Part shown: positions 1-64,000 of the stretch, piece by piece
Layout: every line of letters starts with the position of its first letter
Position numbering within the stretch: the first letter of the stretch is position 1
Origin: an uncultured virus (IMG/VR IMGVR_UViG_3300010885_062120)
Taxonomy: Duplodnaviria; Heunggongvirae; Uroviricota; Caudoviricetes
Strand: one strand, 5' to 3'
Virus record (IMG/VR): IMGVR_UViG_3300010885_062120
Length of the DNA: 64,000 nt
Notes under the pieces: model-generated
Told to the model about the DNA's origin: nothing
What the model saw: the letters and a program-made list of their open reading frames with translations, nothing else
Databases searched by the model: none
Translations under genes and position numbers: made by a program

Positions 1-132
1 ACATTTCATAATAGCATATACTTCGATTTCATTTTTGGGATAATACCCTAAATGAGACTCGCGATAGAATGTAGCTTTACAAGTGCGGTTGACACACTGC
101 AAAGGTGTACCTACGATTGTTTGTTTAAACAT
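1..132 (-). CDS. Hypothetical Cys-containing protein, truncated by window start
   Basis: Not in ORF track. ATG at 132 preceded by AGGAGGAG; open to position 1 (MFKQTIVGTPLQCVNRTC...IMKC). Confidence 0.7.
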   Translation of the reverse strand, partial: MFKQTIVGTPLQCVNRTCKATFYRESHLGYYPKNEIEVYAIMKC

Positions 133-172
133 ACGCTCCTCCTAACAAAGGGAAAGAAACAATAATATAATA

Positions 173-1996
173 TTATTTCAATAAGGTATTCGCAACCTGT
201 TTTTTAATCACTCTTAAATCAAAACCTGACTCAGATTCATAAACCCTTTTTCTTGCCAAAGAATGTTTTCTCATGTGTTTATCAGAATCCATAAAATCAA
301 TAACTACAGCTTCGGTTTTACCGCTTTCTTTATGTGATCTAATAACTCTACCAACAGTTTGCAAAACTGTAGCAGAAGCCTGTGTGCTTCCAGCCATGAC
401 TAAAACACTTATAGCTGGCGCATCAATGCCTGTATTTAGCCACTGCGTTCCTATTAATATAATTTCATTTCTTTCGCAAGCATCAAGCATTCTTTTGCGA
501 TAATCTTGCTCTTCATCATCTGGATCATCCTCACCCTTGTCACTTCCAGGAACAAAGACAGACCCTTTAATCATATCTTCCAAGATATTACCGTGCTCAA
601 TTCTATCAACTATGATCATAACAGGCTTGCCTTCTTCTTGGAAGGCTTCAGCAAATTGCTTTATTCGATAATTTCTTTCCCAACACTTAGTAATATGCTT
701 TGTGTAAGAATCGGCATAGTTTACAACCGCTTGCTCAGAATAACTAATCGGAATCATAAATATTCTTGGAGGAACTAAGAAACCTCTATCAATCAAAAAT
801 GTAGGGCTTACCTCAACGAGCTTTTTCCCCATACATCCTTCAAGTCTAATCTCTTGATTGTCTTCACGCCAGGGAGTTGCACTTAAGCCAAATCTATAAT
901 AAGCCCTATCGGCGTGATTTGCTAAAGCTTCAATTACAATAGCCGCCAAGTGAGCTTCATCAACAATGACAGCTTGTGCATTAGAGAACAATTCTCTAAT
1001 TTTTCTTTTATTCTCTATTGATTGTAATCTTGTATCTAATGAAGCTTTTGCTTTTTTATAAGCAGTAATTTCATTTTTTATTAAATTGCTAAAAGTTTTA
1101 TCGAAATCTTTTTGAAGTAATGATAAAGCTTTCTCTAAAACTTTCTTTTCTTTATCATTCGCTAAAGAAATTTGCTTTTCAGTTTCCTCCATGTGCAATG
1201 AAGCCTCTGAAAGATGTTGTGACGCATGGGCTTTTGCCTTATTGTAAGCTTTTTCAGCAAAAGAAAACTCAGCTTTTAACTGCTCTAGTGTCTTTTTTGT
1301 GCCTTCGCCTACAAGCTCATCTACTTCAATCTTATTTTTAGATTCACTAAACTTCTCATTGAAGGCTGCCAGAGCCGTTTGGTAGGTAATTACATTTACG
1401 CCATTAGGATTGATATCAAATACGCCATCTCCAAGCATCCCTACATGGGCAGATTTTTCTTCTACCTTAAGATATTTCACAAACTCTTTTTGAGTCTGTT
1501 TTAATAGCGACCTGGATGGAACAATAAAAAGAACTGGCGATACAGACATTCTTGAAATAAGCTCACAAGCTGTCATGGTTTTACCAGCGCCTGTAGCCAA
1601 AGCTAAAATACCCCTTGTAACAGACATTGCTCGCTCTACTGCATTGATTTGGTAGTCGTAAAGGCTTCGCCCATAGTCAGAAAATGTGGTATCAATTTTT
1701 ATATTCGCATCTGGCTTTATTCTATTATCAACAAGGCGATATTCGCATCCTTGAGATTTTAAAGACTTTAATACATTGGAAAGTAAACCAGTTGGAAAAG
1801 ATTGTGTTTTCTTATCGTATAGAGAAATAATACCATCCCAGACATTATTTTTATACGCAGGAGACCATTCAGCATTGGGCACCATGTAACCACACTTTTC
1901 TCTAAGCATGTTGTGAAAAGCATACTGATGCTCTTTCTCTGGGTGCAATTCACCTACGATTTTACATCTGGTATTAGTAATAACAATAGACACCAT
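173..1996 (-). CDS. Superfamily 2 DExH helicase (UvsW/XPB-like) with coiled-coil insertion
   Basis: Motifs LYDYQ (Q), ATGAGKT (I), ITYQT (Ib), IVDEAH (II), SAT (III), TGIDAP (V), QTVGRVIR (VI); N-terminal WDG..SLY typical of phage UvsW-like helicases. Confidence 0.9.
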   Translation of the reverse strand: MVSIVITNTRCKIVGELHPEKEHQYAFHNMLREKCGYMVPNAEWSPAYKNNVWDGIISLYDKKTQSFPTGLLSNVLKSLKSQGCEYRLVDNRIKPDANIKIDTTFSDYGRSLYDYQINAVERAMSVTRGILALATGAGKTMTACELISRMSVSPVLFIVPSRSLLKQTQKEFVKYLKVEEKSAHVGMLGDGVFDINPNGVNVITYQTALAAFNEKFSESKNKIEVDELVGEGTKKTLEQLKAEFSFAEKAYNKAKAHASQHLSEASLHMEETEKQISLANDKEKKVLEKALSLLQKDFDKTFSNLIKNEITAYKKAKASLDTRLQSIENKRKIRELFSNAQAVIVDEAHLAAIVIEALANHADRAYYRFGLSATPWREDNQEIRLEGCMGKKLVEVSPTFLIDRGFLVPPRIFMIPISYSEQAVVNYADSYTKHITKCWERNYRIKQFAEAFQEEGKPVMIIVDRIEHGNILEDMIKGSVFVPGSDKGEDDPDDEEQDYRKRMLDACERNEIILIGTQWLNTGIDAPAISVLVMAGSTQASATVLQTVGRVIRSHKESGKTEAVVIDFMDSDKHMRKHSLARKRVYESESGFDLRVIKKQVANTLLK

Positions 1997-2020
1997 AACA
2001 TAATTATTATGGTGTCTATT
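1985..2020 (-). promoter_or_regulatory. Perfect 14-bp inverted repeat covering the helicase start codon
   Basis: aatagacaccataa (1985-1998) / ttatggtgtctatt (2007-2020), 8-nt loop; on the minus-strand RNA the 3' arm contains AUG GUG UCU AUU. Confidence 0.75.
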
Positions 2021-2051
2021 TGAAAATAAAAAATATTTATCTTAAAAATAT

Positions 2052-2432
2052 TTACTTAAGCTTTGCGACTTTTTCTGCATATTCTGCGCGATAAAGACTT
2101 TCTAGATGAGGCTCATTATGCATTTTGACACTAAGCTCGTGAGCAAATTCTGCAATTTTTTCAGATTTAGCTTTTCTACCACGTCTTGACATAATTTCAA
2201 CATCATCATCAGATGCATCAACAACTTCTGCTACAGCAACTTCTACTACAACAGGCGCTTTAACTTCTGGAGCTTCTTCGGCAACCTTTGGTTCTTCTTT
2301 TGCCTTTGCGACCACAGGAGCTACTGGCTTAACCACTTCTTCTACTTGCACTTGGGTGTCAATTACTTCAGGTGTCTTCTCTGCAACTTTAATCTTAGCG
2401 GCGGTTGCTTTTGGTTTTACTTCTTCAGCCAT
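2052..2432 (-). CDS. Hypothetical Ala/Glu/Val/Lys-rich low-complexity protein
   Basis: ORF track; AAGG upstream; packed with neighbours. Confidence 0.75.
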   Translation of the reverse strand: MAEEVKPKATAAKIKVAEKTPEVIDTQVQVEEVVKPVAPVVAKAKEEPKVAEEAPEVKAPVVVEVAVAEVVDASDDDVEIMSRRGRKAKSEKIAEFAHELSVKMHNEPHLESLYRAEYAEKVAKLK

Positions 2433-2450
2433 TTTTCTAACCTTTATATT

Positions 2451-2876
2451 TTAATTTTTAGATAGCAATTTAAATGCTATATTTCTTTTTTTCTTATCAG
2501 AAAATGAACTTACAGTCATCTGGGCGGCTTCTTCAACCGCCTTGTTTTCATCATCTGTTAATGATTTATTATCGCTTTCAAATGCCCTTGCCTTGACTAT
2601 TCGAATGAATTCTTCCAACATCTCTTGGTCAGTGTATTCACCATCTTTGATGTCTTCCAGTCCTCTTCGTATAGCATCTATGATGACAGTAGATTTTTCT
2701 CCAAATTTATTTTGAAGAAAACCATCAACTTTACTTAAGCACGATTCTACAAAAGCAATTTCTTTCTGTCTGCCTGTTAAATATTTAAGGGATAATGTAA
2801 TGCCCAAAGCCAGCAAAATCCACAATCCATAAACAGACAAAAATAAATCAAAAGCATGCTTGATATTTGCTAACAT
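2451..2876 (-). CDS. Hypothetical membrane protein (single N-terminal TM; holin-like possible)
   Basis: Hydrophobic FLSVYGLWILLALGITLSL followed by charged helical region and basic C-terminus. Confidence 0.55.
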   Translation of the reverse strand: MLANIKHAFDLFLSVYGLWILLALGITLSLKYLTGRQKEIAFVESCLSKVDGFLQNKFGEKSTVIIDAIRRGLEDIKDGEYTDQEMLEEFIRIVKARAFESDNKSLTDDENKAVEEAAQMTVSSFSDKKKRNIAFKLLSKN

Positions 2877-2877
2877 A

Positions 2878-3114
2878 TTAGCACTTAATAGCTATGACGT
2901 CACTATCATCGTCATCATCAGGAAAAGCATCTTCGACAACAGGAACTTCGATAGATTTTGAAATATCGCGATGGCAATATGGGCAAGTGCCATTGGCACC
3001 AAGATTGACTCTAAATACAATATGTGTACAAGCCTTGCAGACAATAACGCCTTCAGTGTCGCTTTGGTCTGCTACATTTTCGATGTGGCCTGTGGCTCTT
3101 CTATACATTGTCAT
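2878..3114 (-). CDS. Small zinc-ribbon protein
   Basis: CKAC...CPYC; AAGGA SD upstream. Confidence 0.7.
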   Translation of the reverse strand: MTMYRRATGHIENVADQSDTEGVIVCKACTHIVFRVNLGANGTCPYCHRDISKSIEVPVVEDAFPDDDDDSDVIAIKC

Positions 3115-3146
3115 AATTATTTTCCTTTTCCCTTGTAATATTTTTT

Positions 3147-4124
3147 TTAACTTATCAAGGAGAGATAGCTTTTCAAAGCTTGCGCTTGTTCTGTTGATAA
3201 TTTATTTGGCATTTTAAAATTAACTTGAACTATATAGTCAGTTCTGTTGCTTTGATCAACAAAAAAGCCTTGGTGTCTAAATTGTATTTTTTGACCAGCC
3301 TTGCAAGCTTGAGGTATCTTAATTGTTACTTCTGCATTGTCTAGGCTTGTAACCTTCTTGTCAGCTCCTATCATAGCTTCAACAGGATCTATATCTAATT
3401 GTACATTACAATTGCCAGTTTCATCAATTTTGAAATAAGGATCATCCTGCAATTTGCACTGAATAACTAATGGACCTGGTTGTTGATCTGAATCTTCTTG
3501 GGATCCAGCACCCTGTAAAACGAATTGTCTATTTATGCTTCCAAGTGGGAAGGTAAGTTCTTTTTGAACTTGTACTTTTTTGATTCCAAACCCATGGCAA
3601 GATCCACAAATTACAGCATGCAAAAAACCTCTACCTCTACATCTGCCACAAGGGCCTAGATCTTGCTGCATATGGAAGAATCCATTATTGAATATTTGAA
3701 TATTTCTTCCTGCTCCATTACAATCAGGACATACGGAAGGGACTCCTGTGTCTGATCTTCCACCCTCTCCATTACAATCTGAGCAAAATGAATCTATAGA
3801 ATAGTGAATTATTTTAGTTGTTGGCTTCATTGTTTCCAAAGGATGTAATTCAACATGAACCACAACTGAAGAATTAGGTTGCTTATGCACACTCCTGTGT
3901 TGGGCAAACTGCGCAAAAGCAGAGCCTTGATTGTCATAAGCTAATTTTTTAGCTGGATCAGAAAGAGTTTCATAGGCTTCGCCAATTTGCTTAAATTTAT
4001 CTTCGGAGCCTTCTGCCTTATTTACATCAGGATGCCATTCTCTGGCAAGCTTGCGGTAGGCACTTTTTATTTCATCTTGTGATGAATTTTTATTTACACC
4101 TAAAATAGAATAATAATCTGACAT
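3147..4124 (-). CDS. dnaJ: DnaJ (class A-like) co-chaperone
   Basis: J domain DYYSILGV...AYRKLA..HPD; four CxxCxGxG repeats; DnaJ C-terminal domain; short G/F linker. ATG at 4124 preferred over TTG at 4139. Confidence 0.93.
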   Translation of the reverse strand: MSDYYSILGVNKNSSQDEIKSAYRKLAREWHPDVNKAEGSEDKFKQIGEAYETLSDPAKKLAYDNQGSAFAQFAQHRSVHKQPNSSVVVHVELHPLETMKPTTKIIHYSIDSFCSDCNGEGGRSDTGVPSVCPDCNGAGRNIQIFNNGFFHMQQDLGPCGRCRGRGFLHAVICGSCHGFGIKKVQVQKELTFPLGSINRQFVLQGAGSQEDSDQQPGPLVIQCKLQDDPYFKIDETGNCNVQLDIDPVEAMIGADKKVTSLDNAEVTIKIPQACKAGQKIQFRHQGFFVDQSNRTDYIVQVNFKMPNKLSTEQAQALKSYLSLIS

Positions 4125-4167
4125 AATTCGTGTTTCCAATAAAAATGATTAATCGAATTATATTATA

Positions 4168-4848
4168 CTATTTTTTAATGGTTTGTAGCAAAGCTTGAAT
4201 TTTATTAGAAGGACAAATTGCTCTTTCACCGATGCCAATATCAGCATGTTGGCCTGTAACACCCATGATGGAACCATAAACAAGGCCATCTGTCCCAATG
4301 GTCATACCACCACTTGATCCCTGAAGGATATCAGCATCAATAAAAATTAAATCATTCCATGCTGGCTTGTCAGCTTCTCCTAGAGACTGATGTATATTAG
4401 CGATTCTTCCAACAGTCGCTGTGTCATGCCATCCCTCAGGAGAACTAATGACAGCAATAATATCGCCCACTTGAGCTGAGTCACTATTGCCTAATTTACA
4501 AGGCGGTACAGTTTTAGCAACTTGAGGATTGAAAATAATACCTGAATCAATATTGGGATCAGTAACAGAAATCTGCATAGGATACATAACTTTTCCATCA
4601 AAAGTTGCTGTGATTTCAGCACCAGATCCTATTAATGTAGGTGGCACTACATGGGCTGCTGTTGCGACAAAGCCTTCTCCTATGTGAAAGCCACTACCAG
4701 TCCACATCTTTTTTCCTTGCTTAACAGTTATAGTACAATTGCTAGCCAAAGATGATTGTATGGACTGAGCTATAGGATCAATCGTCTTTTGGGCTTGTTG
4801 CGCCAATCTTAATTTATATTCTAATGAATTAATATTTATATTAAACAT
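4168..4848 (-). CDS. Trypsin-like serine protease (S1, HtrA-like, no PDZ)
   Basis: GSGF, TAAHV (His), IDSG (Asp), GSSGG (Ser), LGNSD...GD. Confidence 0.9.
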   Translation of the reverse strand: MFNININSLEYKLRLAQQAQKTIDPIAQSIQSSLASNCTITVKQGKKMWTGSGFHIGEGFVATAAHVVPPTLIGSGAEITATFDGKVMYPMQISVTDPNIDSGIIFNPQVAKTVPPCKLGNSDSAQVGDIIAVISSPEGWHDTATVGRIANIHQSLGEADKPAWNDLIFIDADILQGSSGGMTIGTDGLVYGSIMGVTGQHADIGIGERAICPSNKIQALLQTIKK

Positions 4849-4851
4849 AAT

Positions 4852-5337
4852 TTACAGCTCAATAATCTTTGCTTTAATATTTTCTACAGGTATAGCCCCG
4901 AATGCTCTTGAATCCTCAGATTCAACTTCGTTGTCACCAATTAGAAATACATGACCTGAAGGTACAACATACATATATGCATCTACGCCATGCTTTCTTA
5001 AGTATTTTATATGATATTCAATATCGCGTAACAAAGGCATTTTGTCATATTTCCTAACTCCAGAGTCTACAACAGGAAACTTTTGCCCTGCAACAAAAGC
5101 AATACGCTTGATTATTAATTCTGAATTTTGTTCTACTAATACTACGTCACCAATGCTGTAGCTTTTATCTGCTGCATTGGCCAACACCAAAGCGTTTGGA
5201 TTTAAAGTAGGCTGCATTGACTTGCCAACGACTTTAGTAAAATAAAAAGGTCGGTAAGCCAAAAAAAATATTGATAAAATTAAAAAAAATAATTGTAATA
5301 AAATTCTAATATTTCTTCTTTGGTAAGTTTTAAGCAT
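4852..5337 (-). CDS. lepB: Signal peptidase I (S26)
   Basis: N-terminal TM, GKSMQPTL (Ser), IIKRI (Lys), GDN..SEDSRAFG. Confidence 0.9.
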   Translation of the reverse strand: MLKTYQRRNIRILLQLFFLILSIFFLAYRPFYFTKVVGKSMQPTLNPNALVLANAADKSYSIGDVVLVEQNSELIIKRIAFVAGQKFPVVDSGVRKYDKMPLLRDIEYHIKYLRKHGVDAYMYVVPSGHVFLIGDNEVESEDSRAFGAIPVENIKAKIIEL

Positions 5338-5590
5338 TTAATTTCTCAGCGAATTTTAAGGCTTCATCAATATTAGGAATTTTTTTAACTTCTTTTTTAT
5401 TCTTTCTTACAGAATAAGAAGATACTGGAATATTATTTTCTATGTTAAAAGACTTAACTATATCAACTTTAGTTCCATTTAAAATCCAAATATTACTTGG
5501 CACAGACTCAAACCAATTATCGTCTATCAAAATAGATTCAATATTATATTTTTTTAATATATTTTTATTTGATGAGAATCTGTACCACAT
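5330..5590 (-). CDS. Hypothetical protein (MWYRF N-terminus)
   Basis: GAGG SD upstream; 8-nt overlap with the S26 gene. Confidence 0.65.
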   Translation of the reverse strand: MWYRFSSNKNILKKYNIESILIDDNWFESVPSNIWILNGTKVDIVKSFNIENNIPVSSYSVRKNKKEVKKIPNIDEALKFAEKLNA

Positions 5591-5599
5591 AATTAAACC

Positions 5600-6517
5600 T
5601 CAAGGCTGAGTGTAAGAGTTGCAAAATCTTGGAATACCAAAACCAAAGTTGCCTTCTTTGCCGATTGTATTAAATCTGCCATTTTGATCACAAATTATGT
5701 CAAGGGCCTCAAGCATAGCTTGTACAGATGTAATTTTAGGAGCATTAGGATTTTCTAATCTATCCTTCGCAAGAAGCAAAGCACAAATGCCAGCAACAAA
5801 TGGAGAGGCTTGGCTAGTGCCTTTTAATACTGCATACTGGTTATTTAGATATGTACTATAAATATTTACACCAGCTGCAACTACACTGACTTCTGGCCCT
5901 CTGGAAGAGAAATCTGCCAAATTTCCATTCTCGTCAATTGCACCGACGGCGATTACTTCAGGGTATCTAGCGGGCCAATTTACAGAGCTGCTGTCATTTC
6001 CTGCCGCTGCAACAATAATTATTCCATTATTTACGGCATCAATAACTGCTTGATGAAATGAAGCAGGTGGCTCAACTGGAGCACCTAGGCTCATATTAAT
6101 AACATCTACACCTTCATCTATGGCAGCTCTGATACCAGCTTCAATTCCAGCATATCCACCATGTCCACTATTGCCCAAGACCTTAACGGTCATCAATTCG
6201 ACTTCTGGAGCTATTCCCAAAATGCCAAAATCATTATCTCTGGCTCCAATTATGCCACAAACGTGAGTAGAGTGACCTTGGCTGTCAACAGGGCTATTCT
6301 CACCTGTGGTATCTAGCCCAAGCATATCAGGCAAATCGGTGTGAGTAGGCTTGCCTGTGTCTAAAACTGCTACTTTTATGCCAGATCCTTTTGTAACTTT
6401 ATGAAATTCTTGGATATTGGCCTTATTCAAACCCCAGTCAATAGTTTGCGACAATTGTGCAAACTGATACTCATATTCCATATCTTCAATAGGCAAAAAC
6501 TCAATAAGATCTTCCAT
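5600..6517 (-). CDS. Subtilisin-like serine peptidase (S8), no signal peptide
   Basis: VAVLDTG (Asp), GHSTHVCG (His), AAAGN, GTSQASP (Ser). Confidence 0.93.
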   Translation of the reverse strand: MEDLIEFLPIEDMEYEYQFAQLSQTIDWGLNKANIQEFHKVTKGSGIKVAVLDTGKPTHTDLPDMLGLDTTGENSPVDSQGHSTHVCGIIGARDNDFGILGIAPEVELMTVKVLGNSGHGGYAGIEAGIRAAIDEGVDVINMSLGAPVEPPASFHQAVIDAVNNGIIIVAAAGNDSSSVNWPARYPEVIAVGAIDENGNLADFSSRGPEVSVVAAGVNIYSTYLNNQYAVLKGTSQASPFVAGICALLLAKDRLENPNAPKITSVQAMLEALDIICDQNGRFNTIGKEGNFGFGIPRFCNSYTQP

Positions 6518-6531
6518 TTTATTTTTCTCCC

Positions 6532-6723
6532 TTAATTTACTTGTGACTGAATATCAAAAGTAAAACTAATTTTTTGTTGAGGTGGACGCTTAAGAACCAG
6601 CGCATAAGTGTCACCAGATTTGTTAAAACCTACACCAATAATTGTTTCAACATCACCCGAAGCTGCAAAATTACCCAGTAATCTAGATTTAATATCGCCT
6701 TTTGTCACATAGGGGGTTGACAT
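6532..6723 (-). CDS. Hypothetical protein
   Basis: 63 aa filling the gap between genes; AGGA upstream. Confidence 0.6.
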   Translation of the reverse strand: MSTPYVTKGDIKSRLLGNFAASGDVETIIGVGFNKSGDTYALVLKRPPQQKISFTFDIQSQVN

Positions 6724-6727
6724 GATT

Positions 6728-7477
6728 TTATCCTATGTCCACTGAGCTTACAGTTAATTGGGCCTTGTAATAGCCGGTAGGATCATTATAATCTACAACT
6801 TGTCTAGCCCAAAATCTAAAGAATCCATCTACTCGCGTAAGAACAACCGTAGAGCCTGTACCTGCTGATGCTTTATATAATTCAGTTCTGTTTGGAATTG
6901 CTGACATATAATAATTTATTCCAGTCGCATCAGTGGTGAGAGAAAGAGGCGAAACTCTAATAGCCTGACCGGCTGCAAGGGTTATTGTTGCCGAAGTGCT
7001 AACCAGTGTTTCTCCACCAGAATTTGTGTATGAGTATGCAACTGTGTAAATGCCAGCTCCAAGATTTGATGTGGTTCCTAGAGCTGCCAGAGTGGGGGCC
7101 GCAGAAGGATTAGAAACAGCAGGATAGGTCGAGTTAGCGTTTGGCTCTGATGCTGATGGCAAAAGCGATCCTGAATACACAAGCACATTCGCGCCTGATG
7201 CACCATAAGATCCTGGGCTTCCTTGCACATCTGGGGCAATTTGTAAGTTACTAACAAAATCACTACCGTTAATCCCGCCGCCTGCAGTTGGTTGAATGTA
7301 TACATCTAACATAGACGTCGTGCCATTATTAAGACCATAAGCAACAACACCTGTTGTAGATGTAGTACCAGATCCAGGCAAAGTGACAGTTGGTAAAATC
7401 ATTGATTGTACCCAAGAGCCATCTGACATTTCTTGAGTTAATGCAGCATTCTTGTAAAGTGTAATTAGACCTGCCAT
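6728..7477 (-). CDS. Putative virion structural protein (Thr/Gly/Ser-rich, beta)
   Basis: APTL...GIYTVAYSYTNSGGETLVS segment common in phage structural proteins; AGGTGG SD. Confidence 0.6.
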   Translation of the reverse strand: MAGLITLYKNAALTQEMSDGSWVQSMILPTVTLPGSGTTSTTGVVAYGLNNGTTSMLDVYIQPTAGGGINGSDFVSNLQIAPDVQGSPGSYGASGANVLVYSGSLLPSASEPNANSTYPAVSNPSAAPTLAALGTTSNLGAGIYTVAYSYTNSGGETLVSTSATITLAAGQAIRVSPLSLTTDATGINYYMSAIPNRTELYKASAGTGSTVVLTRVDGFFRFWARQVVDYNDPTGYYKAQLTVSSVDIG

Positions 7478-7511
7478 ATAAAGCCACCTAAAATAAGTTC
7501 TTGTATTGAGT

Positions 7512-7537
7512 TTTCTTTAAAAACTAATCAAATACCT
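7512..7537 (-). promoter_or_regulatory. Putative phage promoter AGG-N17-AAGAAA
   Basis: Same spacing as three other intergenic sites; oriented toward the 7477 start. Confidence 0.5.
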
Positions 7538-10460
7538 ATCTTATATAAACGGTAGAGCTCCAAACGGGGACACCATATCTCTGACCATTATAAGGTGTAG
7601 CTTTAAAGATATACACTTCGCCAGATTTTGTTTGATTCGCAGCAACTACCTTACCTGTAAAAGCAGCAGTAGAACCCACGCCAGAAGTTGCGCCAATACC
7701 GCCAGAACTATCTAAATACCATTGAACTAATGTATTATCAGGAAAATTATCAGGTATATTATTTGGATTCCTGTAATCATAAACTGCCACCAATGCATCC
7801 CCAGCAAGGGCTGATCGCAAGGATGTGTCTTGGTCAATTTGGATCGTGTTTGCATTGGCATAAACAAACTCAGAATTTCCTATTCCACTTATTATGTAAG
7901 GAACTTTATCACCATTTAAAGTCACAATATTTGATCTTGTCGCTAATCCTGTGCTAAAGCTATCGGATGGAGTTACTTCAACAAAGAATTTATCTCCTTG
8001 GGCAAATGTTGCACCAATACCAATATCTACTTTCTTTTGTGTAATTCTGTTATTATAACTTGTTATCGGAAAATACTTTTGACCGCCAATGACCTGGCTT
8101 TGCCCCGTACCAGAGTATGCCGATCTATATCTCCACCATACAATTTCTGTTCCATTTTCATCTGCATCATTTGGAGAATAAAAAGTGTAATCAACAGTTA
8201 ATCTTTGATAAATTGTAGGATTAATCAAAGTGCCATTTTCATCAAAAACTTGAGGCATCAATTTGGTATTAAGCGCAGATGGAACTTGTGTTTGGTTGTA
8301 TTCAGAAAGTAAACTTGGATTATCTAAAGTTGTGTAAAATAACCCAAAATTTCTTATATCAACTGGTACAGGATCGCCCAAAATATCAACTGAAGGATCA
8401 TAATTTTTAATTTCAACACCAACTCGATAATATCCAGAATGCTCAATATAAATTGATATATTATCAGTAGGCTCAAGTTCTTTTGCAAAAGTTACAGTAC
8501 CTTCTTCTGGGCTAAGCCAATATCCTCCACGAACAATAGTTTGATTTTTAAGAACAATTACTATAGCATCTTGTGGCCATCGTCCATTAAATAGGGTATA
8601 TGTTTTATAGTCTGTGGTTGTGGTAGGCTCACCCTTGGACGCATATTTGGAAGAAGGAGTGGTAATAGTAACATAAACTTTTGGTAAATTACCATTAGCA
8701 TCTCTTCTAAGAGCAGGATTAAAAATAATTAAACCATTAGATGGCAAAGTAGAATATGCTGATGTGCTTACTGCTGAATATCTATTTTGAGTATCTTTTA
8801 ACTCAACTAATATTTCATCAGTAGACAGCCATGTTCTTGCTCGGTTATTTTTAAGAACTGTGTAATTTACAAGATTATCATCGCCTTGTGTCTCCAATCT
8901 AGAATCAACACTTTGTTGAGTGAACAAAACACCACTTTGTCTGTTTGGAAGGGCACTTTTTCTAGAAGTGTGGATAACAGAAAAATCAGAAAAATCTGTA
9001 GAGTTTCCTCTGCAGATACCCCATGTGGCAGTAGCTGTGTCAGGTAAGAATTGTGAAGCTGATAAAATCGCTTCAAACATCATGCCATTAACCATTTGGA
9101 CAGGTGTATACAAATATTGAACTGAAGGAGATACTGTTTTATGATACAAAGACTCCAAAACTGGCCTTGTTACAGAAGAAGAACCAATATTCCACCCATC
9201 AGACAAATCAACTTGATATTCTAAAGCTAATATTTCTTCTTTCAGAATGAAATCAGAACCAGATGGAATATCAGCCCAAGGTGTAAAGTTTAATCTATCA
9301 AAAGACCAGCGAGCTCTAACATAACAAGATGCACCATACGCATCTTCTATGACTGGAGAGAATGAAGCGCCAATACCACTTATCCAAGTAGGATTTAAAA
9401 AATCATATTTTTTACTCCAACTTGATTTAAATAAACTATTTACACCATTGTGCAACAATGTAGAAAGCGAATTGTCCCAGTCTCCCGATTCAGATATGTG
9501 AAAATGATAACCATTTGTGTCAGAAGAGATTTCTCTAAGCTTAGATTCTTTATGTGATTTTCCGAGTCCAAAAGTTAAAACTGGTGCACCACTGTCGCCC
9601 CAAGCACTATTTGCCGCCAAGACAGTTACAGAGGATGCTTCTGCACTTGAATTATCTCCATCGCCAATAATTGTCCCAAGTGGAATAAAAGTTTTAGCCC
9701 ATCTATTTATCAAATAATCTGTGACATCACTGTAGTTGCAAATTGTATCAGAAGTAAAATTTCCACCTGAAGGATCACCCCAGGCACTTCTTGTGCCAGA
9801 AGGCAATGAGTTCCAATAATCAATAATATCATTTAATCTTAAACAACTGATTGAGTCTAGATATAATACGACATCATTCACTCTAATTCTATTGTTTACA
9901 GTGTCATTTTCTTTGATTATAGCGTCGTATACACTTTGGTAGTTCAATCCACTCATTACTAATGGCGCAGTGCCTAAAAGGGTTGAATTTAAGCCTCTTT
10001 GGAAAAGAGCAGATGAATACAAAGCTATCGAATCTAGATCATTAGAATATCCGGAAGTTCTATTCAGCTCTTGTGTAGATATCACCCAATAGTCAGTATA
10101 TGAAGTTTTATAATTTCCAGTGCCTGACCAAGAAATACTTGAATCTGTGCGAGAATATAAATTTGTTAAAAAATTAGGCAAAGATGATTTTAGTTCTGTA
10201 CCTGTACCATAAAATGGATCACTCCAAGAAATCGAGGCAGTGTCATCTACAAGCAATGCATTCAAAAATTTTATATCACTTGTTATATTTCCATTGTCAT
10301 CTAAAATAATTCCACGGAAATTTCCAGTAGTAAAATCTACATTATTTATAGTTTCTATTGGAGCCACTGGTGTTTGAAAATAAACACGAAAGAAAAAATC
10401 TTCGTTTGTTCTTGCAGACCAAGTTGCCCCATTATATTTTACTAAATTTCCGTTCGGCAT
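7536..10460 (-). CDS. Large putative virion/tail protein with Ig-like C-terminal repeats
   Basis: 974 aa, beta-rich; repeated Y.F.....D...T...W...V.P units. Confidence 0.6.
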   Translation of the reverse strand: MPNGNLVKYNGATWSARTNEDFFFRVYFQTPVAPIETINNVDFTTGNFRGIILDDNGNITSDIKFLNALLVDDTASISWSDPFYGTGTELKSSLPNFLTNLYSRTDSSISWSGTGNYKTSYTDYWVISTQELNRTSGYSNDLDSIALYSSALFQRGLNSTLLGTAPLVMSGLNYQSVYDAIIKENDTVNNRIRVNDVVLYLDSISCLRLNDIIDYWNSLPSGTRSAWGDPSGGNFTSDTICNYSDVTDYLINRWAKTFIPLGTIIGDGDNSSAEASSVTVLAANSAWGDSGAPVLTFGLGKSHKESKLREISSDTNGYHFHISESGDWDNSLSTLLHNGVNSLFKSSWSKKYDFLNPTWISGIGASFSPVIEDAYGASCYVRARWSFDRLNFTPWADIPSGSDFILKEEILALEYQVDLSDGWNIGSSSVTRPVLESLYHKTVSPSVQYLYTPVQMVNGMMFEAILSASQFLPDTATATWGICRGNSTDFSDFSVIHTSRKSALPNRQSGVLFTQQSVDSRLETQGDDNLVNYTVLKNNRARTWLSTDEILVELKDTQNRYSAVSTSAYSTLPSNGLIIFNPALRRDANGNLPKVYVTITTPSSKYASKGEPTTTTDYKTYTLFNGRWPQDAIVIVLKNQTIVRGGYWLSPEEGTVTFAKELEPTDNISIYIEHSGYYRVGVEIKNYDPSVDILGDPVPVDIRNFGLFYTTLDNPSLLSEYNQTQVPSALNTKLMPQVFDENGTLINPTIYQRLTVDYTFYSPNDADENGTEIVWWRYRSAYSGTGQSQVIGGQKYFPITSYNNRITQKKVDIGIGATFAQGDKFFVEVTPSDSFSTGLATRSNIVTLNGDKVPYIISGIGNSEFVYANANTIQIDQDTSLRSALAGDALVAVYDYRNPNNIPDNFPDNTLVQWYLDSSGGIGATSGVGSTAAFTGKVVAANQTKSGEVYIFKATPYNGQRYGVPVWSSTVYIR

Positions 10461-10463
10461 TTT

Positions 10464-13400
10464 TTAATAACCTTGAATATTTGATTTAACCCAATTGATG
10501 ACCGCTGACCCACCAACAGCAACTGATTCTGTTGCGACTAGTGCGTACGTTGATCCTGGAGTTAATCCTGTAACATTTATTATAAATGATTTAAAGCCAG
10601 GATATGAGATGTCAGCAGCAGTAAATTTTTCAGGCAATAAATGTTGCTTTAATTTACCAATATCAATAACCTGATCAATATAATATAATCGGAAATCTGA
10701 TATTCTTGCAACCCTTGTCTTCAATATATCTGAAATACCATCAGAAACAGATAATCTCCAATATCTATGACTTGAAGTCTCTAAGTCTATAGATAATATA
10801 CTTTCCCAGCGCCCAGACCCAGCATGGATAGGAGGATCTATAGTTGCATTGGTGGCTGTTGTCCAGGTAGAATTATCATCAGAATATTCAAAAGTGACAG
10901 TTGGATCTTGGGTGTAATAAATTTTAGCAATAATTTTATTTACTGGTTTACTGTTTCCAAGCCCAAAATCGTATTTAGCGGTAATTCCAGCAGATGAGCC
11001 TGAGCTGGTAGATTCATAATATGTAGATGTATCATAAATATCATTGTCATACAGCCTTGGCGCAGGATTAAATCCCGAAGATGCCTGATAGCCTGGGGCC
11101 CAAGAGACAGAGTTTGTTGTAGACGCAGTTGTGGCCAAAGGTAAACCAGTTGGTAAGTTACCAGATGTATTATAAATAGCCACTTCCAATGTGTTATCTA
11201 AAGAGGTTTCGCCATCTGGTACATCTTTTCTGCTCAAGTAAAGTGATACTTTAGTTATTTCAGCAGTCTCCGCAACAAAAGTTTGCCCTAGTTTACTGCC
11301 CTCAAACGATTCTGAATTATCAATATATCTATTAATAGTGGTGCAAGCAGATCCTGTTTCAGGAGCTTCATCTGTGTGATACCATGTGTCACCATCATCA
11401 TTTGAATACCAAATTCCATTATCTGTAGATGCCAAAAGGCATGTTGCGGACAAAGCATACAAATCATTTATTGCAAGATCAGATCCATTTATTCTCTCAC
11501 ATTTTTCAAATGTCTTTGCTTCGTCAATGCTTCTGTAAACACCCTTATTGGTTCCAACAAAAATTTTATATAGTGTTTCACCAGTAGAAATAGTTTCAGT
11601 TGATGTTGCAAAACAATTACAAGAAATTCCTACTAAACTATGGTTTTCAACAACAAAGTCTTTTAAATCTTCTTGCGAATTATCAGGATCGCACCATCTC
11701 CAGTTCCTTACGGTGTAAACGCCGTTGGAAGAAAGGATAATTAAAGGTACAGATTTTGGCCTAGGACTTTGAAATATCTTATAATATTTCACTGGCACAT
11801 TTAAAGTGCTTCCATTGGGAGTTGTAACCAATACTATATTTGGTTTTGCTCCAAACATTTCTCTGCCAACTAAAATAGATGCATATTCACCCCTCGATGA
11901 AGCATTGCCGGTACACACAGCATACAATCCAACATTTGTACACAAATACAAACTATCGATTTGAGTTTGTTTTCTATTGTCTCCAGTACCTACGAATCTG
12001 TAGAACTTATTACTGTAAAGGCCATATACATTTGATCCATCAAGGTCATTGAAGTGATCAGATATAAATGATGTTACACCAGTGCCTTGTCTTACAAAAG
12101 CCAAGCCGTCATTTTTACCATAAGCATAAAAAGTATAATTGGTGTCCCAAGATCCTGACAAATAAGAATAAACTGCCTGTGGATATGTTGGATTTAAAAC
12201 CCAAGTATCATCGCTCTGTTGCTCATAAAGCCCGATGTCGGTTCCTGCCATAAGATAAGAACTTGATGCTTGTGTGGTAATAAAATAAACTTTATTTGCA
12301 TTGTCTAAAGAAGATTCTTTCACCCAATAAGATCCGTTGTAAATCCAAATCCCCTTATCTGTGCCAAGTCTCATGTCAGTGCCTGAGCTATTGGCATTAT
12401 TCATGATGTAAATAGATCTTGGAGGGCTAGAAACGTTTGAAGAACTTGGTTCAAGTCCAACAAATAAATTAGAAGATGAACTCCTACTATCAGCTTCACT
12501 AAGTGCAAAATCATAAAACAATGAATTCACAGGACCTCTATGAGATTTGTCAGCATATATTGGATCTGGTTCACCCGTAAAATTTGTAAATAAATTATTA
12601 TAATTTGAATTTGCAGTAATGCTTAATTGTAAGAGATTAGATCCTGCTATAGAATTCAAATGGTATGGCTGATTGCTTTGAATTAAACTTATTTTATCTT
12701 CTATGCCTGGGACATTCTGCAATGTAGCTTCGTAAACAGCTGTTGTAGTAATCGGAAGAGTGGTTGAACTCGACCTTGGTCTTAATAAAGTAATTATTCT
12801 TGAGCCAAATGCATCAGGTTCAACTTTGACCTGTAAAAATTCAGAAACATTTAAATTTGAATTTCTAAATTCTAAGAAATTTGCAGTAAATGGAACCTGT
12901 AATGGGTCAGAAACTGTTACGCCTGTACCAGCAGGAGCGCTTCCGCCCAGTGGAGATGCTAAAACTGTCAAAGGCGCATCTCCTGAAACTAGGGAGTTTA
13001 TCTGCTCTGCGTGTGGAGTGTCACCTACATTTGAAATAAATGCATTTAATTTAATGATTGTTAGCTTAACTACATCGTCAGCCGTAAGCGAACTTGCGAA
13101 AGTAATACGACCTTCTGTAGGATACAGTGAATAAATTTTATTTGCAGGTTCGTCGTTGATATAAACAATTACATCTGCGTCACTATACCAACTACTGGTG
13201 TAATAATTTAAATAGTCACTCTCAAGAATAAAACTTTGTCCAAGAGTTTGATCACTCGAAAATTTTACAGATTGATAGTATGTATTTAACGTGTAATCTC
13301 CAGAAGAAACTAAACCTTCTAAAGTTGTTCTATCTGAAGATATGGCTAAGCGATCTTCATAATATATAGTTGCTGTCGGAGAGGTATTAAATAAATTTAC

Positions 13401-16400
13401 AGGCCTATTCCAAATAGCATGTGATAATCTATACCCATTATTAATTATATAAATATCTGTATCTATTGTATTATAGGTATTTGTGCTTGTTCTTGTAGAT
13501 GTAATATCTATTGTATATGAGGTAATACCATCAATAATGCTTGTGTTGACATCTATTGTAAGGATTTCTTTATATTCTCCTGATACAACCTCAACTGTAG
13601 TATACCCAACAAGAAGATTTGGCTCAGTAACAAACAGCTGAGTATCTGCAGGGGCTAATTCTGTAGTAAGTATCAAAATTATAAGATTGTCTGGAGCTGC
13701 AGAAAGATATATACCTTCTTTTGTACCTACTATTAAAGATCTTGTTGCATGATGGTAGACTGTATTGATATTCCCTTGATTGTTTTGATCCCAATTTGAT
13801 TTTACTACAATTGTTGGAGACCAAGAATACTCACCTGAAACTTTAGAATCTGTTAAAATCCAAGGCGAATTTGTGCTCACAACTGCATATTGATTGGATC
13901 CAATTCTTTCTACAGCGTCTTTAAAAGGATAAGTGCTTGAGCCTAATAAAATTGGATTAACCCAAAACTCATAAAAACTTATAGGATCCGTGCCATAGGT
14001 CAAAGAACCACTAGAATCACTATCTGTATATGATATTGTGAAAATAGATCTTACCCAAGATTCTCCACCCAAAACTTCAACCCATGATGTTGAAGTCATA
14101 GACGCATACCTGGTAAGAACCCAGTTTGTTGAACCATTGCCTACTGTAGTGACAGTGTATATGCCATTTTGTGATTGATTAGTTTGGTTTTTAATCAATA
14201 CTCTATTACCTAAACTTAATTCAACATTGTCTATTTTAAGCGCAGCTTGAGCAGCGCTGTTTGTTAATGTTGCACCAACGCCAAGTGTGCCATTGTTATA
14301 AACTGCAGATAAATTTGCAGTTGTCGCTACATTAACTGTAATTCTGGCTGCATAGCTAGCAGAACTCCAGCCTTGCAATGGGTGATACCAATATTTAAGA
14401 TATGTATTTTGATCTGGTTGTTCTTCAAACAATCTAGCTGTGTGTGATATATAAACTTTTGTATCTGTAAACCAAAGTAAATCATTTGGTGAATTTTGTC
14501 TTATCCATAAAAACCCCTTTGGGATTTCAGCCGAGATTATTCTGGAAGAAGAGTATGCGCCTGTGTCTAGTGCTGTAGAAAATCCCTTATCTGAGCCAAT
14601 ATAAATAGTTCTGTCGTAATTTTCAGTGGTTACACCATTTTGAACTTGCAAATTTTGAGTTACAATTTCAGCTATGGCATATATTTCTTTAGGGCCTGCT
14701 ACAGACTCCCAGACACTTGTCCATGTAAATTCTGTACCACGGTATGCAAACGCAGTATATAATCCATTTGTAGTGCCAAGATAAATGGTCGTTGAATATT
14801 TATAATCTACTGCTCCATTGTTGTCAAAAGACTCTTTATTTGTAGAAACAAGAATCGCTGTTGCGAATGCTGGCGTTGAGACACTGCCGCTGAATTCTAT
14901 AGGCAGTGTAAATTTTTGCCAAGTGCTGCCTTGATCCTCTGTGAAGAATACTTTACCCTGGGCTGTGAGAACATATGTAACATTTGAAGGTTGACTATTA
15001 GTCCCTTCACTAGATCTCAACAAATCATCAGAAAAATCAATTATTTCTCCATTGTCTTGATTCCATGTTGATAAAGTTACTAGCAATGGATTATTAGAGG
15101 TCATTAAGCCTCTTTTTGTTTGATATAAAGCAGTATTTAATATAGAAGACTTCGCGATATTAAAAACCTCTGTAGTGTACTGTAAATCCTGATTGGTTAA
15201 TTCTGGATAAAATGTTTGATGGTCACCTGCAGATAATAATTTTTTATATGGTTGCAAGAGGGCAGGCTCTAAATATCTTGCTTGCCCTACATGATCTAAA
15301 GGCGCTATTCTTCTGGGATCAATAATTCCTTTTGTAAAAGTACCGGCACTTACATCTTTTAATCTAGTGCCAGACAATATGCCAGTTATTTCTCTGCCAA
15401 TTTTTTCCAATAGTATTCTTAAACTTGACAAGGTATAAGGAGAGCTCAATACTGGACTAAAAGAAATCGTACCCTCGCCAGAATTTATAGCATACAAGCT
15501 AGAAGAAACAACTACATCATCAAGGTAAACTACTGGATCCAAATACAACCCTGTGTCCCATCTGAATGTATTTTGTTGACCTGAAGAATTAGTACTGCCA
15601 TCTGTCAATGCTATTTTTGCAGCAGTTATAACAGCAGTGTTTTTGGCATACAAGTTAACCTGGGGAGATAAAGGCAAAATTATTTGTAAAAAAGCAGTTG
15701 TTGTTAGGGAATTTTTAAGATAAATTTTTCCAACTGCTGGGTCTAAGTAATAAGCAGTAGTTGGCAGTATAGCATTATTTAATCTTACTTCTGGAAATCC
15801 GTAATTCGCGGCAGACCAGTTCGAAACTCTAACATCAATGCCATTTACTGTTTCGTAAGTCAAGAAAACAGTAGAGCCAATAGGGCCTTTTGCTATAAGA
15901 GTTCTATTTGTAGATAAATTAATTTTACTTGGATGATTATTTCCTCCCAAGTGTATGTGCTTATAAAAACCCCGCCTAAGAGCGGCTTCAAAAGCTCCTG
16001 CTAAATTCTTTAATTGATTTCTTCTGTCATCATATTCAACAAGATCAACATAAGCGCTCGTTCCGGAAGGCTGGGAATAAACCCCAACTTGCACTGATGC
16101 CAAATAAGTTGCAGTGTGATATAAATTATAATTATAATCTGGGTCTAAGGGGCTTATTATAGTGGCCTTGCCCTCAGTTGCTAAACATGGACTGTTAGAT
16201 GCCCAGATATAATATACATTACTTTCATAATATCTAAAATAAACAGGCTCTTCTGTGTATGCCCTATAAGGACCAACTATACCATTGCCAATTGTGACTC
16301 TTACGCATTGTTCAAATGTATTTTGAAAAATTATATGCCCAGATTCGGCTCCTGTTAAATTTAAATTCAAATTCCAAATTGTTTTTTGATTTTCAGTACC

Positions 16401-16934
16401 TGACTCAACCCAAAAACACCTATAGGCCTCAAAAGCATCTATAAATTCCTGATTAGTATTGAATGAAGCGTGTCGAGACCACGAACTGGCACTGACTACA
16501 TAAATTCCATTGTCATCTTTTGTTGTTTGATTTTTTACTAAAACAATGTCTCCGACCGATAATAAGACTCCATCAATTGTTAAAAGACCACTAAATGACC
16601 CAATATTTACAGTTGTTGCTGCAGCACATATCAATACTGGTTGCATATTCATAAATACAATTCTGCGGCCCAGATAAGAATCTGGATCGTCATTGTATGC
16701 ATCAATTAAGGCAATTTGATCTAGTCTGATAGTGTTGTTTAAATCAGAAGAGTATGAAATGTCAGAAGATAGCTTTGTAACTTCCCAGCCTTCAATAATT
16801 CCAGGGCCAACAAACCCATATAGACCACCGAAAGAGTTATCAGTGGTCATCATATTTCTCTCATCAAATACTGGGTAAACTATGTCGCCCTGAGTAAGAG
16901 TGTAATATTGGTATATTGGTGTTATTTTTCCCAT
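10464..16934 (-). CDS. Very large tail fibre/baseplate-type protein
   Basis: Two ATT.N...ID.V.L..G..VL.KNQT....NGIY modules; beta-propeller/BNR-like repeats (GTNKGVYRS, SNDDGDTW); C-terminal discoidin-like segment (YSDDNSTW, RYWRL). Confidence 0.7.
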   Translation of the reverse strand: MGKITPIYQYYTLTQGDIVYPVFDERNMMTTDNSFGGLYGFVGPGIIEGWEVTKLSSDISYSSDLNNTIRLDQIALIDAYNDDPDSYLGRRIVFMNMQPVLICAAATTVNIGSFSGLLTIDGVLLSVGDIVLVKNQTTKDDNGIYVVSASSWSRHASFNTNQEFIDAFEAYRCFWVESGTENQKTIWNLNLNLTGAESGHIIFQNTFEQCVRVTIGNGIVGPYRAYTEEPVYFRYYESNVYYIWASNSPCLATEGKATIISPLDPDYNYNLYHTATYLASVQVGVYSQPSGTSAYVDLVEYDDRRNQLKNLAGAFEAALRRGFYKHIHLGGNNHPSKINLSTNRTLIAKGPIGSTVFLTYETVNGIDVRVSNWSAANYGFPEVRLNNAILPTTAYYLDPAVGKIYLKNSLTTTAFLQIILPLSPQVNLYAKNTAVITAAKIALTDGSTNSSGQQNTFRWDTGLYLDPVVYLDDVVVSSSLYAINSGEGTISFSPVLSSPYTLSSLRILLEKIGREITGILSGTRLKDVSAGTFTKGIIDPRRIAPLDHVGQARYLEPALLQPYKKLLSAGDHQTFYPELTNQDLQYTTEVFNIAKSSILNTALYQTKRGLMTSNNPLLVTLSTWNQDNGEIIDFSDDLLRSSEGTNSQPSNVTYVLTAQGKVFFTEDQGSTWQKFTLPIEFSGSVSTPAFATAILVSTNKESFDNNGAVDYKYSTTIYLGTTNGLYTAFAYRGTEFTWTSVWESVAGPKEIYAIAEIVTQNLQVQNGVTTENYDRTIYIGSDKGFSTALDTGAYSSSRIISAEIPKGFLWIRQNSPNDLLWFTDTKVYISHTARLFEEQPDQNTYLKYWYHPLQGWSSASYAARITVNVATTANLSAVYNNGTLGVGATLTNSAAQAALKIDNVELSLGNRVLIKNQTNQSQNGIYTVTTVGNGSTNWVLTRYASMTSTSWVEVLGGESWVRSIFTISYTDSDSSGSLTYGTDPISFYEFWVNPILLGSSTYPFKDAVERIGSNQYAVVSTNSPWILTDSKVSGEYSWSPTIVVKSNWDQNNQGNINTVYHHATRSLIVGTKEGIYLSAAPDNLIILILTTELAPADTQLFVTEPNLLVGYTTVEVVSGEYKEILTIDVNTSIIDGITSYTIDITSTRTSTNTYNTIDTDIYIINNGYRLSHAIWNRPVNLFNTSPTATIYYEDRLAISSDRTTLEGLVSSGDYTLNTYYQSVKFSSDQTLGQSFILESDYLNYYTSSWYSDADVIVYINDEPANKIYSLYPTEGRITFASSLTADDVVKLTIIKLNAFISNVGDTPHAEQINSLVSGDAPLTVLASPLGGSAPAGTGVTVSDPLQVPFTANFLEFRNSNLNVSEFLQVKVEPDAFGSRIITLLRPRSSSTTLPITTTAVYEATLQNVPGIEDKISLIQSNQPYHLNSIAGSNLLQLSITANSNYNNLFTNFTGEPDPIYADKSHRGPVNSLFYDFALSEADSRSSSSNLFVGLEPSSSNVSSPPRSIYIMNNANSSGTDMRLGTDKGIWIYNGSYWVKESSLDNANKVYFITTQASSSYLMAGTDIGLYEQQSDDTWVLNPTYPQAVYSYLSGSWDTNYTFYAYGKNDGLAFVRQGTGVTSFISDHFNDLDGSNVYGLYSNKFYRFVGTGDNRKQTQIDSLYLCTNVGLYAVCTGNASSRGEYASILVGREMFGAKPNIVLVTTPNGSTLNVPVKYYKIFQSPRPKSVPLIILSSNGVYTVRNWRWCDPDNSQEDLKDFVVENHSLVGISCNCFATSTETISTGETLYKIFVGTNKGVYRSIDEAKTFEKCERINGSDLAINDLYALSATCLLASTDNGIWYSNDDGDTWYHTDEAPETGSACTTINRYIDNSESFEGSKLGQTFVAETAEITKVSLYLSRKDVPDGETSLDNTLEVAIYNTSGNLPTGLPLATTASTTNSVSWAPGYQASSGFNPAPRLYDNDIYDTSTYYESTSSGSSAGITAKYDFGLGNSKPVNKIIAKIYYTQDPTVTFEYSDDNSTWTTATNATIDPPIHAGSGRWESILSIDLETSSHRYWRLSVSDGISDILKTRVARISDFRLYYIDQVIDIGKLKQHLLPEKFTAADISYPGFKSFIINVTGLTPGSTYALVATESVAVGGSAVINWVKSNIQGY

Positions 16935-16940
16935 AAGTTA

Positions 16941-17603
16941 TTAATATAATTTTACAAAACCATCAATGGTTTTAAAAGGTCTGTCTCTTCTAGAAACTGC
17001 TCCACCATTTGTATTGTTTTCTGCGGATGTGTTGAACTCAATAGTTTTAACACTATCAGAATCAATTGAAGACACAATTCCAATATGATCAGGCAATACA
17101 TCGACATCAAATTGAAACAATACTAGATATCCAGGTTTTACAAGTTTTCTATTGGCAGCACTGTTTTTCAAATATTTATCTTGATTTATGGCTGTTTCTT
17201 TAATTTCTCTAACACGAGCAGATGGTCTAAAAAACCTGTTTTTAATTACAAGCAAGACAGATTTAAATACAGAAATTGCATTTTTCTGATTATATTTAAT
17301 TCCTGACAAATCACAAAAAGTTTTAGCTGCAGCAAAGCTTAAACCAGCAGCACAAAATGGCATCCAAGCTTTGCCATCCTTAGTACCAAGGCCAAACAGT
17401 CTTAAAAATCTTGCAACTTGCTCTATATTATTTGACCTCGAAATGCCTAAATATTCTGAGCTTGTTTTTAATAACTCCAATGCAAATTCTTGATTACTAA
17501 AAGTTGACAATAAAGAGAAATCTAATTCTTTAAATTCACCTTCCTCAACAAGCTTTTCTAAATCTACAATTGGTACATCGTTGTCTTTGATTTGTTCTTC
17601 CAT
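16941..17603 (-). CDS. CHAP-domain peptidoglycan hydrolase
   Basis: PFCAAG (Cys), KPGYLVLF, DHIGIV (His), TIEFNT..GGAVSRR. Confidence 0.85.
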   Translation of the reverse strand: MEEQIKDNDVPIVDLEKLVEEGEFKELDFSLLSTFSNQEFALELLKTSSEYLGISRSNNIEQVARFLRLFGLGTKDGKAWMPFCAAGLSFAAAKTFCDLSGIKYNQKNAISVFKSVLLVIKNRFFRPSARVREIKETAINQDKYLKNSAANRKLVKPGYLVLFQFDVDVLPDHIGIVSSIDSDSVKTIEFNTSAENNTNGGAVSRRDRPFKTIDGFVKLY

Positions 17604-17614
17604 TATGTTGCTCC

Positions 17615-20600
17615 TTAGGTAATAGTAAGGCTTGTAGAAACTGCTCCACCATTAAGGGTTGCAGTTATTGTTGCGATTGTAAGTTCAGTAACCGAAGTTG
17701 TTGTAACAGTAAATGTCACCCTAGAATTGCCAGTTGTAATGGTAACTGATGCCGGAACTGATGCATGTACGTTATCTGATGAAAGCGTAATTACAGTACC
17801 GCCTGTCGGGGCTGGGCCAACTATAGTAACGGCACATGTTGTCGGAGAACCACCAGCCACAGATGTGGCTGTTAATAACAACCCAGATAAACTCTCTGGC
17901 CTCATCCAATAAAGATCATCGGTAGATGTTTCTAACTGAACCGCTATATCGTCAATCACGGCTGGATCGGCGTCTACAGAAACCAACAATGCAGCAAATC
18001 TAATGTATTGAGATGGAGTGTCCAATGTAAACACAGAATTAGGAGTCAAGCTGCTATAGTTAGACAATTGGAATGCTTTATTTTCATCAGGATCTGTAGT
18101 ATATTTAAATTCAATAATACCACCATTTTCCATGCCATTATAAGTCAATAATCCTCTTCTAATTAGAGGAGCTGGAGTAGAGTCCAACTGGCTTGTGGTG
18201 TCAAATAATTTGGTATAGAAAAATGTAGCTTCTGACGCAAAGTAATAAATACTTACTGAATCTATATATGGAGTGACTGCTTCTGTTGCAGTTGTCAATA
18301 CGGCCTTATACTGAATCCACTGTCCACCAAATGCTGATAAAGAATATGTATTTGTAATTGTACCACTCGCATCTCCATCAATTGTAGAATATGTGAATGG
18401 AATTCCCCAATCTTTTTCTAATAATTCAGTTCTTGTATTCGCTGTTCTAATATAAATGTCAACCTTGACACCAGCTTCAAGTCCTGGTCCGCCGCTTGCG
18501 CCTGATGGATAGTTTGCCACTGTTGTGACTTCATCCCATCTTGTTAATGTAGCAACATAAAAAGGCTCAGATTCATAAATGCCTGTTTGTCTGGTCTTCC
18601 TAGTAGGAGCAAATAATGCTGACGTTGGTGTATTTGTAGAAGTATATGTAACAACTGACGAGCCAGATGGAGTAACTCCAGGCGTAATTTGATATATCTT
18701 ACCTACAGGTTCTTGAGAAGAATTACCAACTGCAGCAGTTCCATAAATAATATTATCGATTACAGAAGTATTTGAAATATTATTTGCATTATTTTTGAAT
18801 CTAACATATGCTTTTCTGTTATTTGTTTTTAAAGATGAAGAATCCGCACTGTAGATATTTCCATTTACGGCTATACCATATGCGCTAGAACCCCAGTAAG
18901 CCATTTCTCTTATATTGGTTGAAGTTGGCGGATTAACATATTTAAATGCATCAAGTCCAGTTACATAAGCTGTTACACCATTTGTTGTGTGAGATGATAT
19001 AGTCCAAAAGATGTCATTGTCTGGGCTATTTGTAAAATCATAATATCTGTCTGCTTGCTGGTCATAAATTCTAGATGTGGTGCTTACGGTGCCATCGTTG
19101 TTAAACGAAATAGCATAAATAGCACCGGATGAATCACCAGCCCAAATCTGATTCTTTCCACTATTGTATTCTATGCTGTCAATTCTGTCTTCTAGTGAAT
19201 CTAGGGTTTGACTCCAAGTATTTCCATCGGTATTATAAACTTGTCCCTTTAATTGGCCGCCAAGTCCTGCAAACAAATACTTGGAAGACTTGCCAAATGA
19301 CAGCACACTTGATTGTGTGAATGTTCTAGACACAGCTAAAGCGCTTGTTGAAGCATTGTAGGAGTAAACTTTACCATCTGGAAAACTCACCCCACTTATT
19401 CCCGTACCTATCCAAAGCTTATTGGCAAAACTTGAAAGTGCTTTAACTGGTGAAAGCCCAACCACTGCATCTGTAAATGTTGTTCCTGTTGTTGTTCTGA
19501 TGACTTTACCAGATTCCAGAGCTGCATATAATTTATTATCATGAACAATAAAGCCATTAACCGAGGAGGCTACAGTATATATAGTTGTACCCACTCCAGA
19601 AGAATTTACATTATAAATATATGATGTATTTCCTATAGCAGAAGAAGCTGCAATAAGTGAATTTTTAAAATAAGCAATTTTTGAGCCAGAAGTTCCCAGT
19701 CCTGCAAAACTAGACCAAACACTTGAAGTATTAACCATATCCCAAGAATATTCTGCAATTCCATCAGTAAATTTAATCCAACCATCACCTATATTAACAC
19801 CTGCAGGAAAAGTATCAGCAAAAGTCTCAGCATCACTAAAATCAGGATAATGTGAAATCTGTAATGCTTTTACACCAACTACGGTGTCTTTTCCAGCAAC
19901 TGTGATAGTGCCAGTGTTATCTTGGTAATAATAATCACCACGATATCTTAACCTTATTGCATACAGCCTCAATGAGTTGGAGGTAAATACATACCTAAAA
20001 TATTCTTGAGTTCTAGAGCTCGCATACATATACAAAAGCTCTTGCCATCCATCGGATGGGCTTGGCTTTACTTCAACTACAAAGTTCTTAGGAATCGTAG
20101 CTGTTACACAAAATTCTATAGATTTTACTATTGGATATAGGCCAGAAACTTTTGTCAAATAATTTACAACTGAATAGCCATTGCCATCACCAAAAGAGTC
20201 TGTCTGGTCTGGTGCTGCAGAACCTCCAAAAGTGGTAGCTGTTCTAATTGTATTATCTAAAATATCTTGAATGAAATAAGCTCCAGATAAAATATTATCA
20301 GAAGTTTCAGTATTGTTATTAGTAGCATAGGAACCAAAATAATGTACTTGCATTCCACCAGATGCTGCATTATAATTCAGAACTGTTTGGCCATAAATGT
20401 TTCCAGTCACCCCGACTGAAGTACCTGTTCCTCCGCCAGTAGCTCCAATGCCTCCACCTGTCACACCCGTGCCAGAATCATATATTACTAACCCAGCAGC
20501 ACTTCCGCTTCGTCTCTCAAATAAATCGCCTGATGGTACCGAGTTTGTATATCCCCCAATTGTCCAATCTAAAGGATCAAAATAATTTACAGGAAAATCG

Positions 20601-21124
20601 GTAGAGTCAAAAGTTACAGGTATATCTTTAAAGGTTGAAAGCCCTACGCCACTGTTGTTTCTTACATTCCCGCCAATATATGACAACGTAATATTTGTTG
20701 TGCCATATCCTGTAGAAAGATTATGAATTAAAGGCTCAGGTAAATTAATTATATATGTTGTATTGCTGGCTGAGTCTCTAGCCCCAAACGTGACGGGCAT
20801 AGGAACGTTATTTACTTTTACATAAAAATTCGACGCGCCGATTGCAGGCAACATCGGCGTAGATGCGGTAGTAAAAGTGGCAGCAATAGACAAGCCATCT
20901 GCTGAAAGTTCAGCGGAGCTTAATTCTGGATCAGAAGACAATGCAGAAACCACAGTTTCTTCAGAGAAACTGTGGACTTCATTTAGATTGTTTGAAAAAT
21001 CTGGCAGTTGATCAAATGATATTTCGATTGGTTTATCGAGATTGCTGTCAGAATTTACTTTATTATCTTGAATATCTTTTTTATTATTGTTAGGATTAGG
21101 GGAATTATTTTTTCTCGAGTCCAT
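17615..21124 (-). CDS. Large virion-type protein: SwmB-like N-terminal repeat, beta-propeller, C-terminal Ig-like repeat
   Basis: SAELSADG..F.V.VN...ITLSY..G repeat; propeller-like LYA/LWIGT blades; terminal SVAGG..GPAPTGG..SVPASVTI module. Confidence 0.6.
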   Translation of the reverse strand: MDSRKNNSPNPNNNKKDIQDNKVNSDSNLDKPIEISFDQLPDFSNNLNEVHSFSEETVVSALSSDPELSSAELSADGLSIAATFTTASTPMLPAIGASNFYVKVNNVPMPVTFGARDSASNTTYIINLPEPLIHNLSTGYGTTNITLSYIGGNVRNNSGVGLSTFKDIPVTFDSTDFPVNYFDPLDWTIGGYTNSVPSGDLFERRSGSAAGLVIYDSGTGVTGGGIGATGGGTGTSVGVTGNIYGQTVLNYNAASGGMQVHYFGSYATNNNTETSDNILSGAYFIQDILDNTIRTATTFGGSAAPDQTDSFGDGNGYSVVNYLTKVSGLYPIVKSIEFCVTATIPKNFVVEVKPSPSDGWQELLYMYASSRTQEYFRYVFTSNSLRLYAIRLRYRGDYYYQDNTGTITVAGKDTVVGVKALQISHYPDFSDAETFADTFPAGVNIGDGWIKFTDGIAEYSWDMVNTSSVWSSFAGLGTSGSKIAYFKNSLIAASSAIGNTSYIYNVNSSGVGTTIYTVASSVNGFIVHDNKLYAALESGKVIRTTTGTTFTDAVVGLSPVKALSSFANKLWIGTGISGVSFPDGKVYSYNASTSALAVSRTFTQSSVLSFGKSSKYLFAGLGGQLKGQVYNTDGNTWSQTLDSLEDRIDSIEYNSGKNQIWAGDSSGAIYAISFNNDGTVSTTSRIYDQQADRYYDFTNSPDNDIFWTISSHTTNGVTAYVTGLDAFKYVNPPTSTNIREMAYWGSSAYGIAVNGNIYSADSSSLKTNNRKAYVRFKNNANNISNTSVIDNIIYGTAAVGNSSQEPVGKIYQITPGVTPSGSSVVTYTSTNTPTSALFAPTRKTRQTGIYESEPFYVATLTRWDEVTTVANYPSGASGGPGLEAGVKVDIYIRTANTRTELLEKDWGIPFTYSTIDGDASGTITNTYSLSAFGGQWIQYKAVLTTATEAVTPYIDSVSIYYFASEATFFYTKLFDTTSQLDSTPAPLIRRGLLTYNGMENGGIIEFKYTTDPDENKAFQLSNYSSLTPNSVFTLDTPSQYIRFAALLVSVDADPAVIDDIAVQLETSTDDLYWMRPESLSGLLLTATSVAGGSPTTCAVTIVGPAPTGGTVITLSSDNVHASVPASVTITTGNSRVTFTVTTTSVTELTIATITATLNGGAVSTSLTIT

Positions 21125-21163
21125 GTTACTATCTATTTTACAGCTTAGAAGGCTAAAGCCCTA

Positions 21164-24100
21164 TTATGACGGTACTGTTTTTTGATTATTAATAATTCCC
21201 CTTTGTCCTGCTACAATTAAGTTTTCTTTGAATGATGTTACTGCAAGCGGTCTAACTATTCCACTACCCCCAGTAAATCTAGAAGTCTGCGGGTCTTCAT
21301 ACTTCCAAACTTGCTGTTGTGGATAGTACGACCAGGCCTTAAATGCATGGTCATCTGGGTTGTCTGCCAGTCTCTTGGTATAATACCCATCAGTAAGAGC
21401 CCACACAGATCCTTGATGTTCAGCGAATTTTCGAACACCACCAGTTGAATTAAATCTATAACTTACATAAAAATCTTTAATGTCTCTTACGACTGGTGGG
21501 ACAATAGCACCAATGTAGTACCGCAGCCTACTATAAGACCATGTACTTGCAGCTTCATTTTGTACTGTCTTGCCAAATCTCAATTGATAAGTTGAAGAAG
21601 CCAGTGAAAGGAAATTATCTTCAAAGATAATTGGATTTTCATATTTTCCAACCCAAACTTTGATTGAAGTTCCATCAACCCCAACTCTTACAGGAGTAAA
21701 ATCTCTCGTAATCTGATGATTTCCTGACTCTGTGACAATAGCTATATAGTCGATATAAATATTTGGCCTTGATGCACTATCTGGTATATCTTCGAATTTT
21801 AAATAAACACTTCGGATTTCACCTTTCCAGCTTGGCTTCAGAATATATGTTTTAAATTCAGAAGAATATGTCAAAGGCTGCTCAAACCATTCGTAGTCCG
21901 TAAATTCTGTTACATCTGGACTGTTACTCCAGGTAAATAGCATTTTTGCATTAGGAGCAAAATATGTTAATGCAGGGTCTACTCTTATTTTTATCAAAAC
22001 CAAGGAATGTGTATCTACCATTATTGAAGTTAAATTTTTAGCCCCAATTAACGGAGATCCTGTATTTGTCGGATCAATCACAAGATGGTTTGAAACCTGA
22101 GTTGTAGTGCCTATGGTTTCAGATTCTGATCCTGTAGTAAGACTACAGAACTGAATATTGGTCCATCCCTGAATAGTAACCGCCGACGCGCCAGTGCCGG
22201 ATCCTGGATTTAATGAATTAGAATCTTCTAAAGAATCTGTCGAAAAATTCCAAAGTTTTTGTATGCCTTTGTCTGGATATGTTTGTGAAACAAGCTCAAA
22301 TGGAGTTACAATATCAGATAAATCAACTAAATTTTTAGTTGTAGATTTGCTTCCACTTGTCACCTTTATTGCAGAGCTTGTAAGCTGTATGTCTAGATAA
22401 TATCTTCCGTCGTTAATTTCAAAGCCCTGTGAACCCAGGCCAGACACATGCTTCATTTCAAATTCAACAGTGTAAATTGTTTCATTTACAATTGCTTGTT
22501 CCCAGTCAGAACCAGTTTCACTTGTAAAATTTTGGTTCTGAGCGCTTGATCCAACTATATTCATGCCATATTTAAAACCAAATTCAGAATTTGGGTCCTC
22601 TATGGCAGTGGCAGAAACTACTGATTGTCCTCTGGTATCTGTTCTTCCATTGTTATAAAATTGCCATGGAGAATGATCTTGAACATATTGAATATCAAAA
22701 TTTTGGGTACTCCAAGCATCATTGTGAGCAAAACTTGAAACAAACTCACCATTATTTGATGGAATTTCTCTGAGATGCTCTGAATAACTATAAATTTCAG
22801 GCCGGTCTGCAATAGCAACTAAAACTTGATTAGAAACTGATATCATATCATTAACAGGCAATAGAATTGGTTCAAACTCATTTACGTCACTTGTCTTCAG
22901 GACGTGTGCGTTCATAGATTCAGTTTCGGTAGTTAAATTTGTTTTATTTAATCTTCGGCCATACTTAAAAATTTTGCCTTGTCTTGTACCAAAGAATATA
23001 TAATCATATGCACTAGTTGCACTAGATATATCATAAGATAAACCATGCAATGTATCTGGAGAGCCAGATGTTGCTATTGAAGTCCAAGAATCCTCCAGGC
23101 CATCTACTGGAGCTCTAAACAAGAAGCTTTCAATAGAAGTCCCAACATAGATATATTCTTTACTTTCATGTTGGAACTGGTGCTTAATTAAACACGAGAT
23201 AGGAAGCTCTGTTCCAGCGTCATTAGACGCTGTGAATATTGGCCCCACTATATTGACGCCATCAAAAGACCAAAGATTCCCAGAACCACCACCTAGAAGA
23301 ATTTCGTTGTCGGTAGAAACTATTGAAAGTATAACTCTCTCATTGGTGATATCTACATCACCAATTTTTTCTACAGAATTTCTATCCCATCTCCAAACCT
23401 GTGCAATTGTCCTTTCGACGGAGCAAACAAAAACAGGGCTTGCTGGCAGTGTGTCTATAAAAACAATGTAACCTTTAGAACCATCAACATAAAATCTGTT
23501 AGAGCCAGCTACTGTTGAATTTGCAACCTGGTACCAGGTTGTGCTATTAACTGTTAACGTGATATTGTCTGTATTGCTAAAGTTAATTCTAGCCAAATAA
23601 GTGGCTGTGTCATTAGACGTGCCATAATAGGCTGTACTACTTGAGAAAGAAGAATCTCTGCTGTCAACAAGTGAAACGTCGCTGTAGCTTTCAGTTTTTA
23701 TAGCAGTCATGAAAACTTTTTCTTCTATGTCTCCTGGAGCTGTCCATGTAATTGCATTATTAATTAATACATTTCTTGGAAAAGTTTCAGCACCTACAGT
23801 GTAAGTAGCTGGCAGAATATTATCCCATGCACCTGTGGGCTGCGACATATTATTTCCATAGTCTCTGACTTGAATTTCAATTCTTTTTACTCCACTAAAC
23901 TGAGAAGTTGAGCCAGTGCCGACTATAGATCTTGTAAAAACGTCACTAAATTGTTGAAAATTTGACCAAGCACTTGTGCCTTCACCATTTATTAATCTAA
24001 ATCTCATATCTTTAACAGATGTAATGAGATCTGAAGATGTAATTTTTAAATTAACAGTTGAAGTATTGGTAAAATCAATTGATGAGCCTGTATTATCAAC

Positions 24101-27100
24101 TATTTCTATTCCTGCAGTTGGAGATGTTGTATCCACAATTGCCAAAAGCTGGGCATTAACAGTCACAGGATATGATTCGCTTATATTGCCAACTTTATCA
24201 ACAACTTGAACCCAAACTTTTCTAGGGCCATCTGTTCCTAAATTTTGAGATGAATCTACATCTGTTGTAAATTCATCAGCGACACCATAAAAATCTTGAT
24301 ACCATGAGCCATAATGATAGATGGTATAAGAAACCGCCCCGCCAATTTCGAATGCGCTCCATTGTTGCCAATCAGAATATATTACTCTGCCAAAGTCAGA
24401 TTCTCTTCCAACTCTAAAAGCTAAAATGCCAGATTGAGAATCTTCAGCTTCAATACCAAGCATCGTAGTTCTTACGCCTGGTTTTAACTGGAGGTTGATT
24501 TTTGGTTTTCCTGTTGTCAAATATTGTGGAGCACTTAAATCTACAGTTACTCCATCTGACAATCCTGATGGCTCAGAAGACACCAACGCATGACTTTCGG
24601 CGCATACCCTTGTATGAATTAAAGCAGTGTCCCAGACATTATCATGACGCTCTCTGTAGGCATGAAATAACTTAAACCATAATGAAGGAACAGCCCTCCA
24701 AGCAGATGTTTCTACTCCATTTGTTACATTTTCCAACAATGTGTTTGATGCATCTTTGTATACATAAGCTGAAAATGAATTTGAATATTTTGCTCTCGCA
24801 AGATTTAATCCATAGGGTAGCTTAACAACAATCCAATAATCATTTCCAGTTGATAAACTCTCAGCAGTTTCATTGCCTAATACAAATTGTAATAAATTAT
24901 TATTAGGTATTTTAAAACCAGGAGAAGCATAAGGTGGCAACTCTTGACCAGAATCATATAAGCTTTCTGTATGTGGAGTTATCCAGTCTGCAAAAATTGG
25001 TGTATCTATTACCCCTGCATCATCTGTGTATATTTGAATAGACGGAAATATTAGAAGAGTATCTTCAATAAGATCTGTATTAGAATTGGTTACCATTAAC
25101 TCAATCAACTGTGGATAAACAGCCAAGTCATAAACTCTTGTTGTTGGTGTAAATTTATGAATGAAATATGAATAATCTACAGTGTTCCAAGATTCGTATA
25201 CAAAATCTCTAAATTCTGTATTTCCAGCCAGCATTTGCTGCCCAAGAAGTGGTTTCAAATATGCAGCTCCAGCACTTGCCTTAACGAGATGCCTTTGGTT
25301 GACTAAATCTAATTCAGATGAATTTACTTTTTTAGGCAAGCCATAAATTTGAACATTCCTTAAATACGCTTCGCCATATTTTGCAGTTGGTTCTAACACA
25401 TTAATAGAAGCTGAAGAATGACCAAGCCTAAATTCATAATCTACTTGTGATCTAACTCCAAATGAAACATACCAACCCATACCCATTCTAGAAGAAGGCA
25501 ATGGCATTTCAAGTCTAGAAGTGCCTACTAAATCTGTGCCTCTTTTAATAATGATTCTAGTCCCATCACCTATGCCATCTGGACTTTCATCACTAATTAT
25601 TATTTTCCAAGATTCTCCATTGGTATCAGTATCATCATAGCTATAAGGTAAATAAATTTTATTAGTTAATGTATTGTCAATTTTTCGTTGAGTTATTGTG
25701 ATATAAGAACTTTCTCTGTCAAAAGCGACCATCAAAGTCGGCTTGTTTATAAGTTCATCAGTATCTGAATTTAAACCGTCGCATCTGACACCCATAGGTC
25801 TGTCATTATAAGGATCAAATGGACCAGGAGCTGGTGTAAGTACAGGATTTGGACTTACACAAACATAAAATTCACCGTGCACTGGTAAAAAATCAAAATT
25901 AATTAAACATCTATCAGAAAATGTTGGCATGTATGCAAAAACTTCTGCGATTGCCCTTCCGCTTGCCGGTACAGCAGTTAAAAAATGATAACCATCAGAA
26001 ACATCTACATCAGATGTTTCGGTGTTGTTTTCTTCAATCTCTTCCCAAACACCATTGGTTATAGCCGTTTGCCAACCGTCTACCGAAGTATTTGTAGTAG
26101 GCAAAGAATCAAATTGTATATCATCATTATTGCAATCTCCAGAATCTACATCAAGCAATATTCTACCGCTACCAAATGCTATTTCATCAACAGAATATGA
26201 AACCGTTCCTGAAATAGCCTCTACAATTACATTCGCGCCTATATTTCCAGCATATCCTCTGGTTGCTAATACTGCAGAGCCAAGCAAATATGATTTAGTT
26301 TTATCTGATTCTGGTGTTAAATATGCTCTAACAACTCTTCTTTCATCAAATACATTAGAAGCAATTATATCACCAGGTCTTACAAAGTCTGAAGAATACA
26401 ATTCTATAATAGCGCCCTGTTTCAAATGATTTACAATTGACTTGGGTAAAGCAGTAGTTTGTATTTGATATGCTGGTCCTGAAATTATTCCAATCACATT
26501 ATTGTATCTTCTGTACAACTTTGCCCTCGGATATGTTCCTAAATTGCCATTTGCGAATTCTATTCTAATTTCAAGCTCATCTGATGTCCCGGAGTTGATA
26601 GCCTGAGTATGGCCAGTTGTATGAATCCTAAGAGAAACAGCAAAAGAATATGACTGATTATCATTAGCACTTATTGAAACTTTTGACTGAGCGAATAAAT
26701 CAGGTGAATAAGTACCTGGAGCTATTGTGCTTGTTGAATAAAAAGCCTTACCGGTATTAGATGCAAGTGATCCAGATGCAACAGTGTTAATTGCTACAGT
26801 TCCATCAGATGTATATGCGCCAGAAGAAGGAGTGTAATTATATCTGGTAAGAGTAGTGGCTGTATAGGTATTATAATCTGGGGCTAAAGTTCTTTTAATA
26901 TTTGCTAAAGTTGTGATATTAGATTTAATATTATATGTTTCGTCCCCTGGGTCTGTGCCTCGAAGTTCAATAATATCAGCAGTATATCTAGCTACGCCAG
27001 TTCCATATAAGCCTGTCGCGGCTTCATTTGCTGCATTGAATCTCCATAAAGATTTTCTTCCACTATACCCTGTGATTCTTGTAATAGCGTCTGGCTGACC

Positions 27101-27673
27101 AGGTCTAGTACCTGATTCTGGTTGCCAAAATACTTGGTCATAAATTCCTTGGCTATTAGGATATGTACCCTGTTCTCCAGAAATTGATTGAACTTGAATT
27201 TGGTAGTAAACAGTAGAAAGTCCACCATTTGCAGAAAGCGGCCAGTTGTTAATAATAAATAAATCATCACCAGCTTCTTCAGATCTACTTAATTCTAAAG
27301 GAACATTGTCTGGATCAAAAAAGGCTGCAGGGTTAATATTAAATATAAAATTTTTATTACTTCCAGTCACAACATTAGCAGGGTTAGCATCATTTGTAGC
27401 ATAGGGGAAGTCATTAATCTGAATTGTAGAAGATACCGCAAAATCTGGATCGTTTGAAAGTTTAATCCAATTAATTGTTTTTAAATCTACAGGCTCTCTT
27501 AAATCTGTATCTGCCAACTGGAGTCCAAAGGTCAATGAGACTCTATTGTTGTCAAGGTCTGGGTTTAAGCTTGCTTTACCTGTGAAATATGTTTCACCAT
27601 CATTAATGATTTCATTTTGAAGATAGCTATTTTTTAAGTTTGGCGGAAGTACAACTCTAATATTTAAAGACAT
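21164..27673 (-). CDS. Very large putative virion protein (Ig-like plus beta-propeller)
   Basis: 2169 aa; Ig-like GPRKVWVQVVDKVGN and KRIEIQVRDYGNN ends; propeller-like blades. Confidence 0.6.
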   Translation of the reverse strand: MSLNIRVVLPPNLKNSYLQNEIINDGETYFTGKASLNPDLDNNRVSLTFGLQLADTDLREPVDLKTINWIKLSNDPDFAVSSTIQINDFPYATNDANPANVVTGSNKNFIFNINPAAFFDPDNVPLELSRSEEAGDDLFIINNWPLSANGGLSTVYYQIQVQSISGEQGTYPNSQGIYDQVFWQPESGTRPGQPDAITRITGYSGRKSLWRFNAANEAATGLYGTGVARYTADIIELRGTDPGDETYNIKSNITTLANIKRTLAPDYNTYTATTLTRYNYTPSSGAYTSDGTVAINTVASGSLASNTGKAFYSTSTIAPGTYSPDLFAQSKVSISANDNQSYSFAVSLRIHTTGHTQAINSGTSDELEIRIEFANGNLGTYPRAKLYRRYNNVIGIISGPAYQIQTTALPKSIVNHLKQGAIIELYSSDFVRPGDIIASNVFDERRVVRAYLTPESDKTKSYLLGSAVLATRGYAGNIGANVIVEAISGTVSYSVDEIAFGSGRILLDVDSGDCNNDDIQFDSLPTTNTSVDGWQTAITNGVWEEIEENNTETSDVDVSDGYHFLTAVPASGRAIAEVFAYMPTFSDRCLINFDFLPVHGEFYVCVSPNPVLTPAPGPFDPYNDRPMGVRCDGLNSDTDELINKPTLMVAFDRESSYITITQRKIDNTLTNKIYLPYSYDDTDTNGESWKIIISDESPDGIGDGTRIIIKRGTDLVGTSRLEMPLPSSRMGMGWYVSFGVRSQVDYEFRLGHSSASINVLEPTAKYGEAYLRNVQIYGLPKKVNSSELDLVNQRHLVKASAGAAYLKPLLGQQMLAGNTEFRDFVYESWNTVDYSYFIHKFTPTTRVYDLAVYPQLIELMVTNSNTDLIEDTLLIFPSIQIYTDDAGVIDTPIFADWITPHTESLYDSGQELPPYASPGFKIPNNNLLQFVLGNETAESLSTGNDYWIVVKLPYGLNLARAKYSNSFSAYVYKDASNTLLENVTNGVETSAWRAVPSLWFKLFHAYRERHDNVWDTALIHTRVCAESHALVSSEPSGLSDGVTVDLSAPQYLTTGKPKINLQLKPGVRTTMLGIEAEDSQSGILAFRVGRESDFGRVIYSDWQQWSAFEIGGAVSYTIYHYGSWYQDFYGVADEFTTDVDSSQNLGTDGPRKVWVQVVDKVGNISESYPVTVNAQLLAIVDTTSPTAGIEIVDNTGSSIDFTNTSTVNLKITSSDLITSVKDMRFRLINGEGTSAWSNFQQFSDVFTRSIVGTGSTSQFSGVKRIEIQVRDYGNNMSQPTGAWDNILPATYTVGAETFPRNVLINNAITWTAPGDIEEKVFMTAIKTESYSDVSLVDSRDSSFSSSTAYYGTSNDTATYLARINFSNTDNITLTVNSTTWYQVANSTVAGSNRFYVDGSKGYIVFIDTLPASPVFVCSVERTIAQVWRWDRNSVEKIGDVDITNERVILSIVSTDNEILLGGGSGNLWSFDGVNIVGPIFTASNDAGTELPISCLIKHQFQHESKEYIYVGTSIESFLFRAPVDGLEDSWTSIATSGSPDTLHGLSYDISSATSAYDYIFFGTRQGKIFKYGRRLNKTNLTTETESMNAHVLKTSDVNEFEPILLPVNDMISVSNQVLVAIADRPEIYSYSEHLREIPSNNGEFVSSFAHNDAWSTQNFDIQYVQDHSPWQFYNNGRTDTRGQSVVSATAIEDPNSEFGFKYGMNIVGSSAQNQNFTSETGSDWEQAIVNETIYTVEFEMKHVSGLGSQGFEINDGRYYLDIQLTSSAIKVTSGSKSTTKNLVDLSDIVTPFELVSQTYPDKGIQKLWNFSTDSLEDSNSLNPGSGTGASAVTIQGWTNIQFCSLTTGSESETIGTTTQVSNHLVIDPTNTGSPLIGAKNLTSIMVDTHSLVLIKIRVDPALTYFAPNAKMLFTWSNSPDVTEFTDYEWFEQPLTYSSEFKTYILKPSWKGEIRSVYLKFEDIPDSASRPNIYIDYIAIVTESGNHQITRDFTPVRVGVDGTSIKVWVGKYENPIIFEDNFLSLASSTYQLRFGKTVQNEAASTWSYSRLRYYIGAIVPPVVRDIKDFYVSYRFNSTGGVRKFAEHQGSVWALTDGYYTKRLADNPDDHAFKAWSYYPQQQVWKYEDPQTSRFTGGSGIVRPLAVTSFKENLIVAGQRGIINNQKTVPS

Positions 27674-27745
27674 TTTTGCTTAACCAATTTTTATTTATAA
27701 TTATAATTATTCTTTATACATCCAGCCAATCACTTGCTTGATAAA

Positions 27746-28711
27746 TTAAAATCTCAGTTCGCTTGTAGCTCTGGTTGTAAATGTCGATGCTGGGTCATCT
27801 GCTTTCATAGGCAATGCTATCTGTTGGATTATATCCACATAGACACTAAAATATACAAAGCCGTCAACTGTGAACACAGTATCTTCTTCATAAAATACAT
27901 AACTTCCAGAATATACAGATGGTCCAGAAGCAGAAATTTTTGTCAAACTAACAGCTACGGGATTTGTGATTGTATCCAAACCATTTGGTAAATAAATTAA
28001 TAACTTTACAGGCAAGTCACTCGAAAGTTCTTGACTACAAACTACTCTAAAATACATAGTTTTACTTTTAGGGCCTTTACCTTGATCATAATAATATTGC
28101 TCTTCGTCAGTTAGGTCTTCGCCGTGGGCTGGAACTGTAGATATTACAGGAACGCCAAATCTAATAGGTCTTGGATGAGTCCAGGCATGATCAAATATAC
28201 CAATTGAAAATTCTGGGCCTCGACTTCCTATTGGAACAAATATATTTGAATCAATAGTTAATGGAGAAAAATAATTCAAAGCCTGAAAGTCTTTATTTTC
28301 CTCAACTTGATATATTTCTATTCTTAAGTCTGGAGAAGATGTATTTAAGGTTAAAATATTTTTATTAAATGTTACAATTGTTCCATCTATAATATCTATT
28401 GCTATATTTAATTTGCCAAATTTTCCAATTGCTTTATTTTTTTGATAATTAAAGGACTCGAAAGATTCTAATTTTAAATTTATAGATCTTACTTTTGGAG
28501 ATTCTTGGGTATATAAAATATTTAATTTATTATTTTCTGCATAGAGTGCTATATGAAAATTTTCTTCAATCTGATATGCAATTGCTTGCGATATGGCACC
28601 CAGGCATGAATTAACTGGTGCATCAATTAATGTTAATTTTAATTTGTTTTTGCCAATAATAATATCAAGATTGTTATCATTTAAATTTGATTGTATTTTT
28701 AAATTTTCCAT
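27746..28711 (-). CDS. Hypothetical protein in structural cluster
   Basis: 321-aa ORF in the same operon. Confidence 0.65.
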   Translation of the reverse strand: MENLKIQSNLNDNNLDIIIGKNKLKLTLIDAPVNSCLGAISQAIAYQIEENFHIALYAENNKLNILYTQESPKVRSINLKLESFESFNYQKNKAIGKFGKLNIAIDIIDGTIVTFNKNILTLNTSSPDLRIEIYQVEENKDFQALNYFSPLTIDSNIFVPIGSRGPEFSIGIFDHAWTHPRPIRFGVPVISTVPAHGEDLTDEEQYYYDQGKGPKSKTMYFRVVCSQELSSDLPVKLLIYLPNGLDTITNPVAVSLTKISASGPSVYSGSYVFYEEDTVFTVDGFVYFSVYVDIIQQIALPMKADDPASTFTTRATSELRF

Positions 28712-28715
28712 ATAT

Positions 28716-31700
28716 TTACTCAGAAATTAAAATGTCTCCATTAGGTGTGAACTGCAAACCAACTGGATGAATAACCCCACTCCAGTCTGCCCTAACTCTT
28801 CCAGAAACATCATATTTAACCAGCCTACTATTGGTGCCATTTGTTGCAACATCATCTAAAGCCACCCAGAAATATAAATTATCCGGATCTGGTAAGGCCC
28901 TGACGGCATCTGCGCCTACAGTTGTTATAGTAGCCAAAAGAGTATTATTTCCAGACGTGGTTTGATTTATCAAAAGAACTTTGCCGTTAGTTGATGGACT
29001 CAAGGCAGGAGCTGCTACTAATAAATTTCTACTCGTTAAATCTAGTGGATCAGGCGTATACAAATATGCACTACCACCCTTGCCTTCTGTAAATTCTACA
29101 AATGTTTTCGAAATTGTTTTAGAATCTATAGTTTCTCCAAGATTACTGTAATTTTTGACTGAATTTTCACCCACCATGGCTACTACCCAATTATTAGATT
29201 CTATAACTTGGATACTTATTGGAGAATAAATATTATCAAAAACTACTTCTCCAACAAATACAAGTATTTTAACTGGTGTTTCTGATTGAGGGCCTATCAA
29301 ATCAGAATCAATTGCGCCATTTAAATTAAAATCTCCATTTACAGTGGCGGTTGTGCTTTCAGTTAATAATCCAGTAAAAGATACAAATTCAGTCTGTGCA
29401 TAACTTCCCGATCCTACAATTTCATAAAGCTTTGTATCTCCATCAATATATGATGGGAGATCTGTTCCATCATTGTTGTCTGTAGATGTAGATTCGGCAG
29501 AATACGCCACTCCGTCGTTGCCGTCAGATGTAATAAAGCCAGTTCCAATATTCAGGAATATATCGCTTGACCATGAATCAATTTGAGTTTTTAAAGTTCC
29601 AGTAAACGTCACGACTAATGTTGCTGTTTTTTGCGTAGTGCTATTTAAAGGCGTTACCGGGGAGAATTTTTCAATTTTAACTTGGTTGGCTGCAGGCCTC
29701 CCTGTGTTATCAAACCCTATGACCTGAACACCCGAAGACACGGATACTTTTTTCAGTGCATCACTTGTGTTAGCAAAATTAATATATTGACTAAAAGATA
29801 TCCACATCTTTCCAAGTCTTGGATTATATTGAGCCGTTAATGCCACTAAGTCTCTGTTGTTTCTTTTGAGTCTTAAGTTGCCTTGGATAGCCCTTACAAA
29901 ATAACCGTCTTGATCTACTTCTACAACTCTATCGTTTGCTGTGTCAGCAAAAATATAATGATTATCAACAGTCTGAAAAACATCTCTAGGGCTTTCAAGG
30001 CCTTTTCTAACACTGTAGTTAAATGCTTGGACTGGTGTTGTATATAAATCAGACAATCCTATTAATAAATTATTATTTTCTGTTGTGCCAAATCCATTAG
30101 AATAGTCGCCAAGCCCATCGTTCCATTTAATAAAATTAAAATAACCAACTTCACTTGTATCATTAAGCTGAATTCTGTTATTTGTAGGAGGATTTATTAT
30201 ATTAGTAAATGTCCTACCTGTTAAGAAGTCTGCATTTGTAGTCCAGACCTGAGGCGCTGCTGCTCCAGAAATGCTAGTGAAGTGTAGTTGAATAGAATCA
30301 ACTTCTGGCGAGGACAATCTGTCACTTGATGATGTAAGCAAAACAATTACATCTATATATCTGCCAGTATTGTTTCTTGCATCTATTTCATATGTTGTTT
30401 GTGAAACATCATAGGGCAAAGCGCCATTTAATGCTAATTCTGTGTCTTTTGTTCTAGTTTTTATTACATAAGAACCATTATTGCTAACTATATCCCAAGT
30501 AACTTTATTATATAAAGGGGGTGGGGTATTCCCATCGAATCTAAAGGTAAAGGTTCCAGATTGATTATAATAAATATCATTCCAGGTAAATATACAGCCT
30601 TGTAAATCAGGGAAAATACCTTCTGCTGGCGCTCCGTTTTGTCTTACATAGCTAACTCTGTATGGAAGATCTCCTGGATATGTCGTAGGTACGTTTAATT
30701 CTATTTTAAATTCAAAATCGTTATTATAATAAAAACCAAAACCTATTACCTGCGCTCTGCTTGATGAAGCTATAAAACTATCCATGTTTACTTCTGTATA
30801 GTACTGAACGCCTGCGCTTGGTCTAACCGCTGCATCATGTATTAAAACAGAATCCGAAACATAAATACCTTCACCCTCTAAAAAATTAACTGAAGTTCCC
30901 GTACCATCACTCAAAATTAAGTAAGCATAGATATTTGTAAATCCAGCCCTTGGATCCGCTGGGTTGTCTGGTAGGTTTACAGTATAGCCTATTGCTAATT
31001 TATTTACTCCACTGTAATCTCTTGGGTCTCCACTAAATAAAGTATAAAGGTATTCAAATAAACTAATATCTGAGTTTCCGTCTAGTGAACTTGATGCAAA
31101 GACATGGTTATAATACCAAGGACCGCCAGAACCTGTATTAATAGTTGAATCACTTATCTTACTATAGGAATAAGGCTTAGACAAAGTAAAATAACTACTT
31201 GCTGTAGTTCCAAATATTTCAATATTTCTTGAAAAATAACTACTACCAACTTCGGCTGATGTATCAGTTGCTGCATAAGCAGTACTAAAGTCGGTATTAG
31301 TCGTCCAGACAACAAAATCAGATATGGCTGCTTGAGCTTCTCCACCAATTATTTGATGATTAGTTCTGTCAATGGTAGCTAGTGTCACATCCACTGGGAC
31401 ATAAGGTCTGGAAACACCAGTTAAGCCCACTCCTGCCCATGTGCTATACCAAGACACAAACGAGTCATTTTCATTGTATCCTGGTAAATAAAGTATTGCA
31501 TTAATTAAATTTTTATCTACATCACTTAAATCTGGTTGTTTTTTAAGTGCTATAGCCAATTGAAGCATGTTGGCTATAAAAATATCTGACAATCTGGGCG
31601 CGCTTGAGTCTTGCAGTTCTGCCAACAAAGAATCTATCTCACTATGGGTTAGTGTGCCTTTGTTGGAAAGCGTTTCGTGATCTATTTGGGGTATTCTTTC

Positions 31701-32363
31701 GGGCGCAAAAGTACCCGATGTAACAGTTGATGCATCTAAGTCAGAAAGAAACACTCCAGATAATTTACCTTGGACATGAGCTCCTAAATCTATAGGACTT
31801 GGATTTCTTGTTCCGCCAATATGCTTGTGAGCGTTTATTCTTGCATTTAAGGTTTCAAATAAGCTAATTACTACTCTTCCATAGTCAGCTGTATTATAAA
31901 CGGTATATGTAAAATTGGTACCATCATAATCAATTTCAACTGCACCAAGGCCTATGTAATAGTTTGGGTCATTGATTTCTGAAAGAGATGCAACAAAGTC
32001 GACTGTTGATAATTCTGGAGTTGTCGTGTTAGGAGTAGCATATATCCAATATGTTATAGGATAAACACCGCCAACCGGATATGACAATGTAACATTTATG
32101 TTACCAGTTGTCCTAGCATATTTCCAAGCTACATGGCCTTCGCCTGATGTAATATATACTGATAGTCCAGTTGTATCAGTTGGCGGCTGTATTAACCATG
32201 AAGCTGTATTGCCATCTTCTAATACACCATTACCAAAAATAGTGTATAGGTGTAAAAGATTATTTTCAATGGCAAGAAAACGAATCTGATCCATATCTAG
32301 CATTTCGCCAGTACGATCTGAAGCTTCTAAATAACCAAACCCATAAATATTCGTTTTCTTCAT
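28716..32363 (-). CDS. Large virion protein, N-terminal paralogue of 10464..16934, NHL-like C-terminal repeats
   Basis: Shared HxHxGG..PS.I.L and G.LSG..L.D..A.T...G...P.RI..DH blocks; PRDV..IFADTANDRVVEVD NHL-like repeat. Confidence 0.65.
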   Translation of the reverse strand: MKKTNIYGFGYLEASDRTGEMLDMDQIRFLAIENNLLHLYTIFGNGVLEDGNTASWLIQPPTDTTGLSVYITSGEGHVAWKYARTTGNINVTLSYPVGGVYPITYWIYATPNTTTPELSTVDFVASLSEINDPNYYIGLGAVEIDYDGTNFTYTVYNTADYGRVVISLFETLNARINAHKHIGGTRNPSPIDLGAHVQGKLSGVFLSDLDASTVTSGTFAPERIPQIDHETLSNKGTLTHSEIDSLLAELQDSSAPRLSDIFIANMLQLAIALKKQPDLSDVDKNLINAILYLPGYNENDSFVSWYSTWAGVGLTGVSRPYVPVDVTLATIDRTNHQIIGGEAQAAISDFVVWTTNTDFSTAYAATDTSAEVGSSYFSRNIEIFGTTASSYFTLSKPYSYSKISDSTINTGSGGPWYYNHVFASSSLDGNSDISLFEYLYTLFSGDPRDYSGVNKLAIGYTVNLPDNPADPRAGFTNIYAYLILSDGTGTSVNFLEGEGIYVSDSVLIHDAAVRPSAGVQYYTEVNMDSFIASSSRAQVIGFGFYYNNDFEFKIELNVPTTYPGDLPYRVSYVRQNGAPAEGIFPDLQGCIFTWNDIYYNQSGTFTFRFDGNTPPPLYNKVTWDIVSNNGSYVIKTRTKDTELALNGALPYDVSQTTYEIDARNNTGRYIDVIVLLTSSSDRLSSPEVDSIQLHFTSISGAAAPQVWTTNADFLTGRTFTNIINPPTNNRIQLNDTSEVGYFNFIKWNDGLGDYSNGFGTTENNNLLIGLSDLYTTPVQAFNYSVRKGLESPRDVFQTVDNHYIFADTANDRVVEVDQDGYFVRAIQGNLRLKRNNRDLVALTAQYNPRLGKMWISFSQYINFANTSDALKKVSVSSGVQVIGFDNTGRPAANQVKIEKFSPVTPLNSTTQKTATLVVTFTGTLKTQIDSWSSDIFLNIGTGFITSDGNDGVAYSAESTSTDNNDGTDLPSYIDGDTKLYEIVGSGSYAQTEFVSFTGLLTESTTATVNGDFNLNGAIDSDLIGPQSETPVKILVFVGEVVFDNIYSPISIQVIESNNWVVAMVGENSVKNYSNLGETIDSKTISKTFVEFTEGKGGSAYLYTPDPLDLTSRNLLVAAPALSPSTNGKVLLINQTTSGNNTLLATITTVGADAVRALPDPDNLYFWVALDDVATNGTNSRLVKYDVSGRVRADWSGVIHPVGLQFTPNGDILISE

Positions 32364-32376
32364 ATTTGACTATCCG

Positions 32377-32598
32377 CTATGTTGTTTTTGGAGCATGCTC
32401 TGATGTAATGTCTTCAACTCCCCAAGTAGAAATACCCCACCTGAACACTTCAGTTGATTGTTTAATGTTATATTCTGTAGTAAAAGGCACATTTCCGACA
32501 AAGGTATTTACAGCTGAGCCATCTGGCATTTTAGTATTTGGAACTGTTTTAGCAATTTGTGTTGTAATTACCGAAGACAAAGATGTGAATCTAGGCAT
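32377..32598 (-). CDS. Small hypothetical protein
   Basis: AGGGG SD; fills gap on operon strand. Confidence 0.6.
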   Translation of the reverse strand: MPRFTSLSSVITTQIAKTVPNTKMPDGSAVNTFVGNVPFTTEYNIKQSTEVFRWGISTWGVEDITSEHAPKTT

Positions 32599-32619
32599 AA
32601 ATCAAAACCCCTTTAGAAA

Positions 32620-35600
32620 TTATTCTCCAATAATGTCTGGAAATCTTTCACCATCAATGCTGGCTTTGATAATATTATTATCAATATCAAAAGTATAATC
32701 TACATTTGCATAAATATAGCTACCAGTTTGGTTCTCAGAGCCACCCTCAAATGATTTTATAACAAAAGTGCCAGACGTGTTAAGTGGCTTGGTCACAAAT
32801 ACGTTTAATTTAATAGCTGTATATGTTTCTCTTGCAAACTTTTCTCGGAAATAAAACTGTTCTCTAGCTATAGCTTCATTTTGGAAAAAATTTGTTGCTT
32901 CATCAATTGCAAGATATTCTTTATGGTATCCAACATAACCTAATACAGGCTGGCTTTGATAACTTCCGATATCTGTATTGGTACTTGGATTTCTCACAAA
33001 TTGATTCAATTTTTCCAAAGAAGTTGAACTTAAGGCATTATTGATGCTTTTAGAAGAAGACTCTTTATAAAAAATTGATGAATCATGCAATTTTGTTGCA
33101 AATATGACTTTACTATGTAAATTTGAAATTCTTGTTGATTCTGTCCATCCTTGAGATTCTACTATACCGTGCTCTCTGTCAGGATTTGAATTTGCAAGTT
33201 GGATAATTCCATTAGGATCAGAATTGTCGCCAGCAAAAAACAAGCTATCTTGTGGCTCATCACTTCTAAGGCTTAAAACATATCTATGCTTTCCAGGATT
33301 CCAGTACAATACTGGTAATCCTTGATCTCTACTAAATGGATCTCCCGGAGTATAAAGCATTAAATTCAAGACAGTTTTAACTACATTTTTAATTACTTTA
33401 GATTTATCAACTGTTATAACATCTCTTGCTAAGCTTGTTGGAAAATTTGCACCTAGTGCACCAATTACTTTATTAAAAAAGTTTTTATATAATGCATCGT
33501 ATGTACCATCTGTCTTTTCTGGCCTAGGCTCATAAACGTTTATCAATCCTGCAAAATAAAAACTTTCTTCAAGCATTCTTTTTAAATTTCTATTATTCAT
33601 GGAATAGCTTGAAGTTGTATTAAACCTAATATCTGAAAGCAAAGCATCACCTAAGTCTTGACAATTTACATTGATTGTAAAACCGTCTGGTGTTCTGCTT
33701 ACAGTAACATCTCTGGCAATTCCTTGGAAAAATGTATTTAACTTAGAGTCATATCCAGCTTTTAATGTAAATACAAGCGTATTTTCCTGTATTGCATTTA
33801 AAATTTGTATACCAACTAAATCATTTGTCAAGTTTGCAAAAGTTAATATGGCAGATGCTGTTTGATAAGAATTATTTCTATTTTCTCGATTATAATTAAC
33901 GGTAACGCGGGCTGAAGTCAAATAAGATGATATATCTGAATAATTTCCCCAAATGGGCCGAGTTATTAACTCTCTTTGCGCAGATTCTGGAAAATTTCTA
34001 AAATAGAAGAACACAGGCCCTTCTATTGTTGTTTCATAATTAATTTGACCTGTGACCAAAGTTCTTTTATTATCTGGAACAGTATTGTCTGTAACAACGT
34101 TATTTTCTTCATAACTAAATTCTGGTGTATCAAAGTAATCTGAATCTGAAGCATTTCTTCTTCTCCAGTCACCATAGAATGTTGGAGAATCTGATTCTCC
34201 AGTCCCTAATATATCTGTATATATTGGCTTTCTTTTTGTAATAAAACCTTGTTTAAGCTGAGTAGGACTACAGGAACCTGTAAGATATTCTTTTTCAGGT
34301 ACATTAAAATTAATAACAATTCTATTTCTAGCATCATTATTTGTTGTGCTTATATAATCAGCATTAAAATTATTAAAACATATTGGTGAATATGTAAAAC
34401 TAGATGCTATATTTTTAAAATAAATTTCAATTATAGATTTTTCTGGAATAAAAGGCTCATAAATAGCATCATCGCTTGACTCTTCTGTAAGCTGGTCTAC
34501 TTTTATGGGCTCAAATACATTCCAAGTAGATACATCTGGATCGAAACCAATGTACATATTTGAACCAGCATAATGTACAAAAATATCAACTTTATCTGAT
34601 GATCCAAAGGTTGGGCCATTCAAATCTACTCTACCCCAGTTATTTAATATACTTTGCATTGTATTATTGCTCTGGGTGCCAGGCCTTTTGTATCTTAAAC
34701 TTGGGGCTTGGTTAGCCGTGAAAACTATAACAAATTCAGTAATTCTTCTCTTTGCTGGCAGTTCATTTTTATAACCCCAATAAACTAAAACTTGACTTGT
34801 TTCAGCAGAATCTGTGGTTACAAATCTTGAAGGGTTTGTGATATCCAAATGCATCCAAAATCCACAGTTTGGGCCACCTTTGGCTTTGATTTCTTCTGGA
34901 GAATTTATAATTCCATTGACTTTTGGATAATAAAGTGTACATTTGCCTTCTGAATTATCATAGATAAAATCATCTGCTATAGGGAAGATTCTTCTTAAAA
35001 TACAAGATGTTCTTTGAGCATGAACGGTTACTTTGGCACCATTCTGGGTTACATTGGTGGAAACATAAACTCCACCGGCTGCTTTATAGTTTGTAACACC
35101 AGTGTTTAATAAATATGTTAATTTTGTTTGATCTACATTTCTCTGAGTCCAAATATTATAAGTGGATCTTTCGGTAAGCGAAGAAAAAGGACCAACTTTG
35201 GACATTGGAACAAACGGAAAGGATCCAGGAGGATATACAGCAGTAACACCAGCGCCTGAGCCTATTAATGCTTGGCTTGCCCTTGGTGTGTTTTTCTTTG
35301 ATCCTTGCTTAACGGTGTAAGTAATCTCTGGGTTATATTCAGAAGTAACTCCACCTTTAAGCAAATTAAGAATTGGATGGGACAATCCAGGCGCTATTGC
35401 ACCCTCAGAAAATGTAGCTGCTGGGGCCCCTATCAACAAATTTAATTTAGGTATTAAACCGCCCGCGCCGGTGGATAATGTCCCTATGTTTGGGGAGTAT
35501 TTATTTCTTTCAATCTGTTCATAAAAGGTAGCTGAAAGAGTATTTGAAGGATCTTTTTGTTGTTTATATCTAGAGTTTACTCCAAATATAGATCCTTGTT

Positions 35601-35667
35601 CAGGCAAATAAACAGCACTTACAGTACAATTGATATTAAGTTGTCTTGGCGAATTGTTAGAAGCCAC
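32620..35667 (-). CDS. Putative tail/baseplate-hub-like protein
   Basis: GTG start with AAGGAG SD; C-terminal half DISSYL..A.V...AGY....FFQG...V...INCQD resembles hub proteins. Confidence 0.5.
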   Translation of the reverse strand: MASNNSPRQLNINCTVSAVYLPEQGSIFGVNSRYKQQKDPSNTLSATFYEQIERNKYSPNIGTLSTGAGGLIPKLNLLIGAPAATFSEGAIAPGLSHPILNLLKGGVTSEYNPEITYTVKQGSKKNTPRASQALIGSGAGVTAVYPPGSFPFVPMSKVGPFSSLTERSTYNIWTQRNVDQTKLTYLLNTGVTNYKAAGGVYVSTNVTQNGAKVTVHAQRTSCILRRIFPIADDFIYDNSEGKCTLYYPKVNGIINSPEEIKAKGGPNCGFWMHLDITNPSRFVTTDSAETSQVLVYWGYKNELPAKRRITEFVIVFTANQAPSLRYKRPGTQSNNTMQSILNNWGRVDLNGPTFGSSDKVDIFVHYAGSNMYIGFDPDVSTWNVFEPIKVDQLTEESSDDAIYEPFIPEKSIIEIYFKNIASSFTYSPICFNNFNADYISTTNNDARNRIVINFNVPEKEYLTGSCSPTQLKQGFITKRKPIYTDILGTGESDSPTFYGDWRRRNASDSDYFDTPEFSYEENNVVTDNTVPDNKRTLVTGQINYETTIEGPVFFYFRNFPESAQRELITRPIWGNYSDISSYLTSARVTVNYNRENRNNSYQTASAILTFANLTNDLVGIQILNAIQENTLVFTLKAGYDSKLNTFFQGIARDVTVSRTPDGFTINVNCQDLGDALLSDIRFNTTSSYSMNNRNLKRMLEESFYFAGLINVYEPRPEKTDGTYDALYKNFFNKVIGALGANFPTSLARDVITVDKSKVIKNVVKTVLNLMLYTPGDPFSRDQGLPVLYWNPGKHRYVLSLRSDEPQDSLFFAGDNSDPNGIIQLANSNPDREHGIVESQGWTESTRISNLHSKVIFATKLHDSSIFYKESSSKSINNALSSTSLEKLNQFVRNPSTNTDIGSYQSQPVLGYVGYHKEYLAIDEATNFFQNEAIAREQFYFREKFARETYTAIKLNVFVTKPLNTSGTFVIKSFEGGSENQTGSYIYANVDYTFDIDNNIIKASIDGERFPDIIGE

Positions 35668-35692
35668 TTTTTATTTACTCCTTCTTTTAACT

Positions 35693-35718
35693 TTTCGAGC
35701 CTTATAACCTGAGGCCCT
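35693..35718 (-). promoter_or_regulatory. Putative phage promoter AGG-N17-TCGAAA
   Basis: Exact 17-nt spacing; just upstream of the SD of the 35667 gene. Confidence 0.5.
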
Positions 35719-35734
35719 TTAATAATGTAAGTTA

Positions 35735-36277
35735 TTAATTTTTAGGAGCCAATATCATGATCATAGATTTGCCATCAAGAACAGGATGTTTTTCAACTGT
35801 TGAAATATCGGAAACAGATGCAACTAATCTATTTAAAATATTTTCAGCATATTCGGGGTAGGTGATTTCTCTGCCTTTGAATTTAATTAAAACTTTAACT
35901 TTATCACCGTGCTTTAAAAACTTAATTGCACTATTCAGTTTTACATTGAAATCGTGATCTTCAATCATAATGCCAAGCGTAAGAGTTTTCATGTCAACCT
36001 GCTTTGCTGCTGCCTGGTGTTCTCTTAGCTTTTTAGATAGTTGATATTTATATTTACCATAATCTAAAATTTTACAAACTGGTGGTGTGGCATGTGGTGC
36101 GATTTCAATCAAATCCAAATTCATGCTCTTGGCCATTTCCAAGGCCTTGACAGCCGCTACTATACCCTGCTGTTCGCCATCTTCACCCACTAACCTAACT
36201 TCTCTAGCTCTAGGCAAATCATTAAAAAATTTAAGGATTTGATCATTGACTCTTGGCAACAAATTATTTTCTGACAT
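35735..36277 (-). CDS. infC: Translation initiation factor IF-3
   Basis: RAREVRL, LDLIEIAP..PPVCKILDYGKY, HD...K, GDKVKV..FKGRE; ATG start with AAGGA. Confidence 0.95.
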   Translation of the reverse strand: MSENNLLPRVNDQILKFFNDLPRAREVRLVGEDGEQQGIVAAVKALEMAKSMNLDLIEIAPHATPPVCKILDYGKYKYQLSKKLREHQAAAKQVDMKTLTLGIMIEDHDFNVKLNSAIKFLKHGDKVKVLIKFKGREITYPEYAENILNRLVASVSDISTVEKHPVLDGKSMIMILAPKN

Positions 36278-36317
36278 TTATATTCCTTTTAATATAATTA
36301 TAATAAATTGTACACTA

Positions 36318-39300
36318 TTACGAAACTTTTAATCTTTCTGAAACACTACCTGAGTTAAATAATTTTCTCACCATAATATCAGATTCATTATCATTGGTAA
36401 TTTTATAATATACAAACATTTCACTATCATGATCTGGGTTTTTACTCACAAAGAAACCTACAGACTGCCTATGAATGTCTACTTCTACAGCACCATCTTG
36501 ATCCACAGCTAAATATCCTGAACTTACAAGAGTTTGAAGATATGGGTGTGCAGGATTATCAGAAGCTGTAAAATCTCTGTTTCCAGCAACTAAATAAATA
36601 TTATTTACCATATATCGATCATAAAAATCTTTATATTGTATCTTTGCTACAAATATTTTTCCAGCACACCAAAATGCACAATATGTTAGATCCAAAGGTT
36701 TATAATAGCACAATACCGGGCAATATACAGCAGTTTCATTTGAAGCCGTGCTAGAGAAACCCATGTCAATAACTGCAAATGCAGTTGTTATTTCTTCGGC
36801 GCCAGATGTATAAACTTTGGCTGTAATCTGATTTGGAGTGCCCTCTAAAACATACGCCATAGTCAAAAACCCATTTTTATCTATACTTATGCTAGGCCTT
36901 GTTTCAATAACTGTTGCTCCACTCAAATATTTTGTGTACTCCACATATTCGCCTGTAAAGTCTATAGTGGTAGCAATATCAGTCGGACCATCTACCAAAT
37001 AATTATAACCTGGAGCCAATGTGCCATCAATACTTGCATCGTAAGGATTTAACACTCGGAGCATTAAAGCACCTGGGCTTACAATTCCAACTACATAAAT
37101 ATTTTTGTCCAAAGGCCAGAACCTAACATCTGGTTTGGTAATTTTAAATGTAATTTGTCTAATTACATTTGCAAAACTATCATCAGCAAGATTATAATTT
37201 GGTCCAATCCAGTAATCTAATGTACCCGCATCTGAATTCAAAGATAAATTTATTTTACTTCCATCAGTATCTTGAGTTTCTGTAGCCAAACCTAATATAT
37301 CTCCAATTTGGCCTGATTCATCTGCGCTTAGGTGAAATAAGATTGGATCTTCGCCAGATAATATTTTTCTAGATCCATTAGATTGACCAGCTATTAACCC
37401 AGAATACATTGGTGTATTCATAGGATCATTTAATTTAATATATCTTATTGGAGTTGAAACATCTGAGCCATCCTCCTGAACGCCATTTGATACAATATGA
37501 GTACTTATTTCAAGTTCATCTTCAATTGCTTTAACTGTGTCTTCTGTTGCGATTGTAACAGAATCATCTAGAACAGTTCTTATCTTCAGTGCGGCTGGGA
37601 ATGTAGAATTAAAAGCAAATCCGCCAATAACACTTACTTCTATTCCCTGTGGTAACTTAACAAACCACGTTGGAGAATATAAAGCGCCCATGATCATAAA
37701 TTCTTTGCCATTAGCAATTAATTGTGCCTTCAGGGTTTCTGCATCTGCGAAGAACCAAAATTGCTGCGAGTCTAAAGAACTACTAGGTACCAAATCTAAA
37801 TCTTCATAGAATCTAGTAGATCCTGTAAACCCACCAGCATCAACTATATTTAATTTTGTCAGACCAGATGTGCCAGGCGTTGCCGAAGTAACTGTTAAAT
37901 AAAAATTTTTAATTCTTGTGCCAATTGGATTGCCATTTAGTGCAGCTCTAATGTTCGCAAATTCTGCATCTGTTAAAATTTGATTATTTGATGATCTTGG
38001 ATATGCAATGATTCTAAAAATAAGCTGTGTATCAGTACCTGTTATAAAATATGGCTGATTAATTGTTGCAGAATATGATAAATAAGCTAGATTCGCATTA
38101 GATGCATGGCTAGGTGTGAGATAAGGAGATGTAAATACTCTTTCGGTTACTATGCCATATCTATCAACAAAAAATGCCATCAATTTATATGTTGCCGGAA
38201 TTCTTAAGCTGTCTAAATTATAATCAAGTTGAAAACTTACATTCCAAGTGCTTGCATTTACTCTTCCGTCTTGAAATGTAGAACTATTAGTGGAGAACTC
38301 TGCATAGTAACTCACTGATTTGTCATCAAAAAGTGACCATGATGGATACTCAAGACACAAAAGTGGTTCTGGGGGCGCATAATTACCTGGCCCACTTTCG
38401 AGTGACAGTAATCCAACACGAGAGTCTCCTGTTGGATTAATATTAGAATCTATAAGAGTAAACTTATTATTATATGGGATATAACTTGAGCCAATACCTA
38501 TGACTCCTCCCTCGTAATAATTTCTCGTAATTCTTAAAGAGTTTGAGGCATCTGTATTAAAATGAACATAATTTGTTCTGTTAAATAAATAATATCTTGA
38601 TGCACTCAGAGAATCAGGTGTATTTTGTAATATACTTGTTTCCAAGCTGGTAGTAACAGGATCTAATTCTAGCTCTATGGTTGGAGGGTTCAGGTTTTGT
38701 GCAAAATTATTTGCACTTGTTGCATTCTGTGGGTATGAGAAAGTATAGACACCAACTACTACTTTAGTCGTTGGTGAAGCAAAAATACTTTGATAAATAT
38801 TATTTACAGATTCTCCTATCAAACCATCTGCAAATCTCAAGATTTCATAACTATTTAAATCCTGAGTCAGTGGTGGAGAAACAATCAAATTTTCTAAACT
38901 AGAAGGCGATCCTATGCTTAATTTTATGGATGGCTTTGGATCACTTATATTGGTTGGATCAGTATCATATTTTTCAAAAATTATTTCTGTATTAGAGTTC
39001 CTATATTGATGAGGATTATTATAATTTATAACTTCTTCGCCAGGGTGGAACCAAAATCTTAAAAATATATGTGTATTAGTTTGATTGCTTGAGTCATTAG
39101 ATCTTGCTTTAAAATTAAATTTCCATTGGCCTTTTCTAAACAAAATGCTAGAACCAAGCAAATCATCAGTCGAATCAACTGTAAAGTAAGCTAAAGGATC
39201 TAAGCTCAAAGGATCAAAGTTAAAAGGATCTTCATTTTCAAGCAAAGAAACACTTCTAACTAAATTAGTAATTTCTGCATTAGACACCCCCGTGGTTTCT

Positions 39301-40982
39301 AATAACAAAGATGACTTTTCAGAATATATTTGACCTTTAAAAGCAGATGAAAATTCTGTAACAGCCGTGTTTAAGTCTGTTTGCCCAATTCTATACCAAG
39401 AGTTGACATTGCCAGAAGAATCATAATATAGCCATGGAGCTATAAAAGCATCGCCTAGATTGGGAGGATTAGATGTATTTTCTAAAAAATATAAATCTTG
39501 CCAACTTGATGTAGCTGTAGGTTCAGTTGTAGAATTAATTTTTTGTATTAAAATACTTGAGTTTGTGTTTAAATTAATATTATTAATTCTTACAAGCCTA
39601 CCGCCAATCGAACTTCCCGAAATTGGAGCTCCTGTAAGATAATAAATAACAGATTTTTTGCCTAAAGTCGGTCCAACAAATACAACCCAATAATCATTTG
39701 CGCTAATCGAACCACCTAATGTAATTCCATTAAATGAATAAATTGGAAAACTGGGTACAAAAAATCTTAAATCTATAGCGTGTGCAAATCCTCTAGCCTT
39801 GATTGTATCTTCTGGATGGAATGCTTTGACATAAAATGTTGGATTGTTGTTGTCATTTGGATAATAATCATTGAATCCAGGAATTGATTTTCCACAATTA
39901 ATATTAAATGCATAAGCAAGTATTCTGCAGGGTAATTGAGTGTTGCTAATATTGACACGGGGATTTGATAAAACACGAAACAACATAACTTTCTTTAATG
40001 AAAATTTTATTGATGGCCCGTCTACATAAAAAGCTTGTATTCTAAGTTTGCTTATGTCCCTAAAGTCACTAGAGCCATAATCAAAATGTACGGTTATAGT
40101 TTTTGTTGTTGAGTCACTATCAGAATTGCCATTATAATATCCTGTTGCTAGTATAGGAGTTGTATTTATGGTAATATTTACTACTGTATTTTCTGGCTGT
40201 TGTGATTTGAATTTAATTGTATTATTTAAATAATTAGCACTGTATAAATCGGGCGAAATTGCAATAAAATCCTCATCAGGTAAAGCTCTGTAAACCTGAA
40301 TAGTATCTTCTTGATCCCAATTAACAGAACTTGTGTAAGTAGTTCTGTCTGTTGTGGTGGTAGAAGCATTCAAAACAGATGATGGAAATGAAGTTGCGGT
40401 ATCTTCTGTGTCAGTGCTTTGATATAATTTTATTTTACCAAATATATATTTAGCCCAATCTATGCTTACATTATTGCTTGCACCAGTCTGATAAGCCAAT
40501 AAATTATTATAATCATCAGCCGCCCCATACACTGCAGATTCATTTAATATAGTAAGTAAGTTTGGATCATTTATATTTACAAGCAATGAATATTCAAAAG
40601 TTATTGCACTTAAATTTGTAGCTATAGTGGAAAAATCAGCTTGCCACCAATAAGTATTACTTTTGATCCAAAATATTTTATCTGGCACGGGTGGAACTAA
40701 AGGGGTTGGATTTTGCTTCCTTCTAAATGCAATATTGACAGGCCATTCTGGCTTGCCATAATAACTTACTCCAGTCCCAGAATTATTAGACGGTATTAGA
40801 GTGTAGTTTGTTGAAACAGAAGAGCTAATAAAATAATCATTCCTGAAAGAGCCTCTTTCATGAACCAGGTCTAACCAACCCAATCCTGCGGTAGATCCAG
40901 CAGTTGGAATATAAGATGGTACCCAATTGTATTTACCTGAATAGGGTTTTTTATCAGGATTAACATAACCGTCGTCAGGCAT
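36318..40982 (-). CDS. Very large putative virion/tail protein
   Basis: 1554 aa, beta-rich aromatic composition like neighbours. Confidence 0.6.
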   Translation of the reverse strand: MPDDGYVNPDKKPYSGKYNWVPSYIPTAGSTAGLGWLDLVHERGSFRNDYFISSSVSTNYTLIPSNNSGTGVSYYGKPEWPVNIAFRRKQNPTPLVPPVPDKIFWIKSNTYWWQADFSTIATNLSAITFEYSLLVNINDPNLLTILNESAVYGAADDYNNLLAYQTGASNNVSIDWAKYIFGKIKLYQSTDTEDTATSFPSSVLNASTTTTDRTTYTSSVNWDQEDTIQVYRALPDEDFIAISPDLYSANYLNNTIKFKSQQPENTVVNITINTTPILATGYYNGNSDSDSTTKTITVHFDYGSSDFRDISKLRIQAFYVDGPSIKFSLKKVMLFRVLSNPRVNISNTQLPCRILAYAFNINCGKSIPGFNDYYPNDNNNPTFYVKAFHPEDTIKARGFAHAIDLRFFVPSFPIYSFNGITLGGSISANDYWVVFVGPTLGKKSVIYYLTGAPISGSSIGGRLVRINNINLNTNSSILIQKINSTTEPTATSSWQDLYFLENTSNPPNLGDAFIAPWLYYDSSGNVNSWYRIGQTDLNTAVTEFSSAFKGQIYSEKSSLLLETTGVSNAEITNLVRSVSLLENEDPFNFDPLSLDPLAYFTVDSTDDLLGSSILFRKGQWKFNFKARSNDSSNQTNTHIFLRFWFHPGEEVINYNNPHQYRNSNTEIIFEKYDTDPTNISDPKPSIKLSIGSPSSLENLIVSPPLTQDLNSYEILRFADGLIGESVNNIYQSIFASPTTKVVVGVYTFSYPQNATSANNFAQNLNPPTIELELDPVTTSLETSILQNTPDSLSASRYYLFNRTNYVHFNTDASNSLRITRNYYEGGVIGIGSSYIPYNNKFTLIDSNINPTGDSRVGLLSLESGPGNYAPPEPLLCLEYPSWSLFDDKSVSYYAEFSTNSSTFQDGRVNASTWNVSFQLDYNLDSLRIPATYKLMAFFVDRYGIVTERVFTSPYLTPSHASNANLAYLSYSATINQPYFITGTDTQLIFRIIAYPRSSNNQILTDAEFANIRAALNGNPIGTRIKNFYLTVTSATPGTSGLTKLNIVDAGGFTGSTRFYEDLDLVPSSSLDSQQFWFFADAETLKAQLIANGKEFMIMGALYSPTWFVKLPQGIEVSVIGGFAFNSTFPAALKIRTVLDDSVTIATEDTVKAIEDELEISTHIVSNGVQEDGSDVSTPIRYIKLNDPMNTPMYSGLIAGQSNGSRKILSGEDPILFHLSADESGQIGDILGLATETQDTDGSKINLSLNSDAGTLDYWIGPNYNLADDSFANVIRQITFKITKPDVRFWPLDKNIYVVGIVSPGALMLRVLNPYDASIDGTLAPGYNYLVDGPTDIATTIDFTGEYVEYTKYLSGATVIETRPSISIDKNGFLTMAYVLEGTPNQITAKVYTSGAEEITTAFAVIDMGFSSTASNETAVYCPVLCYYKPLDLTYCAFWCAGKIFVAKIQYKDFYDRYMVNNIYLVAGNRDFTASDNPAHPYLQTLVSSGYLAVDQDGAVEVDIHRQSVGFFVSKNPDHDSEMFVYYKITNDNESDIMVRKLFNSGSVSERLKVS

Positions 40983-40988
40983 TTTTTA

Positions 40989-43900
40989 TTAGCTATTCAA
41001 CATGTCTATATACATGTCTTCAATCATCCTTCTGTAAATTATTCTCATCTTCTGCTCATGGTCTAATTGCATCTGTTTAAATTCATACTTAAGTTCTCGT
41101 TCAATTCGTTGCCTTAATAAGAATTCGTCTATTTCCTGGCCACCAGCAACAGTTTGATTATTCTGAATCATTTGAATAATTCTCGTTGCATCAATGATAA
41201 TTTCTTCTTTATCTTTTCCGCTATCAACCAACGATCTTACAACTTGTGAAATAGGATCGTTTGGAGATTGCGTTGTTGAGGCTTGAGGATTGGTTGTAAG
41301 AACATCAATTAACTGTCTTTGGATCTGCTCTTCTGATCTTCTTAAGGCAGCTTTATTTTGCTCTCTTTCTTCAGATAATGCTTCTTGGAATCTTTCTCTT
41401 TCTTTTACCAGTTCCCTATAGAACATAGTTTCACTATCTGCACTTAATTCCGAAGCTTGATTTTCAGCGTTTTCTTTGATAATGATATTTTCTTCAAGTG
41501 CTTTATTTAATTGCTGCTGAATATCATGCTCTGCCTTTCTCAAAGCAATTTTATTCTGTTCTTGCTCAGAAATGGTTAATTCTTGGAACCTGACTCTTTC
41601 TCCAACTAGCCCTCTATAAATATTTGATTCTTGGTCATCGTCTAAATATTCTGGTACTACATTATCATAAGTTGATAAAAATTGAGGTTCAAAATTAGCT
41701 CCAACTGGCAAATATCTAAGATTTCTTCTTTTCCGCCTTCGCTTTTTGAGCTCTTCTTGATATTCATCATCTAATGTTTCTCTAATGCCAGTAATTCTAG
41801 GAGATTTGTAAATTACATTATCTTCATCACCAAATTGATATTCGTTTGATTGCAAAATATCATCTTCAAGGTCATCTAAATTTACATTCTGAAATTGATC
41901 TGCTTGCGGGCGTACTTGCTGATCTGTTATTGAGTACTCTGGAAGAGACTCAAATTTATTATTATTGCCTATAATTCTATCTAGTATTAGAGAAACTTTT
42001 TGCTTAGAACCATTAGATTCTTCGAATTGTTTTTGAACCTGTTCTTGTTCTTTTTGCTGTGATTTATCTTGCTTGTTTCTTGAAAATAATTTTGCAAAAC
42101 CTCTAACTTCATTTCTATTGTTTTGTATTGGCTGGCCACCAGTTAAAACAGTCCCAGAAATTAAATTATCTTGTTGATTTTGAGTAGATATATTCTTTCT
42201 AGATTGTATTTCTTGACGTGCAGTTATTACTCTAGTTTTAGAATTTTCATCAAGCCTTGTAAATTCTTCTGATGCTAAATATTCTTCTAAAAGCTCTTCG
42301 TTTGATATATTTCTAGAACCTTTATACTCATAAAAATCGCTTGGCAAATCAGTATCTAAATCAAAATTATTTATCTGATTATAATTTAATCCACCTCTAG
42401 TAGTACTAATTTCTCCTAATTGAATAAATTCTGATTGTGAATCTAATTGAGTTGTGCCAGTTTGATTTATTATATTTACAAAATCTTCTGGATCACTTGT
42501 GCCAGCTTCATAATTAGCTTGCTGAATAATTGTAGAACTTAAAATTCTATTTTGATTAGTAGCAGATAAGTTTTCATTTAGGTTGGCGTCATATGTTTTA
42601 GAATAATCTGATGGTGCCAAAACCCTTGTTTGATATGTATCTCCTGTGCCATCTGCAAATTTTGAATCACTCAAAAGATTACTATCATCTTCTAAAGATT
42701 GACTCTCTAAATTTTTAGAAGATAAAACTTCCTGTCCCGGTGTCTTTTCTACAGCTGCACCTGTGATTGTACCAGGAGTTGCGCCTGTGGTTGCGCCTGT
42801 GGTTGCACCTGTGGTTGTACCTGTGGTTGTACCTGTGGTTGTACCTGTAGTTGTACCAGGAGTTGTACCAGGAGTTGCACCTGTGGTTGTACCTGTGGTT
42901 GTACCTGTAGTTGTACCAGGAGTTGTACCAGGAGTTGTACCAGGAGTTGTACCTGTGGTTGTGCCTGTGGTTGTGCCTGTAGTTGTACCTGTAGTTGTAC
43001 CAGGAGTTGTACCAGGAGTTGTACCTGTAGTTGTACCAGGAGTTGTACCAGGAGTTGTACCTGTGGTTGTACCTGTGGTTGTACCAGGAGTTGTACCTGT
43101 GGTTGTACCTGTGGTTGTGCCTGTAGTTGTACCTGTAGTTGCACCAGGAGTTGTACCTGTGGTTGTACCTGTGGTTGTACCTGTGGTTGTGCTAGGAGTT
43201 TGTCTAGATATCTGTGCTTGTTCAGGTAACTGAGAATATATTTTATTTGTTTGTCCAGTAATTTGATCAGCTGTTTGGATAGTAGATTGATCTATTGGCT
43301 GTTTAACTGCTTGGCCAGTAGCAAGATTAATATTTTGACCATTAGTTTGATCTGTCGTCTTGCCTAACGACTGTGGTATTTTATCGGTTGTTTTATCTGG
43401 TGGCTGTGTATAACCTTGTCCAGTTATTAGTTCTTCATTTTGACCTGAAGTTTGACCTGAAGTTTGACCTGAAGTTTGACCTGAAGTTTGACCTGAAGTT
43501 TGACCTGAAGTTTGACCTGAAGTTTGACCAACTGTTTCATTGATATTAGATAATGACTGCAAATTATCTGAAACATAATTTGAGTTAGACAAATCTAATT
43601 CTGGAAGTTTTTGATAAGAAATACTCTGTTCTGTATTTGTTTCTAGAATTTTCCCGCCAGGTTCGAAAAAGGTAGAATCTGTAATTTTTTGATCTTCTGA
43701 AAATTTAATATTTTCATTTTCAGAAGATTTATTTTTCTGAACAATTTCATTAGAATCTGCATCCACAATCTTTTGATTAACTGTTCCGCTCTGTTCAAAA
43801 GATTCAAAAGGAGTATTATCAGTTGACAAATTACCAGTGACGTCTAAGTCCCGGCCTAGAATTGATTCTGGCAACTTTTGATATTCAATATTGGAGTCTC

Positions 43901-44903
43901 CAATTTGTCCATCTGTATTCGAAATGACTCTAGCATTATCTCCAGATAAAGGTATATTCCTGCTTAAGTTTTCTGCATATGGATCCAAAGGATTGTTTTG
44001 GGTTGCTGGCGAGTCACCAATGATAAGATCTATAGCTCGATCTAAGGGTAATTCATCTGGTTTAAAACCCTGGCTATTTATTTTGTCATCTTGTGAAAAA
44101 CCAGATAATGTAGAGCCCGGTAATTCACTTTTGGTAGTTAATGTATCTTGGCTAGAAGTTAATATATTATTTTTACTTGAGCCATCTAAATTACTTTCTA
44201 CAAAATTAGCATTTGAACTAAAAACCTGGCCAGATTCAGATAAAGACTGATTATTTGTTAAGCTCTTTGGTCCTTGGTCGTCATCGCCTATTTTTTGAAC
44301 TGAAAAAGCATTGGTATCTGAAATAACTGCTTTTTCAGAGTCTGAATTTTCTAATGTAACAGATTTTTGTCCATTTATTTGATCTGCTGTTAGAAATGAT
44401 CTTTGATTAGATGTTTTCTGATTTTCATTTTTTGGCAAATCAGAAATTATTTGATTTTGTAATTCAGTAGAATTTAATTTACCATCTTCATTTATTGTTT
44501 GGGACGATGATAGGGTGCTAGTTGATTCTATTGGCTCAGATATAGATTGAGGGAGTTTTTGAAAAGATGATTGAGCATCTGCAGCATCAAAATTAGATGG
44601 GGATGGTTTAACAACTGCCTTAAATGGAGTAAGTGTAGTACCACTGCTTGATAACTCTACACTATAAGTACCTTGTTTCAGCTTAACTAGTCCCAGGGGT
44701 AAAGATCCATCAAGGCCAATGGTACCAGAAAAAGTTTCGACTAATGTGCCATCTTTATAAAATTTAGCGGAAAACGATCCTCCAGATTGACTTAAATCTT
44801 CTCCCGTAAGAACTACGTTTGAGCCTTCTGTAAATTCAACATCTGGAGAACGTTGTAACTTCTGGACAATTTGTTCTTTATCAGAATTGTTCAGATTGTA
44901 ATC
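40989..44903 (-). CDS. Large acidic low-complexity protein with Thr-rich repeats and C-terminal coiled coil; 5' end probably reached by frameshift
   Basis: Frame stays open upstream of the TTG at 44438 for more than 150 codons (DYNLNNSDKEQIVQKLQRSPDVEF...ISD) with no ATG/GTG/TTG. Confidence 0.75.
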   Translation of the reverse strand, partial: DYNLNNSDKEQIVQKLQRSPDVEFTEGSNVVLTGEDLSQSGGSFSAKFYKDGTLVETFSGTIGLDGSLPLGLVKLKQGTYSVELSSSGTTLTPFKAVVKPSPSNFDAADAQSSFQKLPQSISEPIESTSTLSSSQTINEDGKLNSTELQNQIISDLPKNENQKTSNQRSFLTADQINGQKSVTLENSDSEKAVISDTNAFSVQKIGDDDQGPKSLTNNQSLSESGQVFSSNANFVESNLDGSSKNNILTSSQDTLTTKSELPGSTLSGFSQDDKINSQGFKPDELPLDRAIDLIIGDSPATQNNPLDPYAENLSRNIPLSGDNARVISNTDGQIGDSNIEYQKLPESILGRDLDVTGNLSTDNTPFESFEQSGTVNQKIVDADSNEIVQKNKSSENENIKFSEDQKITDSTFFEPGGKILETNTEQSISYQKLPELDLSNSNYVSDNLQSLSNINETVGQTSGQTSGQTSGQTSGQTSGQTSGQTSGQNEELITGQGYTQPPDKTTDKIPQSLGKTTDQTNGQNINLATGQAVKQPIDQSTIQTADQITGQTNKIYSQLPEQAQISRQTPSTTTGTTTGTTTGTTPGATTGTTTGTTTGTTTGTTPGTTTGTTTGTTPGTTPGTTTGTTPGTTPGTTTGTTTGTTTGTTTGTTPGTTPGTTPGTTTGTTTGTTTGATPGTTPGTTTGTTTGTTTGTTTGATTGATTGATPGTITGAAVEKTPGQEVLSSKNLESQSLEDDSNLLSDSKFADGTGDTYQTRVLAPSDYSKTYDANLNENLSATNQNRILSSTIIQQANYEAGTSDPEDFVNIINQTGTTQLDSQSEFIQLGEISTTRGGLNYNQINNFDLDTDLPSDFYEYKGSRNISNEELLEEYLASEEFTRLDENSKTRVITARQEIQSRKNISTQNQQDNLISGTVLTGGQPIQNNRNEVRGFAKLFSRNKQDKSQQKEQEQVQKQFEESNGSKQKVSLILDRIIGNNNKFESLPEYSITDQQVRPQADQFQNVNLDDLEDDILQSNEYQFGDEDNVIYKSPRITGIRETLDDEYQEELKKRRRKRRNLRYLPVGANFEPQFLSTYDNVVPEYLDDDQESNIYRGLVGERVRFQELTISEQEQNKIALRKAEHDIQQQLNKALEENIIIKENAENQASELSADSETMFYRELVKERERFQEALSEEREQNKAALRRSEEQIQRQLIDVLTTNPQASTTQSPNDPISQVVRSLVDSGKDKEEIIIDATRIIQMIQNNQTVAGGQEIDEFLLRQRIERELKYEFKQMQLDHEQKMRIIYRRMIEDMYIDMLNS
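42759..43190 (-). repeat. 12-bp tandem repeat x36 encoding TTTG/TTPG/ATTG
   Basis: Units such as acctgtggttgt and accaggagttgt counted directly. Confidence 0.95.
43441..43524 (-). repeat. Perfect 12-bp tandem repeat x7 encoding TSGQ
   Basis: tgacctgaagtt x7. Confidence 0.97.
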
Positions 44904-45547
44904 TTTTTTTTTACCCCATTTTGGGTTTTTCTCATTGAGTCAGGCACATAAAGCCTAGGCGCTTCTTTAATTCTGTCATAATTATAAGAAGCATTGTTTG
45001 TATTTTTTGAAGCTCTAGCTGCTAGTTTTTTACTCAAAGCAATTTCTTGAGGAATTTCTTTGCCCTGCTTTTGAAGTAAACTCATAATTGCTGGGTTTGC
45101 AGGTACAAAATCTTGTAAAATTTCTGATTCGTAATCATGATAAATTGTTTCACCAGAGTTTGACTTGCTGGCATAAATCTCATTAAATGTTGATAATTTT
45201 TCTTGAGGCTTAGGATAGACAACACCAGATTCTTGTTGTTCTTCTTCTTCTTTAAACAAAGGGAACTCTGGTCTTTCTTTACTTGTCAAAACTGGAGTAT
45301 TATCTTTATTAGTTGGAACATATCTTCTCGTGATACGCATTGGAGTTCTTGCCAATGGGGTGTCTGGCAATTCTAAACTCTGATCATCGACAGTATACAT
45401 ATTTACAGGCAATGGCCTTGCATGCATTGCGGAACCTGTAGCCACTGGCTCATAAGCATCAGTAAGCCCTGCCTCTAATTGAGAAGCATCTACATATTCT
45501 GATTCATCTGGTCTGATAATTGATGATAATGATATCTTTTTTGCCAT
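44891..45547 (-). CDS. Hypothetical 218-aa protein; zero-frame product of putative frameshift pair
   Basis: Ends GTA AAA AAA AAG ATT ACA ATC TGA. Confidence 0.75.
   Translation of the reverse strand: MAKKISLSSIIRPDESEYVDASQLEAGLTDAYEPVATGSAMHARPLPVNMYTVDDQSLELPDTPLARTPMRITRRYVPTNKDNTPVLTSKERPEFPLFKEEEEQQESGVVYPKPQEKLSTFNEIYASKSNSGETIYHDYESEILQDFVPANPAIMSLLQKQGKEIPQEIALSKKLAARASKNTNNASYNYDRIKEAPRLYVPDSMRKTQNGVKKKITI
44903..44912 (-). other. Candidate -1 frameshift / transcriptional slippage site (A9G; A_AAA_AAG)
   Basis: Heptamer in correct phase; the -1 frame is the long downstream ORF. Confidence 0.65.
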
Positions 45548-45562
45548 TTAGTTCACGTTAAA

Positions 45563-45599
45563 ATAATTTGAACCACTATTAGGTAGTGGTTCAAATTAT
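45563..45599 (-). promoter_or_regulatory. Perfect 16-bp inverted repeat (terminator-like) overlapped by TGTATAAT
   Basis: ataatttgaaccacta / tagtggttcaaattat, 5-nt loop; UUAUUUU at the 3' end on the minus strand. Confidence 0.65.
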
Positions 45600-45609
45600 A
45601 CAGTTAAAT

Positions 45610-47691
45610 CTAATTCTTTTTGAACCTAGACTTTGCAGCTGGTTTTTTAAATTTTCTCATGGTTTTCTTATGGAGCTTGGCATCTTCTTCTGTAGTTAAA
45701 TTGCCATGTTTCGGTTTTTCTTCAATAATATCACCCATTGGCCTTGGATCTTTAGATTGCATAAATAAATTGTTCCAATAATCTCTAAATCTCTTATCGC
45801 TTTCAACTTCTTTATCCATAAATTTACCTGCAAATCTTACATTGTTAACCAAATCTACAAATGCTCCTCTTAAGCTAAAAGATGGAGATATTGTTGGCTT
45901 AGTTGCTTCTATGCCAATTGACTGAGCCATTCCAGGATATATTTCTGTGAACACATGAGCTCTTTGTTGCTTAGCAAAGTTTTCCCATCTTCTTGCAGTT
46001 TTCATAGCTTGCTCTGCTCTAATTGGATTATTTGATCCTATGTTTTTAAACTCTTCAGCTATTTCTTCTAATATATCTGCCATTTTAAAGCCAGCAAGAA
46101 TAGCTTTTGGTGCCAAGACAGGTCTTACGGATACATTTGATTCCATTTCTATTTTAATGTTTTCATATAAATCTTGAGCTTCTGAATATTCATTCTGTCT
46201 AGATATAAGAACTTTGTTAAATTTCAAACCCAATTGCTTAGAACGCATATCTTTTTTGAATAAATCAAATTTTTCACCTAATGCTGTTTTTGCAAATTCT
46301 TTATCTTTTTCTTCTGGCTGACTTACCACTGTTCTATCTATTTCTTTATTCAAATCATTTTTTAAATTTGAAGCAAAACTTATAAGTTCTTCTATTAATC
46401 CAATGACTTTATCAGATTGATCAAGCGATTCATTTTCGTTTTGCAAATATTGAAATACATTAGCTGCATTAAAAGGACCAATTTGTGGAGATGTTGATTG
46501 CTTTGTTACAATATAATTTATCTCATTATCAACTTGTCTAGATAAATTTAAAATTGCACTTTCAAATACACTAATTTGAGTAACAAATTTACCATATAGC
46601 GATGCAAGTGCTCCAGATTGCGTAGGTGTGCTTGGTGGAGTTATAGGTGCAGCTGGAGCAGGTGGTGCTACTGAAAATGTATTGTTTGTTATTGTATTTA
46701 TATCAGATCTATAACCACCATATTGCGCAAAAACTTTTCTTCTTATTTTATCTGAAACATGGTTTGTCTTACCGGATTTGGGTTCAGATCCATCAGGCCC
46801 TTTATTTGATGTCATAGAAAATGAGTCAGTAAGAAGCGCATTGAAATCTCCTTTTTTAAAGTTTTTCAAATAAAATTCAATTTTATTTTCATTAATTCCA
46901 CTTCTCATTAATCCTACCAAATTGATATAGTTACCCGCCCTAATATCCATTAAAGTTTCAGTAACTTCGCTGAAAAACAAACTGTACTCTTCCAAAAATT
47001 GTGCTTTAATACTTAAATAATTTCTTAGATTTTGCTCCCTTACACTTACGGGAGATCTCAGAGTTTCGAGCTGCTCAGTTGCTTTAACGATGTCAGCTTG
47101 TTTATTCTCTGGTATTTTATTAAATAAAGCATATGATCTTATCATTTGGTACAATAAATATTGTTGAAATTCGTCTGCTGATTTACCACTATCCAGAAAA
47201 TCCATCGCCTTTGATATAATTTCATCAGATGTTGCGAGTAACTTTGATAAATCCGGTAATAATTTAAAAAAATTATCGAAAAATGACTCAAGCCCTGATG
47301 CACCTCTAAATCTGTCAACAGCTTTTCTAAACATAACAAGAAAGTTAGAGAAAGTAAAGTTTTTTTCTTGCATTTTAGGCCAAAGTTCAATTATCAAATT
47401 ATCGAATTGTAACTTTGTTATATTTTTTGTAAGAGCATCACTGACTTCACTGTCGTAATCTGATTCAGTACTGCCATTTGCTTTAAATATACTTTTTGAT
47501 GATCTTTCATTAGCTATAATATTGTCATATTTTTTTACAGCATTGTCTATGATAACATTTTTTTGCTCATCCGTCATATTGTTTATTTTTTTGCCGATTT
47601 GACCTTCAGGAGTTTGAGGTTCAAATATAGGCGTTGTAGCTCCCCCAAATAATTGAGCGGTTACTATTCTCTTATCTAAAAATCTTTTCAT
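45610..47691 (-). CDS. Large helical hypothetical protein (possible internal head protein)
   Basis: 693 aa; KRIVTAQ, RKVFAQ and VRFAG motifs delimit segments. Confidence 0.6.
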   Translation of the reverse strand: MKRFLDKRIVTAQLFGGATTPIFEPQTPEGQIGKKINNMTDEQKNVIIDNAVKKYDNIIANERSSKSIFKANGSTESDYDSEVSDALTKNITKLQFDNLIIELWPKMQEKNFTFSNFLVMFRKAVDRFRGASGLESFFDNFFKLLPDLSKLLATSDEIISKAMDFLDSGKSADEFQQYLLYQMIRSYALFNKIPENKQADIVKATEQLETLRSPVSVREQNLRNYLSIKAQFLEEYSLFFSEVTETLMDIRAGNYINLVGLMRSGINENKIEFYLKNFKKGDFNALLTDSFSMTSNKGPDGSEPKSGKTNHVSDKIRRKVFAQYGGYRSDINTITNNTFSVAPPAPAAPITPPSTPTQSGALASLYGKFVTQISVFESAILNLSRQVDNEINYIVTKQSTSPQIGPFNAANVFQYLQNENESLDQSDKVIGLIEELISFASNLKNDLNKEIDRTVVSQPEEKDKEFAKTALGEKFDLFKKDMRSKQLGLKFNKVLISRQNEYSEAQDLYENIKIEMESNVSVRPVLAPKAILAGFKMADILEEIAEEFKNIGSNNPIRAEQAMKTARRWENFAKQQRAHVFTEIYPGMAQSIGIEATKPTISPSFSLRGAFVDLVNNVRFAGKFMDKEVESDKRFRDYWNNLFMQSKDPRPMGDIIEEKPKHGNLTTEEDAKLHKKTMRKFKKPAAKSRFKKN

Positions 47692-47727
47692 AATTGTTTT
47701 CCCTGTTAAAATATATTTAAAAAAAAA

Positions 47728-48798
47728 CTAACCACCCATGCCCTTGAATAGGGCTCTAAAGAATCTACTTCTACCACCAGGCAACATATATTCTGGGGTA
47801 ACAATTGTTTTTGAAGTTGGGTATCTTGCGAGTGGTATTTTTTCTAAAAATTTATCAAAATCTTCTTTGTACATTCTTGCATCTTCTTTAAATTGATTAA
47901 AGATGTCATTATTTTCTGGATCAGCCATAAGAAGCTTAAATTCTCTATTTTTAAGCTGCACAGTTAAGCTTCTTAGCAAATAATATGTCGCGCCAGTTAT
48001 AAGTGCTGCATCGTAGTAAAATGGTGCCTGTGTTACTGATGTGTACTTTGATGTACCTGGCTGTGCATTGATTGCTTGCAAGGCCATATATAAAGCGTTG
48101 TTTAATTCACTATGAGTGAACATCTTAACCCAATAAGATGCATAAATTGTATCATAGGGCTCTATAGAAGCTCCTGTGCCAGTAGCATCTTTAAAAAATA
48201 ATCTGCCATTGTAATCTGCGGAGCACAAAAGACCTTGAGGGTAATTGTTCGTTGTTCCATTTACCGTTTTGTAAATTGGAGTAACATCATCTAAATGAAC
48301 ATAAGGATCTATATTGCCATCTGAAGAGAATCCAGAAATTCTAATCTCTGGTCTTGGATATGCGTTCCAATATTTATGAACAAATCTACAAGATGACCTA
48401 TTAAAATGCTCGAATATGCCTTCTTCACTTTCAACATGCACTTCCATCAAAGTTTTTATCTGATAAATCAAAGAAGCTTTAAGAAGAAGCTCTGAACCTG
48501 TAATTGCTTCACTTGTTGATAAAACTGAAGTATCTGTTGAAATTTCCCTTATTTTATAAAAGTGACTTGGATTACCTGCAGAATCAACATAATCACTTGC
48601 TGGGTATGGAATTGTAGCAATTGTGCTATACGGCCCATCCATAGAAGGGCCTCTTAAAATTTGGTAAAAGGCAACATTAGATGTTGCCCTTCTTTCCCAC
48701 GAAATGTAAACACCGGGATTGGCTGCAGTTGACATATAGTCGAGCCAAGAAGTATCTGGATACGCTAAAGCGGAAAAATCTTGATTATCTGCAGCCAA
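47728..48798 (-). CDS. Putative head completion/neck protein with N-terminal FN3-like domain
   Basis: ISW...YQILRG...YVD...YKI FN3-like start; helical ELNNAL..AL.AIN..P C-terminal part; TTG start with GAGGG. Confidence 0.5.
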   Translation of the reverse strand: MAADNQDFSALAYPDTSWLDYMSTAANPGVYISWERRATSNVAFYQILRGPSMDGPYSTIATIPYPASDYVDSAGNPSHFYKIREISTDTSVLSTSEAITGSELLLKASLIYQIKTLMEVHVESEEGIFEHFNRSSCRFVHKYWNAYPRPEIRISGFSSDGNIDPYVHLDDVTPIYKTVNGTTNNYPQGLLCSADYNGRLFFKDATGTGASIEPYDTIYASYWVKMFTHSELNNALYMALQAINAQPGTSKYTSVTQAPFYYDAALITGATYYLLRSLTVQLKNREFKLLMADPENNDIFNQFKEDARMYKEDFDKFLEKIPLARYPTSKTIVTPEYMLPGGRSRFFRALFKGMGG

Positions 48799-48810
48799 TT
48801 TATTAACCCT

Positions 48811-49632
48811 CTATTGCTTGCGGCGTCTTACAGAGCCTTTCTTTTGCTGTGCTTCTTCTGCATCATAAGCATCTCCGTCCTCTTCAAGAACATCGATCTC
48901 TTCAGCATATGGTAGCTCAGGGTTTAAGTCTGCTTGTGCAACCATTCCAGCATATGTACTACCCGCAAGGCGTGAATCTCTATTTAAATTTGTTAAAGCC
49001 GACTGACCTGGAAATCTAGCCTCACCATCAACAGAAGGAACAGCATAAGTCGCTCTACCTCTATTAGGATCTCCAGACCAAACGCCAGAATTGACACTAT
49101 TCATAGTATTACGCACGATATCTGGATTTTCCTGTACCATTTGACCAAAATCACGAGCTGTCAAAGTACGACCTTGCGAGGCATAAACTGTTCTCATATT
49201 CTGGAAAGCTTGAGCGTATGAGCTATGATCATTGGCAAAACCAGCAGTTGAAACCAACCCACTCTTGTTCTGCCCACCAGCTCTAGCTGCATCAAAAGTA
49301 TCTGCTACAACTTGCTTACCATCAATGTTGACAACTGATGTCTGTCTTTGATTAGCTTCTTTGCGCTGTTCAGCTTGCAATAAAGCAATTTCCATTTCAA
49401 GAAGCTGATCTGCTTCTTCTCTGCTAATCTTTACGATTGTGCCTAAAGCTAAAGACTTTCTTACGTCTCTTGACTTCTTGAGAGCAAGGGGATCTTCTGT
49501 CAATAGATCCTTGACCTCATATGGCTCAAAATGCAGACCCATATCTGTGATGTAGTGATGCCCAGGTGTAACATTCTGAACAAAAAACGACTCTTCTGTC
49601 TCAGGTGAGACAGCTGGTAACATGTTATTCAT
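48811..49632 (-). CDS. Hypothetical phage protein (head module context)
   Basis: AAGGA SD; 273 aa. Confidence 0.65.
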   Translation of the reverse strand: MNNMLPAVSPETEESFFVQNVTPGHHYITDMGLHFEPYEVKDLLTEDPLALKKSRDVRKSLALGTIVKISREEADQLLEMEIALLQAEQRKEANQRQTSVVNIDGKQVVADTFDAARAGGQNKSGLVSTAGFANDHSSYAQAFQNMRTVYASQGRTLTARDFGQMVQENPDIVRNTMNSVNSGVWSGDPNRGRATYAVPSVDGEARFPGQSALTNLNRDSRLAGSTYAGMVAQADLNPELPYAEEIDVLEEDGDAYDAEEAQQKKGSVRRRKQ

Positions 49633-49683
49633 AATTAATTTTCCTTTTTATTTTTTGGAATTAAGCATTTCTGCTAAGTCAGA

Positions 49684-49709
49684 TTTCTACTTTTTAAGAT
49701 GAAATTCCT
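49684..49709 (-). promoter_or_regulatory. Putative phage promoter AGG-N17-TAGAAA
   Basis: Exact 17-nt spacing; upstream of the 49632 gene. Confidence 0.55.
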
Positions 49710-49712
49710 GTT

Positions 49713-50060
49713 TTACTTTCTCTTTTTTGAAGATGGGCCTTTCCAAACAGACTTATCATATTCTCCGCCAGTCCAAAGTTCGTTAGATTGACCCTCTCTG
49801 CTGTTTGGGCCAAACTCCTTTTTCCTTTTATCTCTGGCATCCTTCATATAAGCACCCATGTCTTTTCTACCACTTTTAACTCCAGCATTTTTCTCAGCTG
49901 CAGTTAAACCCATATGGAAGGCAGCCAAACCAGGAACCTTCTTTGTGTTTTCTGAACTGCACTCTTCACAAGGCCATTTTTCAGAAGTAGATTTTTCGAA
50001 TGTTGTGAAAACTTCAAATTCACATTCACAATCGCTGCAATTAAACGCGTAAATTGGCAT
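49713..50060 (-). CDS. FmdB-family zinc ribbon protein
   Basis: MPIYAFNCSDC..FEV....CEECSS; GGAGG SD. Confidence 0.85.
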   Translation of the reverse strand: MPIYAFNCSDCECEFEVFTTFEKSTSEKWPCEECSSENTKKVPGLAAFHMGLTAAEKNAGVKSGRKDMGAYMKDARDKRKKEFGPNSREGQSNELWTGGEYDKSVWKGPSSKKRK

Positions 50061-50148
50061 AAAATTCCTCCATAAAACTATTTGTACAACTAATACAAAT
50101 GAAGGTATTTGTTATTGTTTTAATAATAAATACAATAGGTTAAATATA

Positions 50149-50328
50149 ATGGAAACAAGTAAAAACCCTGTTAAAACAGAGAGTATGTATTGCGTTAAAT
50201 GTCGCATGAAAGTTATCGTAACTGGCCCCGAGAAAATATCTTGGCCAAATAACAGACATGCTATTGAAGGACATTGTCCACATTGCAACACAAAAACATA
50301 CAAAGTAGTAAAGTCTGATTGGGCATAA
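50149..50328 (+). CDS. 59-aa zinc-binding protein, DUF5679-like
   Basis: Not in ORF track: METSKNPVKTESMYCVKCRMK...NNRHAIEGHCPHCNTKTYKVVKSDWA. Confidence 0.8.
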   Translation: METSKNPVKTESMYCVKCRMKVIVTGPEKISWPNNRHAIEGHCPHCNTKTYKVVKSDWA

Positions 50329-50341
50329 GGGGAGGCAAACC

Positions 50342-50647
50342 ATGGGTCTTAATTTAGGCAATTTTTTTATCAAAAAACCACTTAGGTGGGCTTTTTCACA
50401 AGTTTTTGGAAGCAAAGCTAAGTCTTGGTTTGATTCAAATGTATCTGGCGTCATTGACATTGCTATGGCTACTGGAATCTTTAACTATGAGACAGCTGTT
50501 GAAAAATTCTTAGATGGCAACTTCGTAGATGGGCTTTTAAAGCAAGCTTCTACAAGTGTAGGTATTCCTAAGAAATATGAAGGCGTTGCAAAAGATTTTA
50601 TTAAATCAGAAATTGAAAAGCAGATTAAAGCTAAATTTAATAAATAA
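50342..50647 (+). CDS. Hypothetical protein
   Basis: GGAGG SD; followed by a terminator. Confidence 0.75.
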   Translation: MGLNLGNFFIKKPLRWAFSQVFGSKAKSWFDSNVSGVIDIAMATGIFNYETAVEKFLDGNFVDGLLKQASTSVGIPKKYEGVAKDFIKSEIEKQIKAKFNK

Positions 50648-50667
50648 TTTTTACTCAATTGTTATTT

Positions 50668-50700
50668 AAGACCGCGAAATTTTTCGCGGTCTTTTTGTTT
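50668..50700 (+). terminator. Rho-independent terminator
   Basis: aagaccgcgaa / ttcgcggtctt stem followed by a T-rich tract. Confidence 0.85.
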
Positions 50701-50715
50701 TGTATAAATTTTATT

Positions 50716-52227
50716 ATGTCACTCGAAGTAATTTTAGAAGCAAAATATATAAATATTTTCAAAATGCAATTTGATTATCTTTTGAAAAATAAAGATAAAA
50801 TTAATTTTGTTCATATTATTAATAGCTCATCAGATCAGACCCTTAGTGGAGACATTTATATTTGCAAAATTAAACATTTTGATTGGGTAAAATTACATAA
50901 AAGACAAGCTGATAAATTAGAATTTTTATCTAAAAATTTTAATAACAAAAATGTAAATTATATTTACTTCTCTGAATTTGTATGCTGGCAAGCTAAAAAC
51001 TTTATTGAAGAATTTTACCAGCAAATAAAAGATTCGAAAGAAGTGGTTTTGCCACAGATTTTCAATAGTGAAAGAAATGTTTTTTTACATCAAGTTAATG
51101 GGCATTTGAAAACTTTCACATTTAGGCCATGGGACGATGAGTACATTGACACATTGAAGTCAGAGACTTGGGATCCATTAGTATTTCATTACCTCCACAA
51201 TAATTATATTAATTTAATTAAATTTAATAATTTTGATAAAATTAATTTTAATAAATATTACTTCAATAACAAAGAGACTAAGCAATGTTTATTAATTGGA
51301 TGGAATGGCAATTTAGAAAAAGATAAAAAATGGTGCATTGTTGGCAATGTGCATTCGGCGATAATAGCTCCAAATGAAAATATATATAATTTTTTATTAG
51401 AATCTAACTATGTAGATAAATATATAGAATATTTCAAAAGGCAATTCGATCCAATACATATTCAGTTGCATTTTGATTTGGAATACCCTGATGACCCTAA
51501 AGAATTATTTCAACTTTCATTTGACTTTGACGTGAGTGATAAAAATATAAATTTTGTATTTCCAAAGCACACTATCAAATTTGCTATAAACTCACATATA
51601 TCTCAAGATGTAAAGGTAGTTGACAACCTAATTTACAGCTTGACCAAACTAAACAAAATTAATCCTACCAATATCATAGTTGTAATAGGTGGCTGTGTAG
51701 AATCTAAGCGAGAAATTAAAGATGGTATTGTTTACCAATATGTAGACCATAACTCATATGACCACACCGCACTGATATCCATTGTCGAAGAAGGATATGA
51801 ATCTGATTATTGGTTATGCTTGCACGACACTTGTGAGGCTGGTAAAAACTTTTATAATAATTTATTAAAGCACCCAAAGAGTATGTTTTCAGCCATATTA
51901 GAAGAAGGCTGGCTTAATATGGGTTTATTTTCGAAAGAGTTTATTTTAAATAATAAAAAATATATTTTAAGCTTGAAGAATTGTAATAAAATGCAAGCTA
52001 TATTAAGTGAGCAAATGTATTCCAGAATGGGAGATCCGTCTTTTATAAACTCAAGAGCAAGAACTCAACTAAAGGGAAAAACAGATATTTACAATGACGG
52101 AATTGAAAGATTAATTATTTATTTTGCAGATCTTGATCTTTATAAATATCAATCATTTCATTACAATTCGGAAAGCACAAGATTATTGAAGGAAAAATAT
52201 CTATTAGATATTCATAAATTAACCTAA
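50716..52227 (+). CDS. Putative glycosyltransferase-like protein (GT-A fold domains)
   Basis: C-terminal IIVVIGG..HNSYDHTAL..WLCLHDTC; ATG 50716 preferred because the TTG start lies across the terminator. Confidence 0.5.
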   Translation: MSLEVILEAKYINIFKMQFDYLLKNKDKINFVHIINSSSDQTLSGDIYICKIKHFDWVKLHKRQADKLEFLSKNFNNKNVNYIYFSEFVCWQAKNFIEEFYQQIKDSKEVVLPQIFNSERNVFLHQVNGHLKTFTFRPWDDEYIDTLKSETWDPLVFHYLHNNYINLIKFNNFDKINFNKYYFNNKETKQCLLIGWNGNLEKDKKWCIVGNVHSAIIAPNENIYNFLLESNYVDKYIEYFKRQFDPIHIQLHFDLEYPDDPKELFQLSFDFDVSDKNINFVFPKHTIKFAINSHISQDVKVVDNLIYSLTKLNKINPTNIIVVIGGCVESKREIKDGIVYQYVDHNSYDHTALISIVEEGYESDYWLCLHDTCEAGKNFYNNLLKHPKSMFSAILEEGWLNMGLFSKEFILNNKKYILSLKNCNKMQAILSEQMYSRMGDPSFINSRARTQLKGKTDIYNDGIERLIIYFADLDLYKYQSFHYNSESTRLLKEKYLLDIHKLT

Positions 52228-54032
52228 TGTACTTAAAAGAAATAAATAATTTTTATAAAAAATCTCAATATGGAGAAATTGGCACAGAAGGCCAGCTGGG
52301 TTATGATGGACATTTAATATCTGTTCAAGAAAGATATTATGAAAATTCTATAAGTGCTCATCCTCCAAGTGTTTTGATTTATGATTTAAATAAAGAGTTC
52401 AATAATATAACTTGTGAAGTTGGATTAAATGACACTTCGCACCCTGATGCTTCCGCTGATTTTTATATATATGCAGACAATAATCTTGTTGCTTGTTGCT
52501 ACAATGTTGTAGCTAAAGAAAAGCCAAGAAAAATCAATGCAAATATAAATTATTGTGAAAAATTAAGACTAGAGATTAAAACAAGTAATCCTGTATTTAC
52601 TCACGCAATTTGGTTGGATCCTATTGTCAGTGTGTCAAATAATCTAATTGTTGGTTCTATGGGCGAAATTTATATTGACAATCCACAAATAGAAAATCAT
52701 TATGACATTTGTGTTACCACCTGTATTTCGCCCGAATATATAAAATTTGCTATACCATTTCTAGAATCATTTAAAATTAATTCAAATTTAAATTCCTATA
52801 AAATAATTTTATTTACATTAGATATCAATGAAGAAATTATAAATATTGCTGAAGATTATAATTGTTTAATTATAAATTGCAAATTTGCCAATAACAAAGG
52901 CTTCTTTTTTAAAACAGCAATGTATTCTGTGGCAAAAGTTATTGATGCAGATAAATATTTATTAATTGATATAGATACAGTTGTCCAAAAACCCATTGAT
53001 CAGGTGTTCGATAGTATGAACATCATATCAAGAAATAATATCTTAATGACTAGAGAAGAACAGGTGCATTATAACGAGAGCATAGGTTCTGCAATAACCA
53101 CAAATGAATGGCCTTATTTTGGATTCCCAGAAGATGCAAATTTATTAAGATTGAAAGATAAGGATTTTAATTTTAAATTTGTATGTAATGGTGGAGTTAT
53201 ACTTGGATTTAAAGAATCTATTCTTGGGTTAGAAGATATGATTAGATCTTTTATGCCATATTCTAAGCAGTGGGAATCTTTAAATAAAAATGTATTTTGG
53301 AGAGAACAAGGCATATTAAACTTGGCTATTAGCAGAATGAACTCTGTGCTATCACTTGACAAATCATACAATTATCAACTACTGCACAGAGACATTGAAG
53401 AAAGCATTGATGCTCATATCTTGCATTTTAATGGAGAGAATGGCAAAAAGCAATTTAATAAATTTAAATTAAAAAAATATAAGCACAATAAAATAATCAA
53501 TCAGGATATAGAGCTTTTATTTAATAGATTTAATTGTATGCATTCAAATAGTTTTAAGATACAAGACAAAATTAATTTAAATTTTATTAATTTTAATTTA
53601 CCTTTTAATTTTGAAACAGTTGCCTTAGCGGGCGATAACTTTGGAGCTTATTCAGCAAAATTCATAATTGATAATAAAAAAGTTGTGAAGTTTGAATGGA
53701 AAAATGAATATAAAAATTTTAAATTATATGATTATCTTGATAAATCAAATCTTGAAATAGTTCATGATCCAGACAAAAATGTATCTTTCTGCAAAAAAGT
53801 TGACTTGCTTATAATTGAATGCAATGAATCAGAACAAAGAACCTTATCTTTATTTTTAATTTTTAAAGACATTCTCAAAGAAGATGGCAGATTATTTATA
53901 ATTGATTCACCTAAACATGACAATATATACATAAAAGAAAGAATTAAAGATAAAAATTATGAATTAATAGAATATGAAACCTTCTTTGAAGTAAAAATGA
54001 ATCAACAAAATCCAGCAGACGAAGAGAAATAA
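52227..54032 (+). CDS. NPCBM/NEW2 carbohydrate-binding domain plus GT8-like glycosyltransferase plus degenerate methyltransferase-like tail
   Basis: YL...G.....SAH.PS.LIYDL...VGLND...AIWLDP; LIDIDT (DxD), NGGVI, EQGILN, YN, ILHFNG. Confidence 0.75.
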   Translation: MYLKEINNFYKKSQYGEIGTEGQLGYDGHLISVQERYYENSISAHPPSVLIYDLNKEFNNITCEVGLNDTSHPDASADFYIYADNNLVACCYNVVAKEKPRKINANINYCEKLRLEIKTSNPVFTHAIWLDPIVSVSNNLIVGSMGEIYIDNPQIENHYDICVTTCISPEYIKFAIPFLESFKINSNLNSYKIILFTLDINEEIINIAEDYNCLIINCKFANNKGFFFKTAMYSVAKVIDADKYLLIDIDTVVQKPIDQVFDSMNIISRNNILMTREEQVHYNESIGSAITTNEWPYFGFPEDANLLRLKDKDFNFKFVCNGGVILGFKESILGLEDMIRSFMPYSKQWESLNKNVFWREQGILNLAISRMNSVLSLDKSYNYQLLHRDIEESIDAHILHFNGENGKKQFNKFKLKKYKHNKIINQDIELLFNRFNCMHSNSFKIQDKINLNFINFNLPFNFETVALAGDNFGAYSAKFIIDNKKVVKFEWKNEYKNFKLYDYLDKSNLEIVHDPDKNVSFCKKVDLLIIECNESEQRTLSLFLIFKDILKEDGRLFIIDSPKHDNIYIKERIKDKNYELIEYETFFEVKMNQQNPADEEK

Positions 54033-54033
54033 A

Positions 54034-55143
54034 ATGTTAGAAATACAAAAGTATTTTACCAATGGTGGCACACTTAGAGAACTGAGACAAAAATATTCTA
54101 TCAGATATGTACCTTGCGCACCACTTAATCTTGTAAGCTTGAACTGCCAGCTTATGAGCCCTAAAGACATCCAGATGGTTAATGAGTGCAGATCTCTCTT
54201 CTTAAACCCTGAAGATTGGGCTGTTGCTTTCAAGGGTATAAATAATTTTTTCGATATTAACTCACCTGAAGGCCAAGAAACAAATAAAATATTTGATTGG
54301 AATTTAGCTAGAGCATATGAAAAATTAGACGGGGCAATGATTTGTATTTATTTTTACAATGGTGCTTGGAGAATAGGATCTAGATTTTCACCCGATGGAG
54401 GTTGGCTTGCTTTTGGAGTTGGAAGTCAAGAAAGTAATTTAAGCTGGAAAGAACTTACAATCAAAACCATAGAAGAAATGGGAATCAGTATAGATGACTT
54501 CTATAATTCATTAGATAAAAATATTTTTTATTCTTATGAAATTTGCACCCAGGATAATCAAGTTGGAGTAGTTTATAAAGATAACTTTTTGAAGCTCATA
54601 GCTGCTGTAGACAAAAACACACTGGAAGAATTAGATATTGAAACATTAGATTCTGTTGCACTAAAAGCTAGCTATCATATTGTTAACTCAAGTGATGAAG
54701 TAAATGACTTAATCAATGATGCAGAAGCTCATGAGATTGAAGGATTTGTAGTTTGTGATAAAAATTTTAATAGAATGAAAATTTACAATCCTAATTACCT
54801 CAAGGCTATGAACTCATTCAAATTCGGTAATCCAGTTGAAGCACTTGCAAATTTAGTAAGTATTTTTGTAGTTGCTGCATCATACTATGTTTACATGGGT
54901 CCATTGTCTCTTGATGACAGCATAAATATGTCAAACGACAATATGCTTTCTAGACTTATAATCCTTGGTGACTGGATGATATCGGCGTCAGAGAGTAATT
55001 CCACAGATCTATTTCCATTTTGGCCAGAAGCCTTCTCTAGAATAAATTCAGGGGATGCATTCGTTGATATCATTCAAGACTATGATAATGATTTTTTATT
55101 AGCCAAAATTAACCAGTTTGAAAATAGCTATTTGAATTTCTAA
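54034..55143 (+). CDS. T4 Rnl1-like RNA ligase
   Basis: ECRSL, KFF-like NNFF, EKLDG (motif I), YSYEI, EGFVV (IV), RMKI (V). Confidence 0.8.
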   Translation: MLEIQKYFTNGGTLRELRQKYSIRYVPCAPLNLVSLNCQLMSPKDIQMVNECRSLFLNPEDWAVAFKGINNFFDINSPEGQETNKIFDWNLARAYEKLDGAMICIYFYNGAWRIGSRFSPDGGWLAFGVGSQESNLSWKELTIKTIEEMGISIDDFYNSLDKNIFYSYEICTQDNQVGVVYKDNFLKLIAAVDKNTLEELDIETLDSVALKASYHIVNSSDEVNDLINDAEAHEIEGFVVCDKNFNRMKIYNPNYLKAMNSFKFGNPVEALANLVSIFVVAASYYVYMGPLSLDDSINMSNDNMLSRLIILGDWMISASESNSTDLFPFWPEAFSRINSGDAFVDIIQDYDNDFLLAKINQFENSYLNF

Positions 55144-56686
55144 TAGAATTTAAATAATATTTACTGTGCAAAAATAAAATTAAATTATCTGGATAAGTAT
55201 GTAATGGACTCATGTTAAGCCATATCAAAGCTGACAATACCCTAATTTTATCTAAATCAAAATTATTTTCACTGATCCACGATTCATAAATAGACAAGGC
55301 TTTAAGCAAAGATTTTCTTGTCTCAATAGAATAATCATAATAATTATCTTTTATTTGTATTGTCCATGAAAATTTATCAATTAAAGAATAGTCGAAATTC
55401 AAACAAGCATAAAGCTTAGATAAATCATAATAAATATCACCATATTGAGAGTTCCCAGAAAAATCTTCTCGCCAATCTATTAATGTAAACTTTCCATTGT
55501 TAAATATTATGTTTTGAAATTGCAAATCGCCATGAAATTTTACAGGTACACCTTGGGAAAGTTTATCAAAATTAATTGATGCTAATAATTCACCTGTGGG
55601 TGAGCAAGGCATTCCATTAATATGGCAAACATCATCTTTCACAAAATTAATTTTTTCATATCTCTGATATGTTTTATCGTGATAAAACTCGTAACATAGC
55701 TTACTAAATTTTAAATCGCTAACAGGTTTCCAAAGTTTATCTTGAAGCCAAAGCAATAAATCAAAAATAAATTCAGGATTTTCGTCTTGATACATCTCTG
55801 CACCATCTACCCAATCATATGCAATTATGTTATCAGATTTGTATTTAATATCAGGAACCAAACCACGCAGATCAAAAGCCCTAGAGTACCTACGGTCATT
55901 CTTTAATTTATCATTACATATTTTCACAATAGTTTTGTTTTCAAAGAATGTGTGTTCGGTGATAATCTTTGACATACCAAGTGATTGATAGCCATACTTG
56001 GATAAGGTCTCATTATAACCCTCAATACTGCCTGTGTCGTTCCATGTAAGGCCCACAGAGACAAATTTATCATATAGATGAGGTTCGTACCATCCAGCTA
56101 CAAATTCAACCTCTTTTTCGGAAGATTTATATTTATCAATGATTGACCAGAAAACTAGAGGTGTATGTATATAAGCAATTCCAATAAATGCATTATCATA
56201 GCCTTGTGGATGTTTATTAATAAATTTTAAAATATTATTTTGATCATCAATCTGAGCAGTAGAATAAAGTTTAGGATTATCAGTCTTAGATGTACCAATC
56301 CAGTCGTATTCTAATTGTGGAACTGATTCATCAAACAAACAATCAACTGTAGATAAATAAAATTTACTAGAACCAATATATGGTTTGCATTGTAAAAGTG
56401 AATATCCAGGTCCTGAACCAGGTTTATCAAAATTATCAATATGAACAAATGTAATATTTCTATCTTGGTGTACTGCTTTACAATAAGATTCAACTAGATC
56501 AGCTTTATATCCAAGGGCTAATATTATTTCATATTCTTTGGGAAATTTATTTATAATAGTACTTAGGGCAGTTGTATTGCCTATAGGCAAAAGAGCTTTA
56601 CCAAGGTTCTCAGATAGTGAACCAAGTCTACTTCCTGTGCCAGCAGCGAGTATACAAAGTTTAGTTGAATTAAGAATATTGTTCAT
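55109..56686 (-). CDS. Sugar nucleotidyltransferase fused to APH/choline-kinase-like phosphotransferase
   Basis: ILAAGTGSRL, KALLP, WNDTG; then HGDL..NI, LIDW, GDIYYDLSKL. Confidence 0.85.
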   Translation of the reverse strand: MNNILNSTKLCILAAGTGSRLGSLSENLGKALLPIGNTTALSTIINKFPKEYEIILALGYKADLVESYCKAVHQDRNITFVHIDNFDKPGSGPGYSLLQCKPYIGSSKFYLSTVDCLFDESVPQLEYDWIGTSKTDNPKLYSTAQIDDQNNILKFINKHPQGYDNAFIGIAYIHTPLVFWSIIDKYKSSEKEVEFVAGWYEPHLYDKFVSVGLTWNDTGSIEGYNETLSKYGYQSLGMSKIITEHTFFENKTIVKICNDKLKNDRRYSRAFDLRGLVPDIKYKSDNIIAYDWVDGAEMYQDENPEFIFDLLLWLQDKLWKPVSDLKFSKLCYEFYHDKTYQRYEKINFVKDDVCHINGMPCSPTGELLASINFDKLSQGVPVKFHGDLQFQNIIFNNGKFTLIDWREDFSGNSQYGDIYYDLSKLYACLNFDYSLIDKFSWTIQIKDNYYDYSIETRKSLLKALSIYESWISENNFDLDKIRVLSALIWLNMSPLHTYPDNLILFLHSKYYLNSIRNSNSYFQTG

Positions 56687-56711
56687 GGTTGAAGGTAAAT
56701 ATCATTTTTTT

Positions 56712-56739
56712 TGTAAAATATCTAAATAGATATTATACA
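56712..56739. promoter_or_regulatory. Palindrome made of two opposed -10-like cores between divergent genes
   Basis: tgtaaaatatcta-aa-tagatattataca (12 of 13 match). Confidence 0.55.
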
Positions 56740-56814
56740 TATATTCTAATATAGAATACCTAAATATAGGGGTTCAAAAAACTGACTAAAATATCGTTTA
56801 AGTTAGGGAAACAA

Positions 56815-57150
56815 ATGGAAAAAGATTTCATCAATAACGTAGCTTTAAATTTAAGACAAAGCGGAAACACAGAGCTTGCGAGAAAATGGGTAAAATTAGC
56901 GCAAGAGATGGGATACGGTGAAGATACCATTAACCCAATGACAGGCTATAATGGGAACCCAATGATTGAGAATTTTGCAAGGCCAGTATCTTCTGAAGTC
57001 AAAACAAATGAACATACATGTTCTGTCACTTTCACTGCACCTGATGATATCACAGAAGACAAAATGATGGAATACATCACAAATATCAAAAGTGCGCTTC
57101 CAGGTGTTGTTGTTGGTGGCTTTAAATGGTCTGTTAAATCTAAGAAATAA
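56815..57150 (+). CDS. Hypothetical protein
   Basis: AGGGA SD; KWVKLAQ motif. Confidence 0.75.
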   Translation: MEKDFINNVALNLRQSGNTELARKWVKLAQEMGYGEDTINPMTGYNGNPMIENFARPVSSEVKTNEHTCSVTFTAPDDITEDKMMEYITNIKSALPGVVVGGFKWSVKSKK

Positions 57151-57176
57151 TTTGTATAAATCTTATTGATTATGCC

Positions 57177-57208
57177 AAGCCCGCTTAATCGCGGGCTTTT
57201 ATTATTTT
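57177..57208 (+). terminator. Rho-independent terminator
   Basis: aagcccgc-ttaatc-gcgggctt followed by ttattatttt. Confidence 0.8.
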
Positions 57209-57219
57209 GGAGAAAATTA

Positions 57220-57822
57220 ATGAGTGAAGATCTACCTGTTAACAGAATGTCTTTTAGAGCAGATAAGCAAACAGAACTATTAAATTTAAAGAAAAATCAA
57301 TTTGGACATACAGTAGCAAGTGAATCTTCTGATGAATCTACAACTGACAATGTAAAACTTAGATTTGGAGGATCTGGAACAGGAATTGTTGCACATGTTG
57401 ATCTGTTTGATTCGCCTCATTTAAAGAAATTTATTCAGGATAGCGATTTAGATGGCATGGACATTCCTGAAGATCAAGATGTAGAAGAAATTGATTTATC
57501 AGAAGAAGAAATTATTCCAACTGAAGACATTATTAATTTCAATAAAGAAAGGCCATCTACATTAGAAGAATTTGATGTTTATGCAAATTCTATACTGGGT
57601 GTTCCTACTCCACAACCCGTTAATAATGCTGTAAAAAAGACATTTGCTTCTACTTCTGCTTCTAAGCCATGTAGTTATTGCAATTGCAAAATTAAAAAAG
57701 ATGCAAAGTTTTGCTCAAATTGTGGATCTCCACAAACACAAGCTCAGTTTTGTAAGAATTGTGGCAACAAATTTCTTGCTCAAGAAAACTTTTGTTCTGA
57801 ATGTGGGACTAAAAGAGAATAG
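57220..57822 (+). CDS. Acidic protein with C-terminal double zinc ribbon
   Basis: CSYC..FCSNCG..FCKNCG..FCSECG; ATG 57220 after GGAGA preferred over TTG 57166. Confidence 0.8.
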   Translation: MSEDLPVNRMSFRADKQTELLNLKKNQFGHTVASESSDESTTDNVKLRFGGSGTGIVAHVDLFDSPHLKKFIQDSDLDGMDIPEDQDVEEIDLSEEEIIPTEDIINFNKERPSTLEEFDVYANSILGVPTPQPVNNAVKKTFASTSASKPCSYCNCKIKKDAKFCSNCGSPQTQAQFCKNCGNKFLAQENFCSECGTKRE

Positions 57823-57863
57823 GTTACTTTACTTCAAATGTAGAAAATTTGAAGAAGGAGTAA
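57821..57863 (+). promoter_or_regulatory. Putative phage promoter AGG-N17-TAGAAA embedded in an SD-sequestering hairpin
   Basis: cttcaaat/atttgaag stem plus outer ttacttt/ggagtaa pairing. Confidence 0.6.
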
Positions 57864-57870
57864 ATTTCTT

Positions 57871-58614
57871 ATGAGCTGGTACAGAAAAGCTAAACAAGTA
57901 ATTGCATTAAGGAAAAATATGTTGAGGGCCGACATCCACGTTCATGCGGGAGATGTGGCTGATTTTACTGATGATCAAGTCAGAAATGCAACTATTAAAT
58001 CTATTCTTAGCGCATCAATTATCAAAGGACTTGATATCATAGGTATTGTTGCTCACGACGGCCCTTATATGGGACAGGCCGCAATACAAATAGCTACTAG
58101 TGAAGGCTTAGATCTTTGGGTTATATCAGGTCAAGAATATGTATGCTCTGATAAAATTAGAATTATAGCATATAATTTAGAAAAGCCTTTACCAGCAAAT
58201 ATGGATTACAAAACAGCTGCAGAATATACTCACAAAAATAATGGCCTGATAATGCTTGTAGACCTTACAAGAAGACAGGCACAAGTAGTTAACAAGTTTG
58301 TCAACACATCTGCTGCTCCAGACGCGATAGAGTTATACAATGCTGCGGTTGGCTGGTACATGGATATAGACATCGAACAAAGTTATTTTCAATTTATGAA
58401 CTCTGCTGCAAAAAGTGCAAAAATGTTAGAGGAAACAAACGTTTACACACTTATTAGCAGAAAAGATATTGAAAAACTTGGGTTTATACCACCTGGTGCT
58501 GGTAAAGATTATATTCCTAAATATTTGAAAAGACAAGATGTTGTAGATGAACAAGAAGCTCAACAAGCAGCACAAGCACAACCACAAGCACAAGGAGTAG
58601 GCGGAAATGTCTAG
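57871..58614 (+). CDS. PHP-family phosphoesterase-like protein (degenerate)
   Basis: ADIHVH, GLDIIGIVAHD, SGQEY, AIELYN; final SDxH motif absent. Confidence 0.7.
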   Translation: MSWYRKAKQVIALRKNMLRADIHVHAGDVADFTDDQVRNATIKSILSASIIKGLDIIGIVAHDGPYMGQAAIQIATSEGLDLWVISGQEYVCSDKIRIIAYNLEKPLPANMDYKTAAEYTHKNNGLIMLVDLTRRQAQVVNKFVNTSAAPDAIELYNAAVGWYMDIDIEQSYFQFMNSAAKSAKMLEETNVYTLISRKDIEKLGFIPPGAGKDYIPKYLKRQDVVDEQEAQQAAQAQPQAQGVGGNV

Positions 58615-59101
58615 AAAATACTGTTCAGTGGCAGATGTTAAGCAATATTTACCACAAAATATTATTGTTGAAGGGCAAAATCCTGATCCAAATCCTTTCA
58701 ATCCAGCTCCAGAAACTTTGCCTTCTATTAATATAGATTTTTTTATTGAACAAGCTTGTATTCAAATCGATTCTGCGCTTGCTACAATTTATGATGTTCC
58801 ATTGAAAAAGACTAACTTTGGTGGAGAAATTGGTTATCCACCACCAATTCAAGCAGTTGCAGCTTTGCTTACATCTCAAATGATTTGGGAACAAAGACTC
58901 CAGGGCACAGACAGTCAACGAAGTGAATCTCAAAAGGAAAGAGAAAAATGGGCACAAAGTGAACTTATGCTCATTCAAAATGGAGAGAGAAGACTCATTG
59001 GCCAAAGGGCTACTAGGGGCAATAGATACATTAGAAACACGGCGTTGGATATTCCAAAAAACCCTGTAAAAGATGGTCAATCTAAGGGTTCTCAAAGATA
59101 A
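58607..59101 (+). CDS. Head-tail connector-like protein (Mu gp36/DUF1320-like)
   Basis: YCSVADV...IEQA...IDSAL...Y.VPL...A..EL..I..G pattern. Confidence 0.7.
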   Translation: MSRKYCSVADVKQYLPQNIIVEGQNPDPNPFNPAPETLPSINIDFFIEQACIQIDSALATIYDVPLKKTNFGGEIGYPPPIQAVAALLTSQMIWEQRLQGTDSQRSESQKEREKWAQSELMLIQNGERRLIGQRATRGNRYIRNTALDIPKNPVKDGQSKGSQR

Positions 59102-59126
59102 AAAATTTTATTTAAATGGTTAAAGC

Positions 59127-59906
59127 ATGCAACAAAGTATATATGAAACTTTCCAAGCAATCTTGTTTTTGGAAATGCCTAAAAATGATGCTGGCAACAT
59201 AATTGTATTTGATAGAGAAATTAAAGGCTGGAGCTTAGGTGACAGAAGGCTTAAGCCTGCCACACCCGCTATTGTCATATACGGTTCATCATTAAATAAA
59301 AAAGAAATTGCAACTCTGGCATATGAAACAGAACATGTCATTACAATCAAGTTAGAAACTGGGAATGATGACCAGGTCATCAGTGCATCTTTACTGCAAG
59401 AATTTGAAAGATTAGTTAATGAAATTTTTTCTACACATAGGCAAATCTGGATCATTGACAAATGTCCGATTTGTATGAAAAAAACATTATCACCACAACA
59501 TTTCTTGATAGAGCACTCAGATATATTTCAAAGCTATGCAGATAATGCAGTTGCAAATTTAGAAACATTATGGGCAGAAACGCACACAACTGCCATGCCT
59601 GAAATTGCTGAATCTAGAAAAGCTTCTTTGGCTTTTGATGGTGTATTTGAAGATATAAAAAATAATAGACCAATTGAAAGACTTAATGCAGAAAGCAAAA
59701 GAGCATTCGATTTTATGGTTAAAAATAAAATGAAACCAATAAGGCTGTTATATGATACAAAAATATCTGACATTAAACCAACAGATAATGGTATCGACAA
59801 ACAAACTTATCATATAGGTGAAATAACTATTCGCGCCCTGGAAGTTACTAGGATTTCGTCTTCTGGCCCAGATGGTGTATCAACTGATGCTTGGAGCATC
59901 AGATAA
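59127..59906 (+). CDS. Putative tail completion-like protein with C2H2 zinc finger insertion
   Basis: PAIVIY segment; CPIC-x8-HFLIEH; follows the connector gene. Confidence 0.4.
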   Translation: MQQSIYETFQAILFLEMPKNDAGNIIVFDREIKGWSLGDRRLKPATPAIVIYGSSLNKKEIATLAYETEHVITIKLETGNDDQVISASLLQEFERLVNEIFSTHRQIWIIDKCPICMKKTLSPQHFLIEHSDIFQSYADNAVANLETLWAETHTTAMPEIAESRKASLAFDGVFEDIKNNRPIERLNAESKRAFDFMVKNKMKPIRLLYDTKISDIKPTDNGIDKQTYHIGEITIRALEVTRISSSGPDGVSTDAWSIR

Positions 59907-62900
59907 TGAGTGTATCTCGCACAGGTTTAAAAAAGATCGCACAAAATCTAGGATTGGCCCAATCAGCAATTTTAGACAAATTTGGCGATATTTCTAAAAA
60001 CCCAGCAGTAATGATTGAGCTTGAAGCTATAATGTGTAGGTTAAGAGGTAGCACACTTTTCTACAATGATGATTATAGCAAAATGTATTATCCTGCAGAT
60101 AATACATTTAATTTTGTTAAATTTCCCAGCAATGATGTTATAGGACTTGGAATACAAGGTGCTAATTTCTTTTTAGACAACACAGCGGCTGGTATTGGGT
60201 ATACTGGAGTTGGAGCAGGCAGTCATTGGAATCCAGGTTACTATGGGCCACCTTGCCCTGAAGGGTTTGGAGTCTGGGATTACAACGCCTGGGCTTTTTA
60301 CAATATTAGTAAACCTTCCCTTAATCCAAATGAAACAAGTTATAGTTTAAGATTAGATTATAAGTTTCCTGTAAGGAACTTGTCTAGTTCAACAACATAT
60401 GTTATAGTTCCTTTCTTCGAGCATGCAAGATACATATCAATTAAAAACACAAGTACTACAGTTGGGTATGATGATGCAATATGGCAATTTACGCTCACAA
60501 GCGAACAATTGTATGGATACAAATTAAAAGATTATCAAACTGATTTACCACTAGACATCAGATTTATGTATGCACCCAAGCTCATACAAGGATATTCTTC
60601 CGGCTGGGAATATGTTGATGTGGATCACACATTAAATACAGAACTTGAATATTTATCATATACGCTATCAGACAATAATGACGGAACATATGCAGTTGAG
60701 ATAAACATTCCTAATGATTTATTATATTCACCGCACGGTGGATCAACACAAAACAACCATGTAGCAAATAAATATTGGCATATTATTATGTTTTGGGGAA
60801 CAATTGACGAAGAGGCATTTAAAAATATTGTAACGTTCAGAACTCTAAAATCAGATAATGTTACCCCTATTCCTCTTAGAGTTGCTTCAGATTACAAAGT
60901 TTGGCCTGTAAAGCATTTCTTCAGAAAAGATATAGCTACAAAAATAAAGTGGCTGCCTAATTCCATAAATGAATTAGGAACTAAAAATTTAACTGGCGCG
61001 AATAGGCAATATTTAATTGCTACAGGGCGCCAACATTTTATATTTGAAGATAAGGAAATTTACGGTTCTTATTCAAATCCTTCAATTCCAAGCAAGTATT
61101 CTTTACCCAACACCTTAATTGATGATTCAAGTGTAAATTCTATTTCAAATACAGTAACGTCTTTGGCCGAAGATCAATATCAAAGCGCCTTGTTTGTAGG
61201 CAAAACTTCTGGGGAATCAGGCATCAATAATACGGTTGAATATTTACTTGTATTAGGTCCAGAATTTTATTCTGATTTTGCCAGACCAGATTGGGAAAAC
61301 TTTGAATATTACCCGCCTGTACCAAAAGATTACACAGAATTAGCAAAATTAATAATTAAAAGAGCACCTGCAGAATCTTTTGGCGGATTAGAATATACAA
61401 ATGATAGCGGTTCGCAAGTTTTTGATCCATTTAACACAACTACACAGGTGACAATTCTGCAAAATTCTGTCATTCATTGGTACAGACAGAGTGTTGTGTC
61501 TCACGCAGTTGTGCCACTTGCTGATAGATTACTTGCCAGTAGATTAATGCCAGGATTCTATACATTCCTAAAACAAATCAGACTTGACAAGGGTGAAGAT
61601 CCAGCTGTATCCTCAGGGGCTAAATTAATGCCATATAGCGCCCAGATACCAACAAGTATAGTAAACAGTCGCGCGGCACTATCAATCGCCGCAGATCAAG
61701 GCTCTACTATCTTTAGGAAATTACTTAAAAGACCTTATGCTGACATTTTACAGCCTGAAACAAACGAGTCTTTGGCTATTCAATTTGATCCAGAAGGCAT
61801 TAAGCTCATTGAGTCTATAGCATCGTTGCCACCATCAACAGAAATGGTAAGATTAAATTCAGATTTTTTATTTTTAAGAAATAAAAAAATAAATATACCA
61901 ACTACATTAGAAATATTTCATGAACCAAGTGATAATTGTACTGCGGCTGATGCAAGTACTTCAGGTTCCAAAGTTGGTTTAGATTATACTTTTAGATTGC
62001 ACCTTGAAGACCAAAGCGAAAATGTACTTGTCAAAGACTGGAGAATTAATGCAAGCAAATATTTTCTTACAGTTGATGAATACAATACAAGAATAGCACA
62101 AGAGCAAACTGTTGTAGGATACTATACAAAAGAGAATTTAGATACAATAGATGAGTGGAGACTACAAGGCTATGCAGGAGTCGTGCCAGACCTTGTGATG
62201 GGTGAATTAAGAGTCCTAAACACAAGATATGTTTCTCCACCAGATAGCACACAGCAAACAGAAGAGCAATTCAGATCAAATTTAGCAGCACAAGGTTTAA
62301 CTCAAGAACAAATTGACGAAAGAGTGTTGCAATATCTTGAAGCTGGCGGAACATTCTATACTATAGATTTAAATAAATATAATAATGAATTTGTGACTGT
62401 CAGAGATGCTTCGTTATCAATTACAACATTTACAATGGATACTATTCCTTGGTTTGGTGATAATTTGGTAGATTTCAACAAAGTTCAAGAAACAGAACCA
62501 GACCCAATTTATTACAGCACCCTTTACGCAGACTCTTTTACAATCGGTAATGAGGGTGTGTCTATAGGCACATTGGAAGCGTTTGATAGACTTGCGTCAG
62601 CTTACTATGATCAAAGCTTTGATGTTGGCGCACTAGCATCAGATATGAATTTAGAATGGAATAAATATGGATTCAAATTCAATTCAGGGTCTGGTGGTTC
62701 TTTTACAGATATTGGCTTATATCTTAAAGCAAATCTTTTTGCACTAGCTGACACTACTTTATCAAACAGCGGAATAATAACGCTGAAAATTTATGATAAT
62801 AATTCTGGTACTCCAGGGAATTTAATTTCAACAAGCAGTGATTCAATAAGCTATGCAAATATATTAGAAACTTATGCTCAATACAGATGGAGTATAACTG

Positions 62901-63940
62901 GCAATCTACTAGCAAGTACAGAATATTGGGTTGTATTAGAATTATCAAGCACACCGCAAGGTGGAGATATATCATTAGCTTCTATAAACCCCTATGCTGA
63001 TTTTACTTATCAAGAATTGAGTTCAGAGGCATTCTCATTTGTATCACTCATAGATACAAATAGTGTGTCGTTCTCAATTCCTTTAAAGGCTGTCTTAAAT
63101 AGCGACAATGCCACAGGCGCATTGACAAATGCATCAGGTCAAGTAAATATAAATATTTATTCTGATAATAATGGTGTTATTGATAGCAAATTATTTACAG
63201 CAGATAATGTTAATTTTGCAGATCTTACAGAAGAATTTGTGAATTATTCATTCACCGCATCTGATATATCTGTGACCTTCAATAAAGACACTAAATACTG
63301 GGTTGTTATTACAGAAAGCGTAAGGACGAGGGGCGGAGTTATTAATTCTGATCTAAACGCAATAACAATTGATCCAATTAAATTTAGATTAGAGGATACT
63401 GGCAGATATACAATTTGGAATGATGTCAATAAAAAAGTATGGATGATATTATTTAATGATTTTCCAGAAGTATATGGTGTATTTAATAGAGAAAATAGTG
63501 GTATTTTTAAATGGCTACCAGGCCCAAATTTAAGTAGGCAAACTTCACAACTGTATCAAAAAGAAGGATATTGGTCTTTCACCGCAAAGCAATTTGAAGA
63601 ACCTTCATATATTTATATTTATCCAAGAGCCGTAGGTACAGTAGATGCCATACCGCCAAATGCAGATTCAGTTTTAGATTTTGCAATACCGCCTGATAAC
63701 TGGACATATGTACCATACCAAAGAGATATTTATGTATCAATAAGATTAATTTGTGGCGGTAAGCTTACAGATTATTTGATTCATTTAGATCCAACCAGCA
63801 CTCCTGAGCCATATCTTGTAAATCCTGACCAAAAAGCAGAAAGTATTGCATATGTATACATAGCCAAGACTTTAGCAGAGCTTCAAAATGGAACTCACGG
63901 TGCACCAGCGGGAGACAGATTGGTAATTAGGAGTTCATAA
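59906..63940 (+). CDS. Large putative virion protein with tandem beta-sandwich modules
   Basis: ATG overlaps the previous TAA, with GGAG SD; two IY.DN.G...YWVV modules. Confidence 0.65.
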   Translation: MSVSRTGLKKIAQNLGLAQSAILDKFGDISKNPAVMIELEAIMCRLRGSTLFYNDDYSKMYYPADNTFNFVKFPSNDVIGLGIQGANFFLDNTAAGIGYTGVGAGSHWNPGYYGPPCPEGFGVWDYNAWAFYNISKPSLNPNETSYSLRLDYKFPVRNLSSSTTYVIVPFFEHARYISIKNTSTTVGYDDAIWQFTLTSEQLYGYKLKDYQTDLPLDIRFMYAPKLIQGYSSGWEYVDVDHTLNTELEYLSYTLSDNNDGTYAVEINIPNDLLYSPHGGSTQNNHVANKYWHIIMFWGTIDEEAFKNIVTFRTLKSDNVTPIPLRVASDYKVWPVKHFFRKDIATKIKWLPNSINELGTKNLTGANRQYLIATGRQHFIFEDKEIYGSYSNPSIPSKYSLPNTLIDDSSVNSISNTVTSLAEDQYQSALFVGKTSGESGINNTVEYLLVLGPEFYSDFARPDWENFEYYPPVPKDYTELAKLIIKRAPAESFGGLEYTNDSGSQVFDPFNTTTQVTILQNSVIHWYRQSVVSHAVVPLADRLLASRLMPGFYTFLKQIRLDKGEDPAVSSGAKLMPYSAQIPTSIVNSRAALSIAADQGSTIFRKLLKRPYADILQPETNESLAIQFDPEGIKLIESIASLPPSTEMVRLNSDFLFLRNKKINIPTTLEIFHEPSDNCTAADASTSGSKVGLDYTFRLHLEDQSENVLVKDWRINASKYFLTVDEYNTRIAQEQTVVGYYTKENLDTIDEWRLQGYAGVVPDLVMGELRVLNTRYVSPPDSTQQTEEQFRSNLAAQGLTQEQIDERVLQYLEAGGTFYTIDLNKYNNEFVTVRDASLSITTFTMDTIPWFGDNLVDFNKVQETEPDPIYYSTLYADSFTIGNEGVSIGTLEAFDRLASAYYDQSFDVGALASDMNLEWNKYGFKFNSGSGGSFTDIGLYLKANLFALADTTLSNSGIITLKIYDNNSGTPGNLISTSSDSISYANILETYAQYRWSITGNLLASTEYWVVLELSSTPQGGDISLASINPYADFTYQELSSEAFSFVSLIDTNSVSFSIPLKAVLNSDNATGALTNASGQVNINIYSDNNGVIDSKLFTADNVNFADLTEEFVNYSFTASDISVTFNKDTKYWVVITESVRTRGGVINSDLNAITIDPIKFRLEDTGRYTIWNDVNKKVWMILFNDFPEVYGVFNRENSGIFKWLPGPNLSRQTSQLYQKEGYWSFTAKQFEEPSYIYIYPRAVGTVDAIPPNADSVLDFAIPPDNWTYVPYQRDIYVSIRLICGGKLTDYLIHLDPTSTPEPYLVNPDQKAESIAYVYIAKTLAELQNGTHGAPAGDRLVIRSS

Positions 63941-63941
63941 A

Positions 63942-64000
63942 ATGACAGATAAAGGAATTGTAACAGCCAATTTATTAAATGAACTCATTTTAAATTTAGA
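63942..64000 (+). CDS. Start of next gene, truncated by window end
   Basis: AGGAG SD then MTDKGIVTANLLNELILNL. Confidence 0.6.
   Translation, partial: MTDKGIVTANLLNELILNL

Follow-up and report, generated by a model that had tools for sequence, protein, structure and literature searches.

Organization of the locus

The window analysed here, a stretch of 64,000 nucleotides from an uncultured freshwater giant phage, carries on its minus strand two overlapping reading frames, ORF1 and ORF2, which meet at a run of nine adenines followed by a guanine (A9G). The junction comprises the following features:

44891-45547, minus strand: ORF1, the zero-frame product of 218 aa, ending GTA AAA AAA AAG ATT ACA ATC TGA
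44903-44912, minus strand: proposed slip site A9G (A9 at 44912-44904, G at 44903), read in the zero frame as xxA AAA AAA AAG
44891-44893, minus strand: zero-frame stop TGA, three codons 3' of the slip site
44940-44942, minus strand: TGA closing the -1 frame upstream, which restricts the shift window to 44939-44894
40989-44912, minus strand: -1 frame reading (extension of the long product), 1,307 codons including KKK, plus the stop

The N-terminal domain of ORF1 comprises about 190 aa with many short conserved motifs, and is kept family-wide. The A9G run contains the tandem heptamers A_AAA_AAA and A_AAA_AAG, both in the zero-frame phase X_XXY_YYZ. The -1 frame (ORF2) has its stop at 40991-40989; counted from the run, its earliest ATG, GTG or TTG in the window is codon 158 (the TTG at 44438) and its earliest ATG is codon 1162. 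Joining the two frames gives a fusion of 215 + 1304 = 1,519 aa, with the trans-frame junction ...GVKKKDYNLNNSDK. The original prediction for this DNA, which had described the end of ORF1, the -1 frame at A9G, the upstream TGA, a stretch free of ATG, GTG and TTG at 44439-44890 and a fusion of about 1519 aa, is confirmed in all these points.

Runs of nine A or T occur twice in the window, here and at 47719-47727, against about 6.5 expected under a first-order model. The run alone is not beyond chance; its conservation, described below, is. A reading of the TGA as an amino acid was rejected by eye, as a TAG follows in the zero frame 27 codons later.

The extension encoded in the -1 frame

The long reading contains two conserved domains and two tandem arrays:

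44607-44840, minus strand: beta-sandwich (Ig-like) domain, residues 25-102 after the slip, from the alignment and AlphaFold2
43439-43529, minus strand: 7.6 copies of a 12-nt tandem repeat, 100% identical, coding for (TSGQ)n
42759-43190, minus strand: 36 copies of a 12-nt tandem repeat, coding for TTGT-type repeats, window-specific and absent from relatives
40992-41420, minus strand: conserved C-terminal domain of the long product, ending ...MLNS, from C-terminal alignments

About 25 codons separate the slip from the post-slip domain, which lies 5' of any start codon of the -1 frame. Its substitutions fall most often on codon position 3 (4101), then on position 1 (2857) and least on position 2 (1989), and the -1 frame is protein-coding directly 3' of the slip site. 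The AlphaFold2 model of this domain has seven predicted strands with a block-mean pLDDT of 76-95, and its best fold matches are of Ig-like, IPT and FN3 type (Foldseek E-values of 7e-4 and 5e-5, VIA Z of 7.7), among them accessory domains from the baseplate, neck and adaptor of phages. At this level the modelled structure points to a common fold only, and to no specific family.

The middle of ORF2 is of low complexity and rich in S, T, N, Q and G, the longest run of T/G/P/S/A/Q residues reaching 145 aa in the window versus 0-61 aa in relatives. The Thr-rich character first noticed for the extension is real in the window, with 13.5% Thr and the 36-copy array. At the far end, the last 57 aa of the long product show 67-68% identity in distant loci, and the C-terminal domain aligns with the C-termini of two single-ORF relatives, P0046 (E 4e-13, through the final residue) and P0056 (E 2e-5).

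Conservation of the slip site and of the frame break

Twenty-two metagenomic loci were found, of which 19 reach the 3' end of ORF1, the other three (L008, L015 and L022) being cut short; counts out of 20 refer to these 19 usable relatives plus the window. All 20 sequences are homologous, so that the conserved phase amounts to one observation and not to twenty. The exact A9G, in the same phase and with the same frame break, is present in 20/20, and the conservation of frame break and heptamer that had been proposed as a check thus extends to 19/19 usable metagenomic relatives. The zero-frame stop follows 9-24 nt 3' of A9G in all 20 sequences, and in the +1 frame the open stretch spanning that stop is merely 4-21 codons long in each. 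Thirteen sequences contain the -1 frame in full, and in 12 of them it extends 1,011-1,307 codons from the slip (1,011-1,147 in the relatives); the exception is L012, in which a premature ORF2 stop limits it to 575 codons. In the other 7 of the 20 sequences it runs past the contig end. In the relatives this frame opens just 22-88 nt 5' of the ORF1 stop, and in L018-L020 a TAG lies 3 nt 5' of the A run. The sequence AAAAAAAAAGATT is unchanged across 16 distinct contexts. Site, phase and frame break are all conserved.

Homologues of ORF1 number 41 (119-225 aa), and K213-K215 (KKK) is invariant in 33/33 aligned ORF1 proteins, at identities as low as 51%. As a codon-level control we used 19 distinct ORF1 DNAs. 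A single codon is kept in 5 of the 74 invariant degenerate amino-acid columns, and four of these five are AAA AAA AAG ATT; AAA and AAG are mixed in the remaining three invariant Lys columns of ORF1. Similarly, the third base is invariant in 8 of 213 columns, five of which are consecutive columns at the slip site. The codon 5' of the run is GTA (n=16), GCA (n=2) or CTA (n=1), and the first A of the run, which is its four-fold degenerate third base, is invariant in 19/19 although the amino acid varies. The length of A9 is conserved beyond the need of either reading frame.

Viral contigs searched with the alignments of ORF1 and of a 356-aa neighbouring protein, and with P0057, P0046, P0052 and P0050, contained no relative. 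GenBank phages likewise yielded nothing similar to the locus, to ORF1 or to the 356-aa neighbour by blastn and tblastn. The lone match of a genome-contig search (L023) was judged spurious, since it covers 29 residues antisense to an ordinary cellular gene.

In-frame and distant relatives

A profile search against 1.84 billion representatives gave 19 matches, and in seven of them a single ORF of 380-1,072 aa carries the ORF1-like domain N-terminally. One of these, P0046 (621 aa), aligns with ORF1 (E 2e-25) and with the post-slip domain (E 0.001) as well as with the ORF2 C-terminus, in the same order, from ORF1 through the domain to the C-terminus. It is the nearest outgroup, sister to the split clade with support of 97/94, and the two halves are one polypeptide in this nearest in-frame relative. 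Two distant short relatives, seen as protein, end ...KKN and not ...KKK.

No fused protein of the close clade was found in a longer-protein search or among the 1.84 billion representatives; the sole long match, P0044, is a chimera-like protein of 461 aa which likewise ends VKKKITI. Continuous homologues had initially been named as evidence against recoding. The close relatives are never continuous, in agreement with the prediction, and the distant in-frame proteins that do exist support the fusion.

A probable programmed frame switch and its alternatives

We propose that A9G at 44912-44903 on the minus strand is, with high probability, a programmed frame-switch signal by which one gene gives two products, a new and well-supported case of a familiar form of recoding. 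Most expression would end three codons past A9G, giving the 218-aa protein, and a minority would continue in the -1 frame to give the 1,519-aa protein. The long form would consist of the shared first 215 residues, the small beta-sandwich, a fast-evolving, low-complexity linker of about 1,000 residues and, at the C-terminus, a conserved domain of about 150 residues. We infer that both products are made, with the short form as the major one. The comparative evidence strongly supports the core of the original prediction, a recoding site that fuses the 218-aa ORF to a start-less giant ORF and yields two products.

Three other explanations were weighed against this one. ORF2 could be translated without any fusion, from a CTG at 44894-44892, by termination-reinitiation, or from the TTG at 44438. 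The CTG, already raised as an alternative start, overlaps the ORF1 stop as CTGA in the window and 12 relatives, and gene callers do give ORF2 fragments of 571-590 aa with internal starts. However, with CTG in 13/20 sequences only (ATA, TCA or TTA replaces it in the other 7/20), this start loses its appeal, and the -1 frame offers no ATG, GTG or TTG before codon 27-194 (none in the 13 codons of L019). A normal ATG had been thought of as evidence against recoding; the first one lies at codon 109-1162 or is absent. Starting at TTG 44438 would moreover omit a conserved, foldable domain, an independent start would leave the nucleotide-level conservation of A9G unexplained, and P0046 joins both halves in frame. 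We regard separate initiation of ORF2 as highly unlikely. Hardly more probable is phase variation at the DNA level, in which replication would change the run length and A9 genomes (short product only) would be mixed with A10 genomes (long product only). Replication slippage is frequent at long homopolymers, and the DNA evidence on run length consists of consensus contigs; yet the A10 allele is absent from 20/20 sequences, and contigs of two further runs, X2 (9,667 nt, depth 27) and X5, span A9 without an indel. The protein searches argue in the same direction, with no fused protein of the close clade and with P0044 as the only long match.

The least probable explanation is an artefact or decay, that is, a homopolymer error in a single 1,519-aa gene or a recent inactivating frameshift. 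Homopolymers are error-prone, and L012 carries a premature stop in ORF2. Against this, A9G is shared by 19 distinct sequences with 56-98% protein identity, from several assemblies and sources, which excludes the assembly error considered at the outset, and a pseudogene would not stay open over more than 1,000 codons with its domain and C-terminus conserved. Artefact and decay are effectively refuted.

Polymerase slippage and ribosomal frameshifting as possible routes

The programmed switch could operate by either of two routes that lead to the same protein. RNA polymerase would add one A on the nine-A template, turning A9 into A10 in the mRNA, or the ribosome would slip by -1 on A_AAA_AAA or A_AAA_AAG. 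According to passages of PMC5009743, runs of nine A or T cause efficient in vivo slippage of bacterial RNA polymerase and are used in this way in Thermus dnaX, and the nine-long run is itself expected to slip the polymerase. The run of nine exceeds by three bases what the A_AAA_AAG heptamer needs. The ninth A is invariant although it occupies a four-fold degenerate position, and no conserved RNA structure was found, which slightly favours polymerase slippage; this leaning is weak because the tandem heptamers in A9G also explain the three extra A's. We consider the chances that polymerase slippage is the main route to be about even.

A purely ribosomal mechanism with faithful transcription, a -1 programmed frameshift of the E. 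coli dnaX or IS3 type on A_AAA_AAG, falls somewhat short of an even chance and is a serious contender. The phase of the heptamer is correct in 20/20 sequences, the G 3' of the run is invariant, the tandem heptamers could account for the extra A's, and an extract of PMC4066793 ranks A_AAA_AAG among the most efficient -1 motifs of E. coli, avoided in genes. The invariant G is not specific evidence, because the long product, with its invariant Asp (GAT), requires it as well. The ...KKN ends of the two distant short relatives speak against this route, and so does the search for stimulatory elements. RNAalifold on 14 sequences gave 0 conserved pairs for a downstream stem-loop or pseudoknot, and the fold 3' of the site in the window has a z of -1.5, with 17/200 shuffles folding equally well. 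The upstream GGGG lies merely 2 nt from the run and is missing in 4/19 sequences. To a comparable mix of the polymerase and ribosomal routes we assign the small probability that remains beside these two readings. Of the proposal that ribosomes or polymerase slip at this run, the recoding itself stands; the data do not separate the routes and lean slightly towards the polymerase.

An upstream mini-hairpin (ACCC/GGGT) was also considered as a slippage stimulator and found unconvincing: 75% of cells pair versus 70% in shuffles, 16/500 shuffles do as well, and RNAalifold predicts no such hairpin. A scan for promoters and terminators gave no signal beyond chance.

Gene context and likely role

The gene probably sits in the virion module of a tailed giant phage. 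The PHROG matches of a 2,156-aa neighbour to virion proteins span just an Ig-like part, and a 220-aa neighbour is CHAP-like, with a score below the Pfam cut-off. Pfam and PHROGs gave no match for ORF1, ORF2 or the neighbours of 693, 356, 273 and 1,554 aa, and PDB profile searches gave nothing significant for ORF1, the post-slip domain or the 356-, 273- and 1,554-aa proteins (for the last, the profile covered residues 1-850). In the protein atlas the best score for ORF1 was 0.75, which is uninformative, and the leads for the 356-aa neighbour scored <0.9; the AlphaFold2 model of the latter is poor (mean pLDDT 50). A full-text literature search, with few subscription journals covered, found no paper on the ORF1/ORF2 gene family. 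The hypervariable long protein adjoins very conserved neighbours.

By analogy with T7/T3 gene 10A/10B and with Gag/Gag-Pol, the shared N-terminal domain may hint that both forms enter one assembly, in which a minority of subunits would bear the long extension. A broader scenario, which we put forward as speculative and rather improbable, is that the family alternates between in-frame and A9-dependent split forms, with at least two changes of state on the tree. The A9 run would then act as a polymerase-slippage dial setting a Gag/Gag-Pol-like ratio between a 218-aa anchor and a giant, fast-evolving 1,519-aa form that is surface-exposed or ejected.

Comparison with known systems

In E. coli dnaX and the IS3 family, as here, A_AAA_AAG lies in the same phase and the -1 frame overlaps. 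Those sites have a downstream stem-loop, and dnaX an upstream SD-like element, neither of which is conserved here. The runs of dnaX and IS3 are only as long as the heptamer needs, whereas three additional A's are conserved at the phage site. The dnaX gene of Thermus thermophilus (tau/gamma) shares with our locus, according to passages of PMC5009743, a homopolymer of exactly nine, independence from RNA structure and two proteins with a common N-terminus from one gene. The same source describes the zero frame of Thermus dnaX as giving the long product and slippage as giving the short one, the reverse of the arrangement here. Slippage in Thermus dnaX is established; here it is proposed from sequence, in a phage gene of a different family.

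Phage virion proteins offer other parallels. In lambda G/GT, as here, a -1 switch ends a small gene in the phage structural region. The frameshift of these tail assembly chaperones is reportedly the subject of Xu, Hendrix and Duda (2004), and C-terminal extensions added to phage virion proteins by frameshifting, often Ig-like, are said to have been treated by Fraser et al. (2006). The link to G/GT that the original prediction drew holds as an analogy only: GT-type extensions measure about 100-200 aa, so that the 1,304 aa found here are about ten times too long, and no Pfam or PHROG family matches, although such families are diverse. A lambda-type T gene lies directly 5' of the tape measure, whereas the next gene here (1,554 aa) has no tape-measure signature in Pfam, in PHROGs or in a PDB search with residues 1-850 as profile, and in-frame relatives exist here. 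The lambda G/GT frameshift also appears in the legend to Figure 4 of PMC5009743, and passages of that paper list frameshift-added C-terminal extensions, often Ig-like, for T3/T7 gene 10A/10B, Lactobacillus phage A2 and Listeria phages A118/A500.

The 10A/10B type resembles our case in that the frame changes close to the 3' end of a phage gene of the structural region, a beta-sandwich follows directly, and a short and a long form are to be expected. In contrast, those extensions have about 50-150 aa and sit on the major capsid or tail tube protein, whereas the extension of 1,304 aa here is six times as long as the zero-frame product and closes with a second conserved domain, and the carrier, ORF1, matches no known family. 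The logic of Gag/Gag-Pol is alike, in that a short product is abundant and a long fusion, made rarely, joins the assembly via the shared N-terminus, but its proteins and host are unrelated to those considered here, where co-assembly would follow by analogy.

Implications

Automatic annotation misses the true shape of this gene. In databases one finds the 218-aa ORF and, owing to calls at internal starts, pieces of ORF2 measuring 571-590 aa, so that a 1,519-aa protein and its two conserved domains go unseen. The locus adds a deeply conserved recoding site, with ORF1 kept to about 50% identity, and an unusually long trans-frame extension. With its ninth A invariant although the position is four-fold degenerate, it is a clean case for weighing polymerase slippage against ribosomal frameshifting, and the in-frame relatives are a natural comparison for what the split form adds. 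A hypervariable protein beside conserved neighbours is the pattern expected of a component that faces the host or is injected into it.

The slip site and its two frames

The genes around the site lie on the - strand, and two overlapping frames meet at a run of nine A's followed by G (A9G), the proposed slip site: ORF1, which ends shortly after it, and ORF2, a giant start-less frame in the -1 register.

45547 to 44891, - strand: ORF1, 218 aa, 3' end GTA AAA AAA AAG ATT ACA ATC TGA
44912-44904, - strand: the nine A's of A9G, with the G at 44903
44942-44940, - strand: TGA closing the -1 frame upstream, followed by 1,316 open codons to the stop at 40991-40989

The earliest ATG, GTG or TTG in the -1 frame is the TTG at 44438, 158 codons past the A run, and the earliest ATG comes 1,162 codons in. 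A frame switch at the run would give M1...V212-K-K-K-D-Y-N-L..., a predicted product of 1,519 aa in total. On re-reading, all that the original prediction had stated of ORF1, the run, the -1 frame, its missing starts and the fusion size proved correct. The window (35% G+C) contains two runs of nine, against about 6.5 expected; a nine-base run is not rare here. The case depends on comparison with relatives. The sole other run, a T9 at 47719-47727 (- strand), is directly past the stop of an upstream gene of 356 aa (47728-48798), and is thus intergenic.

Between the stop of the other upstream neighbour, a 693-aa ORF (45610), and the start of ORF1 (45547), we read by eye an inverted repeat of two perfectly matching 13-bp arms around a 5-nt loop, with TATTTT behind it (45566-45596, - strand). 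A TATAAT at 45600-45595 overlaps its 5' arm. The element resembles a terminator or attenuator placed right ahead of ORF1, and was not listed by a consensus scan for terminators.

Conservation of the site and constraint on its nucleotides

Database searches retrieved 41 homologues of ORF1 (119-225 aa). Four fragments and five near-duplicates in the 214-aa group were set aside, and the other 32 were aligned with the query. Every one of the 33 aligned proteins, down to 51% identity, has K213-K215 and terminates 3-7 residues later. At the DNA level, 22 metagenomic loci carry ORF1 relatives, and 19 of these extend to its 3' end (L008, L015 and L022 are cut short). The frame break and heptamer are kept in relatives: the exact A9G, in identical phase (xxA AAA AAA AAG), is present in 19/19 loci and in the window, the zero-frame stop follows 9-24 nt past it in all 20 sequences, and the -1 frame is open from just 22-88 nt ahead of that stop. 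Measured from the slip site, the -1 frame is complete in 13 sequences, of which 12 have 1,011-1,307 codons and one, L012, meets an early stop (575 codons); in the other seven the contig ends first. In L018-L020 a -1-frame TAG stands three bases ahead of the A run, so the switch is possible only inside the run. The 13-mer AAAAAAAAAGATT is invariant across 16 distinct contexts with widely differing flanks.

L012 belongs to a set of four near-identical contigs, and the premature stop that cuts its ORF2 (3768-5495) to 575 codons, versus 1,092 in L009-L011, could reflect strain variation or a mistake in assembly.

Among 19 distinct ORF1 DNAs, 74 amino-acid columns are invariant and degenerate, of which only five keep a single codon, and four of these five are AAA AAA AAG ATT at the slip site; the remaining three invariant lysines of ORF1 use a mix of AAA and AAG. 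The codon ahead of the run varies between Val, Ala and Leu (GTA in 16, GCA in two, CTA in one), with its four-fold degenerate third base always A. An invariant third base occurs in only 8 of 213 full columns, five of them being these consecutive site codons. This invariance of codons and third bases indicates that the RNA or DNA sequence is itself under selection, and over nine A's rather than six.

A homopolymer assembly error, considered originally as an alternative to a frame switch, is excluded by the 19 distinct sequences from several assemblies that carry A9G, and by X2 (depth 27) and X5, contigs from two additional runs that span the A9 stretch without an indel. A CTG start overlapping the ORF1 stop is contradicted by the absence of that CTG in 7/20 sequences, and a start at TTG 44438 was rejected since it would leave out a conserved domain just past the slip site. 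Phase variation at the DNA level, with A9 genomes alternating with A10 genomes bearing one extra A, would also join the frames, but no A10 allele was seen at the level of contig consensus.

The start-less region and the long extension

A domain of about 80 residues begins some 25 codons past the run and keeps 47-48% identity even in the most remote loci; its -1-frame substitutions follow a coding pattern (4,101 at position 3, 2,857 at position 1 and 1,989 at position 2). Its AlphaFold2 model is a seven-strand beta-sandwich (block-mean pLDDT 76-95), and fold searches returned generic Ig-like, IPT and FN3 matches (Foldseek E 7e-4 and 5e-5, VIA Z 7.7), several of them accessory domains of phage baseplate, neck and adaptor proteins. 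For the modelled domain, these scores indicate a common fold and not a family. Substitution pattern and model together argue that the start-less region encodes protein.

Beyond this domain lie about 1,000 poorly conserved residues rich in S/T/N/Q/G, with two tandem arrays:

42759-43190, inside ORF2: 12-nt x 36 array of TTGT-type repeats, 87% match
43439-43529, inside ORF2: 7.6 copies in a 12-nt register, 100% match

The 36-copy array is found in the window only and is missing from all relatives, implying a recent expansion. The last ~150 residues of ORF2 are conserved again, the final 57 being 67-68% identical in distant loci. In public gene calls, ORF2 relatives (P0063, P0066, P0067 and P0073, from contigs 9-150 kb long) appear as 571-590-aa fragments with internal start codons, so that their true N-terminal half is unannotated in databases.

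In-frame relatives and family history

When an ORF1 profile was run against 1.84 billion representative proteins, 19 matched; in seven of them, single ORFs of 380-1,072 aa, the ORF1-like domain is N-terminal. All of the seven except the 1,072-aa one end in ...INS, ...LNS or ...LNP, like the ...MLNS of the window. One, P0046 (621 aa), matches ORF1 (E 2e-25, residues 6-172 against 7-162) and, further along in the same order, the post-slip domain (E 0.001) and the ORF2 C-terminus to the last residue (E 4e-13), pointing to ORF1 and ORF2 as the halves of one protein.

In a tree of the N-terminal domain (20 rows, leaving out P0060, P0058 and fragments), P0046 is sister to the split clade (support 97/94). 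Well-supported branches require a minimum of two changes between split and in-frame, and the best tree has four; distant short proteins are labelled split here from their length and ...KK(K/N) ends only, not from DNA. No fused form of the close clade was found in a search for longer homologues or among the 1.84 billion representatives; the single match of the former search, P0044, is chimera-like and ends VKKKITI too. Two distant short relatives, P0047 and P0053, have zero-frame tails (...KKKILNS and ...KKNLNP) like the in-frame ends, as against ...KKKITI in the window's short form; this may be a common C-terminal motif or coincidence.

Mechanism of the frame switch

An extra A in the mRNA would turn GTA AAA AAA AAG ATT into GTA AAA AAA AAA GAT, and a ribosomal -1 slip on A_AAA_AAA or A_AAA_AAG would also give V-K-K-K-D, the two routes predicting an identical protein. 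We give RNA polymerase slippage an even chance of being the route. In its favour, the conserved nine A's exceed by three bases what an A_AAA_AAG heptamer requires, and no conserved RNA structure downstream of the run was found in the alignment of relatives. A published report describes a 9-10 bp RNA-DNA hybrid in Thermus RNA polymerase, matching a run of nine, and efficient slippage in vivo on runs of nine, as used in Thermus dnaX (PMC5009743). Ribosomal -1 frameshifting, to which we assign somewhat less than an even chance, is favoured by the perfect phase of the heptamer, listed among the most efficient -1 motifs in E. coli (PMC4066793); two tandem heptamers within A9G would explain the extra A's on this route too. 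A mix of both routes takes the small remainder. The comparison with relatives strongly supports recoding at A9G, as originally predicted, and the data lean slightly to the polymerase as its route. As a candidate signal, a small hairpin immediately 5' of the run proved unconvincing.

Genomic setting and lineage

Encoded in the window are IF3, DnaJ, an S8 protease, a helicase and an RNA ligase, along with seven ORFs of 974-2,169 aa; most have no match in Pfam or PHROGs.

35735-36277, - strand: IF3, complete, both Pfam domains E 1e-28 to 1e-30, among giant ORFs
3147-4139, - strand: DnaJ (Pfam/PHROGs)
5600-6517, - strand: S8 subtilase, further on (Pfam/PHROGs)

No relatives were found in 185,579 prokaryote species genomes, GenBank phages or IMG/VR; metagenomes do contain them, the largest such contig reaching 446 kb. 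Runs sharing words with the window are mostly freshwater or lake metagenomes by label, with small shares, and three of the four runs compared as contigs at the site are among these. Atlas clusters that take in the 356-aa neighbour are 82-100% viral, with Uroviricota the commonest phylum, and we infer that the source is an uncultured giant tailed phage.

Across L001-L021 this neighbour is 73-100% identical, and its low-scoring atlas leads point to head-completion or adaptor proteins; the adjoining 693-aa neighbour (45610-47691) is hypervariable (28-68% identity), with only the last ~60 residues kept. ORF2 itself has a variable middle and conserved ends, and downstream of the site are a CHAP-like protein and giant ORFs. 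Such a setting is consistent with a virion module, some parts of which face the host or are ejected. Between L006 and the window, four upstream genes are 100% identical, ORF1 only 90% and the 693-aa gene 55%, suggesting a recombination boundary or a hypervariable cassette.

Significance

Pfam, PHROGs and PDB profile searches gave no family match for ORF1 or ORF2, and a full-text literature search found no paper on this gene family. The comparison with lambda G/GT made originally fails on size, finds no sequence-family match in Pfam or PHROGs, and conflicts with the in-frame relatives. By analogy with T7/T3 10A/10B and Gag/Gag-Pol, where short and extended forms co-assemble, both forms would join one assembly via their common N-terminal domain, a minority bearing the extension. 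We regard A9G as a genuine programmed frame switch that belongs to a known kind and is deeply conserved; the gene family is new and comes from an uncharted phage lineage, and the trans-frame extension, at 1,304 aa, is unusually long.
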